Source: Candidatus Latescibacterota bacterium (GTDB taxonomy: Bacteria; Latescibacterota; UBA2968; GCA-2709665). From it: a DNA stretch of 64,000 nt. The notes beneath the pieces were generated by a model. The model saw only the letters and a program-made list of their open reading frames with translations, was not told the DNA's origin and ran no database searches. Positions 1 to 64,000 of the stretch are shown here, piece by piece (positions within the stretch are counted from its first letter, which is position 1; the number at the start of each line of letters is the position of its first letter). Where the stretch lies: contig OZ242180.1 in assembly GCA_965205485.1 (NCBI GenBank), positions 2,848,001 through 2,912,000 on the forward strand, in the 5' to 3' direction. Made by a program: the position numbers and the translations under genes.

Positions 1-1820
1 GTAAGATTAAGGTCTTTCTGGAACGGCGTGTGTTTCAGGAAGATTCCCAGAAGAACAATGCCCTGGAAACGCTGCATCAGGTCCGGCGACGGCGCTTCCT
101 CCAGGGCAATTTTGACGGCGTCGAGGGCGAGAGGTTTGATGTTTCTGGTACGGAATGTCTTTTTGGCCCATCCGGGAACATTGTCCCATACCTTCTCCGC
201 TTCGGTGTGGGGACTCTGGATGAAGACCATCCCCCCGTCGACAACGCCGGCCAGCGGATTGGCGGTGTTAAAGGCGTTCACATCGTTGAGCGGGACGAAG
301 TCCACGACTTCCAGCTCCGAGTGGGTCCGGATGTGTTCGTTGGCCGCGGTAAGGTAATAGGTGGTGGGCAGACCCTTCTTTTCCGACCCGTATTTAGGGT
401 AGGCCTGGACGTGAAGCCCCAGGTTCGCCAGCAACGTGGCAATAACCTTGTTCGTCGTAACGGAACCGTATCCGCCGATCGAGTGCCCGCGCATGGCGAA
501 GGCGCCGACTTCCCGCGTTCCGGGATCGGGCTGCCTATGAAGGGCCAGATCGTGTTCGATATTGAGAACGAAGAGATCCTTCCGGCGGGGTTCTGCGGCC
601 TGCATATTTCTGACCGTGGCAATGAAGTCGCCCGGCCGCACGTCGCGGCTACCCAGCCCCGCCATGCCCGAGAGAATCCTGGGAATGCGTTCGATCTGCG
701 GATAACCGTTCGAGCCGCAAACGGCATCGGAGAAGGCGGACTTGATTTCGGCGGTAAGCGGATTGGACTGCGCAAGGGGGTTGTCCATGCGTTCCACAAT
801 GGATATCGCCTTTGCGTGTTTCAGGGCTTCGACAATCTCGACGCCCGGGAACGGGCGGAACGACGTGACGTGAAGGGCGCCAACCTTGAGATCTTCGGTC
901 TCCCGCAACCAGTCGACGGCCGTGAGCGCGGTTTCGAGCATGCTTCCCATGCCCACGATGACGTATTCGGCGTCTTCCAGCCGGTAACCGTCGATCATGC
1001 CGTAACGCCTTCCGGTCATCCGGTAGAATTCGTGCATCGCCTCCTGGAGATCATTGGGCACGCGATCGTAGAAATACCGCTGGGCGATCTTGCCCTTCAT
1101 ATAGCTGTCCTGGTTCTGCACAACGCCGCTCATCATCGGATTGTCGACGTCCATGAGATTCTGAATCTTGTCTTCCGGGCGTCCGACGAAAAGCTTCATG
1201 AGTTCGGGCTCGATGGCCAGGACGTTCTGTACCGTATGGGTTGTGAGGAATCCATCCTGCACGACCATGAACGGTGTCTGGGAGGCTTCCGCGGCCCGGC
1301 GCGCGATGAGCGTGGTGTCCATGACCTCCTGCGTGTTGCGTGCGAACACGATGCCCCATCCGCAGTCGGCAACGGCCATGACGTCGTCGTGGCCGGCGTG
1401 TACATTGAGCGATTGCGACGTGAGCGCGCGCGCGCCGATATGGAAGACAGCCGGAAGACGCTTTCCCGAGATGGTGTACAGCACCTCTTTCATCAGAACG
1501 AGGCCCTGGCCGGAGGTGAAGTTCGTGACACGGCCGCCGGCCACGGAAAAACCCTCGGCCGCTGAAGCCGAACTGTGCTCGGACTCGGGTTCTATGAAGA
1601 TCAGGGTGTCGCCCCAGAGGTTGACCCCGCCGTTGGATACGACCGCGCTGTATTTCTCGCCCAGAATGGAGGAAGACGTGATGGGGTAGGCGCATGCACC
1701 CTGGCTGATGTGTTTTTCGACCCAGATTGCGGCATCGCCCCCATCGCCCACGTCGGGGATACCGGGAAACGGGAATTCACCCGGACGTCCGTCAATCTGT
1801 ATTCTGGCGCTTTCCGCCAT
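1..1820 (-). CDS. Pyruvate:ferredoxin/flavodoxin (2-oxoacid:acceptor) oxidoreductase, N-terminal part; runs off the left edge
   Basis: Translated manually from ATG 1820 (RBS AAAGGAG upstream): MAESARIQ...GACAYPITSS...EPESEHSSASAAEG...NFTSGQGLVLMKE...HIGARALTSQSLNVHAGHDDV, the PFOR domain I motifs. Absent from the ORF track, presumably because it has no stop in the window. Confidence 0.9.
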   Translation of the reverse strand, partial: MAESARIQIDGRPGEFPFPGIPDVGDGGDAAIWVEKHISQGACAYPITSSSILGEKYSAVVSNGGVNLWGDTLIFIEPESEHSSASAAEGFSVAGGRVTNFTSGQGLVLMKEVLYTISGKRLPAVFHIGARALTSQSLNVHAGHDDVMAVADCGWGIVFARNTQEVMDTTLIARRAAEASQTPFMVVQDGFLTTHTVQNVLAIEPELMKLFVGRPEDKIQNLMDVDNPMMSGVVQNQDSYMKGKIAQRYFYDRVPNDLQEAMHEFYRMTGRRYGMIDGYRLEDAEYVIVGMGSMLETALTAVDWLRETEDLKVGALHVTSFRPFPGVEIVEALKHAKAISIVERMDNPLAQSNPLTAEIKSAFSDAVCGSNGYPQIERIPRILSGMAGLGSRDVRPGDFIATVRNMQAAEPRRKDLFVLNIEHDLALHRQPDPGTREVGAFAMRGHSIGGYGSVTTNKVIATLLANLGLHVQAYPKYGSEKKGLPTTYYLTAANEHIRTHSELEVVDFVPLNDVNAFNTANPLAGVVDGGMVFIQSPHTEAEKVWDNVPGWAKKTFRTRNIKPLALDAVKIALEEAPSPDLMQRFQGIVLLGIFLKHTPFQKDLNL

Positions 1821-2139
1821 GACGGTTCTCCTTTACATTAGGCAATCCGCGACGTGGATGCTGACGACGGTATGCCGCCGGATCCACAGTCGGGCGCGAT
1901 ACAATTTCATAATATGGATAATAAGTTAAGCTAAATCCAATTGAATGGAACAGACTAAATATAACTCAATCTAACAGGGTCTGCAAGCGCTGTTTTTGAC
2001 GGTTCCTCTGACGGATTGCAAAAAAGGAAATGATGAATTGCAGCGGACGGTCGTTGAATCCGCTTGCCCGATTTCCGGCGGCCGTCCATATTCTACGTCA
2101 GACCAAATCACGTGTACGCTCGAAATACGGAGGCAATCG

Positions 2140-2451
2140 ATGCCGGCACTCAGGTACGACGGCGGGGACCCCGCCCGCGCGCTTGCGTATTTCCGGGAAC
2201 ACCGCGCGGAAATGCGGGCGCTGCGCCGGGTCTTCGTGGGACCGGAAGGCGCCACCGTAAAAGACATCAACGGCGAGGAGATGTTTCTCAAGGGACTTAC
2301 GCTGGGCCAACCCCTGCTGGAATCGCTGCTGAAGCTGGCAGGGGCCTCCTACAATCCGTCGACCCTGCACGACGGGCCCCGCGGCCGAAGTCCGATCAAG
2401 GAATTCGAGATCGTCAAACAGGATCCGTGGGGGCACGATCGGGTCCTGTAA
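2140..2451 (+). CDS. Hypothetical protein (~103 aa)
   Basis: GGAGG RBS before ATG 2140; divergent from PFOR; no recognised motif. Confidence 0.5.
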   Translation: MPALRYDGGDPARALAYFREHRAEMRALRRVFVGPEGATVKDINGEEMFLKGLTLGQPLLESLLKLAGASYNPSTLHDGPRGRSPIKEFEIVKQDPWGHDRVL

Positions 2452-2467
2452 GAGCGAACCCGGGGGC

Positions 2468-3505
2468 TTACCGCCGATTGGCATCAAGCCAGGCCAACTG
2501 GCGGACTCCGGTGAATGGACCGATTGTGTTCTGCAGGTCGCCGATTCCGCCGAACGACATCCGGACCGTGTCGTTTACCTGAAGGCCGCCGGGCAGATCG
2601 TCTTCCGAAAAGACGATGGGGGTACCCCAGTATAACAGTTGAAGTGTCTTTTCAGCCAGGGGCAGTCGACCGAACAGTGACCGCTCCAGGTGGAAGAGCC
2701 GGTCGGGCATATTGAGATGGCTTTGCCCGGTGCGCCCCGCCTTTCGGGCGATTCGATTGTCGTCTCGCAGGATTTCGCACGAGACGGCGACGCTGGCGTC
2801 GTCGAACTCGGAATCGGTCACCAGAACCGGCCCCAGGCTGGCGCAACCGCCGTGCCAGTTCTTGGCCTGGGGAAGATTCAACGGATTTTCGGCCTCGATG
2901 CCGTTGTCGGTATAGTCATTGCCGCCCGAAAAGCCCAGTCGCTCGACCTGACCGTGCGTATTCAGACCGTAAAGCGTGACGAGTTCGGTTTCGGGAACGA
3001 GACGCCGGGTGTCGTCCGGGCGGGAGATGTGTCCGCGATGTCCTGCAAGCGCGTCCGCGTCGGTCTTCGCAAAAAGTTCGGGTATGCCGCCCTGCGCGCA
3101 TTCCCGGTATTTCTGATCGTAAACGTTAACGTCGCCTCCGGTAGCCTCTTTCGCTTCGGTTTCCCGCAGCCTTGCGCTGTCCGCATGGGTCACGCCGGCC
3201 AGCCAGACACGCAGCCGGTCGGGTTGGCCGGGCGGCGGGGTTACGGGCGGGATCAGGTGCGGCCACCTCGTTGATGGATTGTTGTTCATCAGGTCGGCAA
3301 GGCTGTAAGCACCGGCGCCGGAGGTGTCGATGTCCGCGACCACCCGGTCCAGTCCGGCGACGTCGCCCCCGTGAATGAAGTAGAGGTCGTAGACCGATTC
3401 GGGACTGGGCTCGCACGCCGTCAGGTCCAGTACCACGTCGTTTTCAACCAGTCCGAGGCGCAAAGGTTTCGGGGCGGACGGATCGCGGAATTGCACGAGT
3501 CTCAC
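2468..3505 (-). CDS. Fumarylacetoacetate hydrolase-family protein (2-keto-3-deoxy sugar acid dehydratase-like)
   Basis: PELFAK, VPETELV, GGNDYTDNGIEAENPLNLPQAK, SLGP; GAGGAGG RBS before GTG 3505. Confidence 0.75.
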   Translation of the reverse strand: MRLVQFRDPSAPKPLRLGLVENDVVLDLTACEPSPESVYDLYFIHGGDVAGLDRVVADIDTSGAGAYSLADLMNNNPSTRWPHLIPPVTPPPGQPDRLRVWLAGVTHADSARLRETEAKEATGGDVNVYDQKYRECAQGGIPELFAKTDADALAGHRGHISRPDDTRRLVPETELVTLYGLNTHGQVERLGFSGGNDYTDNGIEAENPLNLPQAKNWHGGCASLGPVLVTDSEFDDASVAVSCEILRDDNRIARKAGRTGQSHLNMPDRLFHLERSLFGRLPLAEKTLQLLYWGTPIVFSEDDLPGGLQVNDTVRMSFGGIGDLQNTIGPFTGVRQLAWLDANRR

Positions 3506-3593
3506 GGAAAACGCCTCCTCCTGCAATGCAATAGATGTGCGCGAAAAATCTTCCACTCGAGGCGGAAATTGCGCTCATCTCTGGATTTTCCGC

Positions 3594-3622
3594 TTGAATC
3601 TACACAATTAATCGTGTAGATT
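3594..3622 (+). promoter_or_regulatory. vapBC promoter (TTGAAT-17-TAGATT) overlapped by a perfect inverted-repeat operator
   Basis: AATCTACAC (3597-3605), 8-nt spacer, GTGTAGATT (3614-3622). Confidence 0.7.
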
Positions 3623-3646
3623 AATGTGTAAACACGGAGGTATACA

Positions 3647-3847
3647 ATGGCAACCAATCTTGCGCTTGACGACGCGCTGATCGAGGAAGCCCGTCGCGTC
3701 GGTGGGCACAGAACGAAGAAGGCTGTTGTCACCGAAGCGCTGGAAGAGTATGTTCAGCGTCGCAGACAGCTACAGATACTTGGCCTTTTCAATACGATCG
3801 ACTACGATCCGGACTTCGACTACAAGATACAGCGGAATCGGGAATGA
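3647..3847 (+). CDS. vapB: Type II TA antitoxin, VapB family
   Basis: MATNLALDDALIEEARRVGGHRTKKAVVTEALEEY; ATGA overlap with the PIN gene. Confidence 0.9.
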   Translation: MATNLALDDALIEEARRVGGHRTKKAVVTEALEEYVQRRRQLQILGLFNTIDYDPDFDYKIQRNRE

Positions 3848-4284
3848 AGGTACTGGTGGATACGAGTGTCTGGTCACTATCGCTGAGGCGCAAGGTCGTT
3901 TCCGAACATCCTGTCGTCGAGGAGTTCGCTGAGCTTGTCCGGGAGGTTCGGGTACAGCTGATCGGACCGGTCCGCCAGGAAATTCTCTCCGGAATTCGTT
4001 CGCAGGTTCAATTCGACGGACTTCGAGGTCGTCTGAGGGCGTTTCCGGACCTCCGGCTCGAGGCCCCCGACTATGAATGCGCGGCCGAATTTTCCAACCT
4101 GAGCCGAAGCCGGGGTGTTCAGGGATCGAATACAGACTTCCTGATTTGCGCTGTATCACACAGGTACGAGATGCCGATCCTTAGCACCGACCGCGATTTT
4201 CTTCGGTACAGGAAATATCTGCCGATCGAACTTCACGCGCCCCGGCGGGAAGCGGGTATTGAACGCGATGCTGATGCAGGATGA
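3844..4284 (+). CDS. vapC: PIN-domain toxin VapC
   Basis: VLVDTSVW, QEILSG, TDFLICA, STDRDF acidic PIN motifs. Confidence 0.9.
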   Translation: MKVLVDTSVWSLSLRRKVVSEHPVVEEFAELVREVRVQLIGPVRQEILSGIRSQVQFDGLRGRLRAFPDLRLEAPDYECAAEFSNLSRSRGVQGSNTDFLICAVSHRYEMPILSTDRDFLRYRKYLPIELHAPRREAGIERDADAG

Positions 4285-4816
4285 AATGGCCGGGCTCGGA
4301 CGTCGGTTTCTCGCCGTGGTCATCGACATGCTGATGTTGAAGCTGCTGGACCTCCCGCTCTCCCGGACCCTGAGAGAGGTCACGCCCTCGCCAATTGCGG
4401 CGCTGGTTCTCGAGTACGGGATCACGCTGGTCTATTGTACCGTCTTTCTCGCGCGCAGGGGACAGACGCCGGGCAAGATTATGACGAGTCTGAGGGTCAT
4501 CTCCGCGGATGGCGGCGCGATCGGGCGGGCCCGGGCACTTGTGCGTTCCGCGGTGAAGTGGACGCCTTTGTTCGCAATTCTGATTTTCCTTTCCGTCCTT
4601 AACCCTTATGCGGAGCCCCATCAAGTGGCGTTGGATGCCGGACGCGTCCTGACGCCGCCTCCTGATTTCGATGCCGAACGTTCGCATCTCTGGTCGATCG
4701 TCCTTTATTCCGGTTCTCTGCTCGGCCTTGCACTCGTCTGGATCACGCGCCGTCATCCTGACCGGCAGGCGCTGCACGACCGTATTTCCGGCACACTGGT
4801 GATGCGAGTCGGGTAA
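4268..4816 (+). CDS. RDD family membrane protein
   Basis: AGLGRRFLAVVID, GQTPGK, RQALHDRISGTLV. Confidence 0.85.
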   Translation: MLMQDEMAGLGRRFLAVVIDMLMLKLLDLPLSRTLREVTPSPIAALVLEYGITLVYCTVFLARRGQTPGKIMTSLRVISADGGAIGRARALVRSAVKWTPLFAILIFLSVLNPYAEPHQVALDAGRVLTPPPDFDAERSHLWSIVLYSGSLLGLALVWITRRHPDRQALHDRISGTLVMRVG

Positions 4817-4924
4817 TTCGACGGATCGCGGAATCGCGCGGACGTTCGATCGATAAGGAATTGACTCCGGGCGCGGCGTCTGCCTGCCTGCATCCGTACG
4901 GGGGCGCCCTCCTGCGCTGTGCCT

Positions 4925-7333
4925 CTATCTCCGGCGAGGGGGCGACGCGATCCGGAAAATGCTGTCCCGTTTGATGTTACGGTCGGCATTCATGTCCTTG
5001 ACCGTCATGTGCAACGAGTAACGCCCCGGGTCCGCCTGTCCCAGGTCCAGTTCGACAAAGTCCGAGACCGAGGTTTCCGTACCCGTCTGTTCGTACCGGA
5101 CTTCAATGGATTCGCCGTCTTTCCGGATTCTGGGCAGAAACGTCCTGGGGGATCTGTCGCTTGTGGACTTGGAGATGACCTCGAACGTGACTTCGTATCG
5201 GGTGTTCCCGAAGGCGTCTCTTTCGAGATTGTAGACTTCGAAATAGACAAAGACGGATTTGCCCACGTAAAACGTGCGGGACGGCGCCGGAAGAATGTCC
5301 CAACCCTGTCGTACGAATTTCTGGTTGGTTCCTTCACGGGCTTCCACCACGTTCTGGGCGATCTGGATATCGCTCATCATGAGTTCCCCGCCGCGATAGT
5401 CGGGCAGTTCAAGCGTCTGCTGATAGACCTGGAGCATGTCCGTTTTTTTTCGCCAGGCCTCCACGGCGAGCTGATAGACGCCTGGCGCGGCGGCGATGTC
5501 AACGCGGTCCAGCGCCAGGAGGCTCCGCCCCAGGTTGGCGTCGGTAACCGGCACGGCGAGGTCGTCACTCCGTTTGTGAAGTCGGCCTTTGCGGCTGTCG
5601 ACAAGCGCGACTCGTCGATTGACGACGACGGTCGTATCGATGTCTTCACGCCTCGCTACATTGTCGATGGGCAGGCCGATGTTGAGTTGCAGCTCGGTTT
5701 TGCCGTCAAGTCCGCGAAATGAAAGGGCTTCGTAGTAATAGTCCAGCGGTTCGAGCGCTTCGAAGGCGTATCGTTCGGGTTCCTTGCTCGCAACTCTTGT
5801 CATCCGCGCCGCGGGAGCCATGGCGTTAAGCCGGTTGACCATGTTGCGGAATGGGCCGCCGCGGCTTTGCATGTTGTATTCATTGATATCTTCCGGGCCC
5901 ATGACAGGTTCCGGAGCGTAGTCGAAGTTGCCCGTATTGAACTCGTCCGTGAAGGCGATTTCAATGCCGCCGTCGATGTCGACGTAGATCCAGACCGCCC
6001 AGGGTACGGCGGACCAGTCGCCGCTGGAGGTAATGGGTTTGTATCGTTCCAGGCCGACCGCGGCCTCGTCGATCGTCTGAATGGGCTGCGAGGTTGCGCG
6101 GACCTCGGAGTTTCGCCACGTATTTTCCGAGGCCTGTGCGGAACGAATGGGGTAGACGGGACCCACGAACGTCAGGGCCAGGGCTCTGTTTCCATAGAGC
6201 TGGTGGGCCATGCGTTCCTGAACGCGCTGGACATTCAGCGGCATCTGTGCGTTCAGTTCGCGCCAGCTGGATCGGAAGTCCGGCTCGCCATAACGAATAT
6301 AAATCTCTCCCCGCCGGTCGTACGGGAATCTCTTCTTACCGAAGAACGTACGGGCATACCAGACCCGGCGGTAGTGCTCTGCGCGGCGCATCGCGCCGGC
6401 GGATGACTTGAAGGGATCTTTCCGGAGCCAGAAATTGCGAAGGAATGCCTCGCGCGTCTCCGTCGTCGTCGTCCGGTAGGCTCTCACTTCGTGGGAAAGG
6501 CCAACCAGCGAAATGTCTTCGAAATGGGCCTGTTCCTCAGGAGTCAGGCCGTCGATATACTCTGAGAAGGCATCCAGCGCGCCTTCATAATCGCGGTCGG
6601 CCATGAGCGCCTGGGCGACAATAGGCAGGCCTCGCGACCCGCCGAGCCGTTCCGCGATTTCCCGTGCTCTATCGAGTTCCTTCTGTTTGAGGAGTTCAAC
6701 CGCGAATTCATAGGCCGCGGTCTGGTCGTTGGGGCGCTGTTCGAGATAAGCCTTATAAAACGTAAATGCAGCGCGGTTGTTGTTTTCACGCTGGTAGAGT
6801 TTTGCCAGAAACAGGTATGGCGCCGCGTAGTTCGGTTCGACCTGGATGCTCTTGTCCGCGGCTCGCCTCGCGGCCGTGGTCTTCCTGGATCGCAGGTAAG
6901 CACGGGCCATCATGTAGTGGGCTTCCGCATACGTGGAATCCAGGTCTACCGCCCGTTGCAGCGGGACGAGCGCGGCTCGGGGTCTGTTCCGGAGTTCCAG
7001 CAGGACCTCGCCCAGGCCGAGATGAGCGCCCGCCAGCGTACTGTCCTTTTCGACAGCGCCATAGAAGGCGACTTCCGCGCTGTCCGCCTCCTGCAGGCGC
7101 ACGTAAAGATTGCCGATACGGATCAGCATACCGGCAGGATGGGCGATGGAAGGCAGGGCCGCGTTAAGCCTGGAGACGACTTCGCGTACGTCTTCCATGC
7201 GTTCCGCGGATTGTCCGCGTGCGTAAAGGGAATCCGTGGACGTCGGCGTCAGCGGGAAGACCGCGGACGGCAACAGCAGGAATGCGATGCACATCGTGGC
7301 GAAACGTGTCGGTACGTGTTCAACGGAGCGCAT
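4925..7333 (-). CDS. Exported TPR + GWxTD domain protein
   Basis: Signal-like N-terminus, TPR-like repeats, FWLRKDP...EHYRRVWYA...DRRGEIYIRYGEPD; start uncertain. Confidence 0.8.
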   Translation of the reverse strand: MRSVEHVPTRFATMCIAFLLLPSAVFPLTPTSTDSLYARGQSAERMEDVREVVSRLNAALPSIAHPAGMLIRIGNLYVRLQEADSAEVAFYGAVEKDSTLAGAHLGLGEVLLELRNRPRAALVPLQRAVDLDSTYAEAHYMMARAYLRSRKTTAARRAADKSIQVEPNYAAPYLFLAKLYQRENNNRAAFTFYKAYLEQRPNDQTAAYEFAVELLKQKELDRAREIAERLGGSRGLPIVAQALMADRDYEGALDAFSEYIDGLTPEEQAHFEDISLVGLSHEVRAYRTTTTETREAFLRNFWLRKDPFKSSAGAMRRAEHYRRVWYARTFFGKKRFPYDRRGEIYIRYGEPDFRSSWRELNAQMPLNVQRVQERMAHQLYGNRALALTFVGPVYPIRSAQASENTWRNSEVRATSQPIQTIDEAAVGLERYKPITSSGDWSAVPWAVWIYVDIDGGIEIAFTDEFNTGNFDYAPEPVMGPEDINEYNMQSRGGPFRNMVNRLNAMAPAARMTRVASKEPERYAFEALEPLDYYYEALSFRGLDGKTELQLNIGLPIDNVARREDIDTTVVVNRRVALVDSRKGRLHKRSDDLAVPVTDANLGRSLLALDRVDIAAAPGVYQLAVEAWRKKTDMLQVYQQTLELPDYRGGELMMSDIQIAQNVVEAREGTNQKFVRQGWDILPAPSRTFYVGKSVFVYFEVYNLERDAFGNTRYEVTFEVISKSTSDRSPRTFLPRIRKDGESIEVRYEQTGTETSVSDFVELDLGQADPGRYSLHMTVKDMNADRNIKRDSIFRIASPPRRR

Positions 7334-7488
7334 TGGATTCCTTTCGGTATCGAACGGGCCGGAGCCGGAGTTGCCCACTCGAGGACAGGGCGGTTTTCCC
7401 GCGGATAAGCGGCAATTTTCCCCCGTTTTACGCCGATTCGGCCGAAATGTTTCAAGTTTCTGCATACCCCGGAATATCCGCTTTCCGC

Positions 7489-7517
7489 TTGACAGTGCTG
7501 GTGGCGGAAGGTATACT
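7489..7517 (+). promoter_or_regulatory. Sigma70-type promoter for the clc gene
   Basis: TTGACA-17 nt-TATACT. Confidence 0.65.
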
Positions 7518-7555
7518 CAGGCGTCGAAGTCAGATTTGCCCCCGGCGACCGGCAA

Positions 7556-9369
7556 TTGTCAAAAAGCGACCCAACGGTGGACGTTGATCCCTCGCCATCA
7601 GAATCGACCCCCCTCAACGCGGCGAAGCGCATTCGTATCCGGATCGCTCGGTTTTTCCCCCGGTTGAACCTCAGCGAACAGACCATCCTGATCAGTCTGG
7701 CCATTGTTGTCGGCGTCGGCTGCGGGGCGGGATCGGTGCTGTTTCAGTGGTTGCTCGACGCGGCGCACAGGCTGCTGCTCGTCGATGCGCCGGAACTGCT
7801 GGGCAGGTCCTTTCTGTTTCCCCTCATTCCTGCCATGGGCGGCCTGGCCGCCGGCCTGATCGCTTACTTCTATGCGGTGGAGGCGCGGGGCCCCGGCGTT
7901 GCGGAAGTCATGAACGCGATTATCACCAGGCGGGGTGTGATTCGTGCGCGGGTGATGGTTGCAAAGGCGTTTGCTTCCGCATTCACAATCGGATCCGGGG
8001 GGTCGGCCGGGAGCGAGGGGCCGATCATCCAGATCGGGGCCGCATGGGGCTCCACAGTCGGCCGGCTGTTCAGATTCTCCGAAGCGAACCTGAAGACACT
8101 GATTGCCTGCGGGGCTTCGGCCGGGATTTCGGCCATTTTCAACGCGCCGATCGCGGGCGTGCTGTTTTCACTGGAAATCATCCTGGCGGATTTTACGATT
8201 GCGGCCTTTACGCCCGTGGTCATTGCTTCGGTGATTGCGGCAGTCGTTGCAAAGGCCTATATAGGAGAGCGCCAGGTATTCGAGGTGCCGGATTATCAGT
8301 TCGTAAACCTCCACGAGCTCGGTTGGTACGTGATTCTGGCCATTTTCGCGGGTGTCGTCGGCGCCTTCTTCATCAGGCTGCTCTATGCCACCGAAGATCT
8401 CTTCAACCGGCGGGCATTCGGGATACCCGCGTGGCTGAAGCCGGCCGTCGGCGGCGCGCTGGTGGGGCTGATCGGCCTGGGATGCCCGCCGGCAATGGGC
8501 GTGGGCTACGAGATTGTCGGCGCCGCGCTTCAAGGACAGATTCTTCTGCCCATGCTGGGTCTCCTGTTGGGATTGAAGCTGCTTAGCACCTCGCTGACGG
8601 TGGGCTCCGGCGCTTCGGGCGACTCTTCGCGCCATCGCTTTTCATGGGAGCTACGCTCGGCGGCGCCTTCGGCCGCCTCGCCCAGTCCTGGCTGCCCGGC
8701 GTCATCAGCCCCCCGGGCGCATACGCGGTCGTGGGCATGAGCGCCTTTGTCGCCGCGACGACGCACGCCCCATTGACGTCATCCCTGATTATCGTTGAAA
8801 TGACCGGAAACTACCGTCTGATTCTGCCGTTGATGTTCACCACCGTTCTGGCTGTGGTCATGGCGCGTGTGATCGAGCGTGAGTCGATCTATTCGCTGAA
8901 GCTCCGGCGCCGGGGCTTGAATATACATCAGGGACGGGATCTGTCGGTATTGGAAAAACTACCGGTCTCGGGGATCGTGCGCACGGACTATGACTTTATC
9001 AGGGAACACACCCCTCTGCGCGAGATTGTCGACATGATCGGCCGCAGCAATCTGCAGGACTTCCCACTGAAGGACGACGCGGGCCGGTTCAAGGGCATGA
9101 TCTGGTTTCACGACATTCGGGAAGTGATGCTCGAGTACGATATGCACGCGCTGCTTATCGCCGAAGACGTAATAGGAGAGCCGCCGCCCGCCCTGGTGCC
9201 CACGAGTTCGCTGGCCGACGCTCTCGTTCAATTCTCAAAAACGGATGCGAATACGCTGCCGGTATTTCGTTCGGATTCCCGGGAGGAACTGGAAGGGATT
9301 ATCACCCGATCGGACCTGCTGCGCAGTTACGAGAGGGAACTCCTCATCCGGGGACGGCCGGCCGGATAG
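7556..9369 (+). pseudogene. ClC chloride channel/transporter with two C-terminal CBS domains, split by a 1-nt deletion near 8621 (true pseudogene or assembly error)
   Basis: GSGGSAGSEGPIIQIG motif; inserting one G near 8621 restores GSGASGGLFAPSLFMG and joins ORFs 7556-8740 and 8644-9369. Confidence 0.85.
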
Positions 9370-9589
9370 ACGGCACCCGGGCTTGTGCCCGGCCATGTCC
9401 GACCCCGCATGGGCGCCGCCGTTTTCCACGGCATTCGTCAACCGTCCCGACATTGGCGTATCCCCCTGTTTTTTGTGCCTTTTCCCTTGACTACGAACAA
9501 GCTATGGGTTATTTTTCGCTTCGCCGGGCCTGGCTGTACAGGCGTCGGATATTAACGGTGGTTACGGGGTGTTCGCGGGAGACGCATTC

Positions 9590-10051
9590 ATGACCCTGAT
9601 GGAGATTCTTTCAGGCAGGTCGGTAATCGCCGGGTTGACGGGCCGGAACAAACGGGAAATTCTCAAGGAACTGGTCGATGCCGTAGACAGCGATAAAGTC
9701 ACCGATCGACAAAAGGTCCTCGAAGCGGTGCTGCTTCGCGAGGAAATCATGAGCACCGGAATCGGTCATGGCATCGCCATACCGCATGGCAAGTCCGAGT
9801 TCGTGAGCGAACTGGGCGGCGTACTGGGCATCAAGCGGGAGGGCGTCGACTTCGACGCCCTGGACGACCAGCCGACCTTCATCTTCTTCCTGCTGGTGTC
9901 ACCAATGGACGTTTCAGGTCCGCACATCAAGGCGTTGGCGCGTATCTCGCGCCTGCTCAAAGGCGAGGCGTTTCGCCGACACCTCATTGAATCGGAAGAC
10001 AGTGAAGCCCTGATCACCTGTATTGAAGAAGAAGAGAAGCTTCATTCCTGA
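9590..10051 (+). CDS. PTS sugar/nitrogen-regulatory IIA component
   Basis: REEIMSTGIGHGIAIPHGK (phospho-His), GVDFDALD. Confidence 0.9.
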   Translation: MTLMEILSGRSVIAGLTGRNKREILKELVDAVDSDKVTDRQKVLEAVLLREEIMSTGIGHGIAIPHGKSEFVSELGGVLGIKREGVDFDALDDQPTFIFFLLVSPMDVSGPHIKALARISRLLKGEAFRRHLIESEDSEALITCIEEEEKLHS

Positions 10052-10074
10052 TGGAACCTTTCGGGAGGAACCTC

Positions 10075-10107
10075 AGCCTGCGATCAATTGAGAAGCAGGC
10101 TATTTTT
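10075..10107 (+). terminator. Probable intrinsic terminator
   Basis: AGCCTGC...GCAGGCT stem followed by ATTTTT. Confidence 0.5.
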
Positions 10108-10163
10108 GTATGTGAACCGGATCCCCGGTTTCATAGCAGGTTCTGTTTCCGGGTCTGATCGTC

Positions 10164-12260
10164 ATGTTCGGCCTATCCTTTTCATCACCCGCAGTACTGC
10201 ACGGCTTGTGGGCCGCACTGTTGCCGCTGGCGATTCATCTGCTTAACCGCAGGCGGGCCGTGACGGTGGCATTCAGCAACGTGGCTCTCCTTCAGACGCT
10301 TCAACAGGATCGAATGCGCCGGTTCAGGTTGAAGCAGGTCCTGGTGTTGATTCTTCGTACACTGATCATCGTATTTCTGGTACTCGGCTTTGCGCGCCCC
10401 AGGATAAAGGGCGTAGAGGGCGATGGCGCGGTGCGAACGTCTGCGTCGCTTCTGCTGGACCGATCGCTGAGCATGAGTTTCAGGGTACCCGAAGGAACCC
10501 TTTTTGACCGCGCGCGAAACCGGGCGAAAGAGATTCTGAAGCTGTTCAACGCACAGGACGATGTACGTCTGTTCCAGGTGGATGACCGGGTCGAGGAGAT
10601 TGAACCCGGGCGCCCCGACCGTCTCGCGGCAAGGCTCGAGGTCTTGCGGTACACGCAACGTGGAACGGATTTTCAACCCGCGTTGATGGCTGCACTGGCG
10701 CGTGCCTCTCAATCGGAGATTCCGAACAGGGAGATCTACGTCGTCTCGGATTTTGCCGCGAACGGCTGGTCGGAGATTCCCGATACGCTCTTTGCGGGAA
10801 CGGGCATTGCCGTGTTTTGCGTACCGGTTCGAACGTCTGAGCCGGACAATACCGGCATCCGGCATGCGGCCCCCGTCGAAGGGATCCTTGGCGCCGGCAG
10901 CGCTTCGACGCTGAGTGTGTCTTTAAAGGATTACGGTGGTCCCGTCCGGCTGAGGTCGCCGGTACAGGTTTATCTGGACGGAAGCCGGATCGGTCAGCAG
11001 GTGATACGCACAGAGCCCGGTACCTCCCTGCGTCTCCACTTCCGGTTCGTTCCGGAAAGGGGAGGACTGGTTCCCTTGCGTGTCGAGCTCGGTGACGACG
11101 ACATGGCGGCGGACAACGTCTACACGTCGGTCCTGAACATCCCCGAGCGCGTGAGCGTGCTTCTGATTGCCGAAAACGATGACGAGACCTATTTCGTCGC
11201 ACGGGCGCTGGAAGCAGGGTCAGGGCATTCGGTATCGGTCCGATCGGTCCGGCCTGATGAATTGAATGCGGACCTCTTGCACGGGACGGACGCGGCCCTG
11301 TTGTTCAACGTGTCCCGGTTGTCCGCCGGCGCCCTGAAGGTCCTTGAATACCGGGTGCAAAGCGGAATGGGCCTGCTGGTCGTCCTGGGGGACCGGGTGG
11401 ATTTTCGGCATTACAATTCCGCATTGCTGCCGGTCCTGTTTCCCGCGTCGCTCGTCGGCGTGGAGGGTTCTCCCGGACAGAACGTCACCTATCACAGGCT
11501 GCGGAAAACACTGCCTGACCATGCGGTCTTCGGCGATTCAGGTTCGGCCGAAGTGCTGCGAAGGCCCCGGTTCTACGCGTACTGCCGGATTCGGCTGGGC
11601 GGCTCATCGCAGCCTGTTCTCCTGTTCCGCAGCGGCGACCCCGCCCTGGCCGAGACCCGCCTCGGCGCGGGTCGCGTCGCGTTGTTTGCCGCCGGCCTTA
11701 ATTCCGATCTGAGCTGGACCGACCTGCCTCTGACGGGAATCTTCGTTCCGTTCATTCATCGGATGATCCGTTATCTGGCGGCGGGTTCTCCAGGCCGGTC
11801 GGACTACTTCGTGGGCGACAGGGTGTATCGGAGCCGGTCTGAGGTCCAGGCTCGTGAGGCCCTGCTCAGACCTCCGGAGGGCGAGGCTCGAACGATCTGG
11901 CCCGAACAGCGCGGGGCACACTCGGTATGGCCGGTCGGCGAGGTGGATATTCCCGGCGTCTGGGAGATTTACGCGCTGGACCGTCTGGCAGACCGGTTCG
12001 CGGTTCGTGTCGATGCCGCGGAGGGGGACCCTGCGCCTGCGTCAGCGGATCGGCTCAAAAGAGTGTTCGAGGGGTCCCGTCTGCGATTTGTGGAACCGGA
12101 AGTCCCCCCGGCAGACGTCGTCCGGGCAGCGCGCGGGGGCCGGGAGCTATGGAGACTTGCGCTGGGCCTGGCGCTCGTTTCGATGATGTTGGAGGCCATC
12201 CTGGCGCAATCGGAACGGCAGGGCAGGCGGATCCAATCCGGCATCCGGCCGTCGTCTTGA
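10164..12260 (+). CDS. BatA (double-TM) + vWA domain membrane protein
   Basis: LPLAIHLLNRRR...FSNVALL...FARP; DRSLSM MIDAS; SDF; C-terminal RELWR TM anchor. Confidence 0.85.
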   Translation: MFGLSFSSPAVLHGLWAALLPLAIHLLNRRRAVTVAFSNVALLQTLQQDRMRRFRLKQVLVLILRTLIIVFLVLGFARPRIKGVEGDGAVRTSASLLLDRSLSMSFRVPEGTLFDRARNRAKEILKLFNAQDDVRLFQVDDRVEEIEPGRPDRLAARLEVLRYTQRGTDFQPALMAALARASQSEIPNREIYVVSDFAANGWSEIPDTLFAGTGIAVFCVPVRTSEPDNTGIRHAAPVEGILGAGSASTLSVSLKDYGGPVRLRSPVQVYLDGSRIGQQVIRTEPGTSLRLHFRFVPERGGLVPLRVELGDDDMAADNVYTSVLNIPERVSVLLIAENDDETYFVARALEAGSGHSVSVRSVRPDELNADLLHGTDAALLFNVSRLSAGALKVLEYRVQSGMGLLVVLGDRVDFRHYNSALLPVLFPASLVGVEGSPGQNVTYHRLRKTLPDHAVFGDSGSAEVLRRPRFYAYCRIRLGGSSQPVLLFRSGDPALAETRLGAGRVALFAAGLNSDLSWTDLPLTGIFVPFIHRMIRYLAAGSPGRSDYFVGDRVYRSRSEVQAREALLRPPEGEARTIWPEQRGAHSVWPVGEVDIPGVWEIYALDRLADRFAVRVDAAEGDPAPASADRLKRVFEGSRLRFVEPEVPPADVVRAARGGRELWRLALGLALVSMMLEAILAQSERQGRRIQSGIRPSS

Positions 12261-12289
12261 GAAACGCCTGGAACGAGCAAGTGATGTTG

Positions 12290-12361
12290 TATGGTATAAA
12301 TAAATGTTTTACAATAATTTATTAGTTTATTCTTGACTTTTCTCCGGGGCGCTCGTATTTT
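12290..12361 (+). promoter_or_regulatory. topA promoter with AT-rich upstream element
   Basis: AT-rich 12290-12332, then TTGACT (12333)-17-TATTTT (12356). Confidence 0.5.
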
Positions 12362-12525
12362 TGAATCGGACGGGTTGCATGCCTCACACGATGCAGGCAC
12401 GGAGATCGTCGGGCATCGCTTTTCAAGGAATGCGGTCCTGTCTCTCCGTGTCTCAATACCTATCGTAACCGGGCTGAGTCACTCGATGATTTATTTCGAC
12501 GTGGCTCGTTCTTTTGGGAGACAAT

Positions 12526-14781
12526 ATGCCGGATGCGCTGGTGGTGGTCGAGTCGCCGGCCAAGGCGAGGACGATCAACAAGATACTCGGTAAAGACTTC
12601 AAGGTATTGGCCAGCATGGGGCATGTCCGTGACCTGCCGAAGAAGGAACTGGGCATTGATGTCACGAACGGATTCAAGCCGACGTATCGCACAATCCGCG
12701 ATCGGAACAAATTCGTCAAGGAGCTTCGCGCGGCCTCCCGCTCGGCAGGGCGGCTGATTCTTGCGACGGACCCCGACCGCGAGGGGGAAGCCATTGCGTG
12801 GCACGTGGCCGAGGCGCTCAAGCGGGTCAAAGATGCCCATAGGGTAACGTTTAATGAGATTACGGAACGCGCTGTCAGAGAGGCGGTGGCCAAGCCTTCC
12901 AGGATCGATGTGAGGAAGGTGGACGCTCAGCAGGCCCGCCGGGTTCTGGATCGCCTCGTGGGGTACAAGGTCAGTCCACTCCTGTGGAAAACGGTTCACG
13001 GCGGTCTGAGCGCCGGGCGGGTCCAGTCGGTTGCGCTTCGATTGATCTGCGAAAGGGAAGCTGCGATCGACGCGTTCGTTCCGGAAGAATACTGGACGGT
13101 CGACGCGAAGGTGAAACGGGAGGACACCGTTCCGTTCAGGGCGCGGTTGGTCCGGCACAAGGGTGAAAAGCTGGCGTTGAAGACCCGGGTGGAGGTGGAC
13201 CATATTCTTCTGGATCTGCGTGCGGCGGCCTCAGACCCGGGATACCGCATCGCCGATGTGAAACGGCAGCGGCAACGGCGCAATCCGGCCCCGCCATTCA
13301 TAACGAGTACGCTGCAGCAGGAGGCGTCCAGGCGGCTGCGGTTTACTGCGCGGAAGACGATGCAGGTGGCCCAGCAGCTCTACGAGGGCGTTGAGGTACG
13401 GGGCGGAACGGCAGAAGCGACCGAAACAACCGGTCTGATAACATATATGAGGACTGACTCCACCCGGTTGGCGAGCGACGCTGTAACCTCCGCGAGAGAC
13501 TATATCCGGCAGCGGTTCGGGGAGGCGTATCTGCCGGCCCGGGCAAGAACGTACCGAAAAGGAAAGGGGGCGCAGGATGCGCACGAGGCGATACGCCCCA
13601 CGGATCTGCAGCGTCCTCCTGAGGTCGTCGAGGCGCAGCTGACGGACGATCAGGCGAAGCTCTATCGCCTGATCTGGGATCGGTTCATCGCCTGTCAGAT
13701 GGCGTCGGCCGTGTTCAACCGGACCGCGGTGGATATCCGGGCGGGCGAGTATGAGTTGCGGGCAACCGGGTCGGAGCTCAAGTTTGCCGGTTTTACGGCG
13801 CTCTACACGGAGGGCAGGGACGACGAAGCCGAGCAGGCCGAGGCGCGGCTTCCCGATGGATTGAAGAAGGGAGATCTCCTGACAATGATGTCGCTGCTGC
13901 CCGAGCAGCATTTCACAAAGCCGCCGCCCAGATTCTCCGAAGCCACCCTGGTCAAGGAGCTGGAATCACGCGAAATCGGACGACCCAGTACCTATGCCCA
14001 GATTATCAGCACGCTCCAGGACAGGGACTACACGGCAAGAAAGAGCGGACGGTTCACGCCGACGGAACTGGGGCGTACGGTCAACGGAATTCTGGTCAAG
14101 GCGTTTCCCGATGTGTTCAACGTGGATTTCACCGCGAGGATGGAAGATGAACTGGACCAGGTCGAAGCCGGCGAGGCAGGATGGGTGAAGGTGGTGGAGG
14201 ACTTCTACGGGCCGTTTGCCAGAGACCTTGAAAAGGCGGAAGGGCAGCGAAGAGAACTGAAGGCGTCACTGCAGGAGGAGACGGACAGAATCTGCGAGAA
14301 GTGCGGAAGGGTTTTCGTGATCAAATGGGGTCGAAACGGCCGTTTTCTTGCCTGTTCCGGATTTCCGGAATGCCGGAATACCCACCCGCTCGAAGCTTCC
14401 GAGCCGGAACCAACGGATGAAGTTTGCGAGAAATGCGGATCGGACATGGCCATTCGTACAGGACGCAATGGACGATTCCTTGCATGTTCGGGGTACCCCG
14501 GGTGCAAGAATACCCGGTCGATTTCCACGGGCGTGCCGTGTCCGCAGGAAAAATGCGACGGCCAGCTCAAGGAACGAAGCAGCCGGCGGGGCAGGACGTT
14601 CTTCAGTTGCGGCAACTTTCCGGAGTGTACGTACGCGAGTTGGGATCGGCCCCTGAATCGGCCGTGCCCGATGTGCAACGGACCGTTTCTGGCCGAGCAT
14701 GCCGGTCGAAACGGCCGGACGTCCTTCCGTTGCCTGAAGTGCAGGCATACGATGCCGGCCGCGCAGGAGGAACGGGTGTAA
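12526..14781 (+). CDS. topA: DNA topoisomerase I
   Basis: VVESPAKA, ATDPDREGEAI, SAGRVQS, ITYMRTDS, AQDAHEAIRPT, C-terminal zinc ribbons. Confidence 0.97.
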   Translation: MPDALVVVESPAKARTINKILGKDFKVLASMGHVRDLPKKELGIDVTNGFKPTYRTIRDRNKFVKELRAASRSAGRLILATDPDREGEAIAWHVAEALKRVKDAHRVTFNEITERAVREAVAKPSRIDVRKVDAQQARRVLDRLVGYKVSPLLWKTVHGGLSAGRVQSVALRLICEREAAIDAFVPEEYWTVDAKVKREDTVPFRARLVRHKGEKLALKTRVEVDHILLDLRAAASDPGYRIADVKRQRQRRNPAPPFITSTLQQEASRRLRFTARKTMQVAQQLYEGVEVRGGTAEATETTGLITYMRTDSTRLASDAVTSARDYIRQRFGEAYLPARARTYRKGKGAQDAHEAIRPTDLQRPPEVVEAQLTDDQAKLYRLIWDRFIACQMASAVFNRTAVDIRAGEYELRATGSELKFAGFTALYTEGRDDEAEQAEARLPDGLKKGDLLTMMSLLPEQHFTKPPPRFSEATLVKELESREIGRPSTYAQIISTLQDRDYTARKSGRFTPTELGRTVNGILVKAFPDVFNVDFTARMEDELDQVEAGEAGWVKVVEDFYGPFARDLEKAEGQRRELKASLQEETDRICEKCGRVFVIKWGRNGRFLACSGFPECRNTHPLEASEPEPTDEVCEKCGSDMAIRTGRNGRFLACSGYPGCKNTRSISTGVPCPQEKCDGQLKERSSRRGRTFFSCGNFPECTYASWDRPLNRPCPMCNGPFLAEHAGRNGRTSFRCLKCRHTMPAAQEERV

Positions 14782-14891
14782 GACGGCATTCAGGGCCACC
14801 TGCGAAATGCCGGTTCCGAACCGGTAACCGCCGGCGGCCCCGTTGAATTGCCCGCGGCCGCCGACCCCGCGGCAGGAACAGTTTGAAATAA

Positions 14892-15051
14892 CAGTCCGTT
14901 GATAAAGTCGCTCTGCAGGCGAGGCCGAGCCATTGTGGCTGAAGACAAGGCGCGCGACCGAGTCCCATCCAGGGATTCGGCGAGGGAGCGCAACGCAGTA
15001 TTTCGACCGCAAGGGCCGGCCGCAGCCCGGATGGACTTTCTCAACGGGCTG
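14892..15051. mobile_element. 160-bp MITE-like element with 18-bp imperfect terminal inverted repeats and a 4-bp ATAA target-site duplication
   Basis: CAGTCCGTTGATAAAGTC ... GACTTTCTCAACGGGCTG (16/18 match); ATAA at 14888-14891 and 15052-15055. Confidence 0.7.
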
Positions 15052-15062
15052 ATAAGGTTGTC

Positions 15063-15974
15063 ATGCGAATGCGCGTTTTAATCACGGAATTTCTGCGCCA
15101 TCTCGCCGACGAGCGTCGTCTTTCGCCGCACACGTCACGGGCCTACGGCACGGACCTGGCACGGTTCCTTTCATTCTTGCAGGTCAGATCGGGTCTGGAA
15201 GACCCGGACGTGAGCAGCGTCGCACGTGAGGACATACGGGCGTTCCTGGGGTATCTCAACGGCGCCGGATTCGGCAGGCGTTCAATCGCACGGAAGCTGG
15301 CTTCGCTGCGGACGTTCTTCGCTTTTCTGTGCCGGCTGGGCCGCTTGCGGAAGAACCCTGCGCTTCAGGTCCGTCCGCCAAGGCAGGAAAAGACCTTGCC
15401 CGTACATCTGGATCTCGGAGAAGTGCGGCGCGTGATGGAGAATCCGTCGCCGGATACGGCACTGGGTTTGCGGGACAGGGCGATTCTGGAGTTGTTCTAC
15501 AGTTCCGGAATCCGTTTACGCGAACTTGCGGAAATCAATATGGACGGCCTGGACCTTGACAGCGGGACCGTCCGGGTAACGGGGAAGGGCGGCAAGGAGC
15601 GGCTCGTACCCGTTGGAAGGCCGGCCCGGGAGGCCCTTCGCAGGTATCTCACGCGGCGGCCGGAGCTGTTGCCGGGGGATGCGCCCGAGGTTGACCGTCG
15701 TCGTTTTTTCCTGAGCCGTACCGGCAGGGCGTTGAGCGCAAGCGGGGTTCAGGACCGGGTCGTGGGTCATCTCGAGCAGGCGACGGGCAGGGGCCGCCTG
15801 GGGCCGCATACGCTGAGACATACCTTCGCTACACATCTGCTGGACAGGGGCGCCGATCTGAATGCGGTAAAGGAGATGCTTGGTCACGCGAGCCTGTCCA
15901 CAACGCAGATCTATACCCACGTGAGTGTGGAGCGGTTAAAGAAGGCCTATCGGCAGGCGCATCCGAGAGCGTAG
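15063..15974 (+). CDS. xerC: Tyrosine recombinase XerC
   Basis: RDRAILELFYSSGIR, GKGGKER, PHTLRHTFATH, LGHASLSTTQIYTHV; syntenic with topA. Confidence 0.9.
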   Translation: MRMRVLITEFLRHLADERRLSPHTSRAYGTDLARFLSFLQVRSGLEDPDVSSVAREDIRAFLGYLNGAGFGRRSIARKLASLRTFFAFLCRLGRLRKNPALQVRPPRQEKTLPVHLDLGEVRRVMENPSPDTALGLRDRAILELFYSSGIRLRELAEINMDGLDLDSGTVRVTGKGGKERLVPVGRPAREALRRYLTRRPELLPGDAPEVDRRRFFLSRTGRALSASGVQDRVVGHLEQATGRGRLGPHTLRHTFATHLLDRGADLNAVKEMLGHASLSTTQIYTHVSVERLKKAYRQAHPRA

Positions 15975-15978
15975 CGAC

Positions 15979-17727
15979 GTGAGAACGGACACGGAAGTCG
16001 GTGGATGGCCATACAGGGTATACGTGCCGTTTTCCATTCCGAAAAAGACGGCTCGTGTTCTGATGAGCCTTCTTCCGCTTCTCGCAGGCGCGTGCGCCAA
16101 CCCCAGACCGCCGCCTGGCGGTCCTCCGGATGCGACCCCGCCGCGGGTTGTCCACACAACGCCGGCGGCCGATTCAGTAGGTGTTGGATCGGATACACGC
16201 ATCCGGATCGGGTTCAGCGAATCCATGAACCGCCGATCGGTCACGCGCGCGGTCTTCATTTCGCCGCGCCTTTCCACCGATCCGGATTTCAGATGGCGAG
16301 GACGGGAGCTTGAAATCCGTCCACGTGAAGGCCTCCGTGAGGATCGTACGTACGTTGTATCGGTTGGCGCGGGCAGTTCAGACGAGTCGTCCAACCGTAT
16401 GGAGGCGACCTACAGCTTCGCGTTCTCCACCGGTGACCGGCTGAGTCGCGGTGAAATCCACGGAAGCGTCGAACTGAATACCGGGAAGCGGGGACAGGCC
16501 TACGTCTGGGCGTACGATCTGACCGGGACCGGCGACCCCGATCCCGCGACAGACCCTCCCGCTTATGTGACACAACCCGGCGACGACGGGACGTACCGTT
16601 TTGTACGGCTGGGGGCCGGACGGTACCGGGTATTCGCGTTCCAGGATGGAGACCGCGACCAGGACTATCGTCCGGGCGAGCCCATTGCGGTACCGCCGGG
16701 GGACGTCCCGCTCGGATCCGGCGACGGGCGTGTGCAATTGGGTCTGCTGAAGATGGCGGTACGTGACAGCGTGCCGCCGCGTTTCGTTTCGGCGCGGACG
16801 CCCGACCGGCGGCGGCTGTCACTGCGGTTCGACGAACCCGTGATCCTGTCCTCGCCGCCCCGCATTTCCGGCGGCGCTGGATTTCTCGCGGTTCAGGCCG
16901 TATACACGGACGCGACCGATTCCAGCCGGGTGTGGCTGGTTACCGGTCCGCAGACCGCCGGGACGGAATACAGTGTGGCGTTGGGTGGAATCTCAGACCG
17001 TTTCGGGAATCAGATTGCGCCTGGCGAGGCGGCAGCGGTGCGCGGCGAGGGGCAGCCCGACCGCCGAGCGCCGGTTCCGGTTCGTGTCAATCCCGATGTT
17101 GGCGCACTGCACGTATCGCAGGGCGTCGCGCTGCGAGTCGATTTCAACGAGGCGATGTCTGACGATTCGAGGCCTGACTTCTGGGCCGTTTCGGACAGTA
17201 CGGACGCCCCCGAGGGACGTATTTCGTGGCCGCTGCCCAACCGGCTTGCATTCCGGCCCCTCCGGGCCTGGGCGCCGGGTAAGACTTACGTTCTGCGAGC
17301 CCGGTCCGACCGGCTTTCGGACGTTTCAGGCAACCCGGCCGAAGGTGAGATCCTGTTCCGGTTTTCAGTTGCGTCGCCAGAGGATCAGGGCGCATTGAGC
17401 GGTTCGGTTGTACCGTCTGATACGCCCATCGTCGTGCAGGCGCGGCCGGCTTCGGCGTCGGAAGTGACGCATGCGATCACTGTCACACCCGGAGACTCAT
17501 CGTATTTTTTCGAAGCGTTGCCGCCCGGATCCTATCGGGTGCTCGCCTTCGGTGACGTCGACGGCACCCGCACATGGACGCCGGGCGTGGTCAGACCGTT
17601 CGTTGCCGCCGAACCCTTGTCCGCACTTGATGATACCATAAGTGTCGTCTCCCGATGGGAGACGAGTGCTGAGGAGCGGCTGAACCTGTACGTTTGGACG
17701 TCTTCAGGGATCGAACGGGAGAAGTAG
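15979..17727 (+). CDS. Lipoprotein with bacterial Ig-like domains (true start perhaps near 16063)
   Basis: LAGAC lipobox followed by ANPRPPPGGPPD.TPP; FSESM, FNEAM and FST Ig-like motifs. Confidence 0.8.
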   Translation: MRTDTEVGGWPYRVYVPFSIPKKTARVLMSLLPLLAGACANPRPPPGGPPDATPPRVVHTTPAADSVGVGSDTRIRIGFSESMNRRSVTRAVFISPRLSTDPDFRWRGRELEIRPREGLREDRTYVVSVGAGSSDESSNRMEATYSFAFSTGDRLSRGEIHGSVELNTGKRGQAYVWAYDLTGTGDPDPATDPPAYVTQPGDDGTYRFVRLGAGRYRVFAFQDGDRDQDYRPGEPIAVPPGDVPLGSGDGRVQLGLLKMAVRDSVPPRFVSARTPDRRRLSLRFDEPVILSSPPRISGGAGFLAVQAVYTDATDSSRVWLVTGPQTAGTEYSVALGGISDRFGNQIAPGEAAAVRGEGQPDRRAPVPVRVNPDVGALHVSQGVALRVDFNEAMSDDSRPDFWAVSDSTDAPEGRISWPLPNRLAFRPLRAWAPGKTYVLRARSDRLSDVSGNPAEGEILFRFSVASPEDQGALSGSVVPSDTPIVVQARPASASEVTHAITVTPGDSSYFFEALPPGSYRVLAFGDVDGTRTWTPGVVRPFVAAEPLSALDDTISVVSRWETSAEERLNLYVWTSSGIEREK

Positions 17728-17729
17728 CG

Positions 17730-18122
17730 GTGCCCAATGAATCTCAACGCAGTCTTTCCGTCAGGAAGCATCTGGCGCCGGTCCTGTTGCTGGCCCTGTT
17801 CTGCGCCTTGATGATTGTCCGGCTTACCGCGCGGACCCCGGATGAGAGCGAACGTGCGCGCGCCCGAATGCACCTCGAATTGATCTACGCGCTGGAGCGT
17901 GCCCACCTGAAGGAATATGGAACTTATCTACCTGTAGACCGTGAAAAAAACGGTGAGATCCTCAAGCTTGACGAGGTGTCCGGCACGTTCCGGTACCGGG
18001 TCACGGTGGAGGGATCGACGTTCGTTGCGGAAGCGCGGGCGGACCTGGACGGAGACGGTCGACACGAGGTGTGGTACGTGGACCAGGAGACGCCCGAACC
18101 CGTGCTGATTCAACAGGACTGA
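17730..18122 (+). CDS. Type IV pilin-like membrane-anchored protein
   Basis: One TM helix, then LELIYALERAH..EYGTY...FVAEARADLDGDG...VW. Confidence 0.55.
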   Translation: MPNESQRSLSVRKHLAPVLLLALFCALMIVRLTARTPDESERARARMHLELIYALERAHLKEYGTYLPVDREKNGEILKLDEVSGTFRYRVTVEGSTFVAEARADLDGDGRHEVWYVDQETPEPVLIQQD

Positions 18123-18125
18123 GTC

Positions 18126-20681
18126 GTGAGACATCATATCGGAAACGAAACGCGTCGATTGTTCGTCTGGCTTTTTGCGTCCTTGACGGTCGGCTCCTTT
18201 CTGGCGGTTCCTGCGTTTTCCTACGTATTTCAGATGCACCGTAACAGTCAGGGTCAGATTGTCACGGTGCGATGGTCGGCAGGAAAGGCGCGCGCGATCG
18301 AATTCTGGCTCAAGATCGATCAGTTTCCTTTCCTGGACAGACATGTAAGACGCCTGGTAAACGACAGCTTCGCAGCCTGGGAGGAAATTCCCATTTCATT
18401 CGCCTCGTTCAGAAACCGTGGCGTCGGCAATCTGGAAGTGTCAACCACCGACGGAAAAAACGTAATTGCCTATGACCGGAGCGCCAGTAATTTCCCGGAA
18501 CGCGGCGGCGGGGGTGTGATTGCATTCGCGCGGATGAATTGGGACGTCCAGGGTCACATAACCGACGTGGACATCGTCTTCAACGGTCGAGACTATTCCT
18601 ATTCGGCGGGAAATCCCGATCAAGAGGGCGGACTTGTGGATATGCAGGATGTGCTGGTCCACGAAATCGGCCACCTGCTGGGCCTTGCCCATTCGCCGCT
18701 GGCGGGTGATCGGACCGTTCGCCCGTCGATGTATCCCTTTTACTTTGGAGAGGAACGAACGCTTACGACCGACGACCGTGCGGGGGTTGCGGCGCTGTAT
18801 CCTTCGACGGAGGCAATAACATCCACCGGCGCAATCTCCGGAAGGGTGTCGCACCGTGACGGTTCCGGGGCATTTGGCGTGCACGTGGTGGCATATCGCG
18901 TGGAGACGGGCGAGTTCGCCGCGGGTGTCCTGTCCGGGACAACCGGTGAAAACCGGGGGATCGGCGGAGACGGGGCATATGAAATCAAGGGCCTGCCGCC
19001 AGGTGAATATCACGTGGGCATCGAACCCGTGGGCGGATCGGTTACCACGCGAAATTTCAGCGGGATTTACAGCGAGTTCGAATCCGGCTTCCCGGAGGAG
19101 TATTACGACAACCGGGCGATTCGGGACGTTGCCGACGTAGTTCGTGTTGCCCCGGGCAGGAGCGTGGCGGAGGTGGACTTTACGCTGGGTACGGCCCTTC
19201 CGGGCTTTCCGGATATTCAACCGACCGTTCTGCCGAACAACACGCCGAGCCCGGCGGGGCCGTATCGACTTCACATTCGCATCCTGGATGAGGACCCGAT
19301 TGTTCAGGTCGAGGCCGACTACCGGATCGACGGCGGACCGGTCCGGACACTGGTGTTGCAGCCGGAACATGGACGGTTTTATTCCGCCGAGTTTCCCGGT
19401 CGAAAACGCGGAACCGTGTTTACGTACCGCTTCCGGGCTCAGGACAGTCAGGGCAATGAGACAGTCTATCCCGCCGAGGAACTGCCCCCACTCCGGTTTG
19501 AAGTGCTTGCGCTTTCCGGCGAACCGGTCGTGTACGTGGCGCTGCGCCGTTCGCGGCAACTGGCCGTGTTCGATACGGGTCTGGACCGTGAAGTGGCCCG
19601 GATACCGCTGGGCGGCGACCCCTTGAGCGCGTTGTTGACACCCGACGAGCGGTACGTGTACGTGGCCAACAACGGCGCGGACGCGGATGGCTCGGAAAAC
19701 AAGCTGATGGCGATCGATACGGCAACGCATGAAGTCAACGTGATTCGGGTGGGGCGTGAACCGCTGGACCTGGCGATGCCCCGAAACGGATCGCGTGTGT
19801 ACGTGAGCAATGCCGCGGAACAGTCCGTATCGGTGGTGAACGTGGGCAGCCTCCGGGAGCGGCGGCGCATTTCCACGCCCGTTTCGGGTGGCGGGGAACA
19901 GTCACGGGGTCCATTCGGCATCGCGGTGGGCCCCGATGAAGAGTGGCTGTACGCGGCGGACATCGACGGGAATCAGGTGATGGTGGTGGATATAGAAGCC
20001 GGGCAGGTGACTCACCGCATCGACGTGCCGGTCTCGCCGCGCTCCCTGCTGCTTTCTCCGTCCGGAGACCGCCTCTACGTTTCCAGGTTCGGACGCAGCG
20101 GTGACGGTGCCGGCGTCACGGTCATCGACACCGAAACGAACGAGGTCATCGGTGAGATCGACCAGCCGTCGGCGAGCATCTTCCGGCTTGCCCTCTCGCC
20201 TGACGGCAAACGACTCTATGCCACGGACCGGACCAACGCCAGGGTGCTCGTTATCAACACCGAACTCAATCGCGTTGTTCTCAAGTGGGCGGCACGCGGA
20301 CGCGAAACGCGCGACGTCGCCGTGTCCGCCGACGGCAACACGGTCTACGCGGCCAACCAGGACTCGAACGAACTGCTGTTTATCGATGCGGCATCGGGAT
20401 TCATCCGCAAGACGCTCACGCTGGAAGACGGGCCCCGGGGTATCGCCGTCCGGGGACGGCCGGTCTACGAAGACGCTCCCGTGACCGATCCGAGACGCGC
20501 CGACTTCGACCGCGACGGAATCGTCGGGTTCGGCGACTTCGTGATTTTCGCCAGCAGTTTCGGCGCCGGTTCGGGCGATCCGAATTTCGACGAGAACCTG
20601 GACCTGAACGGCGATGAACAGATCAGCTTCGCGGACTTCATCCTCTTCGCCGCGGTCTTCGGGATGGCGGCGGGGGGGTAG
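18126..20681 (+). CDS. Secreted matrixin (metzincin) metalloprotease with YVTN-like beta-propeller and C-terminal dockerin/EF-hand-like pair
   Basis: HEIGHLLGLAH + SMYP Met-turn; YVAN/YVSN/YAAN repeats; ADFDRDGIVGFGDF and DLNGDEQISFADF. Confidence 0.85.
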   Translation: MRHHIGNETRRLFVWLFASLTVGSFLAVPAFSYVFQMHRNSQGQIVTVRWSAGKARAIEFWLKIDQFPFLDRHVRRLVNDSFAAWEEIPISFASFRNRGVGNLEVSTTDGKNVIAYDRSASNFPERGGGGVIAFARMNWDVQGHITDVDIVFNGRDYSYSAGNPDQEGGLVDMQDVLVHEIGHLLGLAHSPLAGDRTVRPSMYPFYFGEERTLTTDDRAGVAALYPSTEAITSTGAISGRVSHRDGSGAFGVHVVAYRVETGEFAAGVLSGTTGENRGIGGDGAYEIKGLPPGEYHVGIEPVGGSVTTRNFSGIYSEFESGFPEEYYDNRAIRDVADVVRVAPGRSVAEVDFTLGTALPGFPDIQPTVLPNNTPSPAGPYRLHIRILDEDPIVQVEADYRIDGGPVRTLVLQPEHGRFYSAEFPGRKRGTVFTYRFRAQDSQGNETVYPAEELPPLRFEVLALSGEPVVYVALRRSRQLAVFDTGLDREVARIPLGGDPLSALLTPDERYVYVANNGADADGSENKLMAIDTATHEVNVIRVGREPLDLAMPRNGSRVYVSNAAEQSVSVVNVGSLRERRRISTPVSGGGEQSRGPFGIAVGPDEEWLYAADIDGNQVMVVDIEAGQVTHRIDVPVSPRSLLLSPSGDRLYVSRFGRSGDGAGVTVIDTETNEVIGEIDQPSASIFRLALSPDGKRLYATDRTNARVLVINTELNRVVLKWAARGRETRDVAVSADGNTVYAANQDSNELLFIDAASGFIRKTLTLEDGPRGIAVRGRPVYEDAPVTDPRRADFDRDGIVGFGDFVIFASSFGAGSGDPNFDENLDLNGDEQISFADFILFAAVFGMAAGG

Positions 20682-20717
20682 GAAAAGACGTCCTCGCAGC
20701 ATCACGCAGATCAACTC

Positions 20718-20934
20718 CAGCCAAGTAGATAGAAGTAAATGCGCGAGTACGTTTGACGGTCCAATCACTCCCCCCTTGAGGGGGAGTCGCAGAAGCCGAG
20801 CCGTCCCCTGAGCCTGCCTGCATTGCCCGTGCTGAGCCTGTCGAAGCAAGCTTTTCGAAGTGTTGTCGAAGGCGCTGCCCTGAGCCCGTCGAAGGGTCCG
20901 GCGACGGCTGATGCGGTGGGGGGATTTCAAGGCC
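20718..20934 (+). repeat. Composite palindromic repeat, copy 1
   Basis: CCAATCACTCCCCCCTTGAGGGGGAGTCGCAGA...CTGAGCCTGTCGAAG...CGACGGCTGATGCGGTGGGGG; direct copy at 21660-21839. Confidence 0.85.
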
Positions 20935-21035
20935 TTACTGTAACCAGGCCGCGCGAAAAAAACGCGCTCCGGTGATTTTGCGCAGCAGGCTCACCGGAAG
21001 ACTCGAAAGGGACCCATCACAAGACGAGGCGAAAA

Positions 21036-21248
21036 ATGCGTTTTACGGCTGTCGTTGAGCATTGCAGGGATACCAAGTTGTATGTCGGTTACGTGCCCGG
21101 CTTTACTGGTGCCCACTCTCAGGGCGAGACATTGGATGAGTTGAACACAAACCTGAAGGAAGTGATCGAGATGCTTCTTGAGGACGGAGAACCGATTCTC
21201 GAATCGGAGTTTGTGGGAACACAGCAGATTGTAACCTCAAATGTCTAA
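21036..21248 (+). CDS. hicB: HicB family antitoxin (short form, no DNA-binding domain)
   Basis: YVGYVPGFTGAHSQGETLDELNTNLKEVIEM. Confidence 0.9.
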   Translation: MRFTAVVEHCRDTKLYVGYVPGFTGAHSQGETLDELNTNLKEVIEMLLEDGEPILESEFVGTQQIVTSNV

Positions 21249-21465
21249 AATACCGGTACTTAAGCCTCGGGAAGTGACTCGAATACTTGAATCGCTACTA
21301 TTTCGCGAAGTGCGCCAACGAGGATCGCACAAGCAGTTTCGCCATGAGGACGGAAGAGCCACAACTGTACCGTTTCACAAGGGAAGAGATATTTCGCCCA
21401 TATTGCTTCGTCGAATCGCAAGAGACATCGGGCTAACTGTCGAGGAATTTATCGGGACGAAATAA
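21241..21465 (+). CDS. hicA: HicA family toxin
   Basis: VRQRGSHKQFRH.DGR.TTVPFH.G.DI. Confidence 0.9.
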   Translation: MSKIPVLKPREVTRILESLLFREVRQRGSHKQFRHEDGRATTVPFHKGRDISPILLRRIARDIGLTVEEFIGTK

Positions 21466-21659
21466 AGTACTCCAATTGTCAGTCTCAATTGTATTCAGAT
21501 GACGAAGACGACGTTTCGTCCCCCTAGAGGCGCGTACCATTTCCCCTTGTTCTCCGTCTGTTCCTATCACCGATTCGCTCGCCAACCCGCACCCACCGCC
21601 CGCCACTGACTTGCTCGAGTTGACCTCACCTCCTAGCGCGGCATCGCTTTGCTTAGCCG

Positions 21660-21839
21660 CAGCCAAATAGATGGAAGTCAACGTGCGCGTCCGTTTAACG
21701 GCCCAATCACTCCCCCCTTGAGGGGGAGTCGCAGAGGCCGAGCCGTTCCCTTGAGATTTGCCCTGCTTGTGCTGAGCTTGTCGAAGCAAGCCTGTCGAAG
21801 GGGTCGTCGACGGCTGATGCGGTGGGGGAATTCAAGGCC
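21660..21839 (+). repeat. Composite palindromic repeat, copy 2
   Basis: Same 5' and 3' blocks as 20718-20934 with a shorter variable core. Confidence 0.85.
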
Positions 21840-22392
21840 ATACCGCCTGCAAGCATCTAGATAAAATCCGCCCGACTTCACCAAAAGGTCGTACAAGTCC
21901 CTTCAATTGTCTATCCGCCACTGATCGACCCCGCTCGATTACCTCGAACGCAACGCACCATCGAATCCTACCTCTTAGCCAACCTCTTTGCTGAACCCTA
22001 ATTCAAGATCACGACTGTGTCTTGCCACCTACCCGGCAGCACGGTTCACGAATCGTAACCACGTCCGGAAACGCCCTTCGCGCCTTTTCTGCGTGCGTAT
22101 TCGGGGTTAACCCGTCATCTCATTTCTGGGGATTATTTGAAATCAAATTCCAGCATATCGGTAAATGTAACGGAAAGGGGTGAGAAGGTTTTTTCCCTCG
22201 GCTGAGGCGACTTTAGTTTGTTGATACCAATGGAGACCGGTTATATTTTCGTGACAGGTAACAGTTGTTTTCCGTTAATAGATACGCCGAAATTAAGGCG
22301 GATCTTGCCGCCATTTGAAACGAGGTTGGCGAACAAGAACGTCCACTTTGCAGGCTATCGCGCTGTGTAATCTCCATCGGGGAGACGAAATC

Positions 22393-23430
22393 ATGAGCGA
22401 TTCCAACCAGACTAATTCACAGGACAAGGAGCCGGGAAGGGTCTTGGATTTAATCCATGAGATAGCAGAAAAATCAGTGAGCGCGGAGTTTCTCTTTAGG
22501 GGTGAGCCTAAACTTTACAATAGGGTCTCTTCGAGCCTCTACCGTGCATTTGAGAAGGAATTCGATGCCGGGAGAATTGACGTCGAGATGGTCCAAGATT
22601 CCATCCTCAAAAATTCGAGACAATTTATACGCCTACCGGATGTTGAAATTCTTCCTGAACTTCAACATTATGGCGGAAAAACGAACCTTATAGACTTTAC
22701 GTCCGATTACAACATAGCTCTCTTTTTTGCATGCGACGGCTTCTACAACGAAGATGGGAGGATGATCTTCTACAAAGTCGAAAAGACAAAAGGTCACGTT
22801 GTGTATCCTCGGAAACCGGTCAACAGGGTCATCGCGCAGAAGAGTGTTTTCGTTCGACCTCCCAAGGGTTTTGTTGAACCGGATGTCGTATTGCCTGTCC
22901 CCAAAGACCTTAAACTGACCATACTAAACTTCCTAAGGAAGTCCCATGGTATATCCACCGAGTCCGTTTACAATGACATTCATGGGTTCATCAAATATCA
23001 AGAACTTCATCAACAGGCATACACGGAGTTCTATTTGGGTCTGGATTGCTTCAACAGCGGTAATCATGATCAAGCCATATGTCATTACACCAAAGCGCTG
23101 GAATTCAACCCGCATCACGCAATTACCTATAACAACTGTGGTTTTGCTCGCTACAAAAAGGGTGACCACACAGGAGCGATCTACGACTATAACATGGCCA
23201 TACAACTAAACCCTCAGTATTCTATAGCCTTTGTCAATCGTGCTGTCGCCTGGTTAAGCATGAAAGATTGGGAAAAGGCGCGATCAGACCTGATTGCTGT
23301 AAGAGAAATGGGAGCGGATGTCATCGCGCTATTTCTTAATGATTTTGAGAGCGTTGCGGACTTCGAGCGCAAGAGTGGCGTGAAACTTCCCAAAGATATC
23401 GCATCGATGCTAACGCGCTCGTTAGATTGA
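22393..23430 (+). CDS. FRG domain + TPR protein
   Basis: FLFRGE, LQHYGGKTNLIDFT, ALFFAC, RVIAQKSVF; C-terminal TPRs; visibly lower GC than flanks. Confidence 0.85.
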   Translation: MSDSNQTNSQDKEPGRVLDLIHEIAEKSVSAEFLFRGEPKLYNRVSSSLYRAFEKEFDAGRIDVEMVQDSILKNSRQFIRLPDVEILPELQHYGGKTNLIDFTSDYNIALFFACDGFYNEDGRMIFYKVEKTKGHVVYPRKPVNRVIAQKSVFVRPPKGFVEPDVVLPVPKDLKLTILNFLRKSHGISTESVYNDIHGFIKYQELHQQAYTEFYLGLDCFNSGNHDQAICHYTKALEFNPHHAITYNNCGFARYKKGDHTGAIYDYNMAIQLNPQYSIAFVNRAVAWLSMKDWEKARSDLIAVREMGADVIALFLNDFESVADFERKSGVKLPKDIASMLTRSLD

Positions 23431-23592
23431 ATTTCCGAATATGTGCGGACCCCTCGCTCTGGATGCAAGCGAATGTTTGCCGCGGGGAGATTTGTGCGAT
23501 CTTCAAAATATCGATTTGCATTAAGTGTATTAATCCCCAGCGACATTTGTATACAAAGGAGCCACTTATCAAAACGGTCCTCAGTATCCTCG

Positions 23593-23703
23593 CGGTACTG
23601 CCGGATGGTCACGGCTCTTGGGAAAACCATTGAGATATAGAAAGAGCTCGATACACTTTATCCTGATGTCGAGAAGGATCTGGTGGAGATCCCGGCTGAA
23701 TGA
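23593..23703 (+). pseudogene. Probable remnant of the C-terminus of a type ISP/IIG-like restriction-modification (N6-methylase) gene
   Basis: RYCRMVTALGKTIEI*KELDTLYPDVEKDLVEIPAE*, with internal TAG at 23638; family resemblance is from memory only. Confidence 0.4.
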
Positions 23704-23821
23704 AAGAAAGAGAAACGTCGCACATTAACATGACCCTATACGTGGATGCACGACGCGGTGGACAGACCGACTCTGAGCGGGAGCCCACCGCGTTTTAATT
23801 TTTCGATCAATTTAAAAACAC

Positions 23822-23850
23822 TTGACACTGCGTAGTCAATTGGCTACAAT
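23822..23850 (+). promoter_or_regulatory. Promoter with internal imperfect palindrome (probable antitoxin operator)
   Basis: TTGACA-17-TACAAT; GTAGTCAATTGGCTAC overlaps the spacer and -10. Confidence 0.65.
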
Positions 23851-23924
23851 TTCATGTAAGAACTGAGTTCGCGACGTCGCGAACGCCGGGAGTCGCTGGA
23901 AAGCCTGCAAACGGGAGAAACGAG

Positions 23925-24209
23925 ATGCCAGCGAGAGAACATAAGGCCAGAGATTATCTCAAGACGCCTGAGGACGCCGCCGCCTATCTGAACGCGGCGA
24001 TAGAGGAAATGGGCGACGATCCGCGCCTGCTCATGAAGGCGTTTCGGAACGTTGCAGAGGCGCGGGGTGGCGTGTCTGCGCTTGCTCGTCAGGCCAAGCT
24101 GGATCGCGTGGCCCTTTCCCGAGCTCTGTCCGGTCGACGAAATCCGCGTCTTGATACGCTGGCGAAAGTCTCTGCCGCCTGCGGTATAAAACTTCGTTTC
24201 TCGGCGTAA
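23925..24209 (+). CDS. Addiction-module antidote protein (HigA-like HTH), orphan
   Basis: DYLKTPEDAAAYLNAA...VAEARGGVSALA...LSRALS...NPRLDTL. Confidence 0.85.
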   Translation: MPAREHKARDYLKTPEDAAAYLNAAIEEMGDDPRLLMKAFRNVAEARGGVSALARQAKLDRVALSRALSGRRNPRLDTLAKVSAACGIKLRFSA

Positions 24210-24261
24210 TTGAGGGTGCCCTGAAAAACGTCAAAGGCCTTCAGATAGTCGGAGCGGTACC

Positions 24262-24471
24262 ATGAATTATGATCCAATAGTTGAGGAAGTTCATCGGACC
24301 CGGCGGAAGCTCCTGAAGGAATGCGGAGGCGATCTCGACCGGTTGTTGGACCGCGTGAAAGCTGGAGAAAAAAACCACCGCAATCTCGTGGTCATTAATG
24401 CTCCGCTACCAGCAGAGACCTGCGTGATGAAGGAATCCCCGGTTCCCAGGGGTTCCGGGAATCACACTTAA
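24262..24471 (+). CDS. Small hypothetical protein, possibly antitoxin-like
   Basis: MNYDPIVEEVHRTRRKLLKECGGDL; GGAG RBS. Confidence 0.6.
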   Translation: MNYDPIVEEVHRTRRKLLKECGGDLDRLLDRVKAGEKNHRNLVVINAPLPAETCVMKESPVPRGSGNHT

Positions 24472-24565
24472 TCGACGGGAACGTCTGTACACTCCGCGTC
24501 GTTGTTTTGGATTCGGCCGGGAACAAGAGTCGTTCGGCGGCTGTCGTGGAAGGTTGGAGGATACG

Positions 24566-24892
24566 ATGAAAAAGCTTACAGTCCTGGTTGGAAAACAAAG
24601 AGACGGCTACGTATTCAGGCTTCAGCCATCCAGCAGGCGGATGGTAATGCCGAAGGTCGATTCACCCGGCACGGTTTCGAGTATTTTCGTCGCCTTTGAC
24701 ACGAAGCACCATTTTGAGCAAATCCACGGCCCGATTATGGAACATGTCATCACGTTGCTGACCGGCAGGTCGTCGGACGACTTGAATCAGCTGGGCGGAT
24801 TCGCGGTTGTTGACCCAGTTACCGAAGAGACACTATACGATTCGGTCGCGCAGCATGTTAAAGCCTCGGGATTGTCTCTGCACGAAGCCTGA
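24566..24892 (+). CDS. Hypothetical protein
   Basis: GGAGG RBS; 108-aa ORF, same strand as and closely spaced with its neighbours. Confidence 0.6.
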   Translation: MKKLTVLVGKQRDGYVFRLQPSSRRMVMPKVDSPGTVSSIFVAFDTKHHFEQIHGPIMEHVITLLTGRSSDDLNQLGGFAVVDPVTEETLYDSVAQHVKASGLSLHEA

Positions 24893-24931
24893 ACAGTCGG
24901 ACGCACGCCGTCAGACGCCACGGAGCATGAC

Positions 24932-26212
24932 ATGACGAAGACAGTTATTCTCGATACGCATGTTCTTTACGACATCGGCTTGAATCGCGTCGACATTAAA
25001 GACATTCGGCAACCGGGAGACCGTCTCTGTTACACTCCAATCTCGGTCATTGAGCTGGTATCTAAACTTGACGATCGGTCGTTTGACGACCGAAAAACCG
25101 CGGCCGGCGCCATTCTCCTGAATGGTATCGACGAACTTCCAGATCCGGAATCGTACCTCACAACCACTTTTGGATACAAGCTGGCAGAACCCGCTCCGTC
25201 CTATGCAGACGCCGTTTTCGCCCTGGCGGAGGGTCAAAGCCTTGACGAAGTCAGGAAGGGCGTACCTGACTACGAGAGTTTAGTCCGAAGGACCTTGAAT
25301 GTACCGTTCGCGGCGACTTGGCGCGATAAGGGCGAGCAAGAATGGGTTGATTCGCTGATTCACCTGATGGTGGAGAACATTCCCGGGTATCGCAAATGGT
25401 ATGCCACCGATTCGGACAGACGATCTTCGTCCATGCCAAAACTCCGAGGCGCCGAAAAAAAGCGCTTTCTAACGGGAATGAGGTCGAGAGAATGGTTCGC
25501 ACAGGTTATAGCCGGCTGCCAGATGCGAGCGTTTTTCAAAGCAGACACCAGGGCTCTCGGAAGGATTGCCCGGAAGAAAGTAGATGATCTGGTCGCTGCA
25601 ATTCCCAGGATAGAGTGCTATTCGCATATATATACGCAGTACCTGATTCGTCTGATGACGGAGGGGCTTCTGCCGAGGAAGAACGACAGCGGAGATATCG
25701 ACTTGTTTCTTTACTCTACTGATGATGACCACATTGTGGCCACAAACGAGATAAAATGGATTGCGCTTGCGAAAACCGCGGGTTTCACCAGGAGGATCCG
25801 CACTTACGGACACGGGGAGGTCGAACGGGAATGCGAATGCAACTGTCCGGACGAGGAGGCCGCGCGGTACCGAATCATGCGCGACGCCGCCAGATATCGA
25901 AAAATGAGCATTGAAGACTACGTAGAGACTACACTGGCCAGGGAACCGAACCGTGTAAAGGAAGATGGCGCGACGTATCGCAGAATGAGCTATGAAGAAT
26001 ACATCCAGACACGGCCGGGTGTTCGTGGGGGAAAACCCTGCTTTGAGGGTACTCGAATAACTGTGTATGACGTGTTGGATTATATGTCTGCGGGAATGTC
26101 TGACGCGGAGCTTCTGGAAGATTTCCCGGTTCTCACAAGGCAGCACCTCCGCGCTGCGCGTGATTTTTCCGAGGCGCATAGGCTTCGGCCTGAATCCGGT
26201 TCTGCAGCGTGA
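24932..26212 (+). CDS. PIN-like N-terminal domain fused to a C-terminal DUF433 antitoxin
   Basis: VILDTHVLYD, SVIEL, NDSGD, VATNE; C-terminal PGVRGGKPCFEGTRITVYDVL...LLEDFP.L. Confidence 0.75.
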   Translation: MTKTVILDTHVLYDIGLNRVDIKDIRQPGDRLCYTPISVIELVSKLDDRSFDDRKTAAGAILLNGIDELPDPESYLTTTFGYKLAEPAPSYADAVFALAEGQSLDEVRKGVPDYESLVRRTLNVPFAATWRDKGEQEWVDSLIHLMVENIPGYRKWYATDSDRRSSSMPKLRGAEKKRFLTGMRSREWFAQVIAGCQMRAFFKADTRALGRIARKKVDDLVAAIPRIECYSHIYTQYLIRLMTEGLLPRKNDSGDIDLFLYSTDDDHIVATNEIKWIALAKTAGFTRRIRTYGHGEVERECECNCPDEEAARYRIMRDAARYRKMSIEDYVETTLAREPNRVKEDGATYRRMSYEEYIQTRPGVRGGKPCFEGTRITVYDVLDYMSAGMSDAELLEDFPVLTRQHLRAARDFSEAHRLRPESGSAA

Positions 26213-26559
26213 AGCTGTTGTTCGACGAGATGCTTAGCTATCGGCTGGCGACGCGTGTTGAAGAGACCTTTCCTGGCTCGACCAGCGTCAATCGAGTCGG
26301 GCTTCAAGGCCAACCTGATATTGTCATTTGGAACTACGCAGCGGGACATGGCTTCGCAATTGTGTCAAGGGATGACGATTTCCGACAACTCAGTTTCGCC
26401 CTCGGCCATCCTCCAAAGGTCATATGGCTCGGTGGAAAAAACGCGGGGACAGGTTGGATCAAGGACGTTTTGTTGTGGAATAGATGTCGAATCGCAGGCT
26501 TCATGGGAGACGATGAGGGCTCCCTTCTCGAATTGAACCTGGATCTGCATCGACCGTGA
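26209..26559 (+). CDS. DUF5615 family PIN-like toxin
   Basis: MKLLFDEMLS...D..IW.YA...IVSRDDDF...PPKVIWL; GTGA overlap with the DUF433 gene. Confidence 0.88.
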   Translation: MKLLFDEMLSYRLATRVEETFPGSTSVNRVGLQGQPDIVIWNYAAGHGFAIVSRDDDFRQLSFALGHPPKVIWLGGKNAGTGWIKDVLLWNRCRIAGFMGDDEGSLLELNLDLHRP

Positions 26560-26643
26560 CCTGTGATGCCGCACAATACCCCTCCGCTGTATTTTCGGTT
26601 TTCCGTTTCCCTCTAACCCGAAGGCAATTGCTGAATTCTTGTC

Positions 26644-28146
26644 ATGATTTCCAGATCCAGAGGATTCGCGATGCGTTCTCCCATGCAGTTGAAAGGCAAC
26701 CGCCAATTGTTCCTGGATGACGAGGGAGTCGCGGAGGCCTTTCGAGTTTCGCGGCGATATCACTCTCCGGTCAAATACGTGGGGAATCCGCTGTTGGTCG
26801 GCAATCAATACCACGACGCGCGGGAGGGGGTGCGGTACGAGGAGGACCGGGTACCGCCGGAGGGCGGCGTTCCGAAACTCAATCCTGACCTGACGCCCAC
26901 GTCGGTGGTTCGAGGCTCTTCCGGGTTGTTTCAAATGTACTACCAGACGAAGCCCCCGGGAATCAGGGACTTCGGATACGGGGGCGGGACGCCGGTGGTG
27001 GCCTACGCGGAGTCCCATAACGGCGTTCACTGGCGGCTTCCGGCGTTGAATCGGGTTGAGATCAACGGCAGCACGGAAAATAACGTCTTGTTCGAGCCGC
27101 CGGGGAGTTTGCCGAGCGTCGTTTTCGACGATACCGATTCAGACGATGCACGCAGGTACAAGATGCTGTATTACCCCCACAACATCAGCTTTTCGCCCGA
27201 CGGCGTGTCATGGACCAACGTACAAAAAGTGCGCGTACCCAGTCGTATCGGGCATTCCGACGGGCTGAACTGTCTGGCGGGGTGGGACGGGAATATCGGA
27301 CGCTACGTGGCCTATTTTCGCCCGCAGGTCGCCCGACCCGACGAAGCGATCGATCCCGAGGGCCTCTCGATTCGTCTGATCGCCAGAAGCGAGAGTGAGG
27401 ATCTGACCGGGTGGACCGAACTCGAAACGGTACTCGCGCCGGACGGCGACGATCCGGAGGGGACGGAATTCCAGACGATCGGCGTCTTCTTTTACGAAGG
27501 AATGTACGTGGGGTTGCTGTGCGTGCACGAAGGGTTTGCCGAGGAGCGCCCCAAACGGTTTCCCTATCGGCTGCCGCACTGGCCGGCACATTCCGCGATG
27601 CTGGGCCGGTGCTACATCGAACTGGTAACGAGCCGGGACGGGATTCATTGGAACCGGTCGGAGGGTCGCGTGCCGTTTCTGGACAATACTCCAGGGGGAT
27701 TGGACTCAGGAGTGATCTGGCCAACCAACTCGCCGGTGGTTGCGGACGATGAACTCTGGTTTTACTATGGAATGGCCGTGCATGGACACGGGTTGTCCTA
27801 CACGAAACTTCCGGGGCTTGCGCGACTTCGCCGGGACGGGTTCGTGAGTCTGGCTGCAGGGGAACAGGCGGGGTGGGTGTTGACAGAGCCTGTGATCTGT
27901 CCGGGAGGCCGACTCCATGTCAATGCGGATGCAAGAGGCGGCGAGCTCGCGGCTTCCGTAATCGAAGAGGACGGATTCCACACGCCGGAATACGCCGCGG
28001 TCCGGTGCGCCACGCTGGACGGAGACGCGGTCTCCCACCGGCTGACGTGGATTGAGCGGACGGACCTGGATCCGCTGAAGGATAGGGAAATCAGGCTGAA
28101 GTTCTACCTCAGGCGGGCGGAACTCTTTTCGTACTGGTTCGCGTAG
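26644..28146 (+). CDS. Glycoside-hydrolase-like beta-propeller protein
   Basis: RQLFLDD, YAESHNGVHW, SPDGVSW, SRDGIHW, LRRDGFVSL. Confidence 0.7.
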   Translation: MISRSRGFAMRSPMQLKGNRQLFLDDEGVAEAFRVSRRYHSPVKYVGNPLLVGNQYHDAREGVRYEEDRVPPEGGVPKLNPDLTPTSVVRGSSGLFQMYYQTKPPGIRDFGYGGGTPVVAYAESHNGVHWRLPALNRVEINGSTENNVLFEPPGSLPSVVFDDTDSDDARRYKMLYYPHNISFSPDGVSWTNVQKVRVPSRIGHSDGLNCLAGWDGNIGRYVAYFRPQVARPDEAIDPEGLSIRLIARSESEDLTGWTELETVLAPDGDDPEGTEFQTIGVFFYEGMYVGLLCVHEGFAEERPKRFPYRLPHWPAHSAMLGRCYIELVTSRDGIHWNRSEGRVPFLDNTPGGLDSGVIWPTNSPVVADDELWFYYGMAVHGHGLSYTKLPGLARLRRDGFVSLAAGEQAGWVLTEPVICPGGRLHVNADARGGELAASVIEEDGFHTPEYAAVRCATLDGDAVSHRLTWIERTDLDPLKDREIRLKFYLRRAELFSYWFA

Positions 28147-28450
28147 GCGAATGCATGATTCGGTAACGGTGGAATGGAATTGCAACGGACGTTCGCGGTT
28201 GTTGACAGGGTAACTGACACGACACGGTGCGATTCGGTCGGACAGCATGCCTGGGCTGGCTGATCCGTGTCGAAGACGCGCAGGCCAAATGGCGGTCACG
28301 TTGATCATTGACTGGAATCGCACATAGTGATAAGTTTCTTTCTTGTGTCTAAACCGGGCCCCAGTTGTTTCAGTTTCCGGAGAGCACGATTCACTCGCCT
28401 CGCTGACCGGGCGGGAAAACCCATGCACGCACCCACACCAATTCATAAGG

Positions 28451-30643
28451 ATGGCCTTCACAATGAGGATCCAGAGACGTTTCGATTCCGTCAGCGCCGC
28501 CAAAACCTGGAACAGTAAGCCGGAATCCCGTTCGGGCGACAGGGATCTCCTGCCTGACATCTTCGGCAAAGACACCTTTGGGCTGAGCGAAATGCAGTCG
28601 AGGCTTCCGGAAAACGTATTCAATCAGCTTGTTCGGACGATTCACCACGGGAAGCAACTCGATTCCGATATCGCAGACACCGTGGCCGCGGCGATGAAGG
28701 ACTGGGCGCTCTCGATGGGCGCGACGCACTACACGCACTGGTTCCAGCCGCTCACGGGGCACACGGCCGAAAAGCACGACTCCTTCCTGAAAGTTGGCGC
28801 GGATGCCCGAGCAATCACCGAATTCGGCGGCGAGGAACTGGTACAGGGCGAACCGGACGCGTCGTCGTTCCCCTCGGGTGGCTTACGGGCCACCTTCGAG
28901 GCGCGCGGCTACACGGCCTGGGATCCTACGTCTCCCGCTTTCATCATGGGCGGCGAGTCGGCAACTTACCTTTGCATTCCCACCGCCTTTTCGAGCTGGA
29001 CGGGAGAGAGTCTCGATGCCAAGATCCCACTGCTCCGTTCGATGGACGCACTCGACCGTGTCACGCGACGAGCGCTCAAGCTCTTCGGTATCGACGCCGG
29101 GATGGTAACGGCCAGCCTCGGTCCCGAGCAGGAGTTCTTTCTCGTCGACCGCGAGTTCTACTACCGTAGACCCGACCTCATGACCTCGGGCCGGACGCTC
29201 TTCGGGGCAAAGCCTCCGAGGGGGCAGGAACTCGACGACCACTATTTCGGACAGATCCACGAGCGAGTGCTGGCGTGCATCCAGTCCATCGAGATGGAAC
29301 TGTACCGGCTGGGCGTGCCGATGAAGACTCGCCATAACGAGGTGGCGCCGGGGCAATACGAGATGGCGCCGGTCTACGAGAATGCGAACGTGGCGTCGGA
29401 CCATCAGCAACTGATGATGAGGATCCTCGAGCGAAGCGCGCGCAGTTACGGATTCATCTGCCTCTTGCATGAGAAGCCCTTCGCAGGGATCAACGGCAGC
29501 GGCAAGCACCTGAACTGGTCCTTCGGTACTCCGGACCGTAACCTGATGGATCCTGGTGACACGCCACACGACAACCTGATGTTTCTGTTTTTCTGTACCG
29601 CCGTGATGAGCGCGGTCGAGCAACATCAGGACCTGCTCCTGGCCAGCGTCTCCAGCGCCGGGAACGATCACCGCCTGGGCGCCAATGAAGCCCCGCCGTC
29701 CATCATCTCGGTGTTCCTGGGCAGCCAGCTCGAAGACATCTTCAACCAGCTCGAGAAATCCGGAAAGGCGGAGAAGCGGGAACACGATGGGCTCCTCGGC
29801 TTGGGGGTCAATGTCCTCCCTGACCTTGCGCGCCACTCCGGAGACCGCAACCGCACGTCTCCATTTGCTTTCACCGGGAACAAGTTCGAGTTCCGCGCAG
29901 TCGGCTCGTCCGCGAATATTTCGCTGCCGGCAACCGTCCTCAATACGATCGTGGCGGAGGCGATCGACAATTGGACGGAGCTGCTGGAGCCGATTGTCGA
30001 CGCCGGCACCTCGATCGAGGATGCGCTCTGGACGCTGTTGGCAAACGAGATCCCGTCCTTCAAGCGGATCATTTTCAACGGCGACAATTACGCGACCGAG
30101 TGGGTCGAGGAGGCCGCGCGCCGCGGGCTGTTCAACTCGGGATCGGCGGTCGATGCCCTGGCAGCGCTCGCCTCACCCAAAAACCAGGGGCTCTTCGACA
30201 GGTACGGCGTCTTGACCCCACGCGAACTGGGGGCCAGGCTGGAGGTACTCACCGAGCAGTACTTCATCAAGATCAATATTGAAGGCGAAACAGTCGCGCA
30301 CATGGCCCGCTGCATGATACTGCCCGCCGCGGTCGCCTACCTCGAGCATCTCACGTCGGCGTGGAACGGGACGAAGGAGGCGGGCGGCTCCACAAAGGGT
30401 CTCGAAAGCAACATCGTGCGGGTTTCCGGCCTGATCGATGAATTGAGTAATGCGCTGGACCGGCTAGACACGCAGAACGAAGAACTCGGCGGAGACGAGA
30501 TGTCGTCCAAGGTGGTCCACATGCGAGACAATGTGATCCCGGCGATGAACGCGGTGCGCGAAGTGGCGGACCGGTTGGAGAAAGTGATTCCGGACGATCT
30601 GTGGCCGTTGCCGACGTACCGCGACATGCTGTTCGTAAGGTAG
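28451..30643 (+). CDS. glnA: Glutamine synthetase type III
   Basis: THWFQPLTG.TAEKHD, EPDASSFPSGGLRATFEARGY, HNEVAP.Q.E, HEKPFAGINGSGKH, HRLGANEAPP, DRNRTSPFAFTGNKFEFR. Confidence 0.97.
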   Translation: MAFTMRIQRRFDSVSAAKTWNSKPESRSGDRDLLPDIFGKDTFGLSEMQSRLPENVFNQLVRTIHHGKQLDSDIADTVAAAMKDWALSMGATHYTHWFQPLTGHTAEKHDSFLKVGADARAITEFGGEELVQGEPDASSFPSGGLRATFEARGYTAWDPTSPAFIMGGESATYLCIPTAFSSWTGESLDAKIPLLRSMDALDRVTRRALKLFGIDAGMVTASLGPEQEFFLVDREFYYRRPDLMTSGRTLFGAKPPRGQELDDHYFGQIHERVLACIQSIEMELYRLGVPMKTRHNEVAPGQYEMAPVYENANVASDHQQLMMRILERSARSYGFICLLHEKPFAGINGSGKHLNWSFGTPDRNLMDPGDTPHDNLMFLFFCTAVMSAVEQHQDLLLASVSSAGNDHRLGANEAPPSIISVFLGSQLEDIFNQLEKSGKAEKREHDGLLGLGVNVLPDLARHSGDRNRTSPFAFTGNKFEFRAVGSSANISLPATVLNTIVAEAIDNWTELLEPIVDAGTSIEDALWTLLANEIPSFKRIIFNGDNYATEWVEEAARRGLFNSGSAVDALAALASPKNQGLFDRYGVLTPRELGARLEVLTEQYFIKINIEGETVAHMARCMILPAAVAYLEHLTSAWNGTKEAGGSTKGLESNIVRVSGLIDELSNALDRLDTQNEELGGDEMSSKVVHMRDNVIPAMNAVREVADRLEKVIPDDLWPLPTYRDMLFVR

Positions 30644-30822
30644 GCCTCGTGTGAACGCGGGCTAAAGCGCAGATTTGGTATCGAGCCCTTTACCGCGACG
30701 GCTTCATGGATCCGGGTTCGAGTGCGGCTCTCTGCGTACCGGCTACAAACGCCGGCAGCGAAGCGGAATCTGCTGTGCCTGCGGCCTGCCCGTCAGCAAA
30801 CCCTGGCTTGCGAAAATTCAAC

Positions 30823-30851
30823 TTGACATTGAATCGGCGCGACCCTAAGAT
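30823..30851 (+). promoter_or_regulatory. Sigma70-type promoter
   Basis: TTGACA-17-TAAGAT. Confidence 0.55.
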
Positions 30852-31045
30852 TAGACGTTTTGTTCTTTGACAGAACCGTACATATTGAATCCACTCCACG
30901 TAGCTGATCGGTGTCGTGGATATTGCAGGCCCAACCCGTTGACCTCCCCCAGGGATTTTCCCCGGCATCCATTTCGAAAGAAATGTCAACTTCCGGTGTG
31001 ATCCGTCAAGGAAACCACCTAATATCGAATGGAGGAATGAAGAAC

Positions 31046-31771
31046 ATGCCAACTCGCGCGCTCGTTCTCGTCATTACGCTTTGTCTGCTTGCCAGTCCGG
31101 CATTCGCCCAGATCGGGAATGTTTCCGTTGAGGGGGGCGTGGATCTCGTCTCCCATTATGTCTTTCGCGGCGTCGGCTTCACGAACAAGCCCACCGCGCA
31201 GCCTTCGCTCACCGTCGGTATCGGGGAATCCGGTTTTTCGTTCAATGTCTGGGGTTCCGCGTCATTAAAGCAAAGAAGCATTCAGGATGCGGGCGATGAA
31301 CTCGACTTCACGGTTACATACGACCGCAATCTGGGAGAACAGTATGAAAACGTGGGGCTGTCCTTCGGGATGATTCAATACACGTTTCCAAGCCTGGAGA
31401 AGGGCGAGAGACTCACCACCGAGTTTTTCGCAGGCCTGAGCCTGGATGCACCGGCCTCCCCGTCGGTTACGCTCTATCGCGACCTGGGCCAGTTCGATTA
31501 CTGGTATATCAACGCCAATATCGGTCATGAAATCGGACTGACTCCGGAGGGCAATGTTACGCTCGGGTTCGCCGCAGACATTGCATACAGCGACACGACC
31601 GACAAATTCGAATTCAACCATGTCGGTGCTTCCGTTTCGGTGGGTGTCAGCCATAGCTACTTCTCGTTGTCGCCCACCATCGGTGTCATTCGCAGGATCG
31701 AAGACATCGTTGAAGACGGAGGCGAGCCGACCCGGGTCTGGGGCGGCGTCAGCCTCGGTTTCGCACTCTAG
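31046..31771 (+). CDS. TorF/TIGR02001-like putative outer-membrane porin
   Basis: Signal peptide, DLVSHYVFRG, P.AQP, NVWGS, ELD, alternating beta-strands. Confidence 0.7.
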   Translation: MPTRALVLVITLCLLASPAFAQIGNVSVEGGVDLVSHYVFRGVGFTNKPTAQPSLTVGIGESGFSFNVWGSASLKQRSIQDAGDELDFTVTYDRNLGEQYENVGLSFGMIQYTFPSLEKGERLTTEFFAGLSLDAPASPSVTLYRDLGQFDYWYINANIGHEIGLTPEGNVTLGFAADIAYSDTTDKFEFNHVGASVSVGVSHSYFSLSPTIGVIRRIEDIVEDGGEPTRVWGGVSLGFAL

Positions 31772-31978
31772 AAACACAGGGACGGCCTATAAGCAGGATC
31801 AACACTGGCTCAGCGGCCGCGTGAGTTGCGACCGCACACATATCGTAATGTCGGCGTCGGGACGATTTCAATCGTCCCGGTGTCGTTTTGGCCAAACCGC
31901 AAGCGCGACTGAATCGTCTGCGACACGTTCAGGAACACGAGCGACGAACCGGGTTGGGCGTGCGGCGGCGAACTGAAC

Positions 31979-33247
31979 TTGGAAACCGGCGCTATGCGAA
32001 AGTCATCGTGGGGGTTCATCCTGTCCCTGGGCGTGTCCACGCCCTTTGTCGCATTGGCTGACGGGAAAGGCGTTGCGGGCGTTGCCCCGGCCGACCCTGC
32101 GCTCCAACGGTTCGTGCAAGCGGTGGTCGACGCAAATCCACGCGTCAAGGCGGCTCGGGCCGCGCTGGAGGCGAGACGGAGCGATCGAGACGCCGCATCC
32201 CGACCGCTTTACAACCCGGAAATCAATGCAGACTACGAAAGAACGCACGAAACCCGCTACTGGGTCGGCATCGGGTATACGATCGACTGGGGCGGTAAGG
32301 GCAGGGCCCGCAGCGCGCTCGCGGAATCGGAGCGGCGTCTCGCCGAGGCGGCGGTCACCCTTGTACGCCGCGGCGTTGCCATTGACCTGCTGAACGGCCT
32401 GGCCGCCCATCGGGCCGGCGTCGAACGCGACAGCCTGGCCGCGCGGCGCCAGAGGTTAATGTACGACTTCGCGGAGCTCGCGCAGCGCAGGTTCGAGACG
32501 GGCGACGTGAGCCAGGTAGAACTTGATCTGGCGCGTCTTGCATCCGTGGAAGCGCGAATCAATAGAGCGACCGCGGCGGCTTCGCTTGCAGGAGCAAAAC
32601 AGGCGGTCCGTGTTTTCGTTCCGGACCTCCCTCCGTCACAGTGGCCTTCGCTCTCTTCCTCTCTGCCGGACCTGCTCGATGGCACCGACGTTCAGTCCCT
32701 GATCGAGGCGCTCCCGGAAGTCCTCGCCGCAACTCGCCGGGCGGATGCCGCCAAGGCCCTCGTTGAACTTCGCCGCAGGGAACGGCGACCGGATCCGACG
32801 TTAAGCCTGGGTGGCGGCAGCGAGGCAGGCGACCGGCTCACGGTTGTGGAGCTGTCGATCCCGCTGCCGCTGCTCAACCGGTTCGGTGACGAAGTGGATG
32901 CGGCCGCGGCCGAACACCGCGGGGCGCAGCAGGCCCGGGAAGACGTGGCGCGACGCGCCCGTGCCCGGCTGATCAGTGCGATGGAACGCTACCGGCTGGC
33001 GCGGACCGCGTGGGAAGACTGGCGGAAGACCGGACAGGCGAGCCTTGAGAGGCAGCGGGAACAACTGCGAAGGCTGTGGCAAGCCGGCGACATCGGCACG
33101 ACGGATTATCTTGTGCATGCCGGTAAGACGCTGGATCTCCGGAAAAGTGCGCTTGACCTGCGGGAAACGCTGTGGGGGGCGTGGCTGGAGTGGTTGTCGG
33201 CTTCGGGACAGGTGGACGCATGGATCGGTTTCACCGCGGACCGTTGA
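31979..33247 (+). CDS. czcC: TolC/CzcC family outer-membrane efflux protein
   Basis: ANPRV, RFETGDVS, LSIPLPLLNR; first gene of an RND operon. Confidence 0.85.
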   Translation: METGAMRKSSWGFILSLGVSTPFVALADGKGVAGVAPADPALQRFVQAVVDANPRVKAARAALEARRSDRDAASRPLYNPEINADYERTHETRYWVGIGYTIDWGGKGRARSALAESERRLAEAAVTLVRRGVAIDLLNGLAAHRAGVERDSLAARRQRLMYDFAELAQRRFETGDVSQVELDLARLASVEARINRATAAASLAGAKQAVRVFVPDLPPSQWPSLSSSLPDLLDGTDVQSLIEALPEVLAATRRADAAKALVELRRRERRPDPTLSLGGGSEAGDRLTVVELSIPLPLLNRFGDEVDAAAAEHRGAQQAREDVARRARARLISAMERYRLARTAWEDWRKTGQASLERQREQLRRLWQAGDIGTTDYLVHAGKTLDLRKSALDLRETLWGAWLEWLSASGQVDAWIGFTADR

Positions 33248-33284
33248 ATCGTCGTATCGGGCGAATCGAGATGGAGAAACACCA

Positions 33285-34406
33285 ATGAACTCCAGGACAC
33301 TCGTTGCATTTTGCGTGAACCTGGCGATCGCTGCCCCTGTCTTTGCGGAGGATGCCGGCCACGGAAAGCCAGGAGGCGACGCGTCCGGAATAGTCGAACT
33401 GACCGCCGAGGAGCAGCGCGCTGCCGGCGTTGTTGTTGACCGCGTTTCACGACGGGCGTTGGGCGAGACCATTCGCGTGCCCGGGAACGTGGAGATCAAT
33501 ATGTACAGGTCCTCCCGGGTTACGCCCCGCATTACGGCTCAGGTCGTCGCACGCCACGTTATCCTCGGTGAATCGGTCAGCGCCGGCCAGCGGATGGTGA
33601 CGCTGTCCAGCGTAGCCATGGCGGAGGCGCAGGCTGAATTGATCGTTGCCAACCGGGAATGGGAACGTTCCAGGAGCCTTGGTCCGGAATCCGTGTCCGA
33701 ACGACGATACACGGAGGCGCGGGTCGCCCGACAGCTGGCGCTGGCCAGAGTTCTGGCCTACGGCATGACCGAGGCGCAGGCGGATGCGCTGATGAGTACC
33801 TCCGAGGCGGAAGGAGCCAGCGGCGTGTTCGATCTGCTGTCACCGCAGGACGGGACGGTTTTGCAGGACAACTTCATCGTAGGCGAACTGATTGAACCCG
33901 GACGCGTGCTGTTCGATATCAGTGACGAATCCGTAATGTGGGTGGAAGCCCGTCCGATCGCCGTGGGCGTGCCCGATATCCACACGGGCGTGCCGGCCCG
34001 GGTCACTCCCGATGGCGTGAACTGGATTGACGGCAAGGTTGTTCAACGCTACCACCGCGTGGACGAGACCACCCGCACCCACGGCGTTCGCATCGAAGTG
34101 GACAACGCGGACGACCAGTTGCACGAGAGGCAGTTCGTCGAGGTAGAGATCGTAACCGGAAGCGGGGATACGGTGTTGGCTGTGCCCAGCGCCGCGGTGA
34201 CAATGATCGGTAACACACCTACCGTGTTCAAAGTCGAGCACGGTCATGAATTTCACGCGGAATCCGTTGTTTCAGGTCCTACCGTAGGCGACTGGACGGC
34301 TGTCTCGGCCGGGCTTCGCGAGGGGGACGTGATTGCGGTCGCCGGCATATTTCATCTCAAATCGCTGATGCTCAAGTCCTCGCTGGGCGGCGGCCACGCG
34401 CACTAG
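33285..34406 (+). CDS. czcB: RND periplasmic adaptor subunit
   Basis: SPQDGTV, GELIEPG, VDETTRT, LAVPSAAV; C-terminal GGGHAH. Confidence 0.88.
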   Translation: MNSRTLVAFCVNLAIAAPVFAEDAGHGKPGGDASGIVELTAEEQRAAGVVVDRVSRRALGETIRVPGNVEINMYRSSRVTPRITAQVVARHVILGESVSAGQRMVTLSSVAMAEAQAELIVANREWERSRSLGPESVSERRYTEARVARQLALARVLAYGMTEAQADALMSTSEAEGASGVFDLLSPQDGTVLQDNFIVGELIEPGRVLFDISDESVMWVEARPIAVGVPDIHTGVPARVTPDGVNWIDGKVVQRYHRVDETTRTHGVRIEVDNADDQLHERQFVEVEIVTGSGDTVLAVPSAAVTMIGNTPTVFKVEHGHEFHAESVVSGPTVGDWTAVSAGLREGDVIAVAGIFHLKSLMLKSSLGGGHAH

Positions 34407-34415
34407 GGGAACAGG

Positions 34416-37400
34416 GTGCTGGATAAACTGGTTGAAACCTCGGTGCGCTACAAAGTCCTCGTCCTCATCGCATTCGCGGTGGTCGCCTTTCTGGGGTGGC
34501 GCGCGTATGTAACCGTCCCGATCGATGCTTTCCCCGACGTGACACCCGCCCAGGTCAACATTTACACCGAATCGCCGGGTCTGGCCGCGGAGGACGTCGA
34601 ACAGCTTCTCACCTTTCCCATCGAATCCGGTATGGCGGGCTTGCCGAGGGTGCAGCAGATCCGCTCGGTCAGCCTGTTCGGTCTGTCGTACGTGGCGGTG
34701 TATTTCGAAGACGACATGGACATCTACTTTGCTCGTCGCCTCGTAATGGAACGCCTCCAGGAAGTCGGAGACCGGATTCCCGAAGGTTACGGCACGCCGG
34801 AGATGGGGCCGAATTCCTCGGGCCTGGGCCAGGTGTTCTGGTACACGCTCGAGCGGGCGGATGAAAAGCTCAACGCCGACATCTCGGACATGGATCTGCG
34901 GACGCTCCACGACTGGAGCGTCCGCCTGGTTTTGCGCACGGCGCCAGGCGTGGACGACGTGATTTCCTGGGGAGGCCAGGAGCGCCAGTACCAGGTGGTT
35001 ATGCATCCGTTGAGTCTCATTGAATACGACCTCACCTTCACCGACGTCATCGAAGTGATCGAGGCCAACAACAGGCAGGTCGGGGGTCAATACGTCAACC
35101 TCGGCGCAGAGCAGTTTCTCGTGCGCGGATTGGGCCTGGTCGCGAACGAAGAGGACATCGGCGCAATGGTCCTCAAGGTAGAGGACGGCACGCCGGTCTA
35201 CCTGCGCGACGTCGCGGACATTGTACAGGGTGGCGCCCTGCGTTTCGGCGCCGTGACCCGCGACGGTAAGGAAGTCGTGCTGGGTATGGCCCTTTCGCGC
35301 ATCGGCGAAAACGCCGCTAAGGTGGTCGATGCCGTAAAAGAGAAAGTTGCAATCGTCAACAGGTTGCTTCCGGAAGGCGTTATCCTGCGTCCCGTTTACG
35401 AACGCACGGACCTGGTGGAGCGATCGGTGAACACGGCGAGAAACGCACTTGTGCAGGGCGCTGTTGTGGTGGCCGTCGTGTTGTTTCTCTTTCTCGGCGA
35501 ACTGCGTTCGGCAGTGGTTGTGATCGCGTCCATACCGCTTGCGATGCTGGTCGCCTTCATCTTCATGGGTCAGGCGGGACTCTCTGCGAACCTGATGTCG
35601 CTGGCCGGCCTCGCGGTTGGGATCGGCATGATCGTCGACGGCGCCGTGGTCGTGGTCGAGAACGCCTTTCGCATTATGGCGGAGCAGAAGGAAGCCGGTC
35701 AGACCGTCGACCGTTCCCGCGCCGTGCTGGCCGCCGCGCGAAGCGTGGCGAATCCGATTGCCTTCGCCATCATTATCATCATTGTGGTGTTTCTACCGCT
35801 GTTTGCGCTTGAGGGACTCGAAGGAAAACTGTTCAAGCCCATGGCATTCAATATCAGCTTCGCGATGGCCGGTTCGCTCGTGCTGACGCTCACGCTGATC
35901 CCTGTGTTGGCCGCACTGATCCTCAAGCCGAAGGAGCAGCGCGATACGTGGCTCGTACGCGCGGTCAGGGCGTGGTATATCCCGCTCCTGTCCGGCGCCC
36001 TCGCGAACAAGAAGGTCGTGGTCCGTGTCGCCGTGGGGCTGTTGGCGGCAAGTCTCGCGCTCTTTCCCTTTCTCGGCAGGGAGTTCATGCCCCAGTTGCA
36101 GGAGGGCTCGATCATGTGGCGCGTCACGTCCATCCCGTCCGCGTCGCTCGAGCAGTCGATTGCAATTTCCAAGGACATTGAGAACGCCCTGTCCGGGTTT
36201 CCGGAGGTCAAGACCACCGTGGCCATGATCGGACGCGCCGAAAAGGGCGAGACGGCAGACGTAAACTACATGGAGATCTATACCGAACTCAAGCCCGAAG
36301 ATGAGTGGCCGGGCGACAGGGACATCGGGGAACTCGCAGTAGCGATGCGGGAGAAACTGGAACTCGTGGTACCCACGGCCGTCGTGGCGTTCACGCAGCC
36401 GATCCAGATGCGGGTGGAGGAACTCATATCCGGCGTTCGCGCGACGCTTGCCGCAAAGATCTACGGTGAGGACCTGTCGGAACTCGACCGGTTGAGCTCC
36501 CGGGTCAAGGATGTCATTGCCTCTGTCGACGGTGTGGCCGACCTGTCGCTCGAGGCCAATGTCGGCAAGCCGCAGATCCGCATCCAAGTCAGGAGAGACC
36601 GCCTTGCGCGCTTCGGTATGAACGCCGACGATGTGTTGTCGGTTGTGCGGACGGGTATCGGCAACGAACCGGTGTCTACCCTGATCGACGGCGTCCGACG
36701 GTTCGACATCACCGCACGACTGGAAGACGCGTCCAAGTCCTCCGTGCAGGCGATCGAGCGCATCCCGCTCAAGACGCCCACCGGCGCCATCATTCCCCTT
36801 TCGGAAGTCACCCACGTGAGCGTGGCGCAGGGATATTCGTTCGTGCGACGGGAGCAGCTGTATCGTTACGCCGTCATTCAAATGGACGTCCGGGGCCGCG
36901 ATATCGACGGGTTTGTCCGCGACGCGAACGCGGCCATTGAGAGACTCGTCGACCTGCCGCCGGGTTACTGGATCGAATGGGGTGGCGCGTTCGAGAATCA
37001 GCAGCGCGCGCTGGCGCGACTGTCGGTAATCGTTCCGCTGACAATTTTCTTTATTTTCGTGCTGCTGTACACGGCGTTCAATTCGGTGAAATATGCCACG
37101 TTGATCATCGCAAACGTGCCGTTTGCCACGATCGGGGGACTGATCGCGCTCTTCATCAGCGGACAGTACGTGTCGGTGCCCTCGGCAATCGGATTCATCG
37201 CCGTGTTCGGCGTGGCGATGCTGAACGGCATCGTTCTCGTCAGCTTTATCAACGAACTCAGGCAGCAGGGCCATTCCGTCGAAGAAGCGGTGCGGCAGGG
37301 CGCGGCGCTCCGCCTGCGACCCGTTCTGATGACCGCGAGTACGTCCATCCTGGGCCTGATGCCGATGTTGCTGTCTTCGGGTGTGGGCGCCGAGACGCAG

Positions 37401-37520
37401 CGTCCGCTCGCTTCCGTTGTGGTGGGCGGTCTCATCACCTCGACCCTGTTGACGCTGGTCCTCCTGCCGGTGATCTACGAGTGGATGGAAAAACGCGCCG
37501 AACGTCGGGCGAAACTGTAA
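34416..37520 (+). CDS. czcA: CusA/CzcA heavy-metal RND efflux pump
   Basis: PIDAFPDVT, ANLMSL, GMIVDGAVVVVEN, EGKLFKPMA, RLRPVLMTA, QRPLA. Confidence 0.95.
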   Translation: MLDKLVETSVRYKVLVLIAFAVVAFLGWRAYVTVPIDAFPDVTPAQVNIYTESPGLAAEDVEQLLTFPIESGMAGLPRVQQIRSVSLFGLSYVAVYFEDDMDIYFARRLVMERLQEVGDRIPEGYGTPEMGPNSSGLGQVFWYTLERADEKLNADISDMDLRTLHDWSVRLVLRTAPGVDDVISWGGQERQYQVVMHPLSLIEYDLTFTDVIEVIEANNRQVGGQYVNLGAEQFLVRGLGLVANEEDIGAMVLKVEDGTPVYLRDVADIVQGGALRFGAVTRDGKEVVLGMALSRIGENAAKVVDAVKEKVAIVNRLLPEGVILRPVYERTDLVERSVNTARNALVQGAVVVAVVLFLFLGELRSAVVVIASIPLAMLVAFIFMGQAGLSANLMSLAGLAVGIGMIVDGAVVVVENAFRIMAEQKEAGQTVDRSRAVLAAARSVANPIAFAIIIIIVVFLPLFALEGLEGKLFKPMAFNISFAMAGSLVLTLTLIPVLAALILKPKEQRDTWLVRAVRAWYIPLLSGALANKKVVVRVAVGLLAASLALFPFLGREFMPQLQEGSIMWRVTSIPSASLEQSIAISKDIENALSGFPEVKTTVAMIGRAEKGETADVNYMEIYTELKPEDEWPGDRDIGELAVAMREKLELVVPTAVVAFTQPIQMRVEELISGVRATLAAKIYGEDLSELDRLSSRVKDVIASVDGVADLSLEANVGKPQIRIQVRRDRLARFGMNADDVLSVVRTGIGNEPVSTLIDGVRRFDITARLEDASKSSVQAIERIPLKTPTGAIIPLSEVTHVSVAQGYSFVRREQLYRYAVIQMDVRGRDIDGFVRDANAAIERLVDLPPGYWIEWGGAFENQQRALARLSVIVPLTIFFIFVLLYTAFNSVKYATLIIANVPFATIGGLIALFISGQYVSVPSAIGFIAVFGVAMLNGIVLVSFINELRQQGHSVEEAVRQGAALRLRPVLMTASTSILGLMPMLLSSGVGAETQRPLASVVVGGLITSTLLTLVLLPVIYEWMEKRAERRAKL

Positions 37521-37541
37521 GTTTCTCAAAAGGAGAAAACC

Positions 37542-38819
37542 ATGAAGAGCGGCGTTGCGGTGGCGGATATAACGCCCGAACCGGGTCCCGTGCTGCAGGG
37601 ACACTGGAGTACGAATCCCTCGCACTCGGTGCTGTATCCGCTGGAAGTCCGGGCAATCGTGTTCGAAGAGGGGGCCGTAAGGACGGCGATCGCCACCCTC
37701 GATGTCATCGGCGTGACGAAAGAGACGACCGACCGGATCCGCGCACGGGTGACCGAGGCGTGCGGCATCCCCGGGGATCACGTGATGGTGGCGTGCAGCC
37801 ACACGCATTCAGCGCCGGCAACGCTGCCGGCGCTGGGAATGGAACCGCCTGAGGGGTGGATGGATACGATCGAAAGAGAAACCGCGGCGAGCATCGTCCG
37901 CGCGGCTTCGGACCTCAAACCGGTACGGATCGGGTTGGGCTGCGGATCGGCGCATTTCAATATCTGCCGGCGGCCGCTGCCCGGCGCATCCGGCATGACG
38001 CTGAATTTCGGCGGTATCGTGGACCGGCGCGCACGCGTGCTTCTGGTCGAAGCGGAGGACGGCGTTCCACAGGCGGTCCTGTTTCACTATTCATGTCATA
38101 CCACCACCAAGAGTGGGTCCGAGGGTTATATTTCGCCCGACTACGCGGGTATCGCCCGCCGTGTGATCGAAGATGCGATGGGGTGTAAGGCGCTGTTTCT
38201 GGCCGGGTGTTTCGGGAATATCCGGCCCGCCGTAATCAACCGGGAAACGGGAGGGTTCAAATCCGCCACCAAGGCCGAACTGGATGCCTGCGGCGAAGAG
38301 TTGGGCCGGGAGGTGGTGCGCGTGGCAGGGTGTCTGAAGACCCGGCGGTCCTCGCAGTTGAACGCGCGGCGTGCCGACGTGCGGATCTCATTCGGCGACC
38401 ACGATCCGATAGAGGAACTTCGTGAAAAGGCGACCGACGAGAGTGCAAGGGGACGCCTGTTGACTGGGCCGTGGGCCGGCGGCGTTCTGGAGATGATCGA
38501 AAGCAGCGGCATTCCCGACAGCCGCGCGACAGAGATGCAGTTGATGGCGGTGGGTCCGTTGACGTGTGTCACCATACCGGGCGAGCCGGTGCAGGAAATC
38601 GGCCACGCGATCGAAAGACGACTGCGGGGGCTGGTGGACGCGGATGACGTGTGGCCGGTGGGATACGCGAACGACGAAATCGGATACCTCTGTACGGATC
38701 GGCACTACGAGGAGGGGGGTTACGAGCCCAACGCGTACCCCTACTACGGCGAACCGGCTCGATTCCAGGGGGAGGAGCAGACCATCGTGCAGACAGCGGA
38801 GTCCCTTGCGAGGGGGTAG
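37542..38819 (+). CDS. Neutral/alkaline ceramidase N-terminal-domain family hydrolase
   Basis: DITP, SHTHSAP, YSCH, ISPDY.G, PGEP, GYAND..GY, EGGYE. Confidence 0.8.
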   Translation: MKSGVAVADITPEPGPVLQGHWSTNPSHSVLYPLEVRAIVFEEGAVRTAIATLDVIGVTKETTDRIRARVTEACGIPGDHVMVACSHTHSAPATLPALGMEPPEGWMDTIERETAASIVRAASDLKPVRIGLGCGSAHFNICRRPLPGASGMTLNFGGIVDRRARVLLVEAEDGVPQAVLFHYSCHTTTKSGSEGYISPDYAGIARRVIEDAMGCKALFLAGCFGNIRPAVINRETGGFKSATKAELDACGEELGREVVRVAGCLKTRRSSQLNARRADVRISFGDHDPIEELREKATDESARGRLLTGPWAGGVLEMIESSGIPDSRATEMQLMAVGPLTCVTIPGEPVQEIGHAIERRLRGLVDADDVWPVGYANDEIGYLCTDRHYEEGGYEPNAYPYYGEPARFQGEEQTIVQTAESLARG

Positions 38820-38823
38820 GGAT

Positions 38824-39888
38824 GTGGCAAGGGGACGCAGAAAAAGCCCTGAACGGTCAGGTTCGGCGAATGTGTCCGGGGGTGCAGTACGGGCGGCGAT
38901 TTATGGAACCGGTGCGTGGGCGAACCAGACCCACATTCCGAACCTGAAGAAGCTGGGCGTGGACGTCGTGGCAGCCTGCGACGTGGATGCCGAGGCCCTG
39001 CGACGTACGGCGGAGCGTTTTGAGATCCCGGCGGTCTATGCCGATGGTCGCGAAATGGTAGAGAACGAGCGGTTCGATGTGCTCTATTCGATTGTGCCCG
39101 CCTTTGCCCGCACGGACGTCGAAATCAGAGCCGTGGAACGCGGAATTCATCTGTTCAGCGAAAAGCCGCAGGCGCTTCGGATGGCCGTGGCGCTCGAGAT
39201 CGACCGGGCGGTCAGGAACGCGGGCGTGTTGAGCACGGTCTGTTTTCGGGAACGGTACCGACCGCTCTTCGGGGAGGCGCGGCGGATACTTTCCGATAAG
39301 CGGATCGTACACGTCGTGTTTCGATCCGTGGGCGGGCCGCCGCCGCGCAAGGAGGGAGTGGAACAGGCTTCCTGGTGGCGCCAGACACACAAATCGGGCG
39401 GTCCGGCGCTCGACTGGGGCGTGCATGCCGTGGATTACATCCGGTTTGCGACGGGATTGGAAGTCGAAAAAGTCCAGGCGTTCTATTGTGAGCAGTCCGA
39501 GGTCTTCAGCGAACCGCTCTCGTCCTCCTTCCATTTCCTGCTGAACAACGGCGCGACGATGGCGATGACGTTCGTACGTGCGGACCCGTCCGGAACACCG
39601 CAGCCGTGGTTCACGTTTTTCTTCGAAGGCGGACGACTGGAGATCTACAGTTACGACAGGATCGATCTGAACGGAGAGACGGTGTACCGCTGCGGGGAAT
39701 TCGATCCCTGGTTCGAGCAGGATCGGATCTTCGTTGAGGCGGTGCGTTCCGGTGATCGCGAAGGGATCCTGAATGATTATCACGATGGACTGTATTCCCT
39801 GGCGCCGGTTCTCGCTGGTTGGGACTCTGCCCGGCAGGGCGGTCGATGTATTGACCTCAAGGCCTACTTCAGTCAGGAGGGACATTGA
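38824..39888 (+). CDS. Gfo/Idh/MocA family oxidoreductase
   Basis: AIYGTG.WA, HLFSEKP, SGG..LDWGVH..D. Confidence 0.88.
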   Translation: MARGRRKSPERSGSANVSGGAVRAAIYGTGAWANQTHIPNLKKLGVDVVAACDVDAEALRRTAERFEIPAVYADGREMVENERFDVLYSIVPAFARTDVEIRAVERGIHLFSEKPQALRMAVALEIDRAVRNAGVLSTVCFRERYRPLFGEARRILSDKRIVHVVFRSVGGPPPRKEGVEQASWWRQTHKSGGPALDWGVHAVDYIRFATGLEVEKVQAFYCEQSEVFSEPLSSSFHFLLNNGATMAMTFVRADPSGTPQPWFTFFFEGGRLEIYSYDRIDLNGETVYRCGEFDPWFEQDRIFVEAVRSGDREGILNDYHDGLYSLAPVLAGWDSARQGGRCIDLKAYFSQEGH

Positions 39889-40721
39889 TGGAAGATAAGG
39901 GATATGCGAATCCCGATCTGCTGATGACGCCCGCGCAGTTGCATGTTCGCCTCCAGGACGCGTCGATATGCATTGTGGACGTCCGGCCCACGCACGAGTA
40001 CGTTTCCGCGCACATCCCGGGGGCGCTGCACCTGGACCTCTACGGTATCAGCCTCAATAACACCGGACGAGAGGCATTCGATGCGTTTATGTGGACGCTG
40101 GCCTACCTGATGGGAAGCCGGGGGATCAGCTCGGATACGACGGTGGTGTTTTACGAGAACGATTCCGGAATGCGCGCGGCCCGAGGTTTCTGGATCTGTG
40201 AATATCTGGGTCACCGCGACGTGCACGTTCTGGACGGGGGGCTTCATGCCTGGACGGCGGCGGGATTCGAGACCACGGTTGAAGTCCCTGTCCCGGTTCA
40301 GGCCACGTTCGCGATGGCGCCCGACGAGACGCGCCACATCGGATTCGAAGAGATTCGGGATTCGCTGGGGAAAGCCGATTTCGTGCCGCTGGATACAAGG
40401 AGCGACGACGAGTATTACGGTCGGGTGGCGCGTTCGGCCCGTGGCGGCGCCATTCCCGACGCGGTGCATATCGAATTTCTGGAAAATCTGGACGAGTCGG
40501 GTGAATTCAAGCCCGCGACGGAGTTGCGCGAAATGTACGAGCGGGCTGGCGTGACGCAGGAGCAGACGGTGGGGTGTTACTGACAGGGCGGGTACCGTTC
40601 CTCCCATTCGTACCTGGCGTTGCGCCTGCTGGGTTATCGAAACGTGCGCAACTATATCGGGTCGTGGAAGGAGTGGGGCGACCGGCTGGATCTGCCGGTG
40701 GAAGTTCCGGAGGCAAGGTAA
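39888..40721 (+). CDS. Two-domain rhodanese/sulfurtransferase, probable selenoprotein (in-frame TGA at 40581-40583)
   Basis: AGGAGG RBS; HIPGA, VLDGG, D.RS..EY.G, AIP.A; then [39 protein letters not shown]...EAR-TAA (40719-40721). Confidence 0.85.
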
Positions 40722-40790
40722 TCGGATCGGGGCAGATTGACGAGTCCTGAGACGTCGCCCGGGGTGTGGCGACGGGGGGACGGGATGACT

Positions 40791-41264
40791 TCAGACCCCT
40801 CCCATTTCACAGACGACTTCAAAGTCTGGTTTCATGACGGGCTGGACGGATAGACGCTGGCCCCGCCGGACAACCAGCATTTCACCCAGTTCAGGATTGG
40901 CCTTGAGGTCTTTAAGACGAACATACGTCTTGAAGGCCTTTTTCCATTTGACGTCGACGGAGTACCAACGGGGATCGTCCGGCGAGGATTTGGCATCGTA
41001 GTAGTTGCTCTCCGGGTCGAAGGCCGACGGGTCGGGGTAGGCCGCCCGCACGATTTCCGCCAACCCCGCAATGCCGGGTTCGTCACAATTTGACTGATAG
41101 AAGAGGACGATGTCGCCCGTTTGCATATCGTCCCGGATGAAGTTTCGGGCCTGGTAGTTGCGAACGCCGCGCCACTTTCCGGTGCTGTTCGGCCGTTTGT
41201 TCTTCAGGTCGTCGAAGCTGCATTCGCTGAATTCGCACTTCATCAGCCAGTATCTTGTCGGCAT
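40791..41264 (-). CDS. EVE domain protein
   Basis: YWLMK, W.GVRNYQARNF, AYPDP, PRW..VDV, RLSVQPV. Confidence 0.92.
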   Translation of the reverse strand: MPTRYWLMKCEFSECSFDDLKNKRPNSTGKWRGVRNYQARNFIRDDMQTGDIVLFYQSNCDEPGIAGLAEIVRAAYPDPSAFDPESNYYDAKSSPDDPRWYSVDVKWKKAFKTYVRLKDLKANPELGEMLVVRRGQRLSVQPVMKPDFEVVCEMGGV

Positions 41265-41314
41265 AATCTCCTCGTATACAATTGGGGCGCGGCGCAATCC
41301 GCGCGTTTTTTCGT

Positions 41315-42352
41315 TCAGGAGTCTTTCGCGATTTCCCTGAGCATTTTCGGCCAGGCATCCTCGGCATAGAACCGGTGGCCGCCGTCGCCGACAACAAGGT
41401 GGCAGCGGCGAGACGCGCCGGCGGCGGCATAGATTTCCTTGAGATGGCGAAAGGCCTTTCGTACGCCGGCGATGGGAAAGATACCGTCGTCCTTCCCAGC
41501 GACGAGTACGACCGGCCTGGGAGCGAAGAGCCCCATCACATCCGGCATTTCGGCGTATTTGAGCAGACCGGGCACGTAGTTGTCCGCACAGTGGTAGATT
41601 GACATGACGGAATGGCGGAACGTGCAGAAGTAGCAGGAAGGCATCGCGTAGGAAATTCTAGGCAAAAGCGCCGAGGCAAAGAGACTTACGGTCCCGCCGC
41701 CTGAGTTTCCCATGACACCGATGCGCCCGGGATGGGCATCGCCGCGTGAAAGCAGGTAGTCGATTCCCCTGTCCACGTCGTAGACGCGTTCGCCCAGCAG
41801 GGTTCTGCCAAGCATCAGGGCGTGCATGGTGGCGTCGTGACAGCCATGAGAGGATATCTTCTGCTGGACCCGCTCCCGCCGTTCGCCGAAAGAACGCTGT
41901 TCGATGCACAGGGCGGCGATGCCGCGCTTCATGCACCCGAGTCCGAAGTCCCTGTCTCCGGGAACGTCGATTGGCGCGGCATTGTTCTCCCTGTCCACCG
42001 CAATGGAGTTGTGCATTCCCGTCGAGTGTCCCTGAAGACAGATGAAAAAAGTGTAGGGCGGCTGGGCGCCCACCGGCAGGCACACGTACGCAGGAACGTC
42101 GGCGTACGGCTCGGCGGCGTACACGATCTTCTCGATACTCCCGAGCGGGTGGTCCATCTTCCATAGCGTGCGGACATCCAGGGAGACACGTTCTTCGGGC
42201 ATATCCCCTATAAGCTGACGGACCTTTCGGCGAAGTTTCCGCTGCCACGGATTGAGGTCGTCGCCGCCATACGACAGCGAAGGCTCGAGTGTGTCCATCA
42301 GGTGCCGGTGATGCACCGACGGGGAGAAGCTGAAGTCCGTCTCGGTTGCCAT
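41315..42352 (-). CDS. Alpha/beta hydrolase (acetylxylan esterase/dienelactone hydrolase-like)
   Basis: GNSGGG nucleophile elbow, GERVYD, HCADNYVPG, GGHRF. Confidence 0.82.
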   Translation of the reverse strand: MATETDFSFSPSVHHRHLMDTLEPSLSYGGDDLNPWQRKLRRKVRQLIGDMPEERVSLDVRTLWKMDHPLGSIEKIVYAAEPYADVPAYVCLPVGAQPPYTFFICLQGHSTGMHNSIAVDRENNAAPIDVPGDRDFGLGCMKRGIAALCIEQRSFGERRERVQQKISSHGCHDATMHALMLGRTLLGERVYDVDRGIDYLLSRGDAHPGRIGVMGNSGGGTVSLFASALLPRISYAMPSCYFCTFRHSVMSIYHCADNYVPGLLKYAEMPDVMGLFAPRPVVLVAGKDDGIFPIAGVRKAFRHLKEIYAAAGASRRCHLVVGDGGHRFYAEDAWPKMLREIAKDS

Positions 42353-42414
42353 GCGGTCGTCTCGTATCCCTTAAAACAGATCCTCAAGTGCTGTTCAGAC
42401 GCGGGGTTTCGGGG

Positions 42415-43884
42415 CTAGCCGCCTTCCGGTGCTTTCGCCCGTTGTTTCCATTCCTCGTAGTTGGGCGAAAGTGCCAGCGCGCCGTCAGGCTGAGGCACGA
42501 GTTTGCCGTTTCGGCCCCTCGGATCGCCGCGTTTTTCATTGATCCCGGCCAAACGTCTCCGCCAGACCTCGATTCGTGGTTGATGAACGGAATCCGCCGC
42601 AAGGTCGTTGCATTCCAGAGGATCGGCTTCCAGGTCGAAGAATTGTTCGGCGCCCGTATGGTGAAACCAGATGTATTTTTCGCGTCCGTCGGTAACGTAC
42701 TGCATCCCGTGTTCTTTGTCGTAACAGGTAGTGTGTTCGCCCTGTACGAACGCTCGCCAGCCGTCGTCTGCGCCCCTGGACAATTCCAGCAGGCTGAGGC
42801 CGTCTACGGATTCGGGGACGGGAACACCCGCGGCTTCGAGAAACGTGGGCATGACGTCACGCAACTCGACCGGCTGAGTCAGCGTCCGGTTACGGGGAAT
42901 CTCCCACGCTTCCGGGTATTTGAGGATGAAGGGGATTCGGGCGGAACCTTCATACGCGTACGTCTTTCGCCAGTGGTGATGGTCGCCCATCATGTCGCCG
43001 TGGTCCGAGGTGAAAAGAATGAGGGTGTTGGCCGACGCCACCGGGTCGCGCCGGCGCAATTCGTGGAGGACGCGGCCGATCTGGTGGTCGATGAACGTGA
43101 TGTTGCCGTAATACGCGGCGCGCGCGCGATGGGTTTCGGTGTCGGAGCGACGGGAGCGCGGGGCGTTCACGTCGGCGACTCGACGGTCGTACCGAGCGGA
43201 CCACGCTCCCATGGCCGCTTTGGGCACGCGTGGATTGTCGATGTACATATCGTAGTAGGTCTGCGGCGCGTCGTACGGAGAATGGGGGCGGGCGAAAGAC
43301 AACCAGAGGAAGAAAGGTTTGGTTGGGTCCCGATTCTCAAGGAACCGGATGCCCTCCGATGCCGTCCAGTGCGTGGGGTGAAGGTGTTCCGGAAGATGGG
43401 TCGGGCGGGCCATCCAGGAGTTCCAGTCGACGCTGTGGTCGCGGTAGCCGTATTCGCCGTCTTTGTGTTTGTCGAAGAAAATGTGGTAGTCGCTGATGAA
43501 GTTGCCCAATCGCCGTCCGCTCTCGTCCAGGACCATATGGTGAAAGCCGTGGAGTCTGCGCTGGGGGTGGAAGTGCATCTTGCCCACGGCCTGGGTGTGA
43601 TAGCCCGCACTGGCAAGTTCGCCGGGCAACGTTGCCGGATACTCGAGCGGGTCCGCGCCGGTCATCGCGAGACGGCCGTGGTTCCACTGGTCCATTCCCG
43701 TCAGGATGCCCGCGCGGGCCGGGGTGCAGGAAGGGACGGAGGTATAGGCGTGGTTGAAACGCGCGCCGCCCTCCGCCAGTTCATCCAGATAGGGAGTTTC
43801 GAGTACCGGGTGGCCGTCGCAGCCGAGGCAGTCGCCGCGCTGCTGGTCGGTCGTGATAAGCAGCAGGTTAGGTCTGGAAGGCAT
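42415..43884 (-). CDS. Arylsulfatase (formylglycine-dependent)
   Basis: PNLLLITTDQQR, CTPARAGILTG, GKMH, SDHGDMMGDH. Confidence 0.92.
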   Translation of the reverse strand: MPSRPNLLLITTDQQRGDCLGCDGHPVLETPYLDELAEGGARFNHAYTSVPSCTPARAGILTGMDQWNHGRLAMTGADPLEYPATLPGELASAGYHTQAVGKMHFHPQRRLHGFHHMVLDESGRRLGNFISDYHIFFDKHKDGEYGYRDHSVDWNSWMARPTHLPEHLHPTHWTASEGIRFLENRDPTKPFFLWLSFARPHSPYDAPQTYYDMYIDNPRVPKAAMGAWSARYDRRVADVNAPRSRRSDTETHRARAAYYGNITFIDHQIGRVLHELRRRDPVASANTLILFTSDHGDMMGDHHHWRKTYAYEGSARIPFILKYPEAWEIPRNRTLTQPVELRDVMPTFLEAAGVPVPESVDGLSLLELSRGADDGWRAFVQGEHTTCYDKEHGMQYVTDGREKYIWFHHTGAEQFFDLEADPLECNDLAADSVHQPRIEVWRRRLAGINEKRGDPRGRNGKLVPQPDGALALSPNYEEWKQRAKAPEGG

Positions 43885-43917
43885 ACGCACGCGGTTAGAA
43901 AGACGGGAAATCCAGGG

Positions 43918-44646
43918 TCAACTTTCGTTCAGATAAGTCGTCGAATATTGCCGTTCAACGCGACCACTGGCCAGCATGGATCCGATGACGATCAGCCAGA
44001 TCAGGAAGGCTGTACCGATCACAGAGTGGAGGTTCGTTCCCGCGTCGATCCAGATGAGCTGCATCGCGACGCCCAATACTGCCGATATCGGAGCAATCTT
44101 GCGCAGCGTACCGCCCACTTTCCACTGATACACGGAAGCCACCGCCAGCGCGACTCCGGCTGCCGAGAAACCCGCTGCGCCTGTCAGCCATCGAAGGCCG
44201 GACATCGACTCCAGCACGGACATGTCGGGAGCAGGTGAGGCGCCGGCGCCTGAAACGGTCTCGAGTGTGGGATGGATGGCGATCAGGACTGTGATCCCTC
44301 CCGAAAACGTGGTCAACGCACCCGACAACACGAACAGGCAGGGGACGGCAGACGTCGCCCATCCCCCTCGAATGATCCAGGTCCGCAACAGGAGCAAGCC
44401 CGCCCCCAGGAGCGCAATGCCGGACAACAGCCGGGCAACTCCTGAAAGGATGTACATGACCGGGCGCCGCAAAATGGCCGCCAGCGATTCGAGCAGCGTT
44501 GCCTGGTCGGCGTCGGCGGCAACCCGCGTGTAGACGAGCGCAACCGTAAAGATCACGGTGAGCAGCAAGAGGAATCCCGCCTTCCGAGCCGCGTGGTCCG
44601 GTGACTCGCTCCGTAAGGATGGCGTCGATTTGACAGAATCCGACAT
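43918..44646 (-). CDS. Multi-pass membrane protein (DUF4386-like)
   Basis: About six hydrophobic helices; family assignment tentative. Confidence 0.55.
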   Translation of the reverse strand: MSDSVKSTPSLRSESPDHAARKAGFLLLLTVIFTVALVYTRVAADADQATLLESLAAILRRPVMYILSGVARLLSGIALLGAGLLLLRTWIIRGGWATSAVPCLFVLSGALTTFSGGITVLIAIHPTLETVSGAGASPAPDMSVLESMSGLRWLTGAAGFSAAGVALAVASVYQWKVGGTLRKIAPISAVLGVAMQLIWIDAGTNLHSVIGTAFLIWLIVIGSMLASGRVERQYSTTYLNES

Positions 44647-44745
44647 GTCTGGCAGCCTCTTGGTGGCGGCGTTAGGAAATGGAATGGGCACGAGGGAACG
44701 ATCCCGACATATCGCGATTCTTGCCACTTGCGTCCAACGGATCTC

Positions 44746-45828
44746 CTACCCCCAAACTTCCTTGAGGAATCGGACCCAGTTGCCGGAGAGGATGTTGCGA
44801 ACGTCAGGTTCGTCGTAACCGCGGCGCTGGAGGATGCCGACCAGGTTCTGAAGATCGGCAATGGTGTTGAGGTCGCGCGGGGACTGTTCCTGTCCGAAGC
44901 CGCCGTCCAGGTCCGTTCCAATGCCGGCATGCCGCGAATTGCCGGCGAGTTGGCAGACGTGATCGATGTGATTGGCTACGGTCTCGAGGGTGGCATTCGT
45001 GCTCTGGGCCCAGCAGGGAATCTCACGATTCCAGTCCGGATCCAGCATCCAGGCATCGAATGCGGCGCCGATCACGCCGCCCCGTTCAACGATGGCCGCG
45101 ATCATCTCGTCGGTAAGCTGGCGCTGGCCGGGGGTGAGTGCCCGGCAGTTGTGGTGGGAGGCGGCCACCGGTCCGTCGTAGACGTCGAGGATTTCCCAGA
45201 AGGCCTGGTCTGTGGTGTGGGTGAGGTCGACGACAATCCCCGCTTCCTTCAATGCATCGAGCAGGGGTTTGCCGCGTTCAAGGAGGCCGCCCTCGGTGCC
45301 CGTTCCGTGGCAATATGAGCTGACGCCATAGTGGGAAATACTCACCATGCGGAGGCCCAGATCGTACCATTCGGGAACCTGCGTCGGGTCCAGGATCGGG
45401 TCGGCGCTTTCCATGGCCACCACGAGACCGATGGGCGTATCCGGCGCGGGGTTTTTCCAGGCGGCCACTGTTTCGTCCAGGTCCCGTGAATTGCGGACGA
45501 TACGTACGACGCCTTCGCGTTCCATCGCCTGATAATAGGCGAGGTGGCCTCTGCCCACGCCGTGACACTGGTCCTGGCAATACATCCCGGTGCGGGTCCA
45601 ACGGTCGTTGGGGTCGGTTCGGGACATCATCGTGCCGAATATGATGCCCACGTTACCCCGGCGGAGTTCTGGAAAGGTCACGGTACAGCTGCCGAAACTG
45701 CGCATGACGGGTTCGGCGTCGTGGACGCGGACGGTCGCGGCCGGCTGCGTGAGGTCCCGGTTGACCTGAATGGCGCTGAAACCGAGGTCAAGGTGGCTGT
45801 CTGCGATAAGGTACGGGCGGTCCGGCAT
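44746..45828 (-). CDS. Membrane dipeptidase (peptidase M19) family
   Basis: DSHLDL, MESADP, DLTH, ASHHNCR, GTDLDGGFG. Confidence 0.9.
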   Translation of the reverse strand: MPDRPYLIADSHLDLGFSAIQVNRDLTQPAATVRVHDAEPVMRSFGSCTVTFPELRRGNVGIIFGTMMSRTDPNDRWTRTGMYCQDQCHGVGRGHLAYYQAMEREGVVRIVRNSRDLDETVAAWKNPAPDTPIGLVVAMESADPILDPTQVPEWYDLGLRMVSISHYGVSSYCHGTGTEGGLLERGKPLLDALKEAGIVVDLTHTTDQAFWEILDVYDGPVAASHHNCRALTPGQRQLTDEMIAAIVERGGVIGAAFDAWMLDPDWNREIPCWAQSTNATLETVANHIDHVCQLAGNSRHAGIGTDLDGGFGQEQSPRDLNTIADLQNLVGILQRRGYDEPDVRNILSGNWVRFLKEVWG

Positions 45829-45894
45829 TCGAATTCCTTGATGTAGACGGCGAAGAGGGCTGCAAGAGACGGTCCGGCGGCAAAACGGCCGGCG

Positions 45895-47028
45895 TCAGTT
45901 CCACGACTCTTTGAAAAACCGGATCAGATTCCCATGACAGATGTTGTCGATGTCTTCAGAATTGTATCCGTGTGCTTCCAGGATGTCGGGAAACCGCTGG
46001 AGGTCAACGATGGTATTGTAGTCCGTGGGCGAGAGTTCCAGGCCGAATCCACCGTCAAGGTCCGTCCCAATGGCCACGTGGCGGCTGTTGCCGGTGAGTT
46101 GGCAGATGTGGTCGACGTGTTCGACCACCGCCTTCATCGGCCGTGTGGCAGTGGTGTAATGCGTTGAAGGATCGTCCCAGTCCCAGGATGGGCTGAGCAT
46201 CTGTTCTGCGAAGACCATTCCGATGACGCCGCCGCGATCCACAATAGCCCGAATCATCTCGTCGCTCAGGTGCCTCTGGCCGCGCAGGAGCGCACGGCAG
46301 TTGCAGTGGCTGGCGTGGACCGGTCCGTCCCAGTAATCCAGGATCTGCCAGAACGTCAGGTCCGAGGCGTGGGTGAGGTCGATGACCATGCCCGCGTCTT
46401 TAAAGGCGTCCATCAGGGGGTACGCCGGCGGGTAGAGTCCGCCCACCGTGCCGGTGCCGTGGCCGTACGTGTTTGCGCCGAAGTGGGTGAGAGATACCGA
46501 TCGCAGGCCGGCGTCCCACCAGTCTCCCACCTGGTCGGGCCCCAGGATAGGGTCGGCGCTTTCGGCGGTCAGAATCAGGCCGATCGGCGTTGTGTCCGTC
46601 GGGTTGTGCCAGGTTGCCACGCATGCGTCCAGGTCGGCGGAATCCCTGATGAAGGTGATTTCGCCCCGTCGGGCGAGCGCGTTGTAGTAGTGGAGGTGGC
46701 TCTGGCCCCTCGCGTATGCGACCGACTGGGCGCGGACGGAGTTGTGGGAGTCGATGGACGGGGCCTGAACGCGCGCCATGATGGTGGAGAGCATGATGCC
46801 GACGTGGCCCTCTCGCATCTCTGGCAGGGTTACGGTCACCGTGTAGCGCTTGTCCTCCAGGCCAGCACGTCGTTCCAGCGAGTCCTTATGGGTCGACAGG
46901 CCGGCGCGAACGACGTCTTCACGTTCGCGCAGCACATGCACCGGTTGCGTGAGGTCGCGCCTGTAGAACAGAGCGTTGAAGGCCATATCCAGATGGCCGT
47001 CGATGATGAGTACCGGTTTGTCGGGCAT
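45895..47028 (-). CDS. Membrane dipeptidase (peptidase M19) family, paralog
   Basis: DGHLDM, AESADP, DLTH, ASHCNCR, GTDLDGGFG. Confidence 0.9.
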   Translation of the reverse strand: MPDKPVLIIDGHLDMAFNALFYRRDLTQPVHVLREREDVVRAGLSTHKDSLERRAGLEDKRYTVTVTLPEMREGHVGIMLSTIMARVQAPSIDSHNSVRAQSVAYARGQSHLHYYNALARRGEITFIRDSADLDACVATWHNPTDTTPIGLILTAESADPILGPDQVGDWWDAGLRSVSLTHFGANTYGHGTGTVGGLYPPAYPLMDAFKDAGMVIDLTHASDLTFWQILDYWDGPVHASHCNCRALLRGQRHLSDEMIRAIVDRGGVIGMVFAEQMLSPSWDWDDPSTHYTTATRPMKAVVEHVDHICQLTGNSRHVAIGTDLDGGFGLELSPTDYNTIVDLQRFPDILEAHGYNSEDIDNICHGNLIRFFKESWN

Positions 47029-47232
47029 AGGGATAGTAACTCTCGAAATCGGTTTGCAAGACGACTCGGTTACAACCGCACGCCAAATTACCTTGCGCCG
47101 TCAGTCCGGGCAAGTGAAATCCATGGACCCCGGCCGACGCCGCAGCCTGTGTGCCCGATTCACCTTTTTTCTTGCTCGCCGCAATGGTTTTGTGGATATT
47201 CCGAAGACACGAATTATCCTGGCACGACATAT

Positions 47233-47309
47233 CGGGGAGTGGCTCAGTCCGGCAGAGCACCTGCTTTGGGAGCAGGGGGTCGCGGGTTCGAATCCCGCCT
47301 CCCCGACCA
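47233..47309 (+). tRNA. tRNA-Pro (anticodon TGG)
   Basis: CGGGGAG/CTCCCCG acceptor stem, CCTGC-TTTGGGA-GCAGG anticodon arm, GGTTCGAATCC T-arm, 3' CCA. Confidence 0.97.
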
Positions 47310-47317
47310 CCAAAAAC

Positions 47318-47349
47318 AAAGGTTTACGTCAAATTGGCGTAAACCTTTT
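47318..47349 (+). terminator. Hairpin/terminator after tRNA-Pro
   Basis: AAAGGTTTACG...CGTAAACCTTTT. Confidence 0.65.
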
Positions 47350-47366
47350 CTACAATGAGTCGTACC

Positions 47367-47728
47367 CACACCTGTCCAAAATCGTCTTTTCCAACCGCTA
47401 TAACGACACGGTCCACCTGCAACCGGAGCGAGGGCATCCTGCCCTCGAACTTCGCGTCACCGACCCCATTCGCGTCGAGAGACTGACAGGGCCATTCAAT
47501 CCGACTCCGGTTCTCGGAAAACACCGTGTGCGACGAGTTATCCGATCTCGAGGGCAGGATGCCCTCGCTCCCGGGAAAGCCAACCACCCCGGTCCCATAT
47601 CGGTTTCTGTCTTGGACAGTCGTGGTCAAAAGATAGGGACCTGCGTTAGTACTTCGCAACGACTTTCAAGAAAACCTGGCACTTACGCATCCAAGATCGT
47701 CTTTTTCAAACTATCTTGGACAGCAGTG
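47367..47728. mobile_element. 362-bp non-coding element with imperfect terminal inverted repeats and 9-bp flanking direct repeats
   Basis: CACACCTGTCCAAAAT / ATCTTGGACAGCAGTG (13/16); AGTCGTACC at 47358-47366 and 47729-47737. Confidence 0.6.
47425..47571. repeat. REPIN-like doublet: two inverted REP palindromes
   Basis: GGAGCGAGGGCATCCTGCCCTCGA (47425-47448) and its exact reverse complement (47548-47571). Confidence 0.8.
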
Positions 47729-47843
47729 AGTCGTACCGTATTCTGGCATGACTCTTTTTCGCCATTCTTATGACTTGACATGATCGACGAACGATACTTA
47801 CTTCCTTTGAGCCACTGAACGTGCGAATGTGCCTAGGTGGTGA

Positions 47844-47875
47844 GAGTCGCCCCCGGGTCAAACCGGGGGCGATTC
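47844..47875. terminator. Strong GC hairpin, possible terminator
   Basis: GAGTCGCCCCCGG-GTCAAA-CCGGGGGCGATTC. Confidence 0.5.
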
Positions 47876-47964
47876 CTATTTGGGATAGCACACAACTCCG
47901 AATTGATCGAAGCCCGCCCGGTGCTACGACCGAGAAACTTCCAACGGGAGTCCCCTCTCCCGAA

Positions 47965-48858
47965 TCAACCGCTGAACCGCGCTTTAAACGCCGATTTTGC
48001 TCGCTGCACGACGTCATCCGGCAGCTGACGCCCGTCGGAGATCCCGACGTTGGCGCGGATGTGATCGGGATTGGTTGAGCCGATGATGGCGGTGCAGACG
48101 TCCGGATGCGAAAGCGTGAATCGCAGTACGAATTCGAGAATGGGCATCTCACCCGCCAGGTCGGCCAGCGGGATGGATTGCGCACGGTCCCAGGGACCGC
48201 CCATGTAGTCGCCTTTGGGACGCTCCGTCTGCTGCCACACGGCATTGGAAATGGGGCGTTTGATGATGGTACCCATCCCTTGTGACTTCAAGGCGGGCAT
48301 GAGAATGGCGGCAGATTCCTGGTAGAGGATGTTGTAGGTGAATTCCTGCGTGTCGAGGGGCCAACGACGGGCCGCCGCCGCGGCCGCGGGTCCATCTGCC
48401 GAAACGCCCACAAACCGCGTCCAGCCCCTGTCCCTCGCGTCGAGCAGCGCCTCGAATGCCACCTCGTCGTCATCGTCCGGATCCGGCAGGCCGTGAAACT
48501 GTACGATATCGATTACGTCCATATCCAGCTTTTTTCGACTCTGGTCGATCGTCCGCAGAATACCGTCCCGGGTGTAGTCCCTCACGATGTGGTATTGACC
48601 GTCGGTTTCCCCCACGAAGTCGCCGCATTTCGTGGCCACGATGAATTCGTCGCGTCTGCGTGAGATGTACTTGCCGATTCGGGCTTCGCTCTGTCCGTAC
48701 ATGGCGGCCGTGTCGATGAAATTGATGCCGGCGTCCAGAACGGCATTGAGGACCTCCTCGACGCGGTCTTCGGGCATATTGATATTGCCGATCTGGGCCG
48801 CGCCATAGCCGATTTCCGATACGCGCAGTCCGGTTTTTCCAAGGGTTCGATATTCCAT
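47965..48858 (-). CDS. Aldo/keto reductase
   Basis: MEYRTLGKTGLRVSEIGYG, GINFIDTAAMYG, ATKCG, IIGS. Confidence 0.93.
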   Translation of the reverse strand: MEYRTLGKTGLRVSEIGYGAAQIGNINMPEDRVEEVLNAVLDAGINFIDTAAMYGQSEARIGKYISRRRDEFIVATKCGDFVGETDGQYHIVRDYTRDGILRTIDQSRKKLDMDVIDIVQFHGLPDPDDDDEVAFEALLDARDRGWTRFVGVSADGPAAAAAARRWPLDTQEFTYNILYQESAAILMPALKSQGMGTIIKRPISNAVWQQTERPKGDYMGGPWDRAQSIPLADLAGEMPILEFVLRFTLSHPDVCTAIIGSTNPDHIRANVGISDGRQLPDDVVQRAKSAFKARFSG

Positions 48859-48870
48859 GGTGGGTCTCCT

Positions 48871-50136
48871 TCAGGACGGGTTCATTGATGTCGGCCGGGC
48901 AAACTCGCCGCGCGGGGTGCGGAAATAGGCCCAGAAAATCAGGGTGCCGAGCGCGGTAAACGCGGCGCTTGTCAAAAAGAGGGCGGGGTATCCGGCGGTG
49001 GAGATGATGTAACCGCCGCCCATCGCGATCACGGAATAGCCGATGCCCGCCATCATGGAGGAGGCGCCTGACATCGTCGCGCGCCATCGCGGTGGGACGA
49101 TTTCCTGATTGTAGACAACGAAGGCGGGACGGCGGATGGCGGCCAGAGCGACGATGTTCATAAAGCAGAAGCCCGCGGGAATCCAGTGCGGCAGCAGCGC
49201 CATGGGTATCAGCATGAGCGGCGTACAGATGGCGCTCAAAACGACTGTGGGGTGATTGCCCAACCGTCCGGTGAAAAACGGCAACATGAGGGCGGCGGGC
49301 ACGGCCAGAAGTTGTCCCGTGGCCATCAGCGTGCCGATGAGGGACGTGGGTATCTGAAGGCCGGCATCCATGTAAACGTTGAAAAAGGTACGAACGGCGC
49401 CCTCGCCGGCAACATGCAGGAGGGAGACCACCGCGATCAGCGCGATCAGTCCCAATGGGAACGGCGCATCGGATTCTTCCACGCTTTCCGTGGGTTGCCG
49501 GACCTGAGGCCTTTGCATGGAGATGAGAAGGAACAGAGCCGGAATGAGCAGGGCGGAGGCGGCCAGCAGCGTGTATCGGAACGGCGCTGGGTGATACGGG
49601 GCGACGTTCATCAACCAGGCGATCCTGCCTGGGAGTATGCCGCCGACGAAGCTTCCGAAGAAACCGGCCAGCGGAAAGAGGGCGCCCTGCATCGAGAAGA
49701 CGTGGTTGCGTTCCTTCGCTCCGGTAACCCCCATCAGATAAGGGGCGCCGTTGACGATGTAGAGGGCCACACCCAGCAGCCCAAGCGCGTTGGTCGCAAT
49801 AACAAAGACGTCTCTGGCGCCGGGGGCGACGAGCTCGGCTTGTGAGAGAAGCCCGTTTCCGACGACGGCGATACCGATACCCGCAATCATGACCCGACGC
49901 GGATCCCATCGGGCCCCCATGAAACCGGCGGGCAGACTGCAGATTGCAAAGGAGAACGCGCCGGTGGCGTTTACCAACCCGACAAACGTGGGTCCGTATC
50001 CCAGGCGGAGCAGGTACAGGTTGAGCAGCAGTGAGGTAATTCCGCCGAAAAGACAGAAGCCGAAGAGGATGGTTGCGGCGAGATACAGCCGGACGTCGCG
50101 GTTGAACAGGCGCAGCGTTTGCAGGTAGGATTGCAT
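48871..50136 (-). CDS. MFS transporter
   Basis: About 12 TM segments; LLNLYLLRLG..P.FVG; two-fold MFS repeat. Confidence 0.88.
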   Translation of the reverse strand: MQSYLQTLRLFNRDVRLYLAATILFGFCLFGGITSLLLNLYLLRLGYGPTFVGLVNATGAFSFAICSLPAGFMGARWDPRRVMIAGIGIAVVGNGLLSQAELVAPGARDVFVIATNALGLLGVALYIVNGAPYLMGVTGAKERNHVFSMQGALFPLAGFFGSFVGGILPGRIAWLMNVAPYHPAPFRYTLLAASALLIPALFLLISMQRPQVRQPTESVEESDAPFPLGLIALIAVVSLLHVAGEGAVRTFFNVYMDAGLQIPTSLIGTLMATGQLLAVPAALMLPFFTGRLGNHPTVVLSAICTPLMLIPMALLPHWIPAGFCFMNIVALAAIRRPAFVVYNQEIVPPRWRATMSGASSMMAGIGYSVIAMGGGYIISTAGYPALFLTSAAFTALGTLIFWAYFRTPRGEFARPTSMNPS

Positions 50137-50180
50137 AGATTCGAAGACCGCGACCGGGCGGTGAATTGGCGGAACGCTAC

Positions 50181-51251
50181 CTACGCAAGCAGGCGTTTTC
50201 GCCTGGCTTTGAAGGAAGCCGAGAAGCGTTTCTTCATAGGGCTTCGCGTTTCTCCGACGGGCGGATTGACGGCCAGCGCGGAGCAAAGGTCGACCATGTT
50301 GGCGGCGTCGGATATGGAGATGATCTCTTCCGCAGGCCAGCGTTTGCCAAGATTGTGGTAGTTGCCCAGGGGGAAGGCCAGGGCCCCCACAACCATGTTA
50401 TACAGGACGTACAGGGTGGCTTCGCAGACGCCGCCGCTCATCAACTGGCGCTGATAACTGAATTTGCGCTTTTTCCTGGCGAGGTCGCGCGCGGTGCTGT
50501 GCATGGCGTACTCGATCCGCGGATCGAAGACACTCATTGAATCGCCGACACGGATGACGGGGCCGCCGCCGATTTCGGCGCCGGGAAGGGCTTTGCTGGT
50601 CTCGAGCACGATAATGGGCACGCGCTTTGGAACGGTTCGGGCGCGTACGATTCCGCCCGCGCCGAGCAGACCCACCTCTTCGGCGCGTGTGAAAACGCCC
50701 CACAGGTCGGCGTCTGCTTTCTCGCGATGCAGCCGGTCCATGACGGCCAGGATCGCCGCGCAGCCTGCCAGATTGTCCGCGCCCTTTGTCAGGATGAGAT
50801 CGCCGTCGAACGCGACCGGCTTGAGGCCCCAGTAACCGAACGCGTTTTCTGGACTCGCGAGCGGACTGGCGGCACGGGCCGTGAAGGTCTTGTCGTCGCC
50901 CAGCGCCGACGTGGCCCGGCCGGTTATCTCGTTCCGTTCCGAGACGATCGTGAGTCGGCCGCCGGGGAAATGGCGTTCGTCGCATGCGCCCAGCCAGCGC
51001 GCAAAGAGGTCCCGTCCGGCGGTGTCGAGGATTTCGAAGCCCGGGTGATCCATGTGTGCGGTCAGGGCTACGGATTCCGCCCGGTCCCCCTTTGTGTACC
51101 GAAGGACGATGTTGCCGTACCGGTCTGCTTCCGCCGGAATCCCGCGCCGCCCGGCAAATTTCCGGATGAATGCCGCGACGGCGTCTTCATAAAAGGGCGC
51201 CGTGGGTAGAGACAGGACGTCGTGGAAGATTTTCCGGAGGCGTTTGTTCAA
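50181..51251 (-). CDS. M20/M28/M42 family metallopeptidase
   Basis: AHMDHPG, ADNLAG, RAEEVG, LETS, LGNYHN. Confidence 0.82.
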   Translation of the reverse strand: MNKRLRKIFHDVLSLPTAPFYEDAVAAFIRKFAGRRGIPAEADRYGNIVLRYTKGDRAESVALTAHMDHPGFEILDTAGRDLFARWLGACDERHFPGGRLTIVSERNEITGRATSALGDDKTFTARAASPLASPENAFGYWGLKPVAFDGDLILTKGADNLAGCAAILAVMDRLHREKADADLWGVFTRAEEVGLLGAGGIVRARTVPKRVPIIVLETSKALPGAEIGGGPVIRVGDSMSVFDPRIEYAMHSTARDLARKKRKFSYQRQLMSGGVCEATLYVLYNMVVGALAFPLGNYHNLGKRWPAEEIISISDAANMVDLCSALAVNPPVGETRSPMKKRFSASFKARRKRLLA

Positions 51252-51254
51252 AGT

Positions 51255-52715
51255 TCATCCCCAGCGGCTGATGGTCACTTTCTGACGGGTGAAGAAGGAG
51301 ACCCCTTCGTGGCCCTGAACATGCAGGTCGCCGAAGAAGGAGTTGTTCCAGCCGGAGAACGGAAAAAATGCCATAGGCGCAGGAACGCCGGTGTTGATAC
51401 CCACCATGCCGGCGTTGATGCGGTGGCGGAACCTGCGCGCGGCGCCTCCGCTTTCGGTAAAGAGGACTGCGGCGTTGCCGTAACCGCTGTTGTTGCAGGT
51501 CTCGATGGCGCCATCCAGGTCGTCCGTGTGCATCACAGACAGAACTGGGCCGAAGATTTCCTCGCAGGCGATCTGCATTCCGGGCGTAACCCGGTCGAAG
51601 ATGGTCGGCCCCAGGTAAAAGCCGTTGGGGCAGGTGTCCACAGCCACGTCGCGTCCGTCCACGATCAGAACGGCGCCCTCGGAAAGGCCGGTCCGGATAG
51701 AGCCCCTCACCCTTTCGAGGTGCTCGGGGGAAACGAGCGGTCCCATCTCTGCATCCGCATCCCGGTCGGTGGGACCGACGCGCAGACCGCGCGCGGCATC
51801 GCGGAGACGCGGGAGAAACCGCTCGGCGGCGTCGTGAGCGCACACGAGAACGCTGCCCGCCATGCACCGCTCACCGGCGCAGCCGTACGCGGAACCCATA
51901 ACCGCATCGATCGTAGCGTCCGGTTCGGCGTCGGGTAGGACGATCATAAAGTTCTTGGCGCCCCCCGCGGACTGCACCCGCTTGCCGTTGCGCGTCGCAG
52001 TCTCATAGATGTACCGGGCAACAGGCGTGGAACCGACGAAGGACACGGTGCGCACGTCCGGATGATGCAGCAGCGCGTTCACGGCGTCACGGCCGCCATG
52101 CACGAGGTTCAGGACCCCTCGGGGGAGTCCGGCTTCCGCCAGGAGCTCCACCATGCGGATGGCGCTGAGCGGCACCTTTTCGGAGGGCTTGAGTACGAAC
52201 GTGTTTCCGCAGACGAGGGCGACAGGCAGGGTCCAGAGCGGTACCATGATGGGAAAGTTGAACGGTGTGATGGCCGCGCACACGCCCAGGGGTTGGCGGA
52301 TCGTGTCGCAGTCGATATTCGGCGCGATGTTTTCCAGGGCTTCGCCCATCAGCAGCGAGGGCGCCCCGCACGCGAATTCCACGACTTCGATGCCGCGCCG
52401 GACGGAGCCCCTTGCCTCGTCGAGGGTCTTGCCGTGTTCACGGGTGACGATCCGGGAGAGTTCTTCAAAGTGTTTTTCCAGGAGTTCCTTGAACCGGAAC
52501 ATGAGCCGGGCGCGGTCGACGGCTGGGGTTTCGGACCAGTCCGGGAACGCAGCGCCCGCGGCCGTTACGGCGCGGTCAACTTCATCTGCGCCGCACATGG
52601 GCGTCGCAGAGATCTGTATCCCTTCCGACGGGTTGTACACCGGTTCCGTCCCATTGCGGCCGGATTCGACCCATTCCCCGTTGATGAACAGCGGACAGGG
52701 CTCGATTGCGGGCAT
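51255..52715 (-). CDS. mmsA: CoA-acylating (methyl)malonate-semialdehyde dehydrogenase
   Basis: ITPFNFP, LKPSE, FVGSTPVA, GGAKN, GCAGERCMA, EEIFGPV. Confidence 0.92.
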   Translation of the reverse strand: MPAIEPCPLFINGEWVESGRNGTEPVYNPSEGIQISATPMCGADEVDRAVTAAGAAFPDWSETPAVDRARLMFRFKELLEKHFEELSRIVTREHGKTLDEARGSVRRGIEVVEFACGAPSLLMGEALENIAPNIDCDTIRQPLGVCAAITPFNFPIMVPLWTLPVALVCGNTFVLKPSEKVPLSAIRMVELLAEAGLPRGVLNLVHGGRDAVNALLHHPDVRTVSFVGSTPVARYIYETATRNGKRVQSAGGAKNFMIVLPDAEPDATIDAVMGSAYGCAGERCMAGSVLVCAHDAAERFLPRLRDAARGLRVGPTDRDADAEMGPLVSPEHLERVRGSIRTGLSEGAVLIVDGRDVAVDTCPNGFYLGPTIFDRVTPGMQIACEEIFGPVLSVMHTDDLDGAIETCNNSGYGNAAVLFTESGGAARRFRHRINAGMVGINTGVPAPMAFFPFSGWNNSFFGDLHVQGHEGVSFFTRQKVTISRWG

Positions 52716-52820
52716 TGCGGAATCTCCTGTTGATTGCATAGTCGCCGGACGTGGGGACACACGGATTCGGAGCTGTCGTCCGTCGGTTCAGTTTGCCAGT
52801 GACGTGTAGATAAAGCCGTC

Positions 52821-53564
52821 TCAGGTTTCGACGGTATCCGGTCGTCGTCCAACGGATGGGGGCGCCATGAGACGCTGCTGCTGGTCCGTCAAGCCCCTGT
52901 ATTCCCCTGGGTCGTAATATCCCTGGGACCACGCCGAGTGCCCTGGGCTATACTTGTAAAGCAGGGCCCGGCGGTCGTGGTCGGCCGTCCAGGGCTTCGT
53001 CCCGTGGATTAGGGCCTCCGTGAAGATGAGCGCGTCGCCGGCGTCCGCTTCGGGCTGTACCACGTAATGGGCGTCGCGTTCGAAGCGCCGCACGTCCCTT
53101 GGCAGCCGATCGATGAAGTTGGACTTGTGGCTTCCGGGGATGCAGGCGAACCCGCCGTCTCCCGGCCCCGCGGGGGAGAGAAAGTAGGTAACCACCGTAA
53201 GTCCGTTGCGCATCACTCCGTCCCGATATTTGTACCAGTGGTCCGCCTCGCTGTCGGTTTCGCCGCCGTGAAGCCCGCCTCGCGCCGCCCCTTTCCTCAT
53301 GAATATGCAGTAGTCGTGGTCGATACGGAATTTGGGGCCGAGCAAATCGATCAGGTACGGCACGATCTTATGGTGGTCCATCAGTGCTTGAAATCCAGGG
53401 CCCCATTGAGAGATGCGGCTGATCGTACTCGTGCCCGGGTCGCCGTTTTCGGCAGCGAACCGGTCCGCAACCGCGTTCAACGACGTCATCTCGTCTGCGG
53501 TGAGTACGTCCTTTACAACCAGGTAGCCTTCCAGGTCGAAGGTGAATTTTTCTTCGTCAGTCAC
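52821..53564 (-). CDS. Phytanoyl-CoA dioxygenase (PhyH) family protein
   Basis: FDLEGYLVV, LHGG, IPGSHKSNF, FTEALIHG; GGGAG RBS before GTG 53564. Confidence 0.85.
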   Translation of the reverse strand: MTDEEKFTFDLEGYLVVKDVLTADEMTSLNAVADRFAAENGDPGTSTISRISQWGPGFQALMDHHKIVPYLIDLLGPKFRIDHDYCIFMRKGAARGGLHGGETDSEADHWYKYRDGVMRNGLTVVTYFLSPAGPGDGGFACIPGSHKSNFIDRLPRDVRRFERDAHYVVQPEADAGDALIFTEALIHGTKPWTADHDRRALLYKYSPGHSAWSQGYYDPGEYRGLTDQQQRLMAPPSVGRRPDTVET

Positions 53565-53631
53565 GGTCGCACTCCCTGTTTTCAATTCTGGCGTTGTCGT
53601 GTACGCGTGGGCCCATTCTTCCTCGCGCCGG

Positions 53632-55075
53632 TCAGTGGACCCGGAAGGCCGCCGCCTCGCCAGGCACCGGGGAGTTGTCGAAGGCGCCCCTGTTCCGAAC
53701 GGCGTCTTCGCCGCCGAAAGATGCGATTTTCGCCAGTTGGTCCGCCTTGGCGCGCGCATCCGTGGCTTCGGGGTCCAGAAGTTCGCGCAGCCGCCGCTCG
53801 AAATGAGCGAGTGTGGATCGATGGTCCGGAGAACCAGAGAGGTCGACTGTTTCTGTCGGATCGTCTTCAAGGTTGAATAGCTGTGGCGGCTCACCCACGT
53901 AGTGTATGTACTTCCAGGTTCGATCGCGGAGCATGTATGCGGCATTGCGGGACCCGACGGCGTGGTACTCGCTGAAAACGGTCCGAATTTCGTCGGCGCT
54001 CCGGGCGATCTGCCAGAGGGAATGGCCGGGCAGGCGCTGGCGTTCGTACGCGGCGCCGGCGCATTCAAGCACCGTGGGATAGCAGTCCACCAGGGAAACG
54101 GGCGTATGGGCGACCCTGCCCTGAGGTACGTCGGGCCCGGCCAGGATGAGCGGGACTGACGCGGCTTCCTCGTACATCGTGAATTTTCCGAACAAACCGC
54201 GGGCGCCCAGGGATTCACCATGATCCGACGTATAGAGGATCCGGGTCGTATCGGTCAAATTGTGGTTCTTGAGCGCGTTCAGGACGCGGCCGATCTGTCG
54301 GTCGAGGTGCGTGCAGGCTCCGTAATAGGCCGCCGTGACGTTTCGCAGTTCGCTTTCGCAAAAGCCACGATCGTAGTGGAAAAACCGGCGGAAGCGCCGA
54401 ATGGCGGGGTGATCGGGCCAATCGTCCGAATGCCACTGGGCGGGCAGGGGGAGGGATTCCGGCGGGTAGGATTCAAAGAGCCCCGGCGGCGCGATGTAGG
54501 GCGGATGCGGGCAGACGAACGACAAGAATAACACCCATGGCTTCTCGTCGTTGCGATGCTCTGCCAGCCAGGCGCATGCGCGGTCGGCGTTCGAGATGTC
54601 GTACTGAAGATAGGTGGAATCTCCGGCGCCGGCGTTGAGGATAGCGGAACGCTTGTCGCGAAACGGCGGGTTTCCCCGGATACAACTCAATATATCACCC
54701 ACGCCGTCCACGACGTGCAGCGGGTCGATCTCCTGTGAAAAGCCGTTGGCGTCATTCGCTGTGCGGAAGTGCAGTTTACCGATGGAGGCGACCTGAAATC
54801 CCTGCTCCCCGAGACGATGGCCCCAACTGGATACGCTGCCATCGTAGGCGAACGCGTTGTCCCAGTTGCCCGTCTGATGGACGTATCGCCCGGTGGCCAG
54901 CGCGGCGCGCGCGGGCACGCAGATGGGACAGTTCGTATACGCGTTGGTGAAGCGGGTGCCCCGCCGGGCGAGACTGTCGATGTTCGGCGTCCGGACGACC
55001 GGGTGTCCGTAGCACCCCGTGATGTCCCGCGTGTGCTGGTCGGAGAGAATGAACAACAGGTTGGCTGGGATTCAT
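53632..55075 (-). CDS. Sulfatase (choline-sulfatase-like); likely start ATG 55075 is one base out of frame
   Basis: FILSDQH, CVPARAALATG, GKLH, SDHGE; extra base near 55067-55069. Confidence 0.85.
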
Positions 55076-55281
55076 CCGTTGGCTTCCTGATCGGTATCCA
55101 TGTCTACCTGGATCTGATCGGCGGGAATCCATACGACCTTTCCGTCTTGCCAGTCGGCGATTGGATTGCCGCTGTGTTTGTGTCTTAATACGGCATCGCG
55201 CACAGCTTCTCTCAATGCATTGTCAATCGGTGTGCCTTCTTCGAAGATTTGGCTAATGTCTTTTCGAGGCAACTCTTCCAT
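55072..55281 (-). CDS. Small partner protein of the zeta-toxin-like ATPase
   Basis: MEELPRK...REAVRDAVLRHK..GNPIA.WQDGKVVWIP. Confidence 0.7.
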   Translation of the reverse strand: MEELPRKDISQIFEEGTPIDNALREAVRDAVLRHKHSGNPIADWQDGKVVWIPADQIQVDMDTDQEANG

Positions 55282-55285
55282 GATC

Positions 55286-55864
55286 TCATACGTCCCTTCT
55301 GATGCGTTTCCATAGTTCAATATCGCGGACTTCGAGGTCGATAACACCCTTACCCATTGCGACAAGGCGGGGCCCCGAAGTTGCCGCATTGTTGTAAAAG
55401 CGCCAATAATTCGCAATAGGACGATATAACCCGAAGAAATTTCGAAGACCTGAATCGTACCGTCGGCGAATGGTGGTCTCCGGGATATGATGGCCACCTG
55501 CACGGACACGCTCCGCCACCCTGGCAATCGCCATTTCCGGTTTCGGCAACCATAAATAAGCCAGATAAAAGACATATCCATCTTGTTTGAGGCGACTGAT
55601 CCAGGGTGCAAGACCGCGGCTCGCGAGCGTCGACTCAAAGGCGAAATCCGCTCGTCTCGACGCGAGGTCGCGGAGCCGTTGCAACATAACACGGCCCGCC
55701 GGAATAGCCGCTGATTCCGGTCTAAATCCGGAGAGTCCGGCTGCGATGGCATCGGCGTTGACGAATTCGACCAGATGGAGCGTATCCCTCAATAGCCGGG
55801 GTGCTGCCGTGCTCTTGCCCGAACCGTTGGGACCTCCGATCACAACAAGCTGTGGAGTGGACAT
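55286..55864 (-). CDS. Zeta-toxin family P-loop protein (AAA-like)
   Basis: GGPNGSGKST, FVNADAIA, FESTLA, RVAERVRAGGH.IP. Confidence 0.88.
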   Translation of the reverse strand: MSTPQLVVIGGPNGSGKSTAAPRLLRDTLHLVEFVNADAIAAGLSGFRPESAAIPAGRVMLQRLRDLASRRADFAFESTLASRGLAPWISRLKQDGYVFYLAYLWLPKPEMAIARVAERVRAGGHHIPETTIRRRYDSGLRNFFGLYRPIANYWRFYNNAATSGPRLVAMGKGVIDLEVRDIELWKRIRRDV

Positions 55865-56140
55865 AGCCGTCACAGATTCAGTCTATTGGTAGATGTCTAG
55901 ACCTCCCATGCAGGCGCGTCAGGCAATATAACGGAGCGCATTGCCATTCTGCAAGGGTTTTGCCCACTGAAGAACCTCGCTGTGTGGGCCGTTACCGTGA
56001 AAGTTGACGGAGAGCGCCGCCGGTTCGAAGTGATGATTGACCCTTGAAAACGGATATCCGAGAGGCTATATTTCCGATTGACTGGAATACTTATGTCGTG
56101 CCGGCCGACCGGAGACCGGCTTCCGCGAAAGGCGGCTCAA

Positions 56141-56869
56141 ATGACCAGACTCAGCGTAAACGTTAACAAGGTGGCGCTGCTGCGTAACACGCGAAACCTA
56201 GGCATCCCGAGCGTGACCCGGGCAGCGCAGGTCTGTATCGATGCCGGAGCATACGGTATTACCGTCCACCCCCGGCCCGACCAGCGCCATGTCAGGCCAT
56301 CAGACGTGTACGAACTGAACGCGCTCGTTTCTGGCGTCGAGTTCAATATCGAGGGGAATCCCTTCGAGGCCGGATACCTGGACATCGTGCGGAGCGTGAA
56401 GCCCACGCAGTGCACGCTGGTACCTGATACGCCGGACGCATTTACGTCCGATCATGGCTGGGACCTTTCGAAGGACGGCGACCGCCTGGTGCCGATCATT
56501 CAGGAACTGAAGGCTTTAGGCAGCCGCGTGAGCCTGTTTATGGACTACGATTCGGATGAGATCCCGCGAGCCGCGCTTGTGGGGGCCGATCGGATCGAGC
56601 TCTACACGGAACCCTATGCGGATGCGTTTCGAGAGAATGAGGATCTGGAGTCGGTGTTTGAGGGATACGCAAGGGCTGCCGCGATCGCTCAGGACGCGGG
56701 CCTTGGCGTCAACGCGGGGCACGATCTGAACCTGGAGAACCTGGGCAGGTTCTGTTCCATTCCCGGCGTACTGGAAGTCTCGATCGGCCACGCGCTCATC
56801 GGCGAAGCGCTGGAAATGGGGCTGGCGAACACGGTAAAGGCGTACCTGGGAATTCTGGCGAAAACGTGA
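56141..56869 (+). CDS. pdxJ: Pyridoxine 5'-phosphate synthase
   Basis: LSVNVNKVA.LRN, TVHPRPDQRH, NIEG, TSDHG, NAGHDL, EVSIGH. Confidence 0.95.
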   Translation: MTRLSVNVNKVALLRNTRNLGIPSVTRAAQVCIDAGAYGITVHPRPDQRHVRPSDVYELNALVSGVEFNIEGNPFEAGYLDIVRSVKPTQCTLVPDTPDAFTSDHGWDLSKDGDRLVPIIQELKALGSRVSLFMDYDSDEIPRAALVGADRIELYTEPYADAFRENEDLESVFEGYARAAAIAQDAGLGVNAGHDLNLENLGRFCSIPGVLEVSIGHALIGEALEMGLANTVKAYLGILAKT

Positions 56870-56875
56870 CTGTGG

Positions 56876-58057
56876 TCAATGCAGGCCGCCCGCGTGCAGG
56901 TCCATGGAGAGACTGCGGTAGTTTCGAATGCGGTGGATGGTGCAAAGGTCGGAATCGTGCTGATCGCCGGAGTCCCGGCTGGTTCGGGAGAGTACCACGA
57001 TGTCGTCCCCGTCCACGACGGCGCTGGGATACATGAAGCTGCGATAGACGTTGTCGGGCCAACGGGCGACGCAACCGGCCGGGAACCAGTTGAGGCAATC
57101 GATTCCATAGTGCAGATAGAGCCACCGCCGTTCGTTTCCCGGACCTCCGTGATATCCGGTCTCGCGCATTCTTTCCGCCCAACCAAGCAGGTCCTGAGAG
57201 TTGGTAATGAGGTTGCTCAGCATCCAGTACATGGATGCTGAGCGGTCATGGATGATGTAGAATTTACACTGTGCGCCAGGCCACGCAGCGAATTGCGTAA
57301 AGCTCAGTTTGTGCAATTCGGGATCGTAGTCGAAAACCGCGGCAATGTGGGCGGCCGCGTATTCGTCGAAGACACAACGGCAGAACGCCCGGATACGGCC
57401 GCGGACGTCGACGGTGTTGGGCTCCAGCCACACGAGAGGGTCTCTCCAGCCGCCGGATAACTGCGGGCGGTTGCCGTCCGGGAAGAGGTTTCGGGTCATC
57501 GCCGCGGGAATTTCAGGCTGGCGCACGATGTTGGACAGCGTCCATGCTCCCGGATCAAGGGGCGACATGCTCCGATCCAGACGGAGCATTGTCTTGCCGC
57601 CGTGACCAAGGCCGGGCAGGTCGTAGTCCATCGCCCAGTAAAGGGCCTCGGGGCGGAGAACACGGGACGTGGAGATGTTCCAGATGGGGCCTTCGATCAC
57701 GGTCCGGGGATCGCTCCAGGTTTCGCCTCTGTCGTCGCTGGCCACAATTAGAAAGTCCTTGTGGCACTTTTCCTGCACGAACATGAGCAGTCGGCCGTCC
57801 AGCTCGAAAGGGGTGGCCTCTTCGTAAGGCAGGCCCGGGAGTTCCACCCAGTTGAGCCCTCCGTCGTCGCTTCGCAGGAGTCGCAGGCGGCGTGAATAAT
57901 CCCACCCAGGTCGGTGCCATTGCGGGGCTGCCAGCAGCAGCGTGCCGTCGTCCAGGCGGGTCAGGTCGGGGTCGTGAAAAAAGTATTGCACCGGATCCGG
58001 CACCTGAGCGGCAATGACGAAGTCCTGGGCGAGCGGTTGAACGTTGGGATTGGACAT
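56876..58057 (-). CDS. Sialidase-family (BNR/Asp-box) beta-propeller protein
   Basis: SDDGGLNW, SDDRGETW. Confidence 0.7.
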   Translation of the reverse strand: MSNPNVQPLAQDFVIAAQVPDPVQYFFHDPDLTRLDDGTLLLAAPQWHRPGWDYSRRLRLLRSDDGGLNWVELPGLPYEEATPFELDGRLLMFVQEKCHKDFLIVASDDRGETWSDPRTVIEGPIWNISTSRVLRPEALYWAMDYDLPGLGHGGKTMLRLDRSMSPLDPGAWTLSNIVRQPEIPAAMTRNLFPDGNRPQLSGGWRDPLVWLEPNTVDVRGRIRAFCRCVFDEYAAAHIAAVFDYDPELHKLSFTQFAAWPGAQCKFYIIHDRSASMYWMLSNLITNSQDLLGWAERMRETGYHGGPGNERRWLYLHYGIDCLNWFPAGCVARWPDNVYRSFMYPSAVVDGDDIVVLSRTSRDSGDQHDSDLCTIHRIRNYRSLSMDLHAGGLH

Positions 58058-58107
58058 TGGGTTACCCGTGTTGAATGGTGAATTGACCCGTTGAATGAGG
58101 AGGCGGT

Positions 58108-58851
58108 ATGGACCAGGAGCAGAAATATCTATTCGACCTGCAGGGTTATATCGTCCTCGAGCAGATCGTGCCCCCGGAAACGGTGGCGGCCTGCAATGAC
58201 GCGCTCGACCGGTTCGAGGCCATGGATCCGGCGGATTACCCTCCCCCGGTCGTATTGGGCCAGGAGCGCTCGCCCGAGAACCTCTATCTATCGAACATCA
58301 TGGAGGGCGACGACGCGTTTCTGCCGCTGATGGAACTTCCTGAATTGCTGGATGCGGTCGAATGCGTAACCGGCGGTCCGTATCGTCTCAACCACACCTA
58401 TACGATCTATCGGTGGGGCGGGGGTTATACGGGGATGCACATGCACGGCACGCCGATCCTCCCCAAATGCCAGTATCACTGCCGCAACGGACAGATGGTG
58501 TCGACGCTGACGAAAGCGGTCTTTCCGATGCTGGACTGCGGGCCGGAAGACGGCTGCTTCGCGGTGATCCCAGGGGCGCACAAGAGCAATTTCCCGAGAC
58601 CCTGGGGCGGCCATCCGGACGACAACCCTCCCCTGCAGGCGGTTGCGGCGCGCGCGGGCGACGCCATTCTGTTTACAGAAGCGCTCACCCACGGCTCAAC
58701 GGTAAACGTCTCCGGACGCCCGCGTCGCTCGCTCTATTATTGCTACAGCATCGGCTATATGCCCGATTGGGGCGGCCAGCACCTGAAATTCAGCCCCGGC
58801 CTGGCCGACCGCCTCAGCCCCTCCCAGCGGGATATCATCTCTCTCAAGTAA
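58108..58851 (+). CDS. Phytanoyl-CoA dioxygenase (PhyH) family protein
   Basis: FDLQGY, IPGAHKSNF, FTEALTHG; GAGGAGG RBS. Confidence 0.87.
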   Translation: MDQEQKYLFDLQGYIVLEQIVPPETVAACNDALDRFEAMDPADYPPPVVLGQERSPENLYLSNIMEGDDAFLPLMELPELLDAVECVTGGPYRLNHTYTIYRWGGGYTGMHMHGTPILPKCQYHCRNGQMVSTLTKAVFPMLDCGPEDGCFAVIPGAHKSNFPRPWGGHPDDNPPLQAVAARAGDAILFTEALTHGSTVNVSGRPRRSLYYCYSIGYMPDWGGQHLKFSPGLADRLSPSQRDIISLK

Positions 58852-58880
58852 AAACCACGGGCCGGGCTGGTTGAACACGG

Positions 58881-59026
58881 GAAGTAAGAAGGAAGAGGAC
58901 CGCACCGCACCCCGCCAGTCCTGCGCTCAGCTTCCCGTTTCACACATCGAAAGTCCATTCGCCGGCGTCACACACGGAAAAGTTATCGACTCTTCGTTCT
59001 TCCTTCTTCCTTTTTCCTTCTTCATT
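58881..59026. repeat. Inverted heptamer-repeat element
   Basis: GAAGTAA-GAAGGAA-GAG on the left; five CTTCCTT-like heptamers at 58992-59026 on the right. Confidence 0.55.
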
Positions 59027-59425
59027 TCATCGTCTCCGCTTATAGGCCTTCCCGTGCCCCTCCCGGATCAGGACTTTCGCGAGGTTGGTACCATCCTGCA
59101 GCCGGACCGTGGCTACGACGCGCCCGCCGAAGCTCCCATGCTTCACGTTTTCCAGGTATACGGTTTTCCCGATCCGCTCCCGGACGAAGTCGCGCGCCAG
59201 CAGTGCGCGTCGTTTCTCCGGCTCGCTCTTCGTCTGAATTTCCGGCGTGTCCACGCCCCGCACGCGCACCTTTCCGCGCCACGTCAATCCCGGCCAGAGC
59301 TCCACGTCAACGGTCATCGTATCCCCATCGTACACGGAAACCACCGTCGCCTCATGCCTGGGAAACAACGATGGTCCTCCTTCGGCTGTGGAAAACAACG
59401 CGATAACAACGAGAATCCATACCAT
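59027..59425 (-). CDS. Thermonuclease (SNase) family protein, exported
   Basis: VYDGDT, VRVRGVDTPE, GRVVA; hydrophobic N-terminus. Confidence 0.88.
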   Translation of the reverse strand: MVWILVVIALFSTAEGGPSLFPRHEATVVSVYDGDTMTVDVELWPGLTWRGKVRVRGVDTPEIQTKSEPEKRRALLARDFVRERIGKTVYLENVKHGSFGGRVVATVRLQDGTNLAKVLIREGHGKAYKRRR

Positions 59426-59577
59426 AACACGCTCCTGAATATGGCTTGAGAAACGGAAACGCAACAGTATATTGCAATCGTACCGGGCTGTCAACTCTCT
59501 GGCGGCTATGCGTACGCGGAGTCCTGTCATCAGTGCCGAAGATGTGATAGAGCCGCCGCAACGAACTTACTCCCCAC

Positions 59578-60282
59578 ATGACCAACATCGAATGGATATT
59601 TCTGGATCTGGGTTGGACGCTGGTTGACGAAACCCGGGCGCACCGGGCGCGTCTTAAGGGCGTGTGCGAGCGTGTCCGGAAGTTCGGATTGAGCCACTCG
59701 GTTGATGACCTCATGCGGTTGTGCGAGCGAGCGGCGACGGATTTCGCATCCAGCCCGTTCCGCGACATGCTGGCGCGCCTCGATCTGACGGAGGAAGAGC
59801 GGCGCGCGGTTGCAAGCGCTGTTCGTTATGCGAAAGAACTGGAAGTCTTGTATCCCTGCGTTCCGGAGATGCTCGAGACGCTCTCGCGGAAATTCAGGCT
59901 TGGCGTCATCGCCAACCAATCCGAAGGGACGGAGAAGCGGCTTTCGGATTGGGGTATACGGGACCGGTTTTCCGTTGTTCTTGCATCCGCTGAACTCGGC
60001 CTTTCCAAGCCCGATTCGAGGATTTTCGGCGCTGCAGTTTCCCGTGCGGGGTGCGCACCCGAAGGCGTATTGATGGTTGGGGACCGGCTCGATAACGACA
60101 TCGGCCCTGCCAGATCTCAGGGATGTATGACCATGCGTGTCTTGCAGGGTTTTTCGCGGTTTCAGACGCCGCGCCGCGCCGCCGAGATTCCCGATTTCAC
60201 GATTTCGTCTATCAGGGAACTCCGTGGCATGCGGTCCGCAATGCGCCTGCGGCCGGGACGGTGCGGCCTGGCCCCGCTTTGA
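59578..60282 (+). CDS. HAD family hydrolase
   Basis: DLGWTLVD, IANQ, KPD, MVGDRLDNDI. Confidence 0.9.
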   Translation: MTNIEWIFLDLGWTLVDETRAHRARLKGVCERVRKFGLSHSVDDLMRLCERAATDFASSPFRDMLARLDLTEEERRAVASAVRYAKELEVLYPCVPEMLETLSRKFRLGVIANQSEGTEKRLSDWGIRDRFSVVLASAELGLSKPDSRIFGAAVSRAGCAPEGVLMVGDRLDNDIGPARSQGCMTMRVLQGFSRFQTPRRAAEIPDFTISSIRELRGMRSAMRLRPGRCGLAPL

Positions 60283-60290
60283 GGATCGTG

Positions 60291-61451
60291 ATGAAGATCA
60301 TCGGCGCAACGTGCTTCTCTCTCAGGATTCCTTTCGTCGAGGCCTTCGGTCACAGCGCTTCGGTGCGGTCCCGCTCGGACTCGGTCGTCGTGCGCCTGAC
60401 TGCCGAAGACGGCACGGTGGGCTACGGAGAAGGGCTGCCGCGTCCGTACGTGACGGGTGAAACGGTCGAGACCTGCGTCGATCGCATCGCGAATTGTCTC
60501 TGGCCCGCCATTGCGGACTCAGACTTTGGGGCGTTGGAACCCGGCCCGGACACGGTTCGTACTCTGCAGCCCGCGGCTCGAACATTGCCCGACTGCGGTG
60601 ACGACGGTGTCGTTGCGTGGCACGCCGCAAGAGCGGCTTGCGAACTGGCTTTGCTCGACGTCCTGTTGCGTCGCGGTCAACTGTCACTGGGCGAGATTCT
60701 GAGGCCGATGCGTGGCTCCGTCACCTACAGCGGCGTCATCAGCGGCGGTTCCATCGATAGTGCGGTCCGGCTCGCACGGGTCTGTGCGAAATTCGGTCTT
60801 CAGGCTGTCAAAATGAAGATTGATGGAGACGATGCACGTGACCGCGTCGCGGCCGTCCGCGATGCTGTGGGCCCCGACGTCTCGCTCAGGGTCGACGCGA
60901 ACTGCGCGTACACGCCTGACGAAGCGGTTGCGACGCTCGAGGCCCTGGCGCCGTTTGATATCGCCTGCGCCGAGCAGCCCATTCCCCGCGGCGACCCTGC
61001 GGTGTTGGCGATTGTGCGGTCCCGGTCGCCAATTCCGATCATGGCCGACGAATCCCTTGTCACCCTGGCCGACGCGGAAGCGCTGATTCAGGCAGGCGCA
61101 TGCGATTTCTTCAATCTGCGCGTCTCCAAGTGCGGCGGTCTGGCCCGCACGCTGGAGATCGCGCGAATGGCCGACGGTGCCGGGTTGGGACTGCAACTTG
61201 GCTGCCAGGTGGGAGAATCCGCCATCCTCTCGGCCGCCGGGCGACACCTGGCCGCCCATCTCGAGCGGGTATCGTTTGTGGAGGGATCTTACGGAACCAT
61301 GCTGCTCGTCGAAGACGTGTCTGAAGAATCGGTTGCGTTCGGACAGGGCGGGACGGCGCCGCTGCTGGGAGGTCCGGGGCTCGGCGTCGACGTACGCGAC
61401 GACGTCCTGCGCGCCCACGCGGAGACCGCGATGACCCTTGGTGAGGTATAG
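60291..61451 (+). CDS. Enolase superfamily, muconate-cycloisomerase/dipeptide-epimerase-like enzyme
   Basis: GYGE..PR.YVTGE, KMK, RVDAN, EQP, MADES, NLRVSKCGG, GPGLG. Confidence 0.85.
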   Translation: MKIIGATCFSLRIPFVEAFGHSASVRSRSDSVVVRLTAEDGTVGYGEGLPRPYVTGETVETCVDRIANCLWPAIADSDFGALEPGPDTVRTLQPAARTLPDCGDDGVVAWHAARAACELALLDVLLRRGQLSLGEILRPMRGSVTYSGVISGGSIDSAVRLARVCAKFGLQAVKMKIDGDDARDRVAAVRDAVGPDVSLRVDANCAYTPDEAVATLEALAPFDIACAEQPIPRGDPAVLAIVRSRSPIPIMADESLVTLADAEALIQAGACDFFNLRVSKCGGLARTLEIARMADGAGLGLQLGCQVGESAILSAAGRHLAAHLERVSFVEGSYGTMLLVEDVSEESVAFGQGGTAPLLGGPGLGVDVRDDVLRAHAETAMTLGEV

Positions 61452-61454
61452 GTC

Positions 61455-63131
61455 TTGGGTAAGCTCGTCAAAGCGATTATCCGGGTGAAGGGCTCCGGCC
61501 TGGCGCGGAAACTCGACCGCGCGGCCGAACGCCCGCAAGACGTGCAGAACGCCTTCCTCATGCGCCTGGTGAAGGCCAATGCCAACACCGCGTTCGGGAC
61601 GGACCATGGCTTTGGGTCGATCCGCACGGAGGCCGACTACCGCCGCCAGGTCCCCGTCAGGGACTACGAAGGGCTGCGGCCCTACGTCAACCGGATCACC
61701 GCGGGCGAGCAGGCGGTCCTCACCTCCGCGGCGCCCCGTATGTTGAATATGACGAGCGGGACCACGGGAGAACCGAAGTACATTCCCGTGACGCCCGAGT
61801 CCATGAAGCTCGCGTCGAGTTTCTCCCTGGAGTGGATCTATCGCGCGCTTCAGGACCATTCCGGATTTCTGAACGGTGCATTTGTCGGGATTGTCAGCAG
61901 GGCAATCGAGGGTTACACACCCTCCGGACTCCCGTACGGCAGCGCGTCCGGTATGCTCTACCAGCGGATTCCCGGGCCGATCCGCAGCACTTACGCGGTC
62001 CCTTACGCGGTTTCAGAAATCAAGGACTACGACCGCCGCTATTTTGTGGCCGCGCGCCTGGCGCTGGCCAGGCGCGTTTCGTACATCGGAACACCCAATC
62101 CAAGCACGCTCATTCGCCTCGCGGAAACCGCACTCAATAACGCCGAGGCCATTGTTCGCGCGGTTCACGACGGCACCCCTGGCATCGACCTGCCGGACCA
62201 GCCGCAACTTGCCGATCAACTGTCCGCCCTCATTGAACCGGATCCCGACCGCGCAGGGATCCTCGAGAGCATACTGGAGCGGACCGGTAGTCTCCTTCCG
62301 GCGGATTGCTGGCCGGACCTGAAACTCATCGGGTGCTGGCTGGGAGGCAGCGTGGGGGTTCAGGCACGGAAGCTGCCGGAGTATTACGGCGACGTTCCCA
62401 TGCGCGACCTGGGCTTTCTGGCCAGCGAAGGACACTTCACCCTTCCGAACCGGGACAATACTGCTTCGGGCATTCTCTCGCTGAACGGTAACTATTACGA
62501 GTTCATCCCCGAGGCGTCGCTGGATGACGCCGATCCACCGGTGTTGTCCAGTCACGAACTGGAGTCGGGCGTGAACTATGCCGTGCTGCTGACCACCCCC
62601 GGAGGGCTTTACCGTTACGATATTCACGACATCGTACAGGTGACCGGTTTCTACCGGAACGCCCCGCTGCTGGCCTTCATCCGCAAGGGCCGCGACATGA
62701 CGAGCATCACGGGCGAGAAAATGCACGTGAACCATCTTCTTCTGGCGCTCGAAGAGGTCCGCCGCCGGTATGACGTCTCCGTGGTCGAGCAGTTCCGGGT
62801 GGTGGCGAACGTGGAGGCCCGCCGGTACGAGATCTACGCGGAGTTGAAGGGAGAGTTCTCGCGGGATTTCCTGTTACACGAGGTGATTCCCCACCTGGAC
62901 CATGCACTGGCGGGGGTCAACGTGGAATACGCCGAGAAACGCGGTTCCCGAAGGCTGGCGCCGCCGTGCCTCCATCTGATGCGTCCGGGCTGGGCGGAAG
63001 CCGAGGTGCTGCGCGCCGCGGGCGCGGGGAAGCGGGATATCCAGTACAAATGGCGGATTCTCAGCGACGAACCCGCCGACGAGGACGCCGACGCGATTCT
63101 GAATACGCTCGAGACGGTGGAGGAGGGTTAG
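61455..63131 (+). CDS. GH3 family acyl-acid amido synthetase-like protein
   Basis: TSGTTG.PKYIP, FLASEG, YEFIP, GLYRYDIHD, GEK. Confidence 0.9.
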   Translation: MGKLVKAIIRVKGSGLARKLDRAAERPQDVQNAFLMRLVKANANTAFGTDHGFGSIRTEADYRRQVPVRDYEGLRPYVNRITAGEQAVLTSAAPRMLNMTSGTTGEPKYIPVTPESMKLASSFSLEWIYRALQDHSGFLNGAFVGIVSRAIEGYTPSGLPYGSASGMLYQRIPGPIRSTYAVPYAVSEIKDYDRRYFVAARLALARRVSYIGTPNPSTLIRLAETALNNAEAIVRAVHDGTPGIDLPDQPQLADQLSALIEPDPDRAGILESILERTGSLLPADCWPDLKLIGCWLGGSVGVQARKLPEYYGDVPMRDLGFLASEGHFTLPNRDNTASGILSLNGNYYEFIPEASLDDADPPVLSSHELESGVNYAVLLTTPGGLYRYDIHDIVQVTGFYRNAPLLAFIRKGRDMTSITGEKMHVNHLLLALEEVRRRYDVSVVEQFRVVANVEARRYEIYAELKGEFSRDFLLHEVIPHLDHALAGVNVEYAEKRGSRRLAPPCLHLMRPGWAEAEVLRAAGAGKRDIQYKWRILSDEPADEDADAILNTLETVEEG

Positions 63132-63162
63132 TCCCGTCACGGAATTGAAATCGGGATGATTT

Positions 63163-64000
63163 CTACTCGCGCCTGAGGACCGTCATCGGCATGCCGTACA
63201 GCGGCCATGTCTTCACGTCCATCGAAGGCGTAACGGGATGCCCGCGCACAAGCTGAAGCTGGTACCGCCGGACCACCATCGCCAGCACCAGGACGGCTTC
63301 CAGCATCGCGAAGTTTCCGCCCAGGCAGATCCGGGGTCCGGCGCTGAAGGGAAGGTAGGCGTAGCGGGAGCGTCGTTCCGTCTGCTCCGGGGTAAATCGT
63401 TCCGGGTCGAATTTTTCCGGGTTTTCCCACAGAGTAGGATGGCGTTGCGTGATATAGGGACTCACCAGCACGAGTGAGCCCGCGGGGATGCGGTACCCGT
63501 CAATCTCGTCGTCGCCCGCGGCCTCCCGGACGATCACCTTGATCGGCGGGTAGAGGCGCATCGCTTCCTGGAATACCATTCGGGCGTAGCTCAGTTCATG
63601 GACGGTCTGCATGGTGGGCGGACGCCCGTTCAGGATTGAACGCTGCTCCTCCCACAGCCTTCCCGCAACCCGTGGATGCCGATCCAGCAGGTACCACGTC
63701 CACGTCAGCGCATGCATCGTTGTCTGATATCCCGCAACGAACAGCGTGACCAGTTCGTCCCGCAGCTGCCGCCGGTCCATCCGCACACCCGTTTCTTCGT
63801 CCCGGGCATTCATGAGTACCGAGAGCAGATCCTCTTCCACTGTATGGTCGCGCCGCTCGTTGATGCGTTCGTCGATGTACCGGTGGATTTCGCTGAGGGA
63901 TTGTTTGAATCGCCGGTTCGCGGACGAGGGGACGAACATGGGCAGCGCGATCAGATCTGCGGAACGCCGGTCGATGAACCCGACGCAGTACTGAAATGCT
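63163..64000 (-). CDS. Cytochrome P450, C-terminal part; runs off the right edge
   Basis: LFVAGYQTT (I-helix), EAMRLYPP (ExxR), FDPERF, FSAGPRICLG heme Cys. Confidence 0.95.
   Translation of the reverse strand, partial: AFQYCVGFIDRRSADLIALPMFVPSSANRRFKQSLSEIHRYIDERINERRDHTVEEDLLSVLMNARDEETGVRMDRRQLRDELVTLFVAGYQTTMHALTWTWYLLDRHPRVAGRLWEEQRSILNGRPPTMQTVHELSYARMVFQEAMRLYPPIKVIVREAAGDDEIDGYRIPAGSLVLVSPYITQRHPTLWENPEKFDPERFTPEQTERRSRYAYLPFSAGPRICLGGNFAMLEAVLVLAMVVRRYQLQLVRGHPVTPSMDVKTWPLYGMPMTVLRRE

Follow-up and report, generated by a model that had tools for sequence, protein, structure and literature searches.

The question raised by this locus is whether a UGA codon that interrupts a rhodanese gene at its catalytic position is read as selenocysteine (Sec) and, if so, which signal directs the insertion. 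The gene lies on the forward strand of the window, i.e., the whole stretch of 64,000 nucleotides that was analyzed, to which coordinates refer unless another sequence is named; numbers with a plus sign count nucleotides past the UGA.

Reading frame and catalytic codon

The gene encodes a two-domain rhodanese (SseA/COG2897-type sulfurtransferase) and spans 39888 to 40721, corresponding to 277 aa with the UGA counted as Sec. An AGGAGG Shine-Dalgarno-like sequence was assigned from the sequence at 39875 to 39880, and in the ORF list the ATG shares one base with the TGA of the upstream gene (39886 to 39888). The reading frame was verified in the sequence as originally predicted: it opens at the ATG at 39888, reaches the TGA at 40581 to 40583 (residue 232, the predicted Sec codon) after ...VGCY, and stays open for 45 more codons up to the TAA at 40719 to 40721. 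The placement of this TGA on the catalytic Cys was borne out by alignment, as the column matches the Cys of Azotobacter vinelandii RhdA (1e0c, HCQTHHR) and of the Thermus rhodanese (1uar, YCRIAER). The downstream rhodanese signature, claimed to be intact, is present, and Pfam PF00581 matched in two stretches, giving two domains with the catalytic residue in the C-terminal one.

The structures 1e0c and 1uar are the best solved relatives, matching over the full length with E values of 2e-41 and 6e-40 and with their catalytic Cys at residue 232. Both are Cys enzymes with other active-site loops (CQTHHR and CRIAER versus UQGGYR here), and their substrates are therefore not transferable. Assignment to 3-mercaptopyruvate sulfurtransferase (PRK11493 equivalog) was rejected, the score being 101.8 bits against a cut-off of 250. 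Neighborhood clustering of 81 loci, a noisy comparison containing shadow ORFs, yielded no conserved operon hinting at a substrate; the Gfo/Idh/MocA and ceramidase-like genes found upstream are shared by just 12 to 13 of the 81 loci, i.e., by the genus. On the other side, an EVE-domain gene (40791 to 41297, minus strand) is convergent with the rhodanese gene, and the terminator scan gave no terminator-like site directly past the rhodanese stop.

The codon itself was checked in sequencing data, where contigs (rather than raw reads) of two public runs, possibly from the source sample, cross the TGA unchanged. Contig X1 corresponds to 39850 to 40603 with no differences, and contig X4 corresponds to 39903 to 40633 with one difference, at 40522. 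Metatranscriptome contigs of relatives also span the region, representing sequence coverage that says nothing on transcription, strand, or level. Public proteins of these genes are annotated as 230 to 232 aa, ending at the TGA, which means that the database entries for these enzymes are 231-aa truncations without the catalytic residue.

Distribution of Sec and Cys forms

Among 41 related genomes, the ortholog contains one TGA in 38 and none in 3; in the assembly of one of the 38 (G031:C241:5464-6284) the ortholog is split into two frames. A wider homolog set was assembled from 30 loci of related genomes, the best 80 of 331 genome matches, and the best 80 of 409 metagenome matches, giving 152 distinct loci after removal of duplicates. 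The pairing of Cys codons with TGA expected for a selenoprotein was found at the column, with TGA in 95 of the 152 loci, TGC in 41, and TGT in 16 (57 Cys codons), and the 95 TGA loci span two phyla. The closest named records among the best 80 of the 331 genome matches were Candidatus Latescibacterota MAGs, some of them filed as Gemmatimonadota, with Poribacteria next. Relaxed selection past the TGA was refuted, since the mean amino acid identity to this gene rises from 0.62 upstream to 0.91 downstream (n = 94).

In a tree of the upstream protein, every TGA form falls within one clade of 106 (FastTree support 0.95), which includes a further 11 Cys forms from 7 lineages and stands beside a Cys clade of 46 members. 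Parsimony on this tree gave 6 Sec/Cys changes, and in a smaller IQ-TREE run two Cys forms nest among Sec forms (support 100/98 and 99/98). The nested lineages are likely to represent reversion from Sec to Cys, the backbone support being mixed. The nearest relatives of the Sec clade are Cys forms at about 50 to 55% identity, and Sec may therefore have arisen separately in this clade, which may also hold with respect to the Sargasso Sea members of the family described below. Eight distant homologs from the phylum search (five flagged with one TGA, three with one TAA) were considered as a second Sec clade and rejected, as all are Cys enzymes: the column was read in six of them as TGC or TGT, the other two being likewise, and the TGA stops seen in the flagged homologs sit near the N-terminal edge.

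The suggestion that the adjacent Cys of the C-Y-U motif could form a selenenyl-sulfide found no support. Among the 95 Sec forms, 51 have Cys at residue 230, 28 have Pro, and 16 have Ser, and 10 of the 57 Cys forms have Cys there; C-Y-U is no family trait. The single-sequence AlphaFold model had a pLDDT of 35 and was unusable for the geometry of Cys230 and Sec232. Assignment to the CxU rhodanese selenoproteins (NF041203, form 3) was rejected at 43.8 bits against a cut-off of 115, with Cys230 in just over half of the Sec forms. A different residue, Cys104 (40197 to 40199), was observed in 97% of Sec forms versus 14% of Cys forms; Tyr73 and Val30 distribute in the same way, and thus Cys104 may just mark the clade.

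Sec machinery

A search for selA, selB, selC, and selD had been proposed along with the prediction of Sec, and all four were found to be encoded, each above its family cut-off. The genes for selA, selB, and tRNA-Sec (selC) are clustered at C1:3225171-3228699, and selD lies apart from them at C1:2394761-2395684. The selD gene itself contains an in-frame TGA, past which lies a standard hairpin with the loop GGUC at a spacing of 17 nt. The tRNA-Sec has the anticodon UCA and the discriminator G; of the 150 candidates scored out of 947, one tRNA alone exceeded the tRNA-Sec cut-off, and ARAGORN gave one UCA-anticodon tRNA among 49 genes. No extra domain was seen in SelB by eye. The statement that TGA serves as an ordinary stop elsewhere was confirmed for the genome, where it ends 1161 of 2157 long ORFs, more than any other stop, and recoding must therefore be site-specific, with no global reassignment. 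Among the 41 relatives, selA is present in 39, and both misses (G018 and G032, fragmented assemblies) have selC and selD. Since the 3 relatives with the Cys form also have the Sec machinery, the Sec/Cys switch is deduced to be gene-specific.

A distal RNA element

In reviews, the bacterial SECIS is placed immediately past the UGA, and a subset of selenoprotein genes is said to misfit the consensus model (PMC13188914, PMC7026636, PMC12013277). The bSECIS model has limits of 3 to 9 nt for the loop, 4 to 16 bp for the stem, G in the first two loop positions, an energy of −7.5 kcal/mol or lower, and 16 to 37 nt between the UGA and the apical loop. In the rhodanese gene, no hairpin with a loop G was found at 16 to 37 nt past the UGA, and folds of the first 47 to 100 nt gave nothing above shuffles (z of 0.36 to 0.79). 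All 10 further UGA candidates examined in this genome had a proximal hairpin with a loop G, at spacings of 16 to 27 nt; these genes were chosen by eye from 21 sites, partly for having hairpins, two of them do not reach −7.5 kcal/mol, and one (TlpA-like) is doubtful.

Two helices, P1 and P2, were taken from the consensus fold of the Sec forms, of which 93 were used after two loci at contig ends were left out. The 5' strand of P1 (CCGUUCCU, 40595 to 40602, +12 to +19) follows an 11-nt spacer, and its 3' strand is AGGAGUGG (40669 to 40676, +86 to +93). The enclosed domain (40603 to 40668) contains a predicted imperfect extension of the stem, pairing +21 to +24 with +81 to +84 and +36 to +42 with +63 to +69, whose conservation is less strict. 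P2 (40681 to 40699, +98 to +116), the predicted SelB-binding SECIS, is a 6-bp hairpin with the 7-nt loop UGGAUCU (40687 to 40693).

The stem, loop, G position, and energy of P2 (6 bp, 7 nt, UGG, and −11.4 kcal/mol) fall within the bSECIS limits. Its spacing does not, as 103 nt of sequence separate the loop from the UGA, and the distance would come to about 22 just with P1 closed. P2 resembles the bacterial SECIS (bSECISearch model; Escherichia coli fdhF) in having G at the second loop position with a further G after it and in its coding-region site 3' of the UGA. In E. coli the essential stem-loop starts 11 nt past the UGA, and the 11 nt ahead of the upper stem-loop of fdhF equal the spacer ahead of P1 (PMC8659212). 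P2 differs in lying at 103 nt rather than 16 to 37 nt, beyond a domain of 82 nt that is closed by a covarying helix. One of this genome's proximal hairpins also has a UGGA loop.

The element was found to follow the Sec codon. All 14 P1 and P2 pairs together with UGG were present in 84 of 93 Sec forms versus 0 of 57 Cys forms, the loop UGG in 93 of 93 versus 8 of 57, and a P2 energy of −7.5 kcal/mol or lower in 90 of 93 versus 5 of 57. Part of this contrast is ancestry, since a single outgroup clade contributes 46 of the 57 Cys forms, and the tree has mixed support along its backbone. One or two pairs are broken in the other 9 of the 93 Sec forms, 3 of which retain 4 of 6 P2 pairs. The element is eroded in all 11 Cys forms (7 lineages) nested in the Sec-rich clade. 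When +12 to +125 was folded, so that the first 11 nt were masked, P1 and P2 both had a probability above 0.5 in 89 of 93 Sec forms versus 0 of 57 Cys forms, and the same was reached in 1 of 300 synonymous-codon shuffles of this gene; all pairs were kept in 56 of 20000 shuffles. When this genome's region was folded without constraints, the minimum-energy structure lacked P2, which forms once those 11 nt are masked; a competing UGA-proximal hairpin at +3 to +17 is also biased to Sec forms. Synonymous sites in the genus are almost frozen over codons 231 to 247 and low again near 253 to 265.

With 150 of 2177 candidates scored, a covariance model of the element found this locus alone in the genome, and the search for an Rfam match gave none, apart from one chance match with an E value of 3.6. 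Applied to 17 other loci, the model gave only weak matches (25 to 37 bits) on three Cys-type paralogs, attributable to shared coding sequence.

Covariation of P1 and P2

Across 73 distinct Sec sequences, 98.1% of the cells were paired and 73 double changes were counted, neither value being reached in any of 500 shuffles; in slid registers, 37 to 52% of the cells were paired. Because the shuffle control takes no account of kinship, all site pairs in the gene were also ranked. Among 146,521 pairs of 544 variable sites, the pairs 99-115, 15-90, 100-114, and 18-87 ranked first, fourth, fifth, and sixth by Watson-Crick fraction, with ties. Pair 15-90 had 8 co-changes on the upstream-DNA tree, the top of 363 well-paired pairs, with a maximum of 5 in the identical-base control, and the other three had 3 to 4 each, which is inside the control range. 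Pair 99-115 links a silent change in an Asp codon to a Val/Ile change. This genus has mostly U-A at 15-90 and C-G at 18-87, and family f2 has the opposite; given these opposite GC directions, GC bias is no explanation for the covariation. Eight of the 18 counted pairs are invariant, and since the protein sequence fixes most of the columns in P1 and P2, the covariation signal rests on about four pairs.

Proposed decoding and alternatives

The predicted site-specific decoding as Sec, giving a 277-aa product, is strongly supported by the Sec machinery, the Sec/Cys pairing, and the Sec-linked RNA element, and stands as a prediction at the protein level. From these sequence data we are close to certain that the gene is a real selenoprotein gene, its UGA very likely being read as Sec. 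It is also probable, at a clearly lower level, that the signal is the hairpin at +98 to +116, brought beside the codon by the long-range helix. With slightly less assurance again, the element is proposed to be a natural class of bipartite bacterial SECIS, in which a helix would loop out 82 coding nt and dock a SelB-binding hairpin at the canonical distance from 100 nt away.

Domain 4 of SelB binds the SECIS and brings the Sec-tRNA when the ribosome reaches the UGA (PMC7026636, PMC4513850). With the UGA in the A site, the ribosome would cover about the next 11 nt and P1 would close just outside it, looping out the folded 82-nt domain. The P2 loop would then lie about 11 + 1 + 4 + 6 = 22 nt-equivalents from the UGA, which is inside 16 to 37 nt and also within the spacings of this genome's proximal hairpins, and SelB-GTP-Sec-tRNA would bind the UGG loop and deliver Sec. 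The distal position is likely due to the codons just past the UGA encoding the invariant active-site loop (QGGYR), the signal having been moved to the less constrained C-terminal tail. Rhodanese catalysis follows a ping-pong mechanism, in the cycle of which Sec232 would carry the transferred sulfur as Se-S.

The alternative that survives best, though it is considered unlikely, is that P2 is a SECIS acting at a distance and that P1, instead of setting the spacing, is a separate stimulator of read-through or pausing, like the long-looped 3' stems of alphavirus UGA read-through or those next to some eukaryotic Sec codons. The start of P1 at 11 nt past the UGA would fit such a stem, and long-looped stems 3' of a UGA are reported to boost read-through, with no drop upon deletion of the loop (PMC3159437). 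The alphavirus and plant-virus stems share with P1 a basal helix close past the UGA, a 3' strand far downstream, suggested to sit where the protein is least disturbed, and their detection through synonymous-site conservation; they differ in involving eukaryotic ribosomes and a near-cognate tRNA and in having no factor-binding hairpin after the helix, so that the likeness is an analogy only (PMC3159437). The spacing from the P1 3' strand to P2 is a constant 4 nt in 78 of 78 Sec forms tabulated, which would be needless if P1 merely stalled ribosomes. A P1 that only stalls would equally need no adjacency of the kind that brings the P1-closed distance into agreement with the 16 to 27 nt of the proximal hairpins.

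Rather less probable is insertion of Sec via a weak or cryptic proximal signal (a UGGC loop at +32 to +35 or the +3 to +17 hairpin), with P1 and P2 serving mRNA stability or folding. Proximal SECIS predictions were given for the Sargasso family members (PMC1088965), the +3 to +17 hairpin is the consensus when just 60 nt are folded, and the nearly frozen synonymous sites of codons 231 to 247 would suit such a signal. These frozen sites are, however, accounted for by P1 and its extension, and the loop of the +3 to +17 hairpin would sit inside the ribosome. G33 and G34 occur with equal frequency in the Cys (6 of 7) and the Sec forms (72 to 76 of 78) and are therefore deduced to be determined by the protein, whereas the UGG loop of P2 follows Sec.

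It is improbable, to a greater degree still, that the UGA is read as another residue (Cys by a SelC*/tRNA-ReC-type tRNA, or Trp) or mostly terminates as a regulated truncation. In some bacteria, a tRNA-ReC inserts Cys at UGA together with a SECIS (PMC13582414), and in E. coli Sec is inserted by just about 30 to 40% of ribosomes (PMC7026636), by which a truncated product is likely to be made here too. The single tRNA above the tRNA-Sec cut-off, also the single UCA tRNA in ARAGORN, with its discriminator G, the presence of selA and selD, and the use of TGA as the main stop all argue against this reading. A pseudogene or sequencing error, which the public annotations ending at the TGA might suggest, has a negligible probability given the same codon in 95 loci of two phyla, the better conservation downstream than upstream, and the agreement of independent contigs; the TGA at 40581 to 40583 is no assembly error, no chance occurrence, and no lone nonsense mutation.

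Relation to known selenoproteins and SECIS elements

The original prediction placed any novelty in the instance, lineage, and context of a known type of selenoprotein. The known type was confirmed: Sec-containing COG2897 rhodaneses with Sec at the same column were predicted from the Sargasso Sea in 2005 (PMC1088965), and they are listed in PMC9312934, PMC2398784, and PMC13188914, in the last as form 4, UxxG. The novelty lies instead in the distal recoding element, which had been missed. The rhodanese protein is a new member of this already predicted family, the UxxG motif with Sec at the catalytic column being present as UQGG in a comparison made by eye with two Sargasso sequences and the review table. 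Like the protein described here, the Sargasso Sec rhodaneses are SseA-type with the UGA at the catalytic Cys (TY-u-QAGVRAAH and TY-u-QGGIRAAH) and the same downstream Y-x-G/A-S-x-x-E signature; unlike it, the two sequences end in YDGSMGEW and YDASMGEY, without the DRLDLP tail that carries P2 here (PMC1088965). By eye rather than by computation, they have a short hairpin about 10 to 24 nt past the UGA. The representative accessions MCY3690685.1 and MQG53192.1 were absent among the cluster members listed.

The bipartite arrangement of P1 and P2 is, on balance and judged from sequence comparison, a probable new SECIS architecture in this gene. A 3'-UTR SECIS in E. coli has reportedly been studied and may bear on the novelty of a distal element. 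In the available portions of the literature on distant, long-range, and atypical SECIS, a scope mostly outside subscription papers, no natural looped-out or distant bacterial SECIS was found, and unexplained atypical cases are acknowledged there (PMC13582414, PMC13449736, PMC12013277). The clade supplies a concrete, covariation-backed structure for one case of a SECIS that misfits the consensus. If the bipartite reading is true, SECIS searches limited to about 60 nt would overlook such genes, and some selenoprotein genes without a detectable SECIS would be explained. The SECIS would then be freed from the codons beside Sec, allowing bacterial Sec insertion with fewer constraints on the following residues, and the architecture could ease the design of recombinant selenoproteins.

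Other UGA candidates in the genome

A heuristic genome-wide UGA screen gave further candidates among the matches listed. An M20/AbgB-type amidohydrolase (L143:262-1581; G000:C1:2012661-2013980, plus strand) has an in-frame TGA in HG-U-GHN with a proximal hairpin; one TGA was found in 37 of 37 matching genomes (41 searched), at the same position in 25 of 25 loci read. A 92-aa DUF5069 protein (L139:383-658; G000:C1:703682-703957, minus strand) has an in-frame TGA in YP-U-PAD and a proximal hairpin with a UGGA loop, the TGA being shared by most close relatives and replaced by TGC in G022. Neither protein appears in the available part of the review's selenoprotein table (PMC13188914), and DUF5069 is considered a candidate for an unlisted selenoprotein family. 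At L142:239-1126 (G000:C1:5003318), a TGA with a strong GGGU-loop hairpin lies upstream of a TlpA/ResA CxxC domain and may represent either an N-terminal Sec extension or merely an upstream stop.

Candidates of known type were observed at L137, L138, L140, L141, and L153 of the same genome: two SelW-like proteins (CxxU), an AhpD-like protein (CxxU), a UGSC-like protein, and two tandem thioredoxin-fold proteins (one UxxC), with anchor-D and dockerin-like tails. One SelW-like gene has a tandem duplication of its 5' part, TGA and hairpin included, with the copies 91 nt apart (G000:C1:2757756 and 2757847).
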